Positions 1-38,381 of a stretch of DNA of 38,381 nucleotides are shown here, piece after piece (position 1 is the stretch's first letter; every line of letters begins with the position of its first letter). Position numbers and translations under genes: made by a program. This DNA comes from an uncultured Bacilli bacterium (lineage in GTDB: Bacteria > Bacillota_I > Bacilli_A > RF39 > UBA660). The stretch lies in NCBI GenBank assembly GCA_947626425.1, contig CANQRX010000003.1, positions 1 to 38,381 on the forward strand. Reading direction: 5' to 3'. The notes beneath the pieces were generated by a model. That model had not been told where the DNA came from. It searched no databases and worked only from the letters and a program-made list of their open reading frames with translations.

Positions 1-180
1 ACCTATAATAAATTTACCATTTTTTGGTTAATTTACAATACCTTGAATGCCTTTTTTAGTTTCGCAAGATGTCTATTAAAAAATTTTAAAAATTTAATGA
101 AACTTCATAATAGAGGAATTAAAGTCTTTTTCACGGACATAACCAAATTAAAAGAAAAAATGTTAGAAGAAATAAAGTAA
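1..180 (+). CDS. 3' end of a CDS running in from the left edge (unknown product)
   Basis: Frame 1 is open from base 1 to TAA at 178-180 (TYNKFTIFWLIYNTLNAFF...KEKMLEEIK*); too short to assign a function. Confidence 0.6.
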   Translation, partial: TYNKFTIFWLIYNTLNAFFSFARCLLKNFKNLMKLHNRGIKVFFTDITKLKEKMLEEIK

Positions 181-315
181 ATAAAATTTTAAAATGAATA
201 TTCCCTTTTTTCATAGTTCTAATGGGGAAAGCTTTAAAACTTTTAGTTTTAATCTAATTTTATTTATGTTAAAATTTTATTAAGTTTTTAAAAATAAAAA
301 TCAGAGGAGGAAAAA

Positions 316-1398
316 ATGAAAAGCGTTTATATTCACATTCCTTTTTGTCAAAAAATTTGTTCTTATTGCGATTTTTGTAAAATGTTTTATGATTCAAAAT
401 GGTCTAAAGCTTATTTAAAAAGATTAAATGAAGAAATAGATAATCATTATTTAGGTGAAGAAATTAGAACTCTTTACATTGGTGGAGGAACACCAAGTTG
501 CCTTTCTTTAGAAGAAACAGAATTTCTTTTAAAAATTACAAAAAAATTTTCCAAAATGAAAAATATTGAATTTACTTTTGAATGTAATTTGGAAGATTTA
601 ACTTTAGAAAAATTAAAATTATTAAAGTTTTATAATGTAACAAGACTAAGTATTGGAATTCAAAGTTTTCAACCTCATTTATTAGATTTAATGGGAAGAA
701 AACATGATTTTAAAGATGCTCAAGCAAAAATTAATTTGGCAAGAAGTTTAGGATTTACCAATATAAGTTTGGATTTAATGTATGGCTTTTACAATCAAAC
801 AATCAAAGACTTAAAAGAAGATTTAAAACTATTTTTAAAATTAAATCCTGAACATCTAAGCACTTACAGTTTAAAAATTGGTGATCATACTTTATTAAAA
901 GTAAATAAAATTCCCGAAATTGATGAAGATACCGATGCAAAGATGTATGAGATTATTTGTGCTTATTTAAAAAAACATAAATTTATTCATTATGAAGTTA
1001 GTAATTTTGCTAAGAAAGGAAAAGAATCCATTCATAATTTAGTTTATTGGAACAATGAAGAATATTATGGCTTTGGGCTATCAGCTTCCGGATATATTGA
1101 TAATGTAAGATATACCAATGTTTTAAATTTAAAAGATTATTTGAATGACGATCGAAAATCAGAAGAAATATTATTAACTACTAAAGACAAAATGGATTAC
1201 GAATTAATTCTTGGTTTAAGAAAATTACAAGGAATTAATGTTAATAAATTTAAAGAAAAATATGAGATTGCTCTTGAAGATGCTTATCCTATTAAGCCGT
1301 TATTAAAAAATAAAGAATTACAACAAAAAAAAGAATATATTTTCATACCTGAGGACAAAATATATATAATGAATGAAATTTTATTAAAAATGATATAG
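316..1398 (+). CDS. hemW: Radical SAM heme chaperone HemW (HemN-like)
   Basis: YIHIPFCQKICSYCDF (CxxxCxxC), YIGGGTPS, RLSIGIQSF, YEVSNF, HNLVYW; RBS GAGGAGG. Confidence 0.92.
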   Translation: MKSVYIHIPFCQKICSYCDFCKMFYDSKWSKAYLKRLNEEIDNHYLGEEIRTLYIGGGTPSCLSLEETEFLLKITKKFSKMKNIEFTFECNLEDLTLEKLKLLKFYNVTRLSIGIQSFQPHLLDLMGRKHDFKDAQAKINLARSLGFTNISLDLMYGFYNQTIKDLKEDLKLFLKLNPEHLSTYSLKIGDHTLLKVNKIPEIDEDTDAKMYEIICAYLKKHKFIHYEVSNFAKKGKESIHNLVYWNNEEYYGFGLSASGYIDNVRYTNVLNLKDYLNDDRKSEEILLTTKDKMDYELILGLRKLQGINVNKFKEKYEIALEDAYPIKPLLKNKELQQKKEYIFIPEDKIYIMNEILLKMI

Positions 1399-1409
1399 GA
1401 GGTCTTTTA

Positions 1410-1850
1410 GTGAAAAAAATATTCTTTTTTATTTGGTTATTTTTTATTATGGGAACTGTAAATGCTGAAACAATGAAACATTTTGAAGTTTTAAACGGTA
1501 AGTTATCCATTCCTTTTGATTCAAAAATAAATACTTATACAGTTTATTTGATTGATGGTGAATCACAAATTAATGCTAATTATATTCTCATGGATGACGC
1601 TTTAACGGCAACAATTGATGAGGACCGTGAAAAAGCCGTTTATAAAATTTTTAATGGAGAAAAAGAAGTTGAAGAATATGTTTTTTATAAAATAACAACG
1701 GAAGAAACACCGGTTTTTAATGAAAAAATAATTGAATCTGAACCACCCAAGGAAATACCTAATTTACCCTATTATATTATAGGGACTTGTCTAATAATAA
1801 TAATTATTTTATTTAAGATTATTGTAATTGGTTTTAAAAGAAAAATATAA
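1410..1850 (+). CDS. Small exported, membrane-anchored protein, possibly cadherin-like beta-sandwich
   Basis: Signal peptide (..VNA-E), LSIPFDSKINTYTV segment, C-terminal TM helix plus KRK; RBS AGGAGG before GTG. Confidence 0.6.
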   Translation: MKKIFFFIWLFFIMGTVNAETMKHFEVLNGKLSIPFDSKINTYTVYLIDGESQINANYILMDDALTATIDEDREKAVYKIFNGEKEVEEYVFYKITTEETPVFNEKIIESEPPKEIPNLPYYIIGTCLIIIIILFKIIVIGFKRKI

Positions 1851-1865
1851 ACATAATATTTTAAT

Positions 1866-2489
1866 ATGAAAAAATATATTGCCCATCGGGGTTTAAAACC
1901 TGCTCGTGTTAAAGAAAATTCTTTAGAGGCTTTTTCTTTGGCCATAAAAAATCCTAATTATGTCGGATTTGAGTGTGATGTTAGAACTAGTCTTGACCAA
2001 GTTTTTTTTATTCATCACAATGCCTTAATTGATTTAAAACTAGTATCAAGCTTAACAAAAAAGGAGTTGCTAAAAAAGAATCTTACGCCTTTAAAGGAAG
2101 TTTTAAAACTAAAAACTGATAAAATAATATTAATTGAAATTAAAGAAAGTAACATTGATATTTATAAATTACATCAACTTCTTAATAATTGTAATCGAAA
2201 AATTTATGTCATGAGTTTTCTTAATTCGGTTATTAAAAAACTAAGTAAATTAAAAAGAAACTATAAAATTGGATGCTTAAATTATCTTTTAAACAGTGAA
2301 GAAGATTATCGATATTTAGATTTTATTTGTTTACTAGAAATCTCTTATTCTCATAAGTTGTACAGTTATTTTCAAGAAAAAGGTCTGGAAGTTTTTATTT
2401 ATGGTATTCATAAAAAAGAAACATATGAAATAATTGATGATGTTTATTTTATAACTGATTTAGTTTTGCTAAATAATGGTCAACTATGA
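1866..2489 (+). CDS. Glycerophosphodiester phosphodiesterase family protein
   Basis: IAHRG, ENSLEAF, FECDVRTSLD..FIHH, IEIKE motifs. Confidence 0.85.
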   Translation: MKKYIAHRGLKPARVKENSLEAFSLAIKNPNYVGFECDVRTSLDQVFFIHHNALIDLKLVSSLTKKELLKKNLTPLKEVLKLKTDKIILIEIKESNIDIYKLHQLLNNCNRKIYVMSFLNSVIKKLSKLKRNYKIGCLNYLLNSEEDYRYLDFICLLEISYSHKLYSYFQEKGLEVFIYGIHKKETYEIIDDVYFITDLVLLNNGQL

Positions 2490-2547
2490 TTTACAAACTG
2501 TTTTTTCGCAAAATATGCTATAATTATGTCCAAAAGAAGTGATGTAG

Positions 2548-3678
2548 ATGAGCAAACCAAGACAAACAAATATTGAATTGTTAAGAATCATAGCCATTTT
2601 ATTTATTATTAGTTTTCATTATGTCTATAAAAGCGGGTACGTCTTAACTAGTTTAAATGTAAACAGTGTAATTATAAAAAGTTTTTATTTTTTAGGAGAA
2701 CTTGGTGTTAATATCTTTGCTTTAATAACAGGCTATTTTATGATAAATGGAAAATTTAAAAGTAAAAAATTGTTAAAATTGCTCATCGAAGTTAATTTTT
2801 ATTATTTATTAACGATTTTTTTGAAACAAGCTTATACCCATAATATTGGAAATTGGTTTTGTTCATTACTTAAAAGTCCTAAAAGTACCTTTTTAATGTT
2901 TTTTCCCGTTATTTTTAATAAATATTGGTTTATAACAGCCTATATTTTAATTTACATTTTAAGTCCCTATTTGAATAAATTTATAAAATCTCTTACCAAG
3001 GATGAATTAAAGAAATTGTTACTAATTTTATTTTTCATTTGGTCAGTAATTCCCACTTTTTTTGGATTCTTTGAAAATACTACGGAATCGCTTCTTTATT
3101 ATAATCGTTTTTTGTGGCTAATATTTATGTATTTTTTGGGATCTTACATTAAATTATATTCACTAAAAATCTTTAAAAATAAAAAAATTAGTATCTTTAC
3201 AGCCATATTTTCTTTAGCCTTTATGGTTTTAGGAATAATTGTTATTTTTAAGTTTGGAAATCTTTTTAAAAAAATCGGAACTAAAGAAACTGCCTATTTT
3301 TGGCAACCTAATACTATTCCAATGCTTATTTTAAGTGTTTCGCTTTTTGAATTATTTTTAAAATTAAAAATACCTAATTTAAAGTTAATTAATGTTGCCG
3401 CATCGACAACTTTAGGAGTGTATATGTTACACGATGGACCCTTAGCAAGTACTCTTTGGCAAAATATTTTTAAAACATTAGATTGCTTAAATAGTAAATA
3501 TTATCTATTTTATATAATCGCCCATACATTTACAATTTTCATTTTAGGGGGGGGGGTTGACATTATAAGACAAGGCTTAGAAAGAATAACGCTTAGTAAA
3601 TTTTTAGATTCCCAAGTTTATGAAAAGTTGACATCTAAAATAAAAAAATTTTGGCAAAAAATCTATAAAGTGATTTAA
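2548..3678 (+). CDS. Acyltransferase-3 family membrane O-acyltransferase
   Basis: RQTNIELLRIIA..H, GVNIFALITGYF, YWFITAY, TLGVYMLHD; about 10 hydrophobic segments. Confidence 0.88.
   Translation: MSKPRQTNIELLRIIAILFIISFHYVYKSGYVLTSLNVNSVIIKSFYFLGELGVNIFALITGYFMINGKFKSKKLLKLLIEVNFYYLLTIFLKQAYTHNIGNWFCSLLKSPKSTFLMFFPVIFNKYWFITAYILIYILSPYLNKFIKSLTKDELKKLLLILFFIWSVIPTFFGFFENTTESLLYYNRFLWLIFMYFLGSYIKLYSLKIFKNKKISIFTAIFSLAFMVLGIIVIFKFGNLFKKIGTKETAYFWQPNTIPMLILSVSLFELFLKLKIPNLKLINVAASTTLGVYMLHDGPLASTLWQNIFKTLDCLNSKYYLFYIIAHTFTIFILGGGVDIIRQGLERITLSKFLDSQVYEKLTSKIKKFWQKIYKVI
3547..3556 (+). repeat. G10 homopolymer inside the acyltransferase CDS
   Basis: attttaGGGGGGGGGGttga; encodes GGG-V at codons 334-337. 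Confidence 0.95.
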
Positions 3679-3697
3679 TAATAATAGAGGTGTTGAA

Positions 3698-4096
3698 GTG
3701 AAAAAAGAAAATGATTTGTTAAAACAAGTTTGTAAATTTTTAATTGTTGGTGGAATAGCAACGCTTATCGATTGGGGAATATATATCTTTTTAAATGGTT
3801 TATTAAAAATAAATCCGTTAATTTCTAATATCTTTTCGTTTTCTATTTCCGTTATTTATAATTATCTAGCTAGTATAAAATGGGTTTTTAAAGTAAGTAA
3901 AAATAAAAGTTCTCGTAAAATATTTATCGATTTTCTTTTATTGAGTGTTTTAGGTTTAATACTAAGCGAATTCTTTATGTGGTTTTTTATAGAAAAATTA
4001 CGATTCAAAAATATGTTTTCAAAAATCTTATCTACTGGCTTAGTAATGATTTTTAATTTTATAACTCGCAAGTATTTTTTAGAAGATAACCATTAA
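3698..4096 (+). CDS. GtrA family protein (lipid-linked sugar translocase-like)
   Basis: KFLIVGGIATLID, YNYLASIKWVF, FNFITRKYF; four TM helices. Confidence 0.9.
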   Translation: MKKENDLLKQVCKFLIVGGIATLIDWGIYIFLNGLLKINPLISNIFSFSISVIYNYLASIKWVFKVSKNKSSRKIFIDFLLLSVLGLILSEFFMWFFIEKLRFKNMFSKILSTGLVMIFNFITRKYFLEDNH

Positions 4097-4153
4097 CAAA
4101 GTGGTTGCCATTGGTTATAATAAATGATAAAGTATTGAAAAAAGGAATGACTG

Positions 4154-5047
4154 TTGATGAAGAAGTATTTAAAATTAATGCGAGTTCGGCATTATATCAA
4201 AAATTTTTTAATTTTTTTGCCATTAATATTCAGTGGTAATTTGTTTAATAAATATTTATTTTTAGTTACATGTTGGGGATTTTTAGCTTTTTCTTTACTA
4301 GCTTCAAGTATTTATATTTTTAATGATTTACTTGATTACGAAAACGATAAATTACATCCTAAAAAGAAATTTCGACCTATAGCTTCGGGAGAAATATCAA
4401 AAGGGAAGGCTAAAATTCTTTTAGTTTTGCTTTTATTGTTTAGTTTTTTAATAATTATAAATTTATTTCATTGTCATTTAATTAATAAATCAGCTTTTTT
4501 CGAATCTTTAATTATTTTGATTATTTATTTTTTGATAAATATCTTTTATAGTTTAAAAATAAAACATCTTCCCATTTTAGATATTCTTTTTCTAGCTTTA
4601 GGGTTTGTTTTAAGGGTTTATTTTGGTGGCAGTTTAAACAGTATTGAAATATCTAGTTGGTTATATTTAACGGTTTTAAGCTTTTCATTATACTTAGTAA
4701 TTGGGAAAAGAAAAGGGGAATTAGAAAAAAATAAAAATTCGCGACCAGTCTTAAAATACTATACTGTTGAATATTTAGATAAGTTTATGTATTCATTTTT
4801 AACTTTGACTTTAGTTTTTTATTCCCTATGGTGTACGAGTTCGAAATTAGATTCTTATGCCGTATATAGTATTTTTATAATTATTTTTATTGTTATGAAA
4901 TATAGCCTAAATATTGAAAGCAACCAAAACGAATATTTATCCGATCCAGTCGAAGTTTTATTACATGATAAAATTTTGATATTAGCAATCATAATTTATT
5001 TTGGCTACATGGGAGGAGTTTTATATGGGAAATATTTGGGTTTATGA
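4154..5047 (+). CDS. UbiA-family polyprenyl-phosphate phosphoribosyltransferase (DPPR synthase-like)
   Basis: LMRVRHYIKNFLIF, YIFNDLLDYENDKLHPKKKFRPIASG, YSLKIKH..ILD, GKRKGEL, DPVEVLLHDK. Start may be the ATG at 4157. Confidence 0.88.
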   Translation: MMKKYLKLMRVRHYIKNFLIFLPLIFSGNLFNKYLFLVTCWGFLAFSLLASSIYIFNDLLDYENDKLHPKKKFRPIASGEISKGKAKILLVLLLLFSFLIIINLFHCHLINKSAFFESLIILIIYFLINIFYSLKIKHLPILDILFLALGFVLRVYFGGSLNSIEISSWLYLTVLSFSLYLVIGKRKGELEKNKNSRPVLKYYTVEYLDKFMYSFLTLTLVFYSLWCTSSKLDSYAVYSIFIIIFIVMKYSLNIESNQNEYLSDPVEVLLHDKILILAIIIYFGYMGGVLYGKYLGL

Positions 5048-7067
5048 TTTTGATGGAACGATTTATGATGGCGATAGTTCAATCGATTTTTTCTTTTTTT
5101 GTCTAAGAAAAAAATTTAGTTTAATAAAATATTTACCAATGTTAATTTTCTATACTTTCTGGTATGCTTTAAAAAAAATAACGGTTAAAGAATATAAAGA
5201 AAAAGTCTTTCAATTTTTAAAAAATTTTGCGAATATTGATGAATTAGTCGATGAATTTTGGCAAAAAAATAGTTTTAAAATTAATCAATTTTTTTTAGAT
5301 GATTTAAATAATCCAAATCGTCCTTTAATCGCAATTATAAGCGCTTCTCCCCAATTTTTAATTAATGGTTACGCAAAAAATCTTAAAAATGTTTCATTAA
5401 TCGCGACCGACATGGATAAAAAAACAGGAATTATTCATGGTGAAAATTGTAAAGGCGAGGAAAAAGTAGTTCAATTTGAAAAGGAGTTTAAAAATACTAA
5501 CATTGCTAAATTTTATAGTGATTCTAAGTCTGACGAACCTTTAGCCAAGAAAGCTCAAGAATCTTTTATTGTTTTAAAAGGACAAGTAAAAGAATGGAAG
5601 GAAAGATTTTTTATTAAAGAAAAGCAAAAGAAAATTGCCTTTGGTTTATTTTTGGCCTTTTTTACTTTTTATCTAATATTAGGAATTTATTTTTCGTATT
5701 TATATGAAGCAAAACTAGATTTTATATTTGGTTCCGATCCCACAAGAGTAATAGGGGATATGACCAATGTTTTTGGAAATCACTACCGTGTTAGAGTTCA
5801 TCCTTTATATGTTTTAATACTACAACCCATAACTTTAATATTAGGTGGTTTAACGGTTAATAACTTATTGGCAGCTTTAATTATCATTTCCAGTGTTACC
5901 AGTTTATCTGTTGTTTTCCTTTACAAAATAGCTTCAATGTTTATCAAAAGTGAAAAAATAAAATTGTTAATTTCAGCAATGTTTGGTTTTTCATTTTCAG
6001 AAATATTTTTTACAACAATTATTGAATCTTTCCCGTTTGCAGCTTTCTTTTTAATTTTATTATGGTTTTTAGTAATTAAAATTTTTAAAAACCAAGAAGT
6101 TCCTAAAAATTATTTATTTTTCTTAATTTTATTAGGAATCGCTTCTTTTGGAATAACAATAACTAATTTTATTACTTATTTAATAGCTTTATTTACTTTA
6201 TGGATTGGCAAAAAAATAAAGTTAAAACAAATTATGGGTGTAGTTTTGGCCATAGCATTATCAGTAATATGTTTATCATATATTCAAAATTATACTTGGC
6301 ATAATACTCCAACCATTTTTCAAAAAACTAATTATCAAGCTGAACAAAAATATGTAAATTTTAATTTTTCTTTAACGAAATTTAAAAATATAATTAAAAC
6401 CGACTTTATTCAGTCCCTTTTTGCAAGCGATGTTTATGTAAATAAGAATAAGATTGTCGATTTTAGAAAACTAAATTATTTTAATAAAACTTTTGCAGTT
6501 GTTTTTTACTTAATAATTTTTATCAATTTATTAAAAAACTTTCACAAAAATAAAATTTTGAATATGGGAATTATGTTATCTTTGTTATTTAATTTTACCT
6601 TACATCTAATTTATGGAAATAAAGAAACCTTCTTATATGCTTGTCATTTTAATTATTTAATATTTTTATTACTAATAGTTAATTATCAAGAAAAGGCAAA
6701 ACCGAAGAAGGATTATAATATGCTTTTCCTAAGCATAATTGCTGTTTTTCAAATAATTGGTAATATGCGAGTTTATAAACAATTATTAGTGATTATTAGT
6801 AAATACTTAAAACCAACTTATTATCGTAATTTTAAAAATCCTTGGTTATTTATTGGCATCATTATTATTTTATTTTTAATCTATTTATTAAGTTATTTAA
6901 TTTGGAAAATGGTAAAAAAAATAATTGATAAGAGGGTAGAGGATAAACTGACTTATCTTCTTGGCTGCTTGATTTGTCTTATTTTTATTAATTTAATATT
7001 TATTGGTATTGAAACAATACCAAAGTATCAGAAAATTTTTAATATTTCAGTTGCTACTAAAAAATAA
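5025..7067 (+). CDS. HAD-IB phosphatase fused to a polytopic membrane domain (GT-C-like), copy 1
   Basis: DFDGT, ISASP, NCKGEEKV, YSDSKSDEPL, then many TM segments with an RVHPL loop. Start moved to ATG 5025 (RBS GGGAGGAG; matches the paralog N-terminus). Confidence 0.85.
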   Translation: MGNIWVYDFDGTIYDGDSSIDFFFFCLRKKFSLIKYLPMLIFYTFWYALKKITVKEYKEKVFQFLKNFANIDELVDEFWQKNSFKINQFFLDDLNNPNRPLIAIISASPQFLINGYAKNLKNVSLIATDMDKKTGIIHGENCKGEEKVVQFEKEFKNTNIAKFYSDSKSDEPLAKKAQESFIVLKGQVKEWKERFFIKEKQKKIAFGLFLAFFTFYLILGIYFSYLYEAKLDFIFGSDPTRVIGDMTNVFGNHYRVRVHPLYVLILQPITLILGGLTVNNLLAALIIISSVTSLSVVFLYKIASMFIKSEKIKLLISAMFGFSFSEIFFTTIIESFPFAAFFLILLWFLVIKIFKNQEVPKNYLFFLILLGIASFGITITNFITYLIALFTLWIGKKIKLKQIMGVVLAIALSVICLSYIQNYTWHNTPTIFQKTNYQAEQKYVNFNFSLTKFKNIIKTDFIQSLFASDVYVNKNKIVDFRKLNYFNKTFAVVFYLIIFINLLKNFHKNKILNMGIMLSLLFNFTLHLIYGNKETFLYACHFNYLIFLLLIVNYQEKAKPKKDYNMLFLSIIAVFQIIGNMRVYKQLLVIISKYLKPTYYRNFKNPWLFIGIIIILFLIYLLSYLIWKMVKKIIDKRVEDKLTYLLGCLICLIFINLIFIGIETIPKYQKIFNISVATKK

Positions 7068-7693
7068 AGGAGGCGTTTTATATGGAAAATATTTGGGTTT
7101 ATGATTTTGATGGAACGATTTATGATGGAGATAGTTCAATTGATTTTTTCTTTTTTTGTCTAAGAAAAAAATTTAGTTTAATAAAATATTTACCAATGTT
7201 AATTTTCTATACTTTTTGGTATGCTTTAAAAAAAATAACGGTTAAAGAATATAAAGAAAAAGTCTTTCAATTTTTAAAAAACTTTGCGAATATTGATGAA
7301 TTAGTCGATGAATTTTGGCAAAAAAATAGTTTTAAAATTAATCAATTTTTTTTAGATGATTTAAATAATCCAAATCGTCCTTTAATCGCAATTATAAGCG
7401 CTTCTCCCCAATTTTTAATTAATGGTTACGCAAAAAATCTTAAAAATGTTTCATTAATCGCGACCGACATGGATAAAAAAACAGGAATTATTCATGGTGA
7501 AAATTGTAAAGGCGAGGAAAAAGTAGTTCAATTTGAAAAGGAGTTTAAAAATACTAACATTGCTAAATTTTATAGTGATTCTAAGTCTGACGAACCTTTA
7601 GCCAAGAAAGCTCAAGAATCTTTTATTGTTTTAAAAGGACAAGTAAAAGAATGGAAGGAAAGATTTTTTATTAAAGAAAAACAAAAGAAAATA
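5025..7693 (+). repeat. Near-identical ~610 bp direct repeat (5025-5636 and 7082-7693)
   Basis: HAD-domain coding regions differ at only a handful of mostly synonymous positions; offset 2057 bp. Confidence 0.95.
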
Positions 7694-9115
7694 TCTTTTG
7701 GCTTGTTTTTGTTCTTTTTCACTTTCTACTTGATATTAGGAATTTATCTATCTTATTTGTATGTACCAAAACTTGATTTTTTCTTTGGTTCAGATATGGA
7801 AAGAGTAATTGGCGATATGACGGGCATTTTTAATAATCACTACCGTGTCAGAGTCCATCCAATTTATATTTTGCTATTGCAACCAATTACTTTAATGTTA
7901 AGTGGATTAACTATTAATAAGTTACTAGCGGCATTAATTTTCTGTTGTTTTATATCTAGTTTATCAGTTGTTTTAATCTATAAAAGTGCATCGATATTTT
8001 TAAAAAATGAAAAACTAAAATTATTAATAACAGCAATTTTTGGGTTTTCATTCTCGGAAATGTTTTTTTCAGCAGTTATAGAATCATTTCCTTTTGCCTC
8101 TTTTATTTTAATTTTTCTTTGGTATTTTGTAATTAAGGTTTTAAAAAATGAAAAAATTCCTAAAAATTATTTACTTTACTTATTTTTATTAGGAACAGCA
8201 TCTTTAGGTATAACTGTAACTAATTTTGTTATTTATTTAATCGCCTTGTTTGTCTTGTGGCTAGCCAAAAAAATAAAAATAAAACAGATTATAATTGTAA
8301 TTTTAACAGCGTTTTTGACAACGGCCTGTCTATCATACGTTCAAAATTATGCTTGGCATAATACGCCGACCATTTTTGAAAAAAATAATTTAATTGCGGA
8401 AAAAAGGTTTGCCATTTTTACTTTATCAACCACCAATTTTAAAAATGTGATTCAAAAAGATTTTGTTGAAAATTTTTTTGCTAATGATGTTGAAAAACCA
8501 AAAAATGTAAGATTTGGAGAACTTAATTATTTTAATATAACATTGGCGATTATTTTTTACTTAATAATTTTAATAAACCTATTTAAAAACTTTAAGAAAA
8601 ATAAGATTTTGAATATAGGACTTTTACTGGCTTTATTATTTAATTTTGGCTTACATTTATTTTACGGAAATGGCGAAACTTTCTTATATACATGTCATTT
8701 TAATTACTTAATAATTTTATTATTAATAATAAATTATCAAGAAAATGAAAAAAAGAGGGATTATCAATTTTTGTTATTAAGCATTGTGGCTGGATTAGAA
8801 GTCATTTGTAATCTAAAAGTTTTTAAACAATTATTAACTTATGCTAGTAAATATTTAAAACCAACGTATTATCGTAATTTTAAAAATCCTTGGTTATTTA
8901 TTGGCATTGTTGTTATTTTAGTTTTAATTTATTTATTAAGTTATTTAATTTGGAAAATGGTGAAAAAAATAATTGATAAGAGAGTAGAAGATAAACTTTC
9001 CTACGTCATTGGATGCTTAATTTGTCTTATTTTTATTAGCTTAATCTTTATTAGTATTGAAACAATCCCAAAGTATCAGAAAATTTTTAATATTCCAATA
9101 AATATTCAAAAATAG
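7082..9115 (+). CDS. HAD-IB phosphatase fused to a polytopic membrane domain (GT-C-like), copy 2
   Basis: Same architecture as copy 1; RBS AAGGAGG. Confidence 0.85.
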   Translation: MENIWVYDFDGTIYDGDSSIDFFFFCLRKKFSLIKYLPMLIFYTFWYALKKITVKEYKEKVFQFLKNFANIDELVDEFWQKNSFKINQFFLDDLNNPNRPLIAIISASPQFLINGYAKNLKNVSLIATDMDKKTGIIHGENCKGEEKVVQFEKEFKNTNIAKFYSDSKSDEPLAKKAQESFIVLKGQVKEWKERFFIKEKQKKISFGLFLFFFTFYLILGIYLSYLYVPKLDFFFGSDMERVIGDMTGIFNNHYRVRVHPIYILLLQPITLMLSGLTINKLLAALIFCCFISSLSVVLIYKSASIFLKNEKLKLLITAIFGFSFSEMFFSAVIESFPFASFILIFLWYFVIKVLKNEKIPKNYLLYLFLLGTASLGITVTNFVIYLIALFVLWLAKKIKIKQIIIVILTAFLTTACLSYVQNYAWHNTPTIFEKNNLIAEKRFAIFTLSTTNFKNVIQKDFVENFFANDVEKPKNVRFGELNYFNITLAIIFYLIILINLFKNFKKNKILNIGLLLALLFNFGLHLFYGNGETFLYTCHFNYLIILLLIINYQENEKKRDYQFLLLSIVAGLEVICNLKVFKQLLTYASKYLKPTYYRNFKNPWLFIGIVVILVLIYLLSYLIWKMVKKIIDKRVEDKLSYVIGCLICLIFISLIFISIETIPKYQKIFNIPINIQK

Positions 9116-9153
9116 AATTATTAAAGGGAATTTGTCAAAATTTGCTAATTTCA

Positions 9154-9162
9154 TGTTATAAT
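9154..9162 (+). promoter_or_regulatory. Extended -10 sigma-A promoter element for mutS
   Basis: TGTTATAAT 30 bp upstream of the ATG; TTGTCA lies upstream at non-optimal spacing. Confidence 0.55.
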
Positions 9163-9192
9163 ACATCTCATGAACGAAGTTAGGGTGGTATT

Positions 9193-11727
9193 ATGAAACG
9201 CAGTGAAGTTGATATTGAACAGTTGTCACCAATGATGAAACAATATATGGAAATTAAAAATAATTATAAAGAAGAGTTGTTATTTTATCGCCTTGGTGAT
9301 TTTTATGAACTTTTTTTTGAAGATGGAGAAACTGCTAGTCGGGAATTAGAGTTAACTTTAACCGGAAAAAATGCTGGTTTAAGTGAACGAATTCCGATGT
9401 GTGGAGTTCCATTTCATTCAGTGAAACCTTATATTGAAAAACTTGTAAATAAAGGCTACAAAGTTGCCATATGTGAACAGCTTGAAGACCCTAAAAATAC
9501 GAAAGGCATGGTCAAACGTGGTGTTGTTCAAGTAATTAGTAAAGGAACAGTCGTGGATTTAGAGCTTTTAAATGAGCATAACAACCATTATATCGCGAGT
9601 GTTTTAGACTTTAATTATATTTATGTTTTATGTTATGCTGATATATCAACAGGCTCCCTTTCCGTAAGTATGATTCCCCATCAAAAAGAAAAATTAATAA
9701 GTACCATTTTAAATTTAGGGATTTTAGAAGTTGTCTTAAAAGATAAAGATGATTTGGATTTAATTCAGCTTTTAAAAGGACAATACAACATTGAAGTGTC
9801 TTTTAATGAACAATTCTTAAATGACAAATATTCTTTTTTATATGAAAACTTAGAAGATGAACATTTAACTTTATCAGTTAGACATTTACTTTATTATTTG
9901 GTCGAACGCGAACTAAAAAACTTGTCCCATTTTGAACCAGCCCAAGTAGTTTATCCCGATGATTATTTAATGATGGATATTCATACAGTTAGAAATTTAG
10001 AATTAGTTGAAACCTTAAGGTTAAAAGAACGTACTTATTCTCTTTTGTGGTTATTAGACAAAACTAAAACTAGTATGGGATCCAGAATGCTTAAACAATG
10101 GTTAATGAATCCTTTAAAAGATGAAACTTTGATAAATGACCGTTATAATAAAATTGAAATTTTAAACAGTGAATTTATTTTAAAAGATCGTTTGCAACAA
10201 AACCTTTATAAAATATATGATATTGAACGGTTATGCGGTAAAGTTGCTTGTGGTTCTATTAATGCTAGGGATTTATTGCAACTTAAAATTAGTTTATCAG
10301 TTTTACCAAGTATTAAAGAAATTTTAAAAGAATTAAATTTTGGGATGGAAATTAATACTCATGATAAACTTTATGATTTATTAGAAGTGGCAATTTATGA
10401 AAATCCGCCGGTTACCTTAAAAGAAGGCTACTTAATTAAAGAAGGTTACAATAAAGAATTAGACGAATTAAAAGAAATTCGCAGCGGCGGAAAAGATTTT
10501 ATTGCTAATTTTGAAAATAAATTAAAAGAAGAAAGTGGAATTAGTAATTTAAAAGTCGGTTATAACAAAGTATTTGGCTATTTCATTGAAGTAAGTAAAG
10601 GTCAAGTAAGTAAAGTAAGCGAAGAACTTCATTGGGAGCGAAGACAAACCCTAACCAACTGTGAAAGATATATTTCTCCAGAATTGAAAGAAAAAGAAGC
10701 TTTGATTTTAAATGCCGAAGAAAAAATAATTGATTTAGAATATCAGCTTTTTACCGAAGTTAAAAATGAAGTTTTAAAAGAAGTTCTTAATTTAAAAGAT
10801 ACGGCTAATATTATTGCTAGTTTAGATGCAATTACTTCCTTAGCAGTATGCGCGGATGACTATCAGTTTGTAAGACCAACATTTAATCATAATCATGCGA
10901 TTGAAATTAGAAATGGCCGGCATCCCGTTATTGATAAAGTAAGTAATATGGATTATGTAACTAATGACTGTGTTATGGATTCTTCGATTAATACCCTTTT
11001 AATAACTGGACCTAATATGTCAGGTAAATCAACCTATATGCGCCAACTAGCAATTATAATTATTATGGCTCAGATGGGTTCATTTGTTCCCGCCACCAAA
11101 GCTAATTTACCAATTATTGATAAAATTTTTACCCGCATTGGTGCGAGTGATGATTTAGTAAGTGGTGAATCAACGTTCATGGTGGAAATGAAAGAAAGTA
11201 AAAATGCCATTTGCAATGCCACAAAAGATTCATTAATTTTATTTGATGAACTAGGACGGGGGACCTCTACTTATGATGGAATGAGTTTAGCCAAAGCTAT
11301 TTTAGAATATGTAACCAAAAACATTGGTTGTAAAACTTTATTTTCGACCCATTACCATGAACTGACTAGCATTGAACGGGAATTATCTAGTATTAAAAAT
11401 GTTCATGTTTCCGCAGTGGAAGAAAATGGAACGTTAACCTTTTTGCATAAAGTTAAAAATGGGGCCTTAGATAAAAGCTATGGTATTCATGTTGCTAAAC
11501 TGGCAGGACTTCCCGAAGAAATTATTACTAATGCGACTAAAATATTAAGCATATATGAAAAAAGTAATAAAAAAAGAGGGGATTCGACTGTTCAATTAGC
11601 CATGAATTTTCCCGAAGAGCAAAAAGACGACCCAATAAAAAAGCGGTTAAAAGAAATTGAACCTTTACATACCACTCCGATGGAAGCGATAAATATTTTA
11701 TATGAATTAAAAGAAATGACAAAATAA
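9193..11727 (+). CDS. mutS: DNA mismatch repair protein MutS
   Basis: SPMMKQY, LGDFYELF, IPMCGVP, GRHPV, TGPNMSGKST, STFMVEM, DELGRGT, STHYHEL. Confidence 0.98.
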   Translation: MKRSEVDIEQLSPMMKQYMEIKNNYKEELLFYRLGDFYELFFEDGETASRELELTLTGKNAGLSERIPMCGVPFHSVKPYIEKLVNKGYKVAICEQLEDPKNTKGMVKRGVVQVISKGTVVDLELLNEHNNHYIASVLDFNYIYVLCYADISTGSLSVSMIPHQKEKLISTILNLGILEVVLKDKDDLDLIQLLKGQYNIEVSFNEQFLNDKYSFLYENLEDEHLTLSVRHLLYYLVERELKNLSHFEPAQVVYPDDYLMMDIHTVRNLELVETLRLKERTYSLLWLLDKTKTSMGSRMLKQWLMNPLKDETLINDRYNKIEILNSEFILKDRLQQNLYKIYDIERLCGKVACGSINARDLLQLKISLSVLPSIKEILKELNFGMEINTHDKLYDLLEVAIYENPPVTLKEGYLIKEGYNKELDELKEIRSGGKDFIANFENKLKEESGISNLKVGYNKVFGYFIEVSKGQVSKVSEELHWERRQTLTNCERYISPELKEKEALILNAEEKIIDLEYQLFTEVKNEVLKEVLNLKDTANIIASLDAITSLAVCADDYQFVRPTFNHNHAIEIRNGRHPVIDKVSNMDYVTNDCVMDSSINTLLITGPNMSGKSTYMRQLAIIIIMAQMGSFVPATKANLPIIDKIFTRIGASDDLVSGESTFMVEMKESKNAICNATKDSLILFDELGRGTSTYDGMSLAKAILEYVTKNIGCKTLFSTHYHELTSIERELSSIKNVHVSAVEENGTLTFLHKVKNGALDKSYGIHVAKLAGLPEEIITNATKILSIYEKSNKKRGDSTVQLAMNFPEEQKDDPIKKRLKEIEPLHTTPMEAINILYELKEMTK

Positions 11728-11744
11728 GAAAGGAAATGATTTAA

Positions 11745-12407
11745 ATGAATTACGATGAAATACAAGAAATATTACAGAAAGTTGAGGCTCAAAAATTACA
11801 TGATTTTGTAACGTTTGCTTTACAAAAATTTCCAAGTCTTCAAACAGACTTTAAAAATGAATTTTATGAGTATTTTCCACAACAATCTAAAGAAGATTAT
11901 AAAAGAGAAATTTACCATGCGATTGATTTAGCTGGTGGTTCTGATGGCTACATTGATTACGATGAAACAGATAATTATACTGGAGCTATGTATGGTTTTA
12001 CTAATCAAGCTAGTAAATTGATTGAAAACAAAAACTATATGAGTGCCTTAGATATTCTAGAAACAATCTTAATTTCCATGACGACTACAGATATAGACGA
12101 TTCTGATGGTTGCAGATGGGATGTCGCGGATGATTGTATGGCAAATATTAAAAACATAATATCGCAAGCTATCTTGGAAAACGAAGAAAAAGTTTATCAA
12201 AGAATCTTTACCTTTTTAATGCATGAAGCTATAACTGGAGAAATAGCTAACTATGGAATTGAAACCTCAGACTTATTTAATGAGTTTATCGATAACCAAA
12301 TGTATTTACGAGAAATGCAAAAAGAGTTTCCTAAAATAATTGCTAAATCTGATAAATATAAAGCGAAAATATATCAAGAATTACTCCAAAAAATTGAGGA
12401 AAATTAA
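11745..12407 (+). CDS. Acidic helical hypothetical protein
   Basis: 220 aa ORF with RBS; GYIDY and DDSDG motifs recall the C-terminal region of SWIM-finger-associated proteins (from memory, unverified). Confidence 0.65.
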   Translation: MNYDEIQEILQKVEAQKLHDFVTFALQKFPSLQTDFKNEFYEYFPQQSKEDYKREIYHAIDLAGGSDGYIDYDETDNYTGAMYGFTNQASKLIENKNYMSALDILETILISMTTTDIDDSDGCRWDVADDCMANIKNIISQAILENEEKVYQRIFTFLMHEAITGEIANYGIETSDLFNEFIDNQMYLREMQKEFPKIIAKSDKYKAKIYQELLQKIEEN

Positions 12408-12491
12408 TTACTTTGTGTAATTTTTTTTACCCATTTTGTCGAAACTATTTTTATTTTTTATCCAATTTGCTATTCTATACTTGGTGATGAT

Positions 12492-12719
12492 ATGGAACTA
12501 TATTATCAAAATGAAACTTTGTATATTGATATAGAAATGCTTTTAGATTCAAGTGATTATTATGAATTAAAAAATAAACTTTTTCGTATTGTTGAAGATT
12601 ATGAAATTGACTACATTATTATTAATAATAACACTCATCAAGTAACCAATCGTCGTTTTTTAAAACGAATTAAACAAGAATACGCGACTAAATTTCGTGG
12701 GCATTTATACATAAATTGA
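12492..12719 (+). CDS. Small hypothetical protein, possible degenerate STAS (anti-anti-sigma-like) fold
   Basis: RBS GGTGA; TLYIDIEMLLD...ELKNKL...IDYIIIN follows the SpoIIAA N-terminal pattern. Confidence 0.55.
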   Translation: MELYYQNETLYIDIEMLLDSSDYYELKNKLFRIVEDYEIDYIIINNNTHQVTNRRFLKRIKQEYATKFRGHLYIN

Positions 12720-12776
12720 AATAATTGGTGCTATAAAATTAGCATTATTTATTGTATAATGTTTTTGTGGTGGAAG

Positions 12777-13877
12777 ATGAAAAAATTAATTAGTATTAAA
12801 CGCGATAAATTAATTAAGGTAAGCAGTTATGTAAAAAAATTTACTTTACCAACTAAAGTATATTTTCCTATTGATAAATCCGTTAAATTAAACATCAATG
12901 CTAAAAAAATTAAAAAAGGTCAAAAATTATATGATTTACATAATGCTTCGTATTATTCTTCTGTAAGTGGCGAGTTAAGTGGTTTAATATGGAAAAAAGA
13001 TGAAACAAATAATCCCACGCTTTATTTAAGTATTATTAACGATTTTAAAGAAGAAAAAGGCAAATTAATTAATCATAATGCCAACTATTATTTAACTACT
13101 TTTTGTTCCTTTTTACTACCAACTTTGGAGATTTTAAAGAATCAAAAAATCCTTTATTTTAACGCGATTAAAGATGATCCTTATGATGTTTCGGTGGTAG
13201 CTTATTTTAAAGAAAATGCCGAATCTTTATTAGAAACTCTTGATTTTTTACGAAATTATTTACATTCTAAAGAAGTTCATATCTTTTTAAAAGAAAATGC
13301 CACGGAGTGTATTGAAGCTTTGTCAAAATTTTTAGGAATGTATCCTTTTATTAGCCTAGTTTTTGTGCCGGATTTGTATCCGATTGGCGATGATTCCGTT
13401 TTAGAAGAGTATTTAAAAATTCCTAATTTAAAAACATTAAAAATAGTTGATTTAATGTATTTACAAGCGGCGATTATTAATAACGAACCATTAGAAGAAA
13501 CTTATGTAACTATAAGCGGTGATTTAGTAGATGAACCATGTATTGTTAAAGTGAAAATCGGAACTTTGGCTCAAGAATTAATAAATGAAATAAAACCTTG
13601 TCAAAACCTTTCTAAAGTTTGGGTTAATGGATTTTTTAAAGGGCATCTTTTGGATTTAGACGAAGTCGTTATCACCGCCCAAATATCATCTTTAATTTTT
13701 TCAAAAGAAGAAACGAAAAAAGAAAATCCTTGTATTTCTTGTGGCAAATGTTTAGAATGTTGTCCTAAAAATTGTAATCCTATCAAAGGTGAAAGACAAA
13801 ATTGCATTTCTTGTGGACTATGTACTTATATTTGTCCAAGCCATATTAATTTTAAGGAAAGGAATACGTATGAATAA
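12777..13877 (+). CDS. RnfC-like iron-sulfur protein (degenerate)
   Basis: YSSVSGEL, NAIKDDPY, YPIGDD, YVTISGD..VKIGT (SLBB-like), CISCGKCLECCP and CISCGLCTYICP. Start 12777 follows GGTGG. Confidence 0.75.
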   Translation: MKKLISIKRDKLIKVSSYVKKFTLPTKVYFPIDKSVKLNINAKKIKKGQKLYDLHNASYYSSVSGELSGLIWKKDETNNPTLYLSIINDFKEEKGKLINHNANYYLTTFCSFLLPTLEILKNQKILYFNAIKDDPYDVSVVAYFKENAESLLETLDFLRNYLHSKEVHIFLKENATECIEALSKFLGMYPFISLVFVPDLYPIGDDSVLEEYLKIPNLKTLKIVDLMYLQAAIINNEPLEETYVTISGDLVDEPCIVKVKIGTLAQELINEIKPCQNLSKVWVNGFFKGHLLDLDEVVITAQISSLIFSKEETKKENPCISCGKCLECCPKNCNPIKGERQNCISCGLCTYICPSHINFKERNTYE

Positions 13878-14715
13878 AGTTAATTTTAGCGAAAGTAAAT
13901 TTAGTCTAAAAACAATCTATCTTCTTTCATTATCTTTACTAGTCTTATATGGAACTTATAAAAATGGTTTAGTTTATTATTTTAATGGAAGTATGTCCCT
14001 TTTAAAGGCGATGTATCCGTTGTTTTTTTGTTTATCTAGTTACGTAATAGGTCTTTTAATTGAAAAAAAATTTAATTATCAAGATTTAAGCATTTATAGT
14101 TTGATGATAAGTTTAGCAATGCCTTATCAAATACCTTTTCTTTTATATCTTGTCATTTTAACTGTAAGTTTAATAATATTTAGTAAATTGCCTTTAAAAA
14201 AAGGAAATATTATTGTTTTTATAATTGCCTTGTTTCACATCTTTTTAGCTAGTGGTTTTGAAAATGCGATGGAACAGGGTAATCAAATGTTTTACAGTAC
14301 CATTGAAATCTTTTTGGGACGGAGTATTGGGGGGATAGCCAACACTTCAATTTTCTTGAGTTTAATAAGTTTAGCCTTTTTCTTAACAAACTTTTATTAT
14401 AAAAAAGAAATTCCATTAATTTCGATCGCGTGTTTTGAACTTTTAACTTTTATTCGTGGCCTTATTATTAATGACTCTTTGCTGTTTAATCATTTATTGT
14501 ATTATTTGCCTTTTTATTTAGCAATTTTTGTGATGCCGATTAATCGTTATTCGCCTTTAACGAAAAAAAATCAAATAATTTTTGCTTTTTTAACCGGAGT
14601 TTTAATGTTTTTTGCTACTTACTATCTAAATTATCAACTAGGTCCTATTTTGGCCTGTGTAATTATGTCTTTAAGTGTCGAAATATTAGAACTATTGACG
14701 AAGAAAGCTAAATAA
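13870..14715 (+). CDS. RnfD-like membrane protein (degenerate)
   Basis: Polytopic; FLGRSIGGIANTS and YSPLTKK..IFAFLTG resemble RnfD/NqrB motifs. ATG 13870 has an RBS and overlaps the upstream stop. Confidence 0.7.
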   Translation: MNKVNFSESKFSLKTIYLLSLSLLVLYGTYKNGLVYYFNGSMSLLKAMYPLFFCLSSYVIGLLIEKKFNYQDLSIYSLMISLAMPYQIPFLLYLVILTVSLIIFSKLPLKKGNIIVFIIALFHIFLASGFENAMEQGNQMFYSTIEIFLGRSIGGIANTSIFLSLISLAFFLTNFYYKKEIPLISIACFELLTFIRGLIINDSLLFNHLLYYLPFYLAIFVMPINRYSPLTKKNQIIFAFLTGVLMFFATYYLNYQLGPILACVIMSLSVEILELLTKKAK

Positions 14716-14784
14716 GTTTACTTTTTTTTCTTTTTTGTTAAAATAAGACTTGCTTAAAAGACATGCTCCTAGAAGGAGAAATTA

Positions 14785-17109
14785 ATGAAAAAGAAAAAAT
14801 ATATTTTAATTATTATTACTTTAGTAATAGTTTTAAACGCTAAACAAACTAAGGCTTTTGAACTAGTGTCAACAGTTTATAATGATTATTGTTATGAAGT
14901 AAATAGTAAAAAAGAATGTTTAACCCTTTATCATGACAAAGATTCAAATATGGCCGTGTTTAAAACTTATAACATTGTGGAACAAGACCGAGTATATTTA
15001 AATGCAGGTAATTTTACTACCAAAGGTTTAGTGGCTGGTGACTTTAACCATAAAACGCGTTTGGCACTCCAAAAATTTTTTGACGAACGTTATTATAAGT
15101 CACTAGGCTATGATATTCATTATTTATTTGATCCAGCGGAATTAAATACGCTTTATGAGAAATTAATGGCTGATACGCATGAATTTAATAATCGAGTCGA
15201 CAAACACGAATTTACGATTTTTAAAAACGAATGGACCGATGTTTTAGATTTACCAATCCGTGACTATAGTTTTGCTAACACTGATAATCTTGAATTTAAA
15301 AAAGAAAATGGCCGGTTCATGGTCAAAGCCAATAAAGCGGGTAATTTTCCAGCCCAAATTATTTATGATCAATCTAGTAAAGTAGAAAGATTTTTAATTG
15401 ATAGAGAAAATTATTTTCGAATTTATACACCAATTGAAACTATACCAGAAGTGAAATTTAATGTCGAAGAGAAAAAACATCATATTTATGTCAATGGCGA
15501 TTTAGCAAATTTTCAAATAAATATTGATAACGAAGGAGTCGTAGGCGATAAAGTAAATTTTACTTTAAATGTTAATAAGGATTATTTTTTAGATAAAATT
15601 GTTATTGAAAATAAAAATCATCAAGCTATAGAATGGAAAGATAATAGTTTTATTATGCCTAATGAAGATGTTTATATCAATATTTCCTTAAGAAAAAAAC
15701 AAACTTATAAAATAACTGTAATTAAAAGCGAAAATGCAACAATTACGGCTCCATCTTTAGTTATGGAAAACGAAAAAGTTACTCTAAATGCTAAAGTAAA
15801 TGAAGGTTATATCTTAAAAAAAGTTTTTGTAAATGATATTCCTATTGATTTACAAGAAATGCAATTTGTTATGCCTTCTTCTGATGTTACAATCAAATAT
15901 GAAGTTGAAAAACTAAAAACTCATCAAATTACGGTTTTAAAAAATGATGGAGCTACCATTGAAGTAAAAAACAATGCTAATGAAAACGAAAAAGTTAAAG
16001 TAAAAGCTCTAGTAGAAAATGGTTATCAATTAGAAAAAATAATGATAAATAATAAAGCTTTAGATTTAAATGCAATGGAATTTATAATGCCTAATGAAGA
16101 CGTTGTAATTACTTACAAAACAAAAAAAGTAAATGCCCAGACTCATCAAATTACAGTTTTAAAAAAAGATGGAGCTACCATTGAAGTAACAAATCACGCG
16201 AATGAAAATGAAAAAGTTAAAGTAAAAGCTTTAGTTGAAAGTGGTTATCAATTAGATAAAATAATGATAAATAATAAAGCTTTAGATTTAAAAACAATGG
16301 AATTTATAATGCCAAATGAAGACGTTGTAATTACTTATAAAACAAGTTTCAAGAATATTACTAAGCAATATAACATTGTCGTTAAAGAAACAAAAGGTGT
16401 CAGTTTAAACCTAAATAAAAAAGCCCAAGCAGGTCAAAAAATCAATTTAGAACCTATTGTTGAAGAAGGTTACATTATAGATAAAATTTTAGTTTTTGCG
16501 GCGAATAATCAAAATTTAGAAGTTACTGAACAAAGTTTTATAATGCCGGATTCTGATGTAACAATCGAAGTCCAAACCAAATTAAAAGAGTACAGCATTA
16601 CAGTTGAGGCTCCTAAAAGTATTTTGGTAGATATTCAAAATAAAGCGCATATGGGCGAGTATATAACCTTTTCAACTGAATCTTTATTAGAAGACAGTGT
16701 AAAAGCCATTTATTTAAATGGAAAATTAATTGATACCTATCACTTTACAATGCCTAGTGAAGATGTTGTTTTAAAAATTGATGGTGCCAAACATAACTGG
16801 GAAGTTAATTATGAGGATTTAGAAGGTATGGTTATTAAAGAATCCCTTTTAGTTAATAAAGATGAATTAGTTTCCATTCCTCAAATTAAAGGTTACAAAT
16901 TTTTAAAAGCAGTGCTTTTGGATGGTACGTCTGTTGATTATCAAAATTCCTTTATTATGCCAAATGAAACCGTAACTTTAATTTATGAACCATTATCAAC
17001 GGAAACTGATTTTGATATCCCCAACACCAAAGCTAGTTTATCAATATTTCCATTAATCATACTTTTTCTAGTAAGTTTATTGCCTGTAAAAAAACGTAAA
17101 TTTAAATAA
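14785..17109 (+). CDS. Cell-surface protein with about 7 InlB-B/Flg_new-like beta repeats and a C-terminal anchor
   Basis: Signal peptide; seven FxMPxxDV/TV motifs with GY..(D/E)K cores; C-terminal IPNT, hydrophobic stretch, KKRKFK. Confidence 0.8.
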   Translation: MKKKKYILIIITLVIVLNAKQTKAFELVSTVYNDYCYEVNSKKECLTLYHDKDSNMAVFKTYNIVEQDRVYLNAGNFTTKGLVAGDFNHKTRLALQKFFDERYYKSLGYDIHYLFDPAELNTLYEKLMADTHEFNNRVDKHEFTIFKNEWTDVLDLPIRDYSFANTDNLEFKKENGRFMVKANKAGNFPAQIIYDQSSKVERFLIDRENYFRIYTPIETIPEVKFNVEEKKHHIYVNGDLANFQINIDNEGVVGDKVNFTLNVNKDYFLDKIVIENKNHQAIEWKDNSFIMPNEDVYINISLRKKQTYKITVIKSENATITAPSLVMENEKVTLNAKVNEGYILKKVFVNDIPIDLQEMQFVMPSSDVTIKYEVEKLKTHQITVLKNDGATIEVKNNANENEKVKVKALVENGYQLEKIMINNKALDLNAMEFIMPNEDVVITYKTKKVNAQTHQITVLKKDGATIEVTNHANENEKVKVKALVESGYQLDKIMINNKALDLKTMEFIMPNEDVVITYKTSFKNITKQYNIVVKETKGVSLNLNKKAQAGQKINLEPIVEEGYIIDKILVFAANNQNLEVTEQSFIMPDSDVTIEVQTKLKEYSITVEAPKSILVDIQNKAHMGEYITFSTESLLEDSVKAIYLNGKLIDTYHFTMPSEDVVLKIDGAKHNWEVNYEDLEGMVIKESLLVNKDELVSIPQIKGYKFLKAVLLDGTSVDYQNSFIMPNETVTLIYEPLSTETDFDIPNTKASLSIFPLIILFLVSLLPVKKRKFK
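15919..16344 (+). repeat. Recent in-frame tandem duplication, 222 bp period
   Basis: ACTCATCAAATTAC starts at both 15919 and 16141, followed by near-identical sequence. Confidence 0.92.
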
Positions 17110-17115
17110 AAAGTC

Positions 17116-17155
17116 AAAAAAACACTAAAAAATGAAAAATTTTGGTGTTTTTTTT
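17116..17155 (+). terminator. Intrinsic terminator after the surface protein gene
   Basis: AAAAAAACACTAAAA / TTTTGGTGTTTTTTT inverted repeat with T tract. Confidence 0.7.
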
Positions 17156-17218
17156 GTAAAAAAAAAGGAAATAAAGGACAACAGGGTAATATATATAATT
17201 GTAGGGGAGGTATGACTT

Positions 17219-18988
17219 ATTGCAGTAATTAACCAAGAAACTATTTTAGAAATCCGTCAAAAAGCTGATATAGTAGAAATTGTTAGTTCATATGTCCAGT
17301 TAACTTTAAGAGGTAAAAATTATTTTGGTATTTGTCCTTTTCACCAAGATCATTCACCATCAATGAGCGTGAGTAAAGAAAAACAATTATTCAAATGTTT
17401 TTCCTGTGGGGCCGGGGGTAATGTTTTTCAGTTCGTTAAAGAAATTGAAAACATAACATTTTTAGAAGCTGTTAGTAAAGTCGCATCAAAAGTCGGCATT
17501 AACTTTACCTATAATCAATCGTTTCAACCCGTTGAAAAGTTTGAACAAGAATATAAAATAATGGACTTAACAAAAATGTTTTATCATAACAATTTAAAAA
17601 GCAAAGAAGCCAAAGAAGCCCGTGATTATCTTGCCAAAAGAAAAATTGATAACGAAATTATTGATAATTTTGGGTTAGGTTTTGCTTTTAAGGGCAATCA
17701 ATTATTAGAATTATTAAAAGCCAAAAAATATGATATGACTAGACTAAAAGATTTAAGCTTAGTTAGCCAAAAAGAAAACCAGTACTATGATATGTTTCAA
17801 AATCGAATTTTATTTCCTATTGAAAATCCTTCCGGAAAAGTTGTTGGGTTTACCGCCCGAGCTATAAATCCCAATGATACACCGAAGTATTTAAATAGTC
17901 GGGAATCAATTATTTTTAAAAAAGGGGAAATTTTATATAATTATCACCGTGCCCGCGAGAATGTTCGACTGTTAAAAAAAATTATTATTGTGGAAGGAAA
18001 TATGGATGCCATCCGAATGAGTGCTTGTGGTTTTCCAAATACCATAGCTTTAATGGGAACTAGTTTAACTAAAGAGCAAATTGAACTTATCCGGAAACTA
18101 AGAGTACCAATTACCTTAATGCTTGATAATGATAATGCCGGTTTAACTAATACTTATCAAAATGGTTTACTTTTAGAACAGGCTAAACTAGACGTTTGGG
18201 TTGTCCGGCTAAGCAAAGTTAAAGATCCTGATGAATATCTTTTAAACTTTGGCACTGAAGCCATGCAAGATGCCTTAGATCATCCTCTTAGTTTTTTAGA
18301 ATTTAAACTAATGTATTTAAAAGAAAATCGTAATTTACAAGATTCAGCTGATTTAATTTTATATATTAAAGATGTTATTAAATCCCTTGAAAATTATGAT
18401 GATCTAACTAAGAAAATGACTTTGCAAAAAATTGCCAATGATTATAGTATATCTTATGAAATTTTAAAAAGTGAATTACAAAAAGCTCAAGAAAATAATA
18501 ATCAACCATCAATCGAAGTAAAACCAATTAATAAACCGAAAGATGTATTCGATAATTATAGCAAATGTGCTAATCCCATTCTTTATTATATGATGAATGA
18601 TAGCAAATATATTAATATCTATCTTAATCGGTTAGGTTATTTTAGTGAAAAAAAATATAGACAAATCGCCAGCGAAATTTTATACTATTACGAAAAAAAC
18701 AAAACAATTAATTTAGCAGATTTTTTAAGCTATGCTGAACTATCACCTGTAAAAGATGATATATTTCAGGTAATCGGGGGTATAAAAGATGAAGAAATAA
18801 GCGAAACTAATATGGTAGAGTATATAACAATGTTACAAACTTTAATGATTAATCAAGATATTTTTACTTTGAGAAGTCGTCAAAGACAAACATTTGATAT
18901 AAACGAAAAAATTGCCATCGGTATCAAAATAACAGAATTACATCGAAAAAAAGAAGAATTGAAAAAAGAAAGAAGTGTTGAAAAATGA
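17219..18988 (+). CDS. dnaG: DNA primase (start extended to ATT 17219)
   Basis: The frame upstream of ATG 17363 encodes [33 protein letters not shown] (zinc finger CPFH...CFSC); also [34 protein letters not shown] at 17204-17210. Confidence 0.93.
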
Positions 18989-20259
18989 CAAAATTTGAAA
19001 TGAGAACGAATGAACTATTGACAAAAGGATTAAATGAAGGATACTTATTAATCGCAGAGGTTGCCGAAGTTCTAAAAGAATGTCGGGCTACTAAAGAAGA
19101 AGCCATAAGCTTTGAAGAAAAACTGAAAGAAAATAATATTGAATTAGTTGAAAAAATCCCTGAAAAAAAAGTTAAAAAAGTTAAAGAAATTAAAACATTT
19201 ACCGAACGCAAAGAAGAATTAATTGCCCTAGGAAAGAAAAATGGTCGAATTACTTTTGAACAACTAGCGTCATCTTTGAAAGGCTTAGAAGTAGATAACG
19301 ATTCCTTAGATATTTTATATAATGAATTGGTGGCCAATAATATTGAAATAGTTGGAGAAGATGATGAAGAGGGTAATAACGATAATTCACCAATTATTTT
19401 AAATGATGCAGAAATAACCAAAGACATTAATATTAATGATCCAGTTCGGATGTATTTAAAAGAAATTGGGCGAATCAGTTTGTTATCACCAGAAGAAGAA
19501 ATGGATTTATCAATCAAAGTAGCCAATGGTGATGAAGAGGCCAAAAATCGCCTTGCCGAGTCTAACCTTCGTTTAGTTGTTAGTATTGCCAAAAGATATG
19601 TCGGTCGTGGGTTGTTATTTTTAGATTTAATCCAAGAAGGAAATATTGGGTTAATGAAAGCCGTTGACAAGTTTGACTATGATAAAGGATACAAATTTTC
19701 AACATATGCAACATGGTGGATTCGTCAAGCCATAACGCGCGCCCTTGCCGATCAAGCAAGAACAATTAGAGTTCCGGTTCACATGGTTGAAACAATTAAT
19801 AAAATGGCCCGAATCCAAAGACAATTAACCTTAGAATTAAACCGCGAACCATCCGAAGAAGAAATCGCTAAAAAAATGAATATTTCGGTAGAAAAAGTTC
19901 GGGATGTCATTAAAATAAGTCAAGATCCTGTATCCCTTGAAACACCAATCGGTGAAGAAGATGATTCCCATTTAGGAGATTTTGTCAAAGACCCAAATAG
20001 TATGACTCCAGAAGAATATGCGACTAACCAAATTTTAAAAGAAGAAATTAAAGAAGTTTTAGGAACCCTTCAAGAAAGAGAACAAGAGGTTTTAGAATTG
20101 CGTTTTGGCTTAATTGATGGAACTAGTCACACTTTAGAAGAAGTAGGCAAAAGATTTAATGTTACACGGGAACGAATAAGGCAAATTGAAGCAAAAGCCC
20201 TTAGAAAATTACGGCATCCATCTCGGGCTAAAAAATTAAAGGATTTTTTAAACGATTAA
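18985..20259 (+). CDS. sigA: Primary sigma factor SigA/RpoD
   Basis: [64 protein letters not shown]; follows dnaG. Confidence 0.98.
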
Positions 20260-20900
20260 TGAATTCCAAAAGATTACAATTTTTAGCTAATTATATTGCT
20301 AAAGATGCCAATGTCATTGATATTGGAACCGATCACGCTTACTTGCCAATTCTTTTGGTTCAAAAAAATAAAAGAAAAGTAATTGGAACAGATATTCATG
20401 AAAAAGCCTTAAATCAAGCTCAAAAAAACGTCTTAAAATATCATTTAGAAAAAGAAATAAAACTAATTTTAACTGATGGATTAGAAAATATTAATTTTGA
20501 GGATTATGATACTCTTGTTTTAGCAGGAATGGGCTATATGACTATTAAACATATTTTAGATTCTGATTTAAAACCGATTCAAACCATTATTCTCCAAGCT
20601 AATAATGATCATGAAAAAGTAAGAAAAATGATGATGGAAAAGAATTGGCGTCTAATAGATGAACATCTTTTAAGTGAAAATAATCATCTTTATCATATTA
20701 TGAAATATCAAAAAGGCGAAGAACAATTAACTAACCAAGAAATAATGTTAGGCAAATACCTTAAAGAAAACCGTTTTTACTACCAAGAAGAATTAGTTAA
20801 ATGCCAAGAAATTTATGATAAAATACCTCAAAAATATTTTACTAAAAGAAAAGAATTACAAAAAAAAATATCCTTTTTGCAAGAATATTTAAATTTATAA
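20259..20900 (+). CDS. trmK: tRNA (adenine22-N1)-methyltransferase
   Basis: DIGTDHAYLPI, DGL, LAGMG, ILQAN; canonical position after sigA. Confidence 0.9.
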   Translation: MNSKRLQFLANYIAKDANVIDIGTDHAYLPILLVQKNKRKVIGTDIHEKALNQAQKNVLKYHLEKEIKLILTDGLENINFEDYDTLVLAGMGYMTIKHILDSDLKPIQTIILQANNDHEKVRKMMMEKNWRLIDEHLLSENNHLYHIMKYQKGEEQLTNQEIMLGKYLKENRFYYQEELVKCQEIYDKIPQKYFTKRKELQKKISFLQEYLNL

Positions 20901-21155
20901 AAAGAAAACTGGTTTATTTAAAGCTTGAGCTTTAGCTACAGGCTTTTTTTGAGTGTTTTTTTCAAAACTAGGACTTGAAACTGTTGTTCCTTTCGGTTTT
21001 TCCATCATAACTTTGGCAACTTTTAAGGCATCTTTAGCATTATTAATAATAGGTTTAGCCTTAACGTATAAAGGAATTACCTGATTAGCAATATTCAAAG
21101 TTTTATTTATTTTTCCAATCATGGAAACTAAATTAAATGATCGAGCTGGATACAT
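20895..21155 (-). CDS. VrrA/YqfQ-like small protein
   Basis: NKTLNIANQVIPLY..AKPIINN matches my recollection of the YqfQ core; RBS AAGGAG spaced best for the second ATG (21155). Confidence 0.6.
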   Translation of the reverse strand: MYPARSFNLVSMIGKINKTLNIANQVIPLYVKAKPIINNAKDALKVAKVMMEKPKGTTVSSPSFEKNTQKKPVAKAQALNKPVFFL

Positions 21156-21174
21156 ACGCATACTCCTTTATTAT

Positions 21175-21202
21175 AGTATATGCTAAACTTTCGTTTTTGG
21201 TG
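21175..21202 (-). promoter_or_regulatory. Sigma-K-like promoter for the YqfQ-like gene
   Basis: Minus strand CACC-N16-CATATACT fits mACm-N16-CATAnnnT. Confidence 0.4.
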
Positions 21203-21319
21203 TAATTTTATTTAACAAATTGATGCATTAAATTTAAATAACGCACACTATCATAAATTTTTTTTAATTGAAGAAACTAATCATCTTTGTTATCATATAA
21301 ATAGTTAGGATTTGATAAA

Positions 21320-21967
21320 ATGAATGAGTTAGTTGTCATATTTTTAAGTTTTGGACTTGGTTTCCTTTATAATTGGTTAATTAATTTACATGAACGAAAA
21401 AAAACAAAAAATTTATTTGAACTATTCCTTTCCGGATTATCGTTAATGATTTTAACCCTTTATTTTTATCAAAAATATCATTTTAGTTATCGCTTTTTTC
21501 CGGGTTTTATTATTAGTTCCTTATTAATTTTGATTTTTACAAGCGACCTTAAATATTTAATAATATTTGATAGTCCTTTACTTATCAGTGCCTTAGCTAT
21601 GTTTGGCCTTAATTGCCTTTTTTTTGATTTAAGTGGAGCTTTAAAAAGTTGTTTTTCCGGAATAATTATTTTTCTTTTTATGTTATTTATCGCTAAAATA
21701 AGTAGTAAACTTTTTAAAAGAGAAACCTTAGGAGGCGGAGATATCAAGTTTTCTTATCTAATTGGTTGTATTTTGCCTCTTAATTTAGCATTTACAACGC
21801 TTGCTTTATCGACATTTCTAGCTTTACCGGCCTCAGTTTTTTCGCTTTTAATGCACAAAGAAAAAGAAGTAGCTTATGGTCCTTTTTTAGTATCAGCCCT
21901 GTTAATAGTTTATATGTTTTCCGATAAATTCCAAAATCTTTTGAATTTTTTATTTTCATGGCTCTAG
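21320..21967 (+). CDS. A24 family prepilin peptidase lacking the N-terminal Cys-rich domain
   Basis: FTSDLKYLII (Asp1), LGGGDIKF (Asp2), AYGPFL; multi-TM. Confidence 0.85.
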   Translation: MNELVVIFLSFGLGFLYNWLINLHERKKTKNLFELFLSGLSLMILTLYFYQKYHFSYRFFPGFIISSLLILIFTSDLKYLIIFDSPLLISALAMFGLNCLFFDLSGALKSCFSGIIIFLFMLFIAKISSKLFKRETLGGGDIKFSYLIGCILPLNLAFTTLALSTFLALPASVFSLLMHKEKEVAYGPFLVSALLIVYMFSDKFQNLLNFLFSWL

Positions 21968-21983
21968 TTTAACGAAATTTTCC

Positions 21984-22013
21984 TTTACATATTTACGCTT
22001 AGTTTGCTATAAT
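21984..22013 (+). promoter_or_regulatory. Sigma-A promoter of rpmG-efp
   Basis: TTTACA-N18-TATAAT with TG extension (TGCTATAAT). Confidence 0.65.
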
Positions 22014-22043
22014 ACATATAGTTTTGATGTAAGGAGGGATATT

Positions 22044-22217
22044 ATGGCAAAAAACGAAAATAGACAATTCATCGGATTAAAATGTTCACGATGTGGAAAA
22101 CAAATCCGTCCAACTATTAAAAATAAAAAGAATACAACAGAAAAAATTGAATTAAAAAAGTTTTGTCCAAACTGTCGACAAGCTGTTATATTTAAAGAAA
22201 CCAAATTAGGTAAGTAA
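22044..22217 (+). CDS. rpmG: 50S ribosomal protein L33, zinc-binding form (missing from the ORF track)
   Basis: MAKNENRQFIGLKCSRCGKQIRPTIKNKKNTTEKIELKKFCPNCRQAVIFKETKLGK*; RBS AAGGAGG. Confidence 0.95.
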   Translation: MAKNENRQFIGLKCSRCGKQIRPTIKNKKNTTEKIELKKFCPNCRQAVIFKETKLGK

Positions 22218-22238
22218 TATTAGAGAAGGGTGAGTACG

Positions 22239-22799
22239 ATGAATATTAACATAAACGATATAAAAAATGGAATGACAATAATTATTGATGGCAATTTATG
22301 CCAAATTATGGAGTTTCAACATGTTAAACCAGGTAAGGGTAGTGCTTTCGTTCGTATTAAATTAAAAAATTTAAGAACAGGAGCTGTTGTTGAAAATTCT
22401 TATAATACAAATATCAAAATTGAAAGAGCTAAAATTGATCATAACCCAATGCAATTTTTATATACTGATGGGGATAATTATGTTTTCATGAATACTGAAA
22501 CTTATGATCAAATTGAAGTTCCATCTTCAAAACTAGAACAAGAAAAGCGTTTTATTAAAGAAGGATTAGAAATTCAATTAGATTACTATGAAGGTGAATT
22601 AATCGGTATAACTTTACCAGAAAAAATTGAGTTTGAAGTTGTTGAAACTGAACCAGCTGTGAAAGGTAATACTGCTAACAATGCTATGAAAGATGCCAAA
22701 ATCGAAACTGGCTACACTGTAAAAGTTCCATTATTTATTAATCAAGGTGAAAAAATAATTATTTCAACTAGTGATGGAAAATATTCTAGCCGGGCCTAA
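22239..22799 (+). CDS. efp: Translation elongation factor P
   Basis: FQHVKPGKGSAFVR, ETEPAVKGNTA, VPLFI; ATG 22239 has the better SD spacing. Confidence 0.97.
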   Translation: MNININDIKNGMTIIIDGNLCQIMEFQHVKPGKGSAFVRIKLKNLRTGAVVENSYNTNIKIERAKIDHNPMQFLYTDGDNYVFMNTETYDQIEVPSSKLEQEKRFIKEGLEIQLDYYEGELIGITLPEKIEFEVVETEPAVKGNTANNAMKDAKIETGYTVKVPLFINQGEKIIISTSDGKYSSRA

Positions 22800-22830
22800 A
22801 AAAAAATATCTAGACAATAGATATTTTTTT
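22799..22830. terminator. Bidirectional terminator between convergent efp and def
   Basis: AAAAAATATCTA-GACAA-TAGATATTTTTT. Confidence 0.8.
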
Positions 22831-23380
22831 ATATTTCCCGCATTTTTTCTTGATTTTTATAAGGATTTTTCGGATCAATCCGATCGACAAATAAAATTCC
22901 GTTTAAATGATCAATTTCATGTTGAAAAGCAATTGAAACATCTTCTCTAACTCGTAAAGTTATTTCTTTGCCATTCATATCTTGTGCTTTAACAGTCATT
23001 CTGGCATATCGAGGAACTATTCCCTTAACATCCCGATTTACACTTAAGCAACCTTCGCCTTCACCAACATAAATTAATTCTTCACTATAAGAAACAATTT
23101 CCGGATTAATAACAATATAATTTTTGAAAGTTTTGTCCTCTTTTTCTTCGGCAATAACAAAATAACGTTTCATTATCCCAAGTTGAACAGCTGACATTCC
23201 CCAACCAGCTCGTAAATTATATTTTTCCCGTTCTTCATCAATTTGACTCATTTGAAGATAGACTAACATATCGTTGATAGTTTTTTGATCACTTGCTGAT
23301 AAAGGAAAGGTAACAGGCTTAGAAATTTGTCGAAGCCTTTTATCATTTTCTTCCAAAATTTTTAAATTTGGTAATTCCAT
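22829..23380 (-). CDS. def: Peptide deformylase
   Basis: GWGMSAVQLG, EGCLS, QHEIDHLNG. Confidence 0.96.
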   Translation of the reverse strand: MELPNLKILEENDKRLRQISKPVTFPLSASDQKTINDMLVYLQMSQIDEEREKYNLRAGWGMSAVQLGIMKRYFVIAEEKEDKTFKNYIVINPEIVSYSEELIYVGEGEGCLSVNRDVKGIVPRYARMTVKAQDMNGKEITLRVREDVSIAFQHEIDHLNGILFVDRIDPKNPYKNQEKMREI

Positions 23381-23496
23381 GGTAACACACCCCTTAAAAA
23401 TCTCCTTTATTGTACCATAAATTTAAAATATTAAAAGTAAAAATGATAATAAATAACTGAATTAGATGCAAAACTATCCAATTTTTCCTTAAAATG

Positions 23497-23526
23497 AAAA
23501 AAGAATAGAATGGTTGCTATTCTTTT
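23497..23526 (-). terminator. Terminator downstream of the YjcZ-like gene
   Basis: AAAAGAATAG / CTATTCTTTT inverted repeat. Confidence 0.65.
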
Positions 23527-23532
23527 AAACGA

Positions 23533-23718
23533 TTAGTTGTTGTTGTTATTGTTGCCATACCAACCTGCACCAATGATGATTACTAACAGGATGAATAGGA
23601 CAATCCAAATGGCAGCGCCGGCACCATAACCAGAAGTATATCCAGCATATCCACCAGAGTTGCAACATTGATTTGGGTATCCGCCACCATAGAATCCATT
23701 ATTTCCGTAATAATACAT
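23533..23718 (-). CDS. YjcZ/SscA-family small Gly/Tyr-rich sporulation membrane peptide
   Basis: GY-rich N-terminus followed by AIWIVLFILLVIIIG; strong RBS AAGGAGGT. Confidence 0.8.
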   Translation of the reverse strand: MYYYGNNGFYGGGYPNQCCNSGGYAGYTSGYGAGAAIWIVLFILLVIIIGAGWYGNNNNNN

Positions 23719-23902
23719 ATCTGTTACCTCCTTAATCTTTCTATTATAGTTTATTAAAATCTTTAAATTTTGACATAAAAACTTTACAGATGCTTATTAT
23801 TTAATTTTTAAAACAATTGTCTTATAAGTGTCAGATTTTCTTTTTTTATGAAATTTTTAAGACTTTTCGTTGAGAATTTGATACAATGTTTATGGTGGTA
23901 AA

Positions 23903-25069
23903 ATGAGAAAGTTATTTCGGAAAATGGACAAACCTTTGTTTTTTTTAACAATTTTATATACAATTTTAGGTTTAGTAATGGTTTTATCTGCTTCTAGTGT
24001 TTCGGCCGTTTTACGTTATAATGTCTCAACATACTATTTTTTTATTAGACAATTAATATTTGTGGTAGTTTCTTATATAATTGGCTTTGTTGTATTAAAT
24101 ATTTCAACTAATAAATATCGTTTTATAGCCCCTTTGTATCTTCTTTCAACTATTGTTTTATTAGGGTTAGTTCAAATTTTTGGTTATGTTGCTGGCGGGG
24201 CAAAGAGTTGGATCGATTTTGGCTTTTTTAATCTTCAACCAACGGAGTTTGCCAAGACCGCTTTAATTTTGTATATGGCTACTTTTTATGAAAAAAGTGT
24301 CAAAAAACAACGTCGGTTTTTGGTTAATTTAATTCCTTTAGTTTTAGGTATAATCATTTTTGGTTTGGTCGCTTTACAGCCTGATTTAGGGGGAGCAGTA
24401 ATAATCGCCGGAATTGTCTTTTTTATGTTTTTATGTATTCCTTTTCCGAAAGACAAAAAAATTAGTTTTATCAAAAAATTAGGAATTGTTTGCTTAGCTG
24501 GGGTAGTTATTTTATTGTATTCCGGTTTAGCATCTAAATTTTTAAACGAATCGCAAAGACAACGTCTTAATTTTCAAGCACCTTGTAGTCGTTATATAGA
24601 AGATACTGGGTACCAAGTTTGTAATGGCTTTATCGCGTTACATAATGGAGGATTATTCGGCGTAGGCTTAGGTAATTCAACTCAAAAGTATTTATATTTA
24701 CCAGAAGCTCACACAGACTTTATTTTTCCTATTTTAGTTGAAGAATTAGGTTTAATCGTCGGTATTTTAGTAATTTTAGGTTATTTTATAATGCTTTATC
24801 GAATTTTAAAATTAGCAAAACGAGCTCAGACCATTAAAAATCAGTTAATTTGTTATGGTAGCTTTATCTTTATTTTTCTTCATTTAGGACTTAATTTTTT
24901 AGGTATTTTTGCTTTAACTCCTTTAACAGGTGTTCCCGTTCCTTTCTTAAGTTATGGTGGGTCATTTTCCATTAATGTTATTGTTATAATGTTTGTGATT
25001 CAAAGAGTTTCCATTGAAACAAATGTCGCAATTGAAAAAAAAGAATTAGCTAAACTCTCTAGTAAATAA
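23903..25069 (+). CDS. ftsW: SEDS family peptidoglycan polymerase (FtsW/RodA/SpoVE)
   Basis: GLVMVLSAS, GAKSWI, LQPTEFAK, QPDLG, GYQ, YLPEAHTDFIF, PLTGVPVPFLSYGGS. Confidence 0.88.
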   Translation: MRKLFRKMDKPLFFLTILYTILGLVMVLSASSVSAVLRYNVSTYYFFIRQLIFVVVSYIIGFVVLNISTNKYRFIAPLYLLSTIVLLGLVQIFGYVAGGAKSWIDFGFFNLQPTEFAKTALILYMATFYEKSVKKQRRFLVNLIPLVLGIIIFGLVALQPDLGGAVIIAGIVFFMFLCIPFPKDKKISFIKKLGIVCLAGVVILLYSGLASKFLNESQRQRLNFQAPCSRYIEDTGYQVCNGFIALHNGGLFGVGLGNSTQKYLYLPEAHTDFIFPILVEELGLIVGILVILGYFIMLYRILKLAKRAQTIKNQLICYGSFIFIFLHLGLNFLGIFALTPLTGVPVPFLSYGGSFSINVIVIMFVIQRVSIETNVAIEKKELAKLSSK

Positions 25070-25121
25070 GTAATATTTTTAATTATCTAAAAAATTGTGT
25101 GGCCTGCCTTTCAAAAAATTC

Positions 25122-25150
25122 TTGACGTCTTAAATAAAAAGTGATAAGAT
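25122..25150 (+). promoter_or_regulatory. Sigma-A promoter of candidate ncRNA 1
   Basis: TTGACG-N17-TAAGAT with TG at 25142-25143; predicted +1 at G25157. Confidence 0.75.
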
Positions 25151-25156
25151 TAAGAT

Positions 25157-25412
25157 GCTTAATAGTGTGGAATGATTTTAAATGTAGGGAGTCTAAAAAC
25201 TCTGATTGTTGATTAATAATCCAATCGTTACATTTAATTGTGATTCTTTGAGTCATCACTTATTCTGCAAGGATACGGTGTCTTATCGGCTATTAAGTTA
25301 TACGTATATGTGGAGTAACGGTAAGAGGGAATTATTTATATCTGTCAATATATGTGAGACCTTATTCATCCACGGGAAATATGTTGAATGACAGTTCAAC
25401 GTATTTTTTTTT
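25157..25412 (+). ncRNA. Candidate structured ncRNA 1 (~255 nt, family not recognised)
   Basis: Promoter, nested helices beginning exactly at the predicted +1 (25157-66 with 25289-98), second long hairpin, terminator; no RBS-bearing ORF. Confidence 0.7.
25378..25412 (+). terminator. Intrinsic terminator of candidate ncRNA 1
   Basis: AATATGTTGAA-TGACAG-TTCAACGTATT followed by a T run. Confidence 0.85.
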
Positions 25413-25498
25413 GTCTAAAAAAAGGAAATTTCAATTTTTATAGAAATATATAAGTAGAAAGAAGAATAAAAATTCTTTCTTAGAAAGGAGGAACCTAT

Positions 25499-26185
25499 AT
25501 GGAAGCATTCAAAGAATTTCTTGTCGAAAAAAAAGTTTTTTGTCTTTGCGTTTTGCTTGGCATTATTTGTTTATCCTTAGGCTTTTTATATTTAAAAGAT
25601 GTCAGTGCGGAAGAATCCTTTCATTGCCCAGTAACGAGTGATAAAGTTTCAGAAAACAACGACGATGATATCGAAACTTTAGATATTATCCAAGTAGATA
25701 TAAAAGGGGCAGTGAAAGATCCTGGAGTCTATGTTTTAGATGAAGGTTCAGTCGTTAATGATTTAATATTAGCTGCTGGTGGCTTAACTAAAGACGCTGA
25801 CACAACCAACCTTAATTTAAGCAAAAAACTAGAAAACGAAATGGTTATAATTGTTTACACTAAAAAGGAAATGGAACAAAACGTTGAAAAAAACCTTACT
25901 AGTGATGCTGATATTTCGGAATCGTTAGGTAAAGATTCCATAATTGAGTCCGATAGTGAATCAAGTTCTAACAATACCACTTCCAAAACTACTAAAAAAG
26001 TTAATCTAAATACTGCTACCTTAGAAGAATTAACCACATTGCCGGGAATAGGAGAGGCCAAAGCTAAAAGTATAATTCAATATCGAAAAACTTGTGGAAA
26101 TTTTAAAGTCATCGAAGATATAAAAAACATTTCAGGTATAGGCGATTCAGTTTATGCTAAACTTGAAAAATATATCACCGTTTAA
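25499..26185 (+). CDS. comEA: Competence DNA receptor ComEA
   Basis: N-terminal TM, VDIKGAVKDPGVY (SLBB), VNLNTATLEELTTLPGIGEAKA and ISGIG (HhH). Confidence 0.95.
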   Translation: MEAFKEFLVEKKVFCLCVLLGIICLSLGFLYLKDVSAEESFHCPVTSDKVSENNDDDIETLDIIQVDIKGAVKDPGVYVLDEGSVVNDLILAAGGLTKDADTTNLNLSKKLENEMVIIVYTKKEMEQNVEKNLTSDADISESLGKDSIIESDSESSSNNTTSKTTKKVNLNTATLEELTTLPGIGEAKAKSIIQYRKTCGNFKVIEDIKNISGIGDSVYAKLEKYITV

Positions 26186-28199
26186 ATGGCTTATCTTTAT
26201 TTTAATAATTTTTGCTATATTTAGATTGATTATGGTTAGTAAAGAAACTAGCAAAATCTCTAATAATGTAACAAGCTTAAGTGGTAAATTAATTGCTAAG
26301 AGTATCGATGGAAATTTGTTAAGTGGAACAATTATTACTAAGGAAAAAGAAAAAGTAAATTTCTATTATTACTTGAAAACGGAACAAGAGCAAAAACTAT
26401 TAAACAATATGGGATTTGGAGATGTTCTCTATTTAAAAGGGAATATCTCTTTACCTTTAGATGAAGTAATATTTAATACCTTTTCATTTAAAAAATATTT
26501 ATTTAATCATCGCATCTTTAAAATAATGAATGTTAATAATTTAAACTATAAACCCACTAAAAATATTTTGTATTGGTTAAAAAATAAAATATTGAATTAC
26601 TTAGATAAAATTGACAATAAGCATTATTTAAAAGCATTATTACTAGGTGAGAAAAAAGCTGTTGACTATGAACTACTTTCCCATAATGGAATTAGTCATC
26701 TTTTGGCCGTTTCAGGAATGCATATTGCCATCTTTATTGATTTTTTTTATCATTTTTTTTATAAAAAACATCGTAAACATTCATTGCTTTTAATAGCAAT
26801 CCTTTGGTTTTATACATTTTTAGTAGGATTTACCATTTCGATTGTAAGAAGTGTATTAAATTTTACAATTATTACTTTCCTAAGTATGTTTAATTTAAAA
26901 ATTACAACTATCAAAAGTTTTATTATAACTTCTTTAATTATTATTATTAAAAACCCTTTGTATTTATTTGATGCAAGCTTTTTATATTCTTTCTTAATTA
27001 CTTTAGGACTAATTTTATCTCCTTCTTATCAAAAACAAAAAATGCTTAAAATAAGTTTGTTAACCTTCTTTTTAAGTGCAGGCCTAACTTGTTATTTTAA
27101 CTATGAGATTAATTTTTTAGCTATCTTTTTTAATATAATTGCCACTATTTTAATAGCTAATATTCTTTATCCTTTTGCTATAATGTGTTTATTTTTACCA
27201 TTTTTAATAAAGATTTTTAATTTTTTATTTAATTCCTTTTTAATGCTTAATAAAGCAATAAGTAAAGTGTCATTTGGAGTAATCGTTATTTCTAAGTACC
27301 CATATATTATCTGGGTCATTTATTATTTTATACTATTTTATTATTTAATAAAAAAGCAAAAGCTCAATTTTTATTTAGGATTATACTTATTAATTTTAGC
27401 TATTATTCCGTATTTTTCCCAAAAAGCTATTGTAACCTTTTTGGATGTTGGCCAAGGTGATGCCATAGCCTTTATTTCGCCCAACAAAAAGGAAGCATTT
27501 TTAATTGATACAGGTGGTAAGCAAAGCTTTTTTAAAGAAAGTTGGGAACAAAGGAAACAGGTTAATTATCAAGCTTTAAATATTGCCACTTATTTTAAAA
27601 GTGAAGGGGTAAGTAGTATTTTTGTTATAACGAGTCATGGTGACTATGACCATCTTGGAAATTTAATTGACCTAAGTAATTATATTCGTATTAATTTTGT
27701 CGTTTTAAATGAAAATAAAATGATTGCGAAAGAACAAGAAATAAGTTCTAAATTGCCTTTAAAAAAATTGGAAAATGTTTTATTTAAATATTTTAAAGTA
27801 AAACAGTTAAATCCTTTACTTAATCTAGACGACGAAAATGATGCAAGTTTAGTTTTAAAAATAACAAACGGATATTTATCATTTTTGATGATGGGAGATG
27901 CTCCCCAAAAAGTGGAAGCAAAAATTTTAAATAAAGTTGGCAACGTTGATTTTATTAAATTAGGACACCATGGTTCTAATACGAGTAGTGACCCGTATTT
28001 TTTAGCTAAAATTAACCCCCAATATGCTTTTATTTCGGCGGGGAAAAATAATCGTTATCATCATCCTCACCAAGAAACAATAGATACTTTAACAAAATTA
28101 AAAATTCCTTATTATAATACTCAAGTAAATCATTCCATTAAAATTATTTTTCAAAAAGATAGCTATCATATTAAGCCATTATCTGATACAATACAGTAA
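26154..28199 (+). CDS. comEC: DNA uptake channel ComEC
   Basis: SHLLAVSGMHI, FLDVGQGDA, SHGDYDHLG, KLGHHGS, NRYHHPH. Confidence 0.95.
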   Translation: MLNLKNISPFKWLIFILIIFAIFRLIMVSKETSKISNNVTSLSGKLIAKSIDGNLLSGTIITKEKEKVNFYYYLKTEQEQKLLNNMGFGDVLYLKGNISLPLDEVIFNTFSFKKYLFNHRIFKIMNVNNLNYKPTKNILYWLKNKILNYLDKIDNKHYLKALLLGEKKAVDYELLSHNGISHLLAVSGMHIAIFIDFFYHFFYKKHRKHSLLLIAILWFYTFLVGFTISIVRSVLNFTIITFLSMFNLKITTIKSFIITSLIIIIKNPLYLFDASFLYSFLITLGLILSPSYQKQKMLKISLLTFFLSAGLTCYFNYEINFLAIFFNIIATILIANILYPFAIMCLFLPFLIKIFNFLFNSFLMLNKAISKVSFGVIVISKYPYIIWVIYYFILFYYLIKKQKLNFYLGLYLLILAIIPYFSQKAIVTFLDVGQGDAIAFISPNKKEAFLIDTGGKQSFFKESWEQRKQVNYQALNIATYFKSEGVSSIFVITSHGDYDHLGNLIDLSNYIRINFVVLNENKMIAKEQEISSKLPLKKLENVLFKYFKVKQLNPLLNLDDENDASLVLKITNGYLSFLMMGDAPQKVEAKILNKVGNVDFIKLGHHGSNTSSDPYFLAKINPQYAFISAGKNNRYHHPHQETIDTLTKLKIPYYNTQVNHSIKIIFQKDSYHIKPLSDTIQ

Positions 28200-28215
28200 G
28201 TGGGTGAGATAATTT

Positions 28216-29160
28216 ATGAAAGTATTACTAATCGAAACTGATTCCAAAATTTTATTAGATGAAAAATTAAGTTCAATAATTAAAGGTGATAATAATGTTT
28301 TGATTTATAACTATTTAAATACGAATTTAAATGAAATTATAGAAGAAGCTTCATACGTATCAATGTTTGGCGAATTAAAATGGATTATCGTTAAAAATGC
28401 CGATTTTTTTGGTAATGGCAAAATTAGTGAGAAGGAAACTAAAATGTTAAGCGATTATTTAAATCATCCTTATGAATTAACTAATTTAATTTTTACAACT
28501 TATCAAAAAATAGATAATCGCAAGGCCATTTGTAAAGAGTTTAAAAAATTTAATTGTATTATCTCCCTTAAAACACCGAAAGGATATGAATTAACTAATA
28601 ATGTAAAAAACTTAATTAAACAAAAAGGTTATATAGTTAGTGATGATGCGATTAAATATATTATTGATGCCTGTATAAATAATTGGGATTTAATTTATAA
28701 TGAGATTTCTAAATTTGATTTAATTTTCCTAAAAAATCAAAAAATAACTTTAACTGAAATTAAAGAAGTTATTTGTTCTGCTATTGAAGATAATGATTTT
28801 AAATTTATCGACAATTTTATAAAAAAAGATGCTATTAAAAGTTGGACAGCTATTAATGACTATATTATAAAAAAAACTGATCCAATAAAGTTAATAAATT
28901 TATTAGTTAGAGAATATCGAATGCTTTTAATATCTAAAATAATGGCCGAACAAAAATATAGTTTAAGTGACATTGGAAAAGAATTAAGCGTTGTCGATTG
29001 GCAATTAGATAAAATAAAAAGAAACGCATCTTTATATCATAAAGACGATTTAAAAGAAATTTTAATAAAATTAGCTAAATTAGATTATTTAATTAAATCC
29101 GGAAAAAAAGATAAATGGTTAGCTTTTGAAGAGTTTTTTGTTGAACAAATGGAATTTTAA
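28216..29160 (+). CDS. holA: DNA polymerase III delta subunit
   Basis: IIEEASYVSMFG, KIDNRK, LDYLIKSGK; canonical position after comEC. Confidence 0.88.
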   Translation: MKVLLIETDSKILLDEKLSSIIKGDNNVLIYNYLNTNLNEIIEEASYVSMFGELKWIIVKNADFFGNGKISEKETKMLSDYLNHPYELTNLIFTTYQKIDNRKAICKEFKKFNCIISLKTPKGYELTNNVKNLIKQKGYIVSDDAIKYIIDACINNWDLIYNEISKFDLIFLKNQKITLTEIKEVICSAIEDNDFKFIDNFIKKDAIKSWTAINDYIIKKTDPIKLINLLVREYRMLLISKIMAEQKYSLSDIGKELSVVDWQLDKIKRNASLYHKDDLKEILIKLAKLDYLIKSGKKDKWLAFEEFFVEQMEF

Positions 29161-29232
29161 AAAAAATTAAAGTTTTTAAAACACCTAATTTAGGTCAGAG
29201 TAAAAAAATCGGATTGAAGGCTTAAAAAAGTA

Positions 29233-29261
29233 TTGACACATTAATAGTCATATGATAATAT
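29233..29261 (+). promoter_or_regulatory. Sigma-A promoter of candidate ncRNA 2
   Basis: TTGACA-N17-TAATAT with TG at 29253-29254; predicted +1 at G29268. Confidence 0.78.
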
Positions 29262-29267
29262 AAATAT

Positions 29268-29668
29268 GTCATAAGGATATAGAATATATGTCTAAAAGTG
29301 TTATATGAAATGGTTATTTTGTATAACGATATAGTAAAATATTTTATAGACTTGATGATGATGTTTTCTTTAATATTTTGATATTGAAGAAGATAAAAAA
29401 GTAATTTTATTGTTCAAATCCTTTAATTTTGGCGATTAATTGTTCGTCGTAATGGCTATAATAATCATAGCTAGGTGTGCACCGTTTTTGGATATTAAAG
29501 GATTCTGAAAGTGAGAAAGTGACTCATTTTAAATAATCTTTAATTAGATTGATGATAAAAAATAAACTCGGGTATTTATTTGAAATTAGCTACTTCAATG
29601 ATACTTTAGAAAAATCTTGAATATTATAGGATATTTTGCAGAGAAGGTGATTATAATCTCTGTTTTTT
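29268..29668 (+). ncRNA. Candidate structured ncRNA 2 (~400 nt, family not recognised)
   Basis: Strong promoter, about 11 helices including a multibranch domain, terminator, no ORF of 60 aa or more in the track. Confidence 0.68.
29638..29668 (+). terminator. Intrinsic terminator of candidate ncRNA 2
   Basis: GCAGAGA-N12-TCTCTGT followed by a T run. Confidence 0.72.
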
Positions 29669-29698
29669 GTATTATGTATTAATCAACTGCTTTTAATT

Positions 29699-29722
29699 AA
29701 AAAAGAGTTGGCAATCAACTCT
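29699..29722 (-). terminator. Terminator of the minus-strand three-gene operon
   Basis: AGAGTTG-GCAAT-CAACTCT with an A run on the left, directly after the stop codon. Confidence 0.78.
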
Positions 29723-30079
29723 CTAAAATAAATCATTTAAATCATTTAAATTTTCATTTTTTTCTTCTAATGTTTCTATACCTTCAGAAATGTCACTTTC
29801 TTCACTACTATTTTCGTCATCAGATTCATTTATATCAAAATCCGAATAGTTATCTTCAAAAATGTCATCATTAATTTCAGTTTCATCATCCTCGTCGTCA
29901 TCACCAGTATCAGGATAATGATCTTCTAATGAATCAGTTAAAACATTAATTCCATTTTCATTGAAATAACGAAAAGTTTCTTTAAGGTCTTCTGGTAAGG
30001 ATTCATCAATTATAAATTTTCCATCTTGGTCTATAAAATTTGCATAAACCTTTTTTGCAGAATCACTAAGTTTAATCAT
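29723..30079 (-). CDS. Highly acidic hypothetical protein
   Basis: 118 aa; about 45-aa folded N-terminus followed by a D/E-rich low-complexity tail; RBS AAGGA. Confidence 0.75.
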   Translation of the reverse strand: MIKLSDSAKKVYANFIDQDGKFIIDESLPEDLKETFRYFNENGINVLTDSLEDHYPDTGDDDEDDETEINDDIFEDNYSDFDINESDDENSSEESDISEGIETLEEKNENLNDLNDLF

Positions 30080-30095
30080 AATTTTTTAATTATCC

Positions 30096-30395
30096 TTATT
30101 TTTTATCTTTATTTACGGCATCAACAAAATTTGCGGCAGCTATATCAACAAAGCGATATGCATCACAATAATCTTCAATATTGTTTGTTATATTTGTAAT
30201 AGCTTGTTTATAAAACTTTTTCGCTTTATTTCCATTCCAATATGGACCATCAGTGTCACCATCCATCATAGCTTTAACATTTGCACTTAATTCTCTCATT
30301 TCTTTAGCGAGACTAGTTAAAGTAGAATTCATTTCTATTAATTTTGTTTTTGCCTTTTGACTACCTTTAACACCACTTTTTGAATTTGCACTCAT
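30096..30395 (-). CDS. WXG100-like protein
   Basis: 99 aa, helix-turn-helix pattern with central W53-N-G55 followed by KAKKF; RBS AAGGAGGT. Confidence 0.68.
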   Translation of the reverse strand: MSANSKSGVKGSQKAKTKLIEMNSTLTSLAKEMRELSANVKAMMDGDTDGPYWNGNKAKKFYKQAITNITNNIEDYCDAYRFVDIAAANFVDAVNKDKK

Positions 30396-30432
30396 AGATT
30401 ATAACCTCCTTTTTTATTTTGATTTAAATGAA

Positions 30433-30882
30433 TTAACTTCTATATGAATCAACATCAGCTTTTAATGAATCATAATCAGATTGTAAATCGTTATATTTTT
30501 GAGTCAATTGTTCAACAGCTTCTTCTAAATTTCTAAAAGCAGCTCTACCTTCGTCATAGGTAAAAGATTCTTGTAAAAGTTTTTTCTTTTTTTCAGTACC
30601 ACGAGCTTGTCCAGTACAATGTTTTGAAGCTTTCTGAAAGTTTTTTTTCAATGCAGGTTCATTGATATATTTTGTGAATCCAGATAACTGAGAAGACAAT
30701 TGATCAAAAAGTTCAATGATTTTATTATAATTAGAATTTATAGCATTATAATAAGTCTTAGCAGCAGAATCAAAAGTAATATCATTTACATTAACTTTGC
30801 TATTCATTGCTATGATATAGCCTTTAGCAGTAGCACCGTTTGGTGCAGTTATTAAATCTGAATGTAACCCTTCTAAATTCAT
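30433..30882 (-). CDS. Helical/coiled-coil hypothetical protein
   Basis: 149 aa, heptad-rich C-terminus, no signal peptide; RBS AAGGAGG. Confidence 0.75.
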   Translation of the reverse strand: MNLEGLHSDLITAPNGATAKGYIIAMNSKVNVNDITFDSAAKTYYNAINSNYNKIIELFDQLSSQLSGFTKYINEPALKKNFQKASKHCTGQARGTEKKKKLLQESFTYDEGRAAFRNLEEAVEQLTQKYNDLQSDYDSLKADVDSYRS

Positions 30883-30904
30883 CTTTTCTTCCCTCCTTTA
30901 TGAT

Positions 30905-30933
30905 ATAGTACCATTTATTTTTATTAGTTGCAA
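30905..30933 (-). promoter_or_regulatory. Sigma-A promoter of the WXG100-like operon
   Basis: Minus strand TTGCAA-N17-TACTAT with TG extension. Confidence 0.65.
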
Positions 30934-31072
30934 TTTTTTTTAGTTAAATCCCTTAATTTTTGGTTAAACTATAATTAATAAATTAAAAAAAATGTAAATT
31001 GCTTTACATTGATTAAATTAGTAGAGAAATAGATAATTAAAATTAAAAATCTTAGGGTAGATGTACAAGTGC

Positions 31073-31101
31073 TTGCACTAGTAAATAATTAATGTTAAAA
31101 T
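31073..31101 (+). promoter_or_regulatory. Sigma-A promoter of the polysaccharide locus
   Basis: TTGCAC-N17-TAAAAT with TG extension. Confidence 0.65.
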
Positions 31102-31134
31102 TAAATCAACTTAATAGAGTACCTAGGTGGTTTT

Positions 31135-31782
31135 ATGAAATATGCAAGTCAAAAGAAAAAAAGATATATATATTTTACAATTAAAAGACTGTTTGACATT
31201 ATTTGTAGTTTAGTAGGAATTATTTTTTTAATTCCTTTGACAATAGTAATCAAAATTGCCTATATTTGTACAGGTGATTTTAATAGTATTTTTTTTAGAC
31301 AAGTACGATTAGGGAAAAATGGCAAAATTATTAAAATTTTTAAATATCGTACAATGGTACCTAATGCGGAAGAAATTCTAGAAAAATGGCTAAAAGAAAA
31401 TCCCGAAAAAAGAGAGGAGTATTTAAAAGATCGGAAAATTGACAAAGACCCAAGAATAACTAAATTAGGCAATATTTTAAGAAAGTCTTCGCTAGATGAA
31501 TTTCCTCAATTTATTAATATTTTAATTGGAGATATGTCCTTGATTGGACCTCGTCCTGTTGTTCCTGATGAAGCTGAAAATTATGGCAAACGAAAAATGA
31601 AATTTTTATCAATACGCCCAGGTTTAACCGGTTATTGGGCTAGTAATGGCCGTAATAATATATCCTATAAAGAAAGAATTAAAATGGAACTTTATTATAT
31701 TGATCATTGTAGCATTTTATTAGATATTCAAATTATTTTTGATACCGTTTTTGCCGTTATAAAAAAAGATGGTGCTAAGTAA
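31135..31782 (+). CDS. Priming phosphoglycosyl transferase (bacterial sugar transferase)
   Basis: KRLFDI, FKYRTM, DPRITKLG, SLDEFPQF, GDMSLIGPRP, PGLTGYW. Confidence 0.95.
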   Translation: MKYASQKKKRYIYFTIKRLFDIICSLVGIIFLIPLTIVIKIAYICTGDFNSIFFRQVRLGKNGKIIKIFKYRTMVPNAEEILEKWLKENPEKREEYLKDRKIDKDPRITKLGNILRKSSLDEFPQFINILIGDMSLIGPRPVVPDEAENYGKRKMKFLSIRPGLTGYWASNGRNNISYKERIKMELYYIDHCSILLDIQIIFDTVFAVIKKDGAK

Positions 31783-31808
31783 AGAATCTTTTATATGGGA
31801 GGTTTAAG

Positions 31809-32585
31809 ATGAAAAAAATAAAAATAATAGTCGCGACTCATAAAAAATATCAAATGCCCAAAGAAAAAATGTATTTACCTCTTCAGGTTGGAGCTGAGGG
31901 AAAAGAAGACTTAGGTTATACTAAGGATAATTCGGGGGAAAATATTTCTTTAAAGAATCCTTTTTTTTGTGAATTAACTGGTTTATATTGGGTTTATAAA
32001 AATTTAGAGGCCGATTATATTGGCTTAGTTCACTACCGTCGTTATTTTCGAGCTAAGAAAAAGGCTAAAAATCCTTTCCAATCCATTTTAAAGCAAAAAG
32101 AATTAGAAAAGTATTTACAAGACTATGATATAATTGTTCCTAAAAAGCGAAAATATTATATCGAAACTATTTATAACCATTACAAACATACAATGCATAT
32201 CGAAACGCTTGATGAAGCCATTGCCGTTATAAATGACTTATATCCAGAGTATAAAATGGCTCTTGATAAAGTAATGAAGAAAAGAAGTATGCATGCTTTT
32301 AATATGTTTATCATGAAAAAAGAATACTTTGATGAATATTGTAAGTGGCTTTTTGATATCCTATTTAATTTAGAAAAAAGAATGGGAAAAGTAAAATATG
32401 ATAGTTTTCATGCCCGTTTTTATGGTAGAATAAGTGAGAGACTCTTAGATGTTTGGTTAACATACCATAAATATGAATATAAAGAATTACCATTTATTTA
32501 TATGGAAAAAATAAATTGGTCCAAAAAAATAGGAGGATTTTTAAAAGCCAAATTTTTAGGGAAAAAATATGATCAAAGCTTTTAG
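31809..32585 (+). CDS. DUF4422 family glycosyltransferase (WciB-like galactofuranosyltransferase)
   Basis: IVATHK, DNSGENISLKNPFFCELTGLYW, GLVHYRRYF, NMFIM, GRISERL. Confidence 0.88.
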   Translation: MKKIKIIVATHKKYQMPKEKMYLPLQVGAEGKEDLGYTKDNSGENISLKNPFFCELTGLYWVYKNLEADYIGLVHYRRYFRAKKKAKNPFQSILKQKELEKYLQDYDIIVPKKRKYYIETIYNHYKHTMHIETLDEAIAVINDLYPEYKMALDKVMKKRSMHAFNMFIMKKEYFDEYCKWLFDILFNLEKRMGKVKYDSFHARFYGRISERLLDVWLTYHKYEYKELPFIYMEKINWSKKIGGFLKAKFLGKKYDQSF

Positions 32586-32597
32586 GGAGGAGAAGTT

Positions 32598-33497
32598 ATG
32601 AAATTAGCAACTACTGACATTTTTAAGAAACTTTATTTAAAAAATTCAAAATTAGTTTTACTTCAAGATAAAGATTTAAAAAAACTTCAAAAAAAGCTAT
32701 TAATAATGGCTCAAGATATTATTGAAGTTTTAGAAAGTATTAATGCTAATTATCATTTAACAGGGGGGACGTGCTTAGGGGCAATTAGGCATCAAGGTTT
32801 TATCCCATGGGATGATGATATGGATATTGATCTTGCCAGAAAAGATGTTGCTAATTTTTTAAAAACTTTTACCCAAAAATATGGTGATAAATACTATATT
32901 CATACTCCTTACAATAAAGACGGTTTTAGCCTGCCATCAATTCAAATTCGCCTTAAAAATACTCTATATGTTGGTGTAAATGATTATAAAGAAGAAGAAA
33001 GTGGGATTCCGATTGATATTGCCATTATTGAAAATACTTATGATTTTAAAATATTAAGAAAAATTCATGGTATTGGTAGCATGGCCTTAGGCCTTATTGT
33101 TAGTTGCCGAAAGTTTGCTGCTTATCGTAATTTTTATTTAGAATTGGTATCTGATTTAAAAGAAGAAACCAAAATATTTAAAAAAAAGATTTTAATCGGG
33201 CGCTTGTTTTCCTTTTTTTCTTTAGCTCATTGGATTAGAATTTATGATAAGTGGAATAGTCGTTGTCATAATAACGCGTCTAAGTTTGTTGTTGTACCAA
33301 CTGGTCGTAAAGGCTTTTTTGGGGAAATTTACGACCGTGATAAATTTTATGAAAGTACCAAGGCCAATTTTGAAAATTATTCGTGGAATGTTCCCAAAGA
33401 TTATGATTATTATTTAACTAAAATGTATGATGATTATATGAAACTTCCAGCAAAAAGGGAAGTTGAACGTCACGCTTTAATAAAATTTAAGTTGTAA
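32598..33497 (+). CDS. LicD family phosphotransferase
   Basis: GGTCLGAIRHQGFIPWDDDMDI; YLTKMYDDYMKLP. Confidence 0.92.
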   Translation: MKLATTDIFKKLYLKNSKLVLLQDKDLKKLQKKLLIMAQDIIEVLESINANYHLTGGTCLGAIRHQGFIPWDDDMDIDLARKDVANFLKTFTQKYGDKYYIHTPYNKDGFSLPSIQIRLKNTLYVGVNDYKEEESGIPIDIAIIENTYDFKILRKIHGIGSMALGLIVSCRKFAAYRNFYLELVSDLKEETKIFKKKILIGRLFSFFSLAHWIRIYDKWNSRCHNNASKFVVVPTGRKGFFGEIYDRDKFYESTKANFENYSWNVPKDYDYYLTKMYDDYMKLPAKREVERHALIKFKL

Positions 33498-33504
33498 GAA
33501 GGAT

Positions 33505-34551
33505 GTGAAAAAAATGGAATTAATTAGTATAATTATGCCTGTTTATAATTCCAAAAAGTATCTTAAAGATGCCATTTTAAGTATTCAAAATCAAACGTAT
33601 TCTAATTTTGAATTAATTGCTGTTGATGATGGTTCAACTGACAATAGCTTAGAAATTTTAAAGAAATTTGCAAGTACTGATAAACGAATCAAAGTTTTTC
33701 ATAAAGAAAATAAAGGAATTAGTAACACAAGAAATTATGGCTTAGCTAAATCGCAAGGAGATTATATAACCTTTATTGATAATGATGACGAATATTTGCC
33801 TAATCTTTTAAAAGACAACTTAGAATTAATTACGAAATATGATGCCGACATGGTTAAATTTCAAAAAGTTAAATTTTACGTTGATAATAACTCTGATTTA
33901 GTAATTCCCAAAACTAAAGAAAAAGTCTTATTTTTTCAAAATGACGAAATTTGGCAAAATTTTGCAACCCTTTACCATTATGGTGGAACTATTTGGAATA
34001 TTATGTATAAAGCTGATTTTCTAAAAAAAAATAACATCACTTTTTGTGAAAAATCACGTCATGAAATAGAAGACCATCGCTTTAATTTAGATTGTTATTA
34101 TCATTTACAAAAAATTGTTTTAAATCCGCAATGTTACTACGTTTGGAAATTGCGAACTGCCCATTCTACAAGTGGTAAATTTATTTATGAACGTTTTTTA
34201 AATATTGAAAAAGAAGGAAATGATTTATACAAATTTTTAAAAACGAAAAACATTGGTCTTGATTGGACAAAGGTTAAAGTAAGCTACTTAATAAATATTT
34301 TAGTGGTTATGAATTATGATAATTCCGGCTTTAATCATCGTTTGTTTATTAAACATTTAAAAGAATTAAAACAACTTGATTTGTTTGCACGGAAGTGTAC
34401 TAAAAAAGAATACGCTTATTTGAAAGAAAATGAATCCTTAATGCGAATGCTTGCTTGTTTCTTTTTTGACAAAAAGTGTTATAATACTGTTTATGGACTT
34501 TCTAAATTAAAATTAAGAAAAGACATCAAAAAAAACAATCGTCGTTTTTAA
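33505..34551 (+). CDS. GT2 family glycosyltransferase
   Basis: ISIIMPVYN, VDDGSTD, RNYGL, FIDNDD. Confidence 0.92.
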   Translation: MKKMELISIIMPVYNSKKYLKDAILSIQNQTYSNFELIAVDDGSTDNSLEILKKFASTDKRIKVFHKENKGISNTRNYGLAKSQGDYITFIDNDDEYLPNLLKDNLELITKYDADMVKFQKVKFYVDNNSDLVIPKTKEKVLFFQNDEIWQNFATLYHYGGTIWNIMYKADFLKKNNITFCEKSRHEIEDHRFNLDCYYHLQKIVLNPQCYYVWKLRTAHSTSGKFIYERFLNIEKEGNDLYKFLKTKNIGLDWTKVKVSYLINILVVMNYDNSGFNHRLFIKHLKELKQLDLFARKCTKKEYAYLKENESLMRMLACFFFDKKCYNTVYGLSKLKLRKDIKKNNRRF

Positions 34552-34566
34552 GAAAGGGGAGGACCT

Positions 34567-35937
34567 ATGATTTATTTAATATTAATAATCGTTGCCATAC
34601 TTTTAGTCCTTTATGGAAAATATATTTATAATAATTACGGGAACTCTATACCTTTCATCTTAATTTTTTTTATATATGCGGCATGGGCCTTAGTTTCAAT
34701 TATTTATATTGATGGGGGAACCTATATTATTGAACAAGACCGAACTTCAACATTTACTGGAGCTTCTTTAAGATTTTTAATCGTTATGTTACCATTTTTT
34801 TATTTTTTACCAAAAATGGTAAGTCAGTCTTTACAAAAGAAAATGAAACCCGTTAAAAATTCTTTCGGGCGCTCTTTGGAGTTAAAAAAGTGTCTAACCT
34901 TTATTGCTTATGGCGTTTTGATTTATTTATACTTAAACCTGTTTATTTCAGGAATTCCAATGTTTAACAAGCAAATAACTAATTTTAATTTTTATATTAC
35001 TTATTCTAAATTACCATTTGCTAGCACCATTCAAGCAGCAACAATTAATTTTTTCTTACTTTTTTTTGGTGTTATCTTTGCTAGTAATGAACCGTTAAAA
35101 GAAAAAAAGAAATCTTTTCTTTACTATTTATTATTAGTAATTTATCGAATTTTATTTGGGGAAAAATTCTATCCTTTTTTACTTTATTCATTCTTATTTT
35201 TCTTACCAACTTTAATGAACTTTTTTAAGAAGGCAAAAAACAAAGGCTTTTTTACTAAAAAAACCATCATTATTGGGTCAATTTGTTTTTTAATTCTTTT
35301 AGGAGCTAGTCTTTTAAAATATACCATTGATGATAACCCAAACTATAAAAGTCCCGTTGATCATTTATTTTCTCGAATTTTTTCTTTGCAATCCCATATG
35401 TTTTATGGATATGATAAATATTTAATGGAACATAATATGGGCTGGACTCCTAATTTTGAAGAATTAAAAACTGAATTACTTGCCGGTTTAAAAAAGACTG
35501 ATAAATTTGCTAAAAACATTGGTTTAACCAAAATTATGACTATTGTTTCCCCAAAAGAAATAGTTGACCGTTATTTAAATGATAATACGCGATTTTATGG
35601 AGGTTATTGGACTTTATCAATCGGGTGCTTTGGTTATGTTTTAACCGCCTTTTATTCAATTTTAGTCGCCGCCATTATTGCTTATTTTTCAAAAGTACTT
35701 GCTTTAGCGATTAAGAAAAAAGATTATATTTTATTATTTTTAAGTACAAATTGTTATTATATTTTCTTCACTTATTTTAATGAAGCAAACTACAGTTTTA
35801 TCTTTTCTTATCGAATGTTTTTATTTACGTTCTTAATTATTTTCTATGAAAAAATAATGGATAGTAAAGTCGTATTAAAAATTAGTGAAGCCCTTAATGA
35901 AAAATTAAAAATTGTTAATAAGGTAGTAGGTGATTAA
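34567..35937 (+). CDS. Polytopic membrane protein, probable Wzy polymerase
   Basis: About 10-11 TM segments with a large late extracytoplasmic loop; located between glycosyltransferases and the flippase. Confidence 0.6.
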   Translation: MIYLILIIVAILLVLYGKYIYNNYGNSIPFILIFFIYAAWALVSIIYIDGGTYIIEQDRTSTFTGASLRFLIVMLPFFYFLPKMVSQSLQKKMKPVKNSFGRSLELKKCLTFIAYGVLIYLYLNLFISGIPMFNKQITNFNFYITYSKLPFASTIQAATINFFLLFFGVIFASNEPLKEKKKSFLYYLLLVIYRILFGEKFYPFLLYSFLFFLPTLMNFFKKAKNKGFFTKKTIIIGSICFLILLGASLLKYTIDDNPNYKSPVDHLFSRIFSLQSHMFYGYDKYLMEHNMGWTPNFEELKTELLAGLKKTDKFAKNIGLTKIMTIVSPKEIVDRYLNDNTRFYGGYWTLSIGCFGYVLTAFYSILVAAIIAYFSKVLALAIKKKDYILLFLSTNCYYIFFTYFNEANYSFIFSYRMFLFTFLIIFYEKIMDSKVVLKISEALNEKLKIVNKVVGD

Positions 35938-37330
35938 AGTGAGTTTAAAAAAAGGATTAATGTATGTTTTTTTAGCTAATTTACTTAATTTGTGTATTAG
36001 CTTAATTAAAGGCTTTGTTTTACCCAAATATTTATCTATTGAAGCTTATGCGATGATTCAAAGTTATTTACTTTATGTTTCCTACATTGGTTTATTACAC
36101 TTTGGATATTTAGATGGTTTATATTTAAAATATGGTGGTCAAAAATTTGAAAATATTGATGCTTTAGAAATTAATTTAGCCCGAGGAAATACCATTTTAC
36201 TGCAATTGTTGTTCACCATTCCAGCTATTGCTATTTCTTTAATTTTAAAAAATTATGTTTTGTTATTTTTTTCTTTAAGTATTTTACCTGTTAATATTGT
36301 AACTTTATATAAAAATTTGTTTCAAGCGACGGGTTTATTTAAAACTTACGGAAGACTTTTAAATGTCACAACATTGTTATCCTTTATAGGAACCTTGATT
36401 TTATTATTTTTCTTTCATCTGGAAAGTGCTTTTTATTATATTTTTATTTTAGTGTTTGTTGATTATTTAATTTGGATTTTACTTGAAATTAATTTATTCG
36501 AAAATTACAAAATACCATTTAAATTACAATTTTCTTTAAAAAATTTAGCTAAACACATTAAATCCGGTTTTGTTTTAATGCTTGGTAATTTTTCGTCAAT
36601 TATGATGACGAGTATGGACCGGTGGTTTATCAAAATTTTATTGACGGTTGAAGAGTTTGCTTATTATTCTTTTGCTGTTCGGGTCGAGAATTTAATTACG
36701 GTTTTTATTACCCCAGTTATAACGACAATGTATAATTATTTTTGTCAAACTAAAGATACCAAAAACATAAAAAACATTACCAAAACTTGTTTATTAGTTG
36801 GCTTATGCTTAATTGGCTGTGCTTTTCCAGTTAAATTTATATTAGAAACCTTTTTAACTAAATATTACGATTCTTCGGCGATTATTTTTCTTTTATTTTC
36901 AACTCAAGCTTTGTATTTAATTATTAAAGGAGTTTATGTTAATATTTATAAATCCCGAAAAGAGCAAAATAAGTATTTTAAACAATTAGTTTTAGTTATA
37001 ATAATTGGTTTTTTGTTGAATCTATTATTAATTAATATTTTTCACAACACCATCTGTGTAGCGTTAGCAACCTTAATTTCCGTTTTAATTTGGTTTGGCA
37101 TCTGTTTATTTTCTATTCCTGAAATTAGACTAGGCTTTAAAGAATTAATCGTTTTAGTAATTAGTTTAATTTTATATAATTTCTTAGGTTTTTATGTAAA
37201 TTCTTATCTAGGTTTTATTATTTATTATGGTTGTCTTTTAATGCTTTTAATAATTTTTATGAAAGATACTCTCATTCAATTTTTAAATATTATTAAAAGT
37301 TTGATTGTCAAAAAAGGAGTTAAACAATGA
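35930..37330 (+). CDS. wzx: Wzx-type oligosaccharide flippase
   Basis: FVLPKYLS, LLHFGYLDGLYLKYGG, SMDRWFI, YYSFA; 12-14 TM segments. Confidence 0.82.
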   Translation: MIKVSLKKGLMYVFLANLLNLCISLIKGFVLPKYLSIEAYAMIQSYLLYVSYIGLLHFGYLDGLYLKYGGQKFENIDALEINLARGNTILLQLLFTIPAIAISLILKNYVLLFFSLSILPVNIVTLYKNLFQATGLFKTYGRLLNVTTLLSFIGTLILLFFFHLESAFYYIFILVFVDYLIWILLEINLFENYKIPFKLQFSLKNLAKHIKSGFVLMLGNFSSIMMTSMDRWFIKILLTVEEFAYYSFAVRVENLITVFITPVITTMYNYFCQTKDTKNIKNITKTCLLVGLCLIGCAFPVKFILETFLTKYYDSSAIIFLLFSTQALYLIIKGVYVNIYKSRKEQNKYFKQLVLVIIIGFLLNLLLINIFHNTICVALATLISVLIWFGICLFSIPEIRLGFKELIVLVISLILYNFLGFYVNSYLGFIIYYGCLLMLLIIFMKDTLIQFLNIIKSLIVKKGVKQ

Positions 37331-38381
37331 AAATGCTTTTAAAAAAAATTTATACCTCAATCCTCTTTCGATTGTTTTGGTTACTACCGTTGCAAGATAA
37401 AGTGCTTTTTTCTAGTTTTTCAGGGAAAAAATATGGGGACAATCCTAAATTTATTTCTTTAAAATTAAGAGAAAAAGACCCTAAAATTAAACAAGTTTGG
37501 CTTTATAAATATGAAAAATTTCCCGATTTAGATGCCAATATTTTACAAGTCAAATGGGGAAGTATCGCAATGATTTATCATTTAGCAACATCCAAAATTT
37601 GGGTTGATTCTCATACTAAACCGCTTTGGGTTAAAAAACGTCCTGGCCAATTTTATTTAGAAACATGGCATGGTGGATTAGGAATGAAAAAAATTGAAGG
37701 CGATGCGATTGATAAATTAGATAAAGATGTCGTAAAGAGAATTAAACACAATTCTGCACTTGTTGATTTATTAATTAGTAATTGTCGGTGGTTAACTAAA
37801 ATTTATCAAAGGGCCTTTTTTTATGATGGGGAAATACTTGAATGTGGTTATCCGAAAAATGACATTTTGTTTCAAAAAGAATGTCATGAAGATATAAGGC
37901 AAAAAGTTTTAAAATATTATCAATTAAAAACTAATACAAAGATATTTTTTTATGCCCCGACTTTTCGTGAGAAAACAGAAAATCTTAATTATCATTTAGA
38001 TTTAGATGAATTAATTAAATTTTTAAGAAAAGAATATGGTAAGGAATGGGTTTTATTTTACCGTTTGCATCCTTTATTAATGAAAGAAGAAAATATTTTT
38101 AAATATCAGAATAAAAATATTTATGATGTAACAATGTATCCTGATATGCAAGAATTAATCATTGCTAGTGATATGATGATGACTGATTATTCTAGTGGTA
38201 TTTTTGATTTTGCCATGCTTTATAAACCGGCTTTTATATATGCTTATGACTTAAAAGAATACGAAAAAGAACGCGGATTATATTTCAATTTATATGATAT
38301 GCCTTTTTTAGTTGCCGAAGATTTTGAACAATTACTTCAAAATATTAAAGATTTTGATGAACAAAAATATCAAAAAAAGTT
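37327..38381 (+). CDS. CDP-glycerol glycerophosphotransferase (TagF-like), truncated by the window edge
   Basis: ATGA overlap with wzx; YGDNPKFI, ETWHGG, GYPKND, YAPTFRE, RLHP, TDYSS; not in the ORF track. Confidence 0.9.
   Translation, partial: MKMLLKKIYTSILFRLFWLLPLQDKVLFSSFSGKKYGDNPKFISLKLREKDPKIKQVWLYKYEKFPDLDANILQVKWGSIAMIYHLATSKIWVDSHTKPLWVKKRPGQFYLETWHGGLGMKKIEGDAIDKLDKDVVKRIKHNSALVDLLISNCRWLTKIYQRAFFYDGEILECGYPKNDILFQKECHEDIRQKVLKYYQLKTNTKIFFYAPTFREKTENLNYHLDLDELIKFLRKEYGKEWVLFYRLHPLLMKEENIFKYQNKNIYDVTMYPDMQELIIASDMMMTDYSSGIFDFAMLYKPAFIYAYDLKEYEKERGLYFNLYDMPFLVAEDFEQLLQNIKDFDEQKYQKK

Follow-up and report, generated by a model that had tools for sequence, protein, structure and literature searches.

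Bacteria have few large structured RNAs of unknown function, and every one of them has proved rewarding to study. Several were shown in 2025 to build RNA-only dimers and cages. Another structured RNA of the Bacillota, the raiA motif RNA, often adjoins competence genes.

With regard to how such assemblies are recognized, excerpts of Kretsch et al. (PMC12286853) take covarying palindromes of adjacent bases as the mark of between-chain pairing, which cryo-EM confirmed for OLE and GOLLD, and describe an OLE homodimer joined by kissing loops and a covarying palindromic loop (GGCC, GAUC or AGCU). A 2026 review (PMC12990946), as excerpted, reports that an intermolecular complementary P10 of 12 bp, together with pseudoknots, is a constant feature of ARRPOF dimers, and that HYER1 and HYER5 dimerise through palindromic pairing, whereas HYERs without a palindrome stay monomers.

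Here we analyse an element between ftsW and comEA in a 38,381-nt stretch of DNA from an uncultured Bacilli bacterium (the window, meaning the whole stretch at its full length). The element is very probably a real, stand-alone structured ncRNA gene. Beyond this, we consider it likely that the gene would be constitutively transcribed, as a member of a non-Rfam family with a conserved core fold, and that its product would form a homodimer and serve as a folded particle, either as a scaffold or in an RNA-only assembly.

Gene signals and strand-specific folding

The first-pass annotation had placed a promoter ahead of the element with its +1 at G25157, and a promoter scan recovered a −35/−10 layout that puts the start at about that base (Table 1). 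We examined these signals across 36 sequences, namely the window with L002–L011 and L055–L079; L039 and L044 (97.5–100% identical to L007) and 12 metagenomic copies were left out. The −10 hexamer (TAnnnT) ends exactly 6 nt ahead of the first P1 base in all 36, a −35 with at least a 4/6 match lies 16–18 nt upstream in 33, and the TG extension of the −10 is found in 28, while a run of at least five T follows the last hairpin in 34. As befits an independent sRNA gene, promoter and terminator keep fixed positions relative to the structure. Across the homologs the predicted transcript measures 252 to 391 nt. These signals, together with the absence of any Rfam match and of any conserved ORF, support the stand-alone ncRNA that had been one of the two original proposals.

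The predicted transcript (25157–25412) folds at −64.3 kcal/mol (z = −3.13), a value reached by none of 200 shuffles, whereas the reverse strand (z = −1.38) is equalled by 16 of 200. The abundance of G-U pairs had been taken as a sign of selection on RNA rather than on DNA palindromes, and folding that is significant on the forward strand and much less so on the reverse is the strand-specific signal which that argument predicts. Public sequencing runs containing window positions 25000–25600 numbered five, all of them DNA from rabbit-gut metagenomes in two studies. Further upstream, a 520-nt gap (23381–23902) separates the divergent genes def (22829–23380, − strand) and ftsW (23903, + strand); it holds short ORFs only and has no Rfam match.

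Table 1. Features of the element and its flanking genes, in window coordinates.
Feature	Position	Strand	Sequence, pairing or remark
ftsW	23903-25069	+	gene upstream of the element in the window
Sigma-70-type promoter	25122..25150	+	−35 TTGACG (25122-27), 17-nt spacer, extended −10 TG-n-TAAGAT (25142-50); promoter scan match
Predicted ncRNA transcript	25157..25412	+	256 nt, +1 to end of U run; fold z = −3.13 on this strand only
P1, 5' strand	25157..25165	+	GCUUAAUAG; pairs with 25290-25298; 9-10 bp in the window
P1b, 5' strand	25167..25174	+	GUGGAAUG; pairs with 25261-25268, 8/8
P2 domain	25178..25237	+	outer helix 25178-87/25228-37 around hairpins 25188-92/25199-203 and 25204-14/25218-26
P3 hairpin	25240..25259	+	stem 25240-44/25255-59; loop with UUGAGUC (25248-54)
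P1b, 3' strand	25261..25268	+	UAUUCUGC
P4 pseudoknot, 5' strand	25282..25288	+	CUUAUCG; pairs with 25319-25325, 7/7
P1, 3' strand	25290..25298	+	CUAUUAAGU
Loop-less palindrome, proposed dimerisation duplex	25299..25308	+	UAUACGUAUA; 5/5 self-pairs; directly 3' of P1
P5, 5' strand	25310..25313	+	GUGG; pairs with 25370-25373, 4/4
P4 pseudoknot, 3' strand	25319..25325	+	CGGUAAG
P6-P8 bulged hairpin	25326..25363	+	25326-29/25360-63, 25332-35/25354-57, 25337-41/25348-52; loop CUGUCA (25342-47)
P5, 3' strand	25370..25373	+	CCAC
Intrinsic terminator	25374..25412	+	stem 25374-88/25395-25410, 15-bp hairpin; loop UGACAG (25389-94); nine U (25404-12)
comEA	25499-26185		downstream gene in the window; comEC and holA come next

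Distribution of the RNA family

BLAST recovered the 3' two-thirds of the element from 10 congeneric genomes. R1, a covariance model of the 3' domain, matched 22 of 47 genomes of the genus, with one match per matching row, and six further genera within a 151-genome sample of the order. A second covariance model, built from 27 sequences (R2), matched 13 of 151 genomes, once each, in a sample of the family with one genome per genus. The spread is therefore patchy, the RNA being absent at the sensitivity used from 25 of the 47 genus genomes and 138 of the 151 family genomes. When applied to a sample of the class, R2 matched two genomes of this family, the window's own and one more, along with a marginal stretch of 62 nt, and nothing convincing among the 137 class-sample genomes of other families; the 62-nt match (G335, E = 0.009), from outside the family, was taken to be terminator-like and set aside.

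Scanning 185,579 species genomes for an exact pattern gave 15 matches, confined to this genus apart from five (in Mediterraneibacter, Thiomicrorhabdus, Lachnospiraceae, Eubacterium and Thermomicrobiales) that have nothing in common beyond the pattern and were put down to chance. In metagenomes, a scan yielded 11 loci, nine of them confirmed by R2 and one lying on a contig labelled human gut; R2 gave no confirmation for L087 and L092, and a reverse-strand match in L008 (E = 0.0016) was gone under a stricter threshold. Collections of phage and plasmid records contained no match to the RNA. As far as searched, the RNA family is confined to one family of small-genome gut Bacilli, whose genomes measure 0.5–1.6 Mb.

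On three metagenome contigs the RNA gene is present twice in tandem, with a distance of about 415 nt between copies (L088:4369-4921, L097:6264-6813 and L090:237-794). Copy B has lost UGACAG from its terminator loop and has UGACA in the linker after the hairpin, and sequence of the copy-B type also occurs at the end of contig L094.

A conserved core with two crossing helices

Because a full-length MAFFT alignment (A1) misaligned the variable 5' domain, the 3' domain was analysed by covariance models and P1 was located by complementarity. Covariation among the 36 sequences agrees with the original reading of the element as a structured RNA. In the 3' domain model, 94.2% of 1646 cells pair, as against 77.9% after shuffling, and 38 of 47 pairs change on both sides, although the alignment behind the counts for the nested helices was fitted to the model and so favours pairing there. 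P5 and the loop-loop helix described below were absent from the covariance model. The covariation score is 0.534, compared with 0.211 for shuffled sequences (0 of 500 shuffles reach 0.534, a count whose significance is overstated since the sequences are related) and at most 0.139 when pairing partners are slid.

One helix crosses both P1 and P5. In this pseudoknot, P4, two-sided changes reach all seven pairs and 96.4% of cells are paired, with variants such as CUUAUCAAG/CUUGAUAAG, UUGCCAAA/UUUGGCGA (L071) and CUUGUCU/AGACAAG (L079). In P1 itself, compensatory types occur at pairs 2, 3, 5, 6, 8 and 9 of the nine, including changes across the 36 sequences from C-G to G-C in 3 and from A-U to G-C in 3. 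The long-range helix P5, which encloses the bulged hairpin (25326–63) and is directly followed by the terminator, pairs in 86.1% of cells, with two-sided changes at two of its pairs (L011, for instance, has GCGA/UCGC). Six divergent members (L067, L069, L070, L073, L078 and L079) have a short local hairpin, such as GAG-N7-CUC, in place of the GUGG strand of P5. In L067 the loop of this hairpin (CAAGUA) is the complement of a UACUUG that stands where CCAC would be, and P5 may persist there as a loop-to-strand pairing.

A long bulged hairpin (25309–25374) and a terminator had been described at the 3' end, and both pair in the window. Within this region, two-sided changes affect 13 of 14 pairs of P6-P8 and 13 of 16 pairs of the terminator stem. 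Moreover, the loop of the bulged hairpin is complementary to the terminator loop over 6 bp, and in this loop-loop helix 98.6% of cells are paired and three of the six pairs show compensatory changes. Its variants are CUAUCA/UGAUAG (L068), CUGACA/UGUCAG (L069, L070 and L078), CUGAUAA/UUAUCAG (L079) and a U-G pair in L066; exceptions are one mismatch in L074 and a helix of only four contiguous pairs in L064. In every member the arms of the two hairpins are about equally long, which fits a side-by-side loop-loop contact within one molecule, though the contact could also be one between molecules. Side-by-side hairpins with such a contact resemble the lysine riboswitch. The pseudoknot P4, the loop-loop contact and the loop-less palindrome are features beyond those of the first-pass annotation.

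A variable 5' domain

All seven nested helices first proposed pair fully in the window, six of them checked base by base and the seventh bulged. The 10-bp closing helix at 25157 corresponds to P1, and the closest relatives keep it along with P1b, the three helices of the P2 domain and P3. In six close relatives P1b (columns 12-20/138-146) is retained with one G-C to A-U change, and the P2 consensus helices show two-sided changes in close relatives. Across the family, on the other hand, the P2 domain is variable, with another size and shape in other genera, where different hairpins stand between the strands of P1b.

Two of the small hairpins fare differently in the relatives. Although 25241-46/25250-55 pairs in the window, the stem variants GGGC/GCCC (L009), UGGC/GCCA (L011) and GUGA/UCAC (L008) support the outer register adopted for P3 in Table 1. 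The helix 25270-75/25279-84 pairs in the window but is not conserved: L006 has lost it, and the conserved pseudoknot P4 takes up its 3' arm. The P3 loop sequence UUGAGUC is invariant in the 11 comEA-linked sequences of group 1 (the window and L002–L011), as is TGAGTC in alignment A1.

The single-sequence minimum-energy fold lacks P1 and closes instead with a helix 25167-75/25366-74, which was rejected as specific to the window, since the relatives do not have it. We also discarded a local CACC...GGUG hairpin, whose bases in fact form P1b, and a pairing of the UUGAGUC loop with GAUUCGA that exists only in L004 and L007.

The palindrome and a possible homodimer

Directly after P1, each member carries a self-complementary segment without a loop. 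Palindromes of at least 10 nt (G-U allowed) occur at this position in 35 of 36 homologs, compared with 13.6% of 9449 control windows from the same loci, and palindromes of at least 12 nt in 28 of 36 compared with 5.1%. The homologs contain 21 distinct dyad 12-mers, and in these the five innermost pairs are complementary in 21, 21, 21, 21 and 20 of 21, the sixth in 14 of 21, counts that come from related sequences with the dyad centre chosen to maximise pairing. Each of the five innermost pairs is represented by four to six pair types, and the two innermost by five or six. The segment is thus variable in sequence and self-complementary to its very centre, as palindromic RNA homodimers are. A strict Watson-Crick palindrome extends over only 4–6 nt in 11 of the 36, where G-U pairs keep the symmetry at the RNA level, which tells against a site in DNA. 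Since the innermost bases of a loop-less dyad are unable to pair within one chain and yet are always complementary, the comparison points to a duplex of two molecules. On balance it is probable that two copies of the RNA would pair through the palindrome into a homodimer.

Thermodynamic prediction does not discriminate. Among dimers predicted by RNAcofold for 12 representatives, the palindrome is intermolecular in 10, and the minimum-energy dimer lacks it in two, one of which is the window's own RNA. The dimer ddG ranges from −7.7 to −17.3, only modestly better than the −10.2 ± 2.5 of the shuffles (eight dinucleotide shuffles for each representative): none of the eight reaches the observed value for five of the 12 representatives, while three, four and seven of eight do so for three others.

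The same gene and fold could also give a monomeric structured ncRNA, its palindrome being a small hairpin or the site of a dimeric protein and no RNA dimer forming in the cell. The near-equality of dimer and shuffle energies speaks for this, as do the 13.6% of AT-rich control windows that carry palindromes of at least 10 nt, the monomeric state of raiA, an RNA of similar size, by cryo-EM (excerpts of PMC12286853), and the palindrome of L075, which is odd in length (AUAUGC-U-GCAUAU) and could equally be a triloop hairpin. A hairpin, however, would not constrain the two innermost pairs, which are complementary in all 21 dyads, and a protein site would be expected to keep its sequence, yet the 21 dyads all differ. 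We regard the monomer as the less likely reading. Two metagenomic copies on L090 have palindromes of only 6 nt.

The tandem copies on L088 and L097 each have a different palindrome of their own, AUACCGGUAU as against GUAUAUAC or GUAUAUAUGUGUAU, so that the palindrome could be a pairing code which keeps paralogous RNAs unmixed. In its fullest form the dimer proposal would be a symmetric homodimer of an RNA of about 260 nt, joined by a covarying 10-bp duplex stacked on P1, with the terminator locked by the loop-loop helix and the palindrome acting as pairing code. Taken as a whole, this composite is tentative and, to us, somewhat short of an even prospect.

Relation to comEA

As its other proposal, the first-pass annotation had suggested an attenuator controlling read-through into comE, that is, a cis-acting leader (riboswitch or attenuator) of comEA-comEC-holA. 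The element does lie directly upstream of comEA, on the same strand, in the window and in all 10 close loci, which make up one species group; ftsW is the upstream gene in only three of those 10, the upstream gene being variable, and in the window the terminator ends 86 nt before the comEA start. However, within ~1.5 kb on either side of the element (less where a contig ends), the other 25 loci contain none of comEA, comEC, holA and ftsW. Downstream genes there encode ParB, MarR, RNase J, a cation-efflux protein, peptidase U32, DUF308, FtsK and unknown proteins, and upstream genes are equally varied, so that the conserved association with one downstream pathway that marks a cis-leader is not seen. 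In addition, the terminator loop is a conserved tertiary partner and hence part of the fold, and no conserved alternative pairing of the terminator arm was noticed among the helices of the comparative model, none of which overlaps that arm (P5 ends 0–2 nt before it), a comparison restricted to these helices. A separate promoter-like element also stands between terminator and comEA at all 11 comEA-linked loci. With unrelated downstream genes outside one species group, we hold it to be very improbable that this RNA is a comEA attenuator or other leader.

The element between terminator and comEA consists of AAAGGAAAT (25421–29), 13 nt and GAAAT (25443–47), conserved at all 11 loci. We take this stretch (25421–47) to resemble the sigma-H or ComX-type competence promoters of Bacilli. 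The same 11 loci share a 5'-UTR hairpin at about 25456-63/25473-80, ahead of the AGGAGG ribosome-binding site (25486–91).

Search against known RNA families

The RNA family is new to Rfam 15. With gathering thresholds the whole window gave no match, in keeping with the original failure to recognize a tRNA, tmRNA, RNase P, SRP, T-box or riboswitch. At E <= 10, positions 24900–25600 gave only four chance matches, to unrelated families and of at most 16.7 bits, and nine divergent members searched at E <= 1 gave nothing on the element. Among the titles and abstracts that literature searches listed, none describes this RNA; a 2021 survey with thousands of microbiome RNA candidates (PMC8040213) may include it in its supplements.

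The element could still be a very divergent member of a known family (such as OLE, raiA, 6S or ARRPOF), and two observations speak for this: the OLE RNAs of the host family shrink from ~610 to ~380 nt, and excerpts of PMC11332333 describe OLE variants of the RF39 clade that lack P7 and P8. Against it, besides the Rfam results above, the OLE model (RF01071) at E <= 1 finds nothing in the window's own genome (87% complete), and the raiA model (RF03072) finds nothing in that genome at E <= 1 or in the region at E <= 10. Seven of the 13 carrier genomes in the family sample have a full OLE elsewhere. The window's genome likewise has candidates for 6S and SRP RNA on other contigs, a 6S-like match of 44.6 bits (G000:C20:46-225; gathering cut-off 46.4) and a small SRP RNA of 54.2 bits (C1:50288-50368). 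Membership in a known family is thus highly improbable. The 6S-like match is full length and just below threshold, and is probably this genome's 6S RNA, missed by the curated cut-off.

Least credible of all is a reading without an RNA, with inverted repeats that bind a protein, or some other element at the DNA level, or else a gene for a small protein. Although two ORFs overlap the region (25206–25391, + strand, 61 aa; 25083–25259, − strand, 58 aa) and TTGACAG/CTGTCAA and the palindrome are also inverted repeats in DNA, neither ORF has a Pfam match, the longest + strand ORF varies from 11 to 72 aa (median 28, with some of just 11–14 aa) across homologs with none conserved, helices and dyad persist through G-U pairs at places where the DNA is no longer symmetric, and folding is strand-specific.

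A proposed particle and comparison with known systems

In the homodimer reading that we favour, the variable 5' domain (P1b, P2 and P3) would be closed by P1, and the conserved core would comprise P1, the pseudoknot P4, the long-range P5, the bulged hairpin docked on the terminator loop and the ~10-nt palindrome 3' of P1. Two molecules would pair via the palindrome into a symmetric homodimer, and the folded RNA particle would act through its shape, as a protein scaffold or in an RNA-only assembly. Both ends of the RNA should be protected, since the loop-loop helix would dock the terminator hairpin and P1 would bury the 5' end. A role as base-pairing regulator or as comEA leader is unlikely.

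If this is true, few natural RNA quaternary assemblies would be smaller than this one, which would occur in host-restricted gut bacteria of a reduced-genome clade that is so far uncultured. It is a much smaller candidate than those known, with unusually clear comparative evidence: two crossing helices, a terminator loop-loop contact and a dimerisation signature. At about 260 nt the RNA should be easily transcribed in vitro, making the dimer hypothesis directly testable, and the palindrome is a natural handle for compensatory-mutation tests. Adding the family to RNA family libraries would let this intergenic region be annotated.

Compared with leaders, the element has the likeness of a structured 5' element that ends in an intrinsic terminator upstream of a gene, but it lacks a conserved class of downstream gene, and its terminator hairpin is probably fixed in the fold rather than serving as a switch arm. 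Like raiA (RF03072), a structured Bacillota ncRNA of ~200 nt whose biochemical function is unknown, it is a compact folded RNA; it differs in giving no raiA model match in the region or genome, and raiA is a monomer by cryo-EM (PMC12286853, as excerpted).

ARRPOF, HYER1 and HYER5 share with the window RNA the same kind of palindromic element, which in the window RNA comes together with pseudoknots. There is no sequence or model similarity, however, and ARRPOF is plasmid-borne and the HYERs are group IIC introns, whereas the window RNA is chromosomal and its dimer is predicted from comparison.

OLE (RF01071) is, like the window RNA, a stand-alone ornate ncRNA of anaerobic Bacillota, and is present in 99 of the 151 genomes of the host family sample. 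Small genomes that commonly carry OLE fit the description of the RF39 clade in PMC11332333, in which we would place the host family. Apart from the lack of a model match, the two differ in length (~380–615 nt for OLE, ~256–390 nt for the window RNA family) and in the setting of the palindrome, which in the window RNA is a 10-nt single-stranded segment beside P1 rather than a hairpin loop. Nor are they mutually exclusive: they co-occur in seven of the 13 carrier genomes, so that the window RNA is no substitute for OLE. Within the host family, OLE matches themselves decrease from ~615 to ~380 nt, and some partial matches of ~250–310 nt cover only model positions 278–595. Examples from this range of matches are G230:C2:10798-11186, G133:C5:12168-12545, G154:C2:57162-57542 and G293:C1:63016-63268. 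The pattern suggests a stepwise reduction of OLE in these small genomes. The window RNA would belong to a kind already known, the ornate bacterial ncRNA with probable quaternary structure, of which it would be a small and unusually tractable example.

Follow-up and report, generated by a model that had tools for sequence, protein, structure and literature searches.

Our analysis identifies a structured non-coding RNA, predicted to be about 400 nt long, whose free-standing gene occupies positions 29233 to 29669 on the plus strand of the window (the whole stretch of 38,381 nt analysed here). Its gene neighbourhood across genomes links this RNA to what appears to be a compact module for type VII secretion (T7SSb), made up of EssC, an acidic protein, a pair of small helical proteins and the product of an ORF of about 86 amino acids. 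By Rfam 15 and the literature searched, the structured RNA family is new, even if the EssC link should be mere linkage, and we consider it very probable that these loci represent a real new ncRNA gene family, its expression being predicted. Taken as a whole, our best explanation joins the new structured RNA, its link to the module and a set of proposed loop contacts, and we assign it a probability of about 0.55.

The signals that delimit the gene lie on one strand. A predicted strong sigma-70-type promoter (29233..29261, plus strand) consists of the -35 hexamer TTGACA at 29233-38, a 17-nt spacer ending in TGA (an extended -10) and the -10 hexamer TAATAT at 29256-61; the promoter scan gave 10 of 12 matches with the TG extension present, and the layout of TTGAC, TGn and -10 hexamer recurs in all eight homologues whose 5' end lies on the contig. 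At the other end, a plus-strand feature at 29619..29669 combines a linker hairpin (29619-25/29630-36) with an intrinsic terminator, whose stem (29638-44/29657-63) carries the loop AGGUGAUUAUAA and is followed by a U-run. This terminator is kept in 9/9 homologues; it was found from the fold and by comparison, and is absent from the list returned by a simple terminator scan. The longest plus-strand ORF in the RNA region encodes 32 amino acids (genetic code 11 or 4), the homologue cores have at least one stop in each of the six frames (9/9), and no ORF is common to the members, the G287 region having one of up to 66 amino acids. An earlier note, made from the letters of this DNA, had read a near-consensus promoter, a terminator and no convincing ORF between them, and all three readings hold across the homologues. 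A promoter and a terminator of its own on one strand, no conserved ORF and retention across species are the marks of a free-standing ncRNA gene, and all of these were found here. The transcript, its ends and its abundance at the locus are what we infer, and the RNA would start near a conserved uGUCAUAAG.

None of the 4227 models of Rfam 15, which include OLE, ROOL, GOLLD, raiA, HEARO, 6S, RNase P, tmRNA and SRP, matched the window at gathering scores. At E<=10 the sole matches to the interval 29100-29800 were mir-500 (E 6) and, outside the RNA, DUF805b (E 4.6), and a scan of seven homologous loci at E<=0.1 returned no match. RNase P and tmRNA, which the RNA resembles in size, had already been set aside in the earlier note, and the same genome carries such housekeeping RNAs on other contigs: rnpB on C87 (187 bits; a further piece lies on C74), tmRNA (ssrA) on C4 (123 bits), a 6S-like RNA on C20 (44.6 bits, just below the gathering score of 46.4) and the small SRP RNA (ffs) on C1 (54.2 bits); the large SRP model had no match in the genome. 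The literature search found no described structured RNA tied to type VII secretion, and the terms type VII, EssC, WXG, secretion and FtsK are all absent from the main text of PMC8040213. The proposal of a large, ornate ncRNA of unknown class is therefore supported by the absence of an Rfam match, by folding beyond shuffled sequence and by covariation among homologues.

The RNA region folds with an MFE of -90.2, compared with -71.6 +/- 4.8 for its shuffles (z -3.85, about -3.7 to -3.9; 0 of 100 shuffles as good), and against their own dinucleotide shuffles all nine homologues reach z values of -1.9 to -6.8. RNA length across the family ranges from 312 to 488 nt. In the window the 5' part (29268..29395, plus strand) forms, by MFE, a hairpin at about 29268-29359 and a 15-bp hairpin at 29362-76/29381-95, the latter identical to the one drawn in the earlier note. 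The other 5' hairpin drawn there, 29290-302/29338-51, is plausible in the window alone, but for its inner helix at 29313-17/29323-27 the MFE favours 29299-311/29316-328 instead; the region differs among species, so neither drawing can be compared across homologues. Each homologue has one to three long A+U-rich hairpins in this 5' domain, and their sequences are unrelated.

Besides the promoter and the terminator, about 170 nt in the 3' half of the RNA are conserved as a core, in which the long-range helix P2 closes a junction that holds hairpin A and an 8-12-nt palindrome and is followed by hairpins B, C and D. P2 (29417..29504, plus strand; 29417-27 with 29494-504) encloses a hairpin at 29430-49, helix A and the palindrome, and RNAduplex finds its equivalent at the same place in 9/9 homologues with differing sequence; cognate strands pair at -14.1 kcal/mol and swapped strands at -10.4 kcal/mol, a value for the cognate pairing that 1 of 20000 permutations reaches. 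Helix A (29453..29473; 29453-59/29467-73) carries the loop AAUAAUC with a conserved UAAUC on stems of the types GGCU/AGCC, GGUU/AACU, AACC/GGUU, GUUA/UAAC and GUCA/UGAC (swap test, 0/20000 permutations). Helix B (29509..29529), with the strands AAGUGAG and CUCAUUU around the loop AAAGUGA, reads UGAG....GACUCA in 8/9 members and GGAG in G287, its three inner pairs being invariant. A CsrA-type GGA loop was considered for helix B and ruled out by the AAAGUGA found there in the window and in G036. The helix C segment (29534..29551) forms a hairpin in 9/9 members from unrelated sequences of 14-44 nt. The last element (29564..29613) begins with a conserved AAACUCG and continues into helix D (29570-76/29600-06 and 29580-84/29594-98), whose 9-nt loop AUUAGCUAC is followed by UUUAGAAAA; both sides change in 9 of its 12 pairs, and in the swap test 0/20000 permutations equalled helix D and 0/20000 the terminator stem, which covaries as well.

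Because MAFFT alignments (A2-A4) misaligned helix A and one sequence, we used a covariance-model alignment (A5) together with the alignment-free swap test. In A5, which is fitted to the model and so favours structure, two-sided changes occur in 13 of 25 pairs, where the shuffles average 7.2 and 0/500 of them reach 13, pairing cells amount to 85.5% against 73.2% when shuffled, and the covariation score is 0.417 against 0.175 for shuffles (0/500) and 0.07-0.10 when partners are slid. Compensatory changes in the helices thus exceed both the shuffled and slid controls in A5 and the swapped strands for P2, A, D and the terminator, in a set of nine members from two related genera that are not independent of each other. 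Homologues were therefore found and their helices covary, and most of the helices first drawn from the window are borne out: the 11-bp helix 29417-27/29494-504 is P2, the hairpin 29453-73 is the covarying helix A, 29508-30 is helix B, 29535-50 is the variable hairpin C and 29581-97 is the distal part of helix D. The hairpin 29614-32 approximates the linker hairpin 29619-36, and 29430-49 is plausible from the window's own sequence. Comparison does not support two others, namely the hairpin 29561-80, which rivals the covarying proximal stem of helix D (29570-76/29600-06) and is not conserved, and the closing helix 29405-14/29551-60, which is not conserved either, its 3' partner region measuring 2-13 nt in other members.

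Several elements of the core could pair between loops or between molecules. The palindrome GGUGUGCACC (29474..29483, plus strand) corresponds to GUGUACAC in 7/9 members and is self-complementary in 9/9 if G-U is allowed: GUGUACAC has become GUGUGCAC in the window, which preserves pairing by a wobble, and AUGUACAU in G293, a two-sided change, and flanking bases lengthen the palindrome to 10-12 nt in several members. Likewise, the hexamer UAGCUA in the loop of helix D is self-complementary in 9/9, reading UAGCUG with a wobble in G287; independent palindrome-preserving changes are few. The terminator loop UGAUUA is complementary to UAAUCA of loop A over 5-8 bp in 9/9 members, and the pair flanking this match is A-U in two members and U-A in three. 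Together, UAGCUA, GUGUACAC and the match between loop A and the terminator loop suggest kissing contacts and perhaps a homodimer; we give the kissing of loop A with the terminator loop an even chance, and hold the homodimer more tentatively, at somewhat less than even odds. Both palindromes and both kissing loops are mostly invariant, and their complementarity may be a by-product of other sequence conservation; GUGUACAC could equally form a mini-hairpin of 2-4 bp with a GUAC loop. In OLE and GOLLD, symmetric intermolecular kissing loops are marked by palindrome-preserving covariation (PMC12286853).

Homologues of the RNA occur in nine genomes from two genera of one family. Using model R1, we found the RNA in 5 of 47 genomes of the window's genus and in 4 of 31 of the second genus, one of these being weak (38 bits). 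A relaxed exact pattern found nothing in 400 other genomes of the family, nor did the pattern TGAGARANNGACTCAN{25,55}AAACTCG in 200 other genomes, one per genus. The exact-pattern scan of genome contigs gave 15 stretches, six of them real by nhmmer and nine due to chance (including Polaribacter and Pectobacterium); ten stretches from a scan of JGI metagenomes were all chance, and viral contig scans returned one and zero stretches, none real. BLASTN against 60 relatives produced real matches only in G036 and G003, the rest being mostly short A+T-rich chance matches. As far as searched, the family is thus limited to two genera of small-genome uncultured gut Bacilli, where it is sporadic (about one in ten genomes) and its chromosomal position varies among genomes.

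The earlier note placed the RNA downstream of holA, a position that proved incidental, as holA lies on other contigs in other genomes. The meaningful neighbours are three minus-strand genes at 29723-30882 and, elsewhere, essC. Convergent with the RNA is the gene for an acidic protein of 118 amino acids (29723..30079, minus strand), which has an N-terminal domain of about 45 amino acids, an acidic linker and the C-terminal motif LNDLNDLF; it is followed by the genes for a 99-aa helical-hairpin protein whose turn carries GPYWNG (W-x-G) (30096..30395, minus strand) and for its 149-aa coiled-coil paralogue (30433..30882, minus strand), the first gene of the trio, which clusters with the 99-aa protein in BLASTP. 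The trio has its own terminator (29702..29724, minus strand; a 9-pair stem with 3 G-C pairs and a T-run), back to back with that of the RNA. This trio adjoins the RNA, in convergent orientation, in 7/9 genomes, and a homologue of the acidic protein with a conserved LNDLNDLF (alignment A8) lies next to the RNA in 7/9. At the thresholds used, Pfam, NCBIfam and PADLOC gave no family for the acidic protein, and PHROGs gave only two marginal matches (E 0.095 and 0.13); a word search retrieved two relatives, and an exhaustive profile search, which takes no account of context, 77 representatives at E<=0.001.

For the 99-aa protein, the AlphaFold2 model (pLDDT 69.9) has helices at 4-44 and 56-98 joined by a turn; the protein has no significant family match in Pfam, NCBIfam, PHROGs or PADLOC, and Foldseek against the PDB found nothing at E<=0.001. 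A Pfam scan of ten members of the hairpin family gave nothing relevant, a PDB profile search with the small helical proteins found designed coiled coils only, and the 149-aa paralogue has weak coiled-coil matches only, TIGR03930 (E 0.022, 14.9 bits) appearing on this paralogue alone. The small proteins may be called WXG100-like by size, helical hairpin and W-x-G turn, with no profile match to PF06013 or TIGR03930. The ORF of about 86 amino acids that follows essC looks YukD-like by eye; it has no Pfam or NCBIfam match, and we make no such claim.

The divergent neighbour on the other side is essC, which adjoins the RNA in 5/9 genomes and lies 3.4 kb off in a sixth; in five loci the RNA fills a gap of about 570 nt between the trio and essC. 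EssC matches the NCBIfam equivalog TIGR03928 (T7SSb) with 927.4 bits (contig C50 of the window's genome) and 918.8 bits (L083) against a cut-off of 778.4, and Pfam FtsK_SpoIIIE at 1e-43. Within the genus, an EssC clade at 60-61% identity is present only in the window's genome (G000), G002, G003 and G036, all of which hold the RNA, and none of about 19 genomes that have only the clade at 35-39% identity does; loci of the latter clade are tight operons with no large gap, and 27 further essC loci of the order have no RNA. The link is incomplete in three genomes: in the window's own, essC lies apart, on contig C50, and no RNA adjoins it there, G287 has the RNA without the trio at the site and the acidic-protein family was not found in its genome, and a divergent RNA in G293 occurs with no EssC at E<=1e-20. 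The RNA may therefore function independently of the module, or the linkage may be a matter of history. On balance, we somewhat favour a functional tie of the RNA to the EssC module. The annotated flanks showed neither integrase nor transposase nor phage genes. Accessory genes lie near some of the loci, such as ToxN in G003 and a HerA-like ATPase in the second genus.

We propose that the terminator loop UGAUUA would dock on UAAUCA of loop A and tie the 3' end back to the core, and that UAGCUA of the D loop, perhaps together with GUGUACAC, would pair with its counterpart in a second molecule to give a symmetric homodimer, by analogy with the kind known from OLE, ROOL and GOLLD. The folded particle would then act in trans with the module, most likely by binding or titrating one of its small proteins or by otherwise setting module output, and probably not as a plain antisense RNA. 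Trans-antisense action was rejected, as the calculated pairing of the RNA to the start regions of the trio genes and of essC was equally strong in cognate and non-cognate combinations (for example, -20.7 and -20.3). The most specific version, in which the RNA is a self-dimerising, dedicated component of a variant type VII module that binds EssC or the acidic and W-x-G proteins and controls, chaperones or travels with the secreted cargo, we regard as rather unlikely.

Among other explanations, the one that survives best holds that the structured RNA is unrelated to type VII secretion, being some other regulator or a mobile or defence RNA that hitchhikes with the module in a variable region. We judge this unlikely. 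It would account for the sporadic occurrence in about one tenth of the genomes of two genera, the varying chromosomal site, the RNA copies that lack the trio (G287) or EssC (G293), and the accessory genes near some loci (ToxN in G003, the HerA-like ATPase in the second genus), but not for the strict co-occurrence within the genus (4/4 holders of the EssC clade against 0 of about 19 genomes with the other clade only) or for the adjacency of the trio, which persists in 7/9 genomes across different chromosomal sites; the absence of integrase, transposase and phage genes from the annotated flanks and of any true viral-contig match also speaks against it.

A cis-acting antisense or transcriptional-interference element, which would block read-through from the trio to essC or pair with it and whose fold would merely stabilise it, suits the geometry well: in five loci it occupies the gap of about 570 nt, with the trio convergent and essC divergent to it, its terminator is back to back with that of the trio, and EssC loci of the other clade have neither gap nor RNA. 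However, interference does not require conserved loops, a covarying multi-helix core or palindromes. Moreover, the RNA is kept with its promoter and terminator where essC is not adjacent (the window) and where neither trio nor essC flanks it (G287, G293), the 5' domain, which is nearest to essC, is its least conserved part, and complementarity to the neighbouring gene starts is not cognate-specific, so that we find this explanation quite improbable.

It is scarcely probable that the minus strand is the functional one, as a structured leader or spacer of a trio-essC operon with riboswitch-like control of essC. On the strand that encodes both, the region does separate the trio from essC, and in the window the minus strand, too, outdoes its shuffles in folding (z -5.2), but the plus strand has the lower MFE in 9/9 homologues (for example, -88.6 vs -56.7) and 94 of 687 predicted pairs (14%) are G-U, which would become C-A on the opposite strand. 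In addition, promoter and U-tailed terminator are conserved on the plus strand, the trio has its own minus-strand terminator ahead of the region, and the window and G287 retain the element without essC downstream. Finally, that the region encodes one or more small proteins with incidental hairpins, or is a diverged 6S, RNase P, tmRNA or SRP RNA, is hardly credible: short ORFs exist (<=32 aa in the window, <=66 aa in G287) and A+T-rich genomes can conceal divergent RNAs from covariance models, but there is no common ORF, stops fall in all six frames of the core in 9/9, no Rfam family matches the RNA even at E<=10, and rnpB (187 bits), tmRNA (123), SRP RNA (54) and a 6S-like RNA (44.6 vs 46.4) are found elsewhere in the genome.

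The structured RNA with its module link, which we prefer, has partial parallels among known RNAs. OLE (RF01071), which is about 600 nt long and has the partner proteins OapA, OapB and OapC, is likewise a large, ornate, stand-alone ncRNA of Firmicutes tied to a few dedicated protein genes, some of them for membrane proteins. The RNA described here differs in having no sequence or structure match to OLE, in being shorter (312-488 nt), in its neighbours, EssC and W-x-G proteins, and in its hosts, which are gut Bacilli with genomes of about 1 Mb and not extremophiles. Its dimerisation is a proposal, whereas the OLE homodimer is held partly by a symmetric kissing loop with a covarying palindrome (PMC12286853). 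ROOL (RF03087) and GOLLD (RF01998) are similarly ornate and sporadic in Firmicutes and relatives; their conserved loops are intermolecular kissing loops that build homo-oligomers, and cryo-EM work from 2025 found that OLE, ROOL and GOLLD form RNA-only dimers and cages (PMC12286853). In contrast to ROOL and GOLLD, to which cmscan gave no match, our RNA is much smaller, is absent from the phage contigs scanned and has a defined set of protein-gene partners; it gives no indication of cages. In travelling with protein genes and combining a scaffold with a variable part, it also resembles tracrRNA/crRNA, the omega RNA of IscB/TnpB (HEARO), the IS110 bridge RNA and ToxI. However, no Cas, IscB/TnpB, recombinase or ToxN gene is present at the window locus, HEARO and other Rfam models are unmatched, the variable 5' hairpins have no cognate complementarity to the neighbours, and the partners here are secretion proteins. 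One loop also recalls the HIV-1 dimerisation initiation site, a 9-nt loop in which a six-base palindrome follows two nucleotides and precedes one, as the D loop reads NN-UAGCUA-N in most members; organism, size and context are unrelated.

To our knowledge, bacteria have few large RNAs of intricate fold and unknown function, and each of these has led to new biology. The present RNA should be tractable, with clear predicted ends, a compact core of about 170 nt, covarying helices and mutable candidate tertiary and quaternary contacts, and its candidate partners form a short and specific list (EssC, two helical proteins, the acidic protein with its conserved C-terminal tail and the ORF of about 86 amino acids), which ROOL and GOLLD lack. 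The type VII association therefore offers an experimental handle on the function of the RNA and possibly on minimal T7SSb control in reduced-genome gut Bacilli. If it were indeed a dimerising component of this system, it would give bacterial protein secretion its first structured RNA partner and would join the few ornate RNAs that form symmetric assemblies.

The locus itself occurs in four DNA runs of one study (rabbit gut), with no RNA run among the runs listed. Low-depth unitigs from these four runs, which derive from the same sample and are not independent, connect the RNA with holA on one side and with the acidic-protein gene on the other.

The RNA lies in the window within a 562-nt gap between holA (28216-29160, +), itself preceded by comEC (26154-28199, +; both assigned by Pfam), and a trio of small minus-strand genes (29723-30882, -). 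Its source genome (G000), of which the window is contig C3, measures 1.29 Mb in 109 contigs, is 87% complete and has ~26% G+C. The earlier note had described a near-consensus promoter, a terminator and no convincing ORF in this region, and all three hold: on the plus strand, 29233-61 carries TTGACA and TAATAT separated by 17 nt, the last three of which are TGA (10 of 12 positions match, with the TG extension in addition), sequence and fold place a terminator hairpin followed by a U-run at 29638-69 (+), and with either code 11 or code 4 no ORF in the gap is longer than 32 aa. Shuffle-controlled folding, a check that it had proposed, came out in favour of the RNA, with a minimum free energy (MFE) of -90.2 kcal/mol for the plus strand of 29262-29668 versus -71.6 ± 4.8 in 100 dinucleotide shuffles (z = -3.85), none of which folded as well. 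The arrangement is no scaffolding artefact, since unitigs of low depth (four DNA runs on a single sample; not independent evidence) span the junction between holA and the RNA as well as that between the RNA and the trio's acidic-protein gene. Downstream of the trio starts a polysaccharide-synthesis cluster (31135-38379, +) with a Bac_transf sugar transferase (31135-31782, +), a DUF4422 gene (31809-32585, +) and further plus-strand genes.

The RNA matches no Rfam family, in keeping with its earlier description as being of unknown class. When cmscan was run with all 4227 models of Rfam 15, no model matched the window at gathering scores, 29100-29800 gave only two meaningless matches at E<=10, and seven homologous loci gave none at E<=0.1. 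The genes rnpB, ssrA, ssrS and ffs, which were to be sought elsewhere in the genome, have counterparts there: RNase P RNA on contig C87 (187 bits), tmRNA on C4 (123 bits), small SRP RNA on C1 (54.2 bits) and a 6S-like RNA at C20:46-225, whose 44.6 bits are slightly below the Rfam cut-off of 46.4. An assembly break divides rnpB between two contig ends (C87:4-235 and C74:6032-6097). Searches of literature listings yielded nothing relevant on a structured RNA with type VII secretion, and the main text of a human-microbiome survey (PMC8040213) contains none of the terms type VII, EssC, WXG, secretion or FtsK, while its supplementary candidate lists may hold the RNA as an unnamed entry.

Homologues are few. 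BLASTN within the genus gave two partial matches, one of which led to a third, and 15 stretches came from scanning a three-block conserved pattern across 185,579 prokaryote species, each represented by a single genome; six were real by nhmmer, and three of these six lay in genomes already known. Scans of JGI metagenomes and viruses with the pattern gave chance matches only. With a covariance model of the RNA core (R1; 168 positions, 25 pairs), the RNA turned up within the genus in G000, G002, G003, G014 and G036 (5 of 47 genomes). It also turned up in G271, G272, G287 (89.7 bits) and G293 (38 bits), which are 4 of the 31 genomes of a second genus; we place this genus in the same family because G271 is the same genome as G635, with identical coordinates. 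In samples of other genomes of the family, the relaxed pattern occurred in 0 of 400 and the strict pattern in 0 of 200. By eye, the G293 RNA shows a promoter of its own, helices B and D, the palindrome CAAUGUACAUUG, and loops reading UUAAUC and, in the terminator, UGAUUAA; it is counted as a divergent member. All nine RNAs span 312-488 nt.

Their anatomy is shared. The promoter, made up of TTGAC, a TGn-bearing spacer and a -10 hexamer, is present in all eight members whose 5' end is on the contig, and the 5' half forms one to three long A+U-rich hairpins whose sequence differs between members. A long-range helix, P2, follows, with 6-14 bp of different sequence in each member; the 'perfect 11-bp helix' reported earlier is P2 of the window, and its equivalents in the homologues have other sequences. 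P2 encloses helix A, whose loop contains UAAUC(A), and then the palindrome GUGUACAC, and its 3' strand stops 0-5 nt ahead of helix B (UGAG, a 7-nt loop, CUCA). Beyond helix B come hairpin C, free in sequence, AAACUCG and helix D, which has ~11 bp and closes a loop of 9 nt (NN-UAGCUA-N). UUUAGAAAA and a linker hairpin that varies lead on to UUUUUAG and to the terminator, in whose loop UGAUUA lies.

Several lines of evidence argue for selection on this fold. All nine RNAs fold better than dinucleotide shuffles: z-scores lie between -1.9 and -6.8, and in no case did more than 3 of 60 shuffles fold as well. When fitted to R1 with P2 left out, these few and related sequences pair in 85.5% of cells versus 73.2% in shuffles, and both partners have changed in 13 of the 25 pairs, where shuffles average 7.2 and none of 500 attains 13. 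Their covariation score of 0.417 compares with 0.175 when shuffled (0 of 500) and 0.07-0.10 with partners slid. Helix D contributes two-sided changes in 9 of 12 pairs; helix B is mostly invariant and gives little information for or against structure. Because MAFFT and the model aligned helix A poorly and the alignment omits P2, we added an alignment-free swap test in which each RNA's 5' strand region was paired with every RNA's 3' strand region (20000 permutations; again few, related sequences). Cognate strands paired better than non-cognate ones, with means of -14.1 versus -10.4 kcal/mol for P2 (1 of 20000 permutations reaching the cognate value), -3.6 versus -1.3 for helix A, -7.1 versus -3.5 for helix D and -8.6 versus -5.5 for the terminator (0 of 20000 each). 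The longest ORFs measure 14-66 aa, none common to the members, and stops interrupt the core in every one of the six frames in all nine.

The RNA is convergent with the same trio in seven of nine genomes, as judged by BLASTP clustering of flanking ORFs. The trio encodes a coiled-coil protein (123-149 aa), its paralogue (94-140 aa, GPxWNG invariant) and an acidic protein (100-118 aa). In G272 the two paralogues are fused (236 aa, L083:6539-7249, -) with the W-S-G motif kept, and on contig C4 of G014 (loci L088/L073) two tandem copies of the trio (104, 95 and 124 aa, then 104, 95 and 117+ aa) lie beside one RNA copy, at whose 5' end the contig exactly ends. On the side opposite the trio, five loci carry a divergent gene of 1512-1522 aa that is essC (TIGR03928 at 927 and 919 bits, cut-off 778; Pfam FtsK_SpoIIIE), with a conserved 85-88-aa ORF directly behind it (L124:1595-1849, L083:814-1071 and L128:1131-1397, all -) that has no Pfam or NCBIfam match. 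To the eye this ORF looks like YukD/EsaB, small ubiquitin-like T7SSb proteins. No EssB, EsaA or EssA gene was seen in the annotated flanks. Since the genes beyond have unrelated housekeeping roles and are not the same from genome to genome, we regard trio, RNA, essC and small ORF as the unit. The position downstream of holA is real in the window but incidental, because holA is on other contigs in G003 and G036.

Linkage to EssC follows clade. Within the genus, G000, G002, G003 and G036 are the only genomes with EssC of 60-61% identity to the query, and all four carry the RNA; ~19 genomes have the 35-39% clade only, in tight essC operons without a large gap, and lack the RNA. Among 28 further essC loci in a 401-genome sample of the order, the RNA adjoins one, that of G271 itself. 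In G000, essC and the small ORF are on C50 between an RNase HII-family gene and others, with no RNA there. G287 has a lone RNA between the pair of genes bordering the complete unit in G271 and G272, with an EssC of 46% identity 3.4 kb away and no acidic-protein family member found in the genome; in G293, no EssC was found at E<=1e-20. EssC genes from two clades (60% and 37% identity to the query) coexist in G036 (C7, C66), and likewise in G271, G272 and G287; in such genomes the RNA accompanies only the 60% kind.

Going beyond gene features, fold, conservation and linkage, we infer that the RNA would act in trans as a compactly folded, possibly dimeric molecule and would work with the clade-specific EssC module, a composite reading to which we assign a probability of roughly 55%; our main reservations are G287 and G293, and the transcript itself is predicted. 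Transcriptional interference fits the geometry, the RNA being convergent with the trio and divergent from essC, but leaves both the conserved loops and the retention of the RNA away from essC unexplained. That the region is instead a minus-strand leader is disfavoured: the minus strand of the window RNA reaches only -58.7 kcal/mol, its own z-score nonetheless being -5.2, the MFE is lower on the plus strand in 9/9 members, promoter and U-tailed terminator are conserved on the plus strand, and G-U makes up 94 of 687 predicted pairs. Plain trans-antisense action on the start regions of neighbouring genes was not supported by the comparison made. For these reasons we prefer a trans-acting RNA of the EssC module.

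Candidate tertiary and quaternary contacts may be read from the loops. Loop A is complementary to the terminator loop over 5-8 bp in all nine members, and the pair beside the invariant block is A-U in G000 and G271 and U-A in G036, G287 and G293; in the remaining four it is mismatched or falls out of register. The D-loop hexamer, in a loop that presumably resembles the HIV-1 dimerisation loop, is self-complementary in 9/9, UAGCUG of G287 pairing by wobble. The GUGUACAC palindrome reads GUGUGCAC in the window (wobble) and AUGUACAU in G293 (a change at both ends), and flanks lengthen it to 10-12 nt in several members; it could alternatively form a mini-hairpin with a GUAC loop. In the cryo-EM account of OLE, ROOL and GOLLD, palindromes switching to other palindromes marked symmetric intermolecular kissing loops (PMC12286853), a precedent for the candidate contacts read here.

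None of the trio proteins received a family name from the protein-family libraries searched. The model of the 99-aa protein is a helical hairpin with W-x-G at the turn (pLDDT 69.9), a predicted WXG100-like shape, with no significant match in a PDB profile search or Foldseek. The acidic protein (29723-30079, -) ends in an octapeptide, L(N/D)DLN(D/N)xF, conserved in 8/8 sequences, which may be a secretion signal or an EssC-docking/recognition signal. Its family is small: a word search turned up 2 relatives, and a profile search gave 77 representatives out of 1.84 billion (E<=0.001).

Two further neighbours were observed. In G003 (C8), two genes downstream of essC, a 168-aa ToxN toxin (L122:8369-8872, -; Pfam PF13958, E 2e-49) is indicative of a type III toxin-antitoxin system. 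A HerA-like ATPase (Pfam DUF87, E 4e-21; L081:5523-7349, L083:7385-7999 and L108:1766-3166, all -) always borders the module or lone RNA in the second genus, and next to a clade-II essC in G020 (L121) there is a relative with 42% identity.
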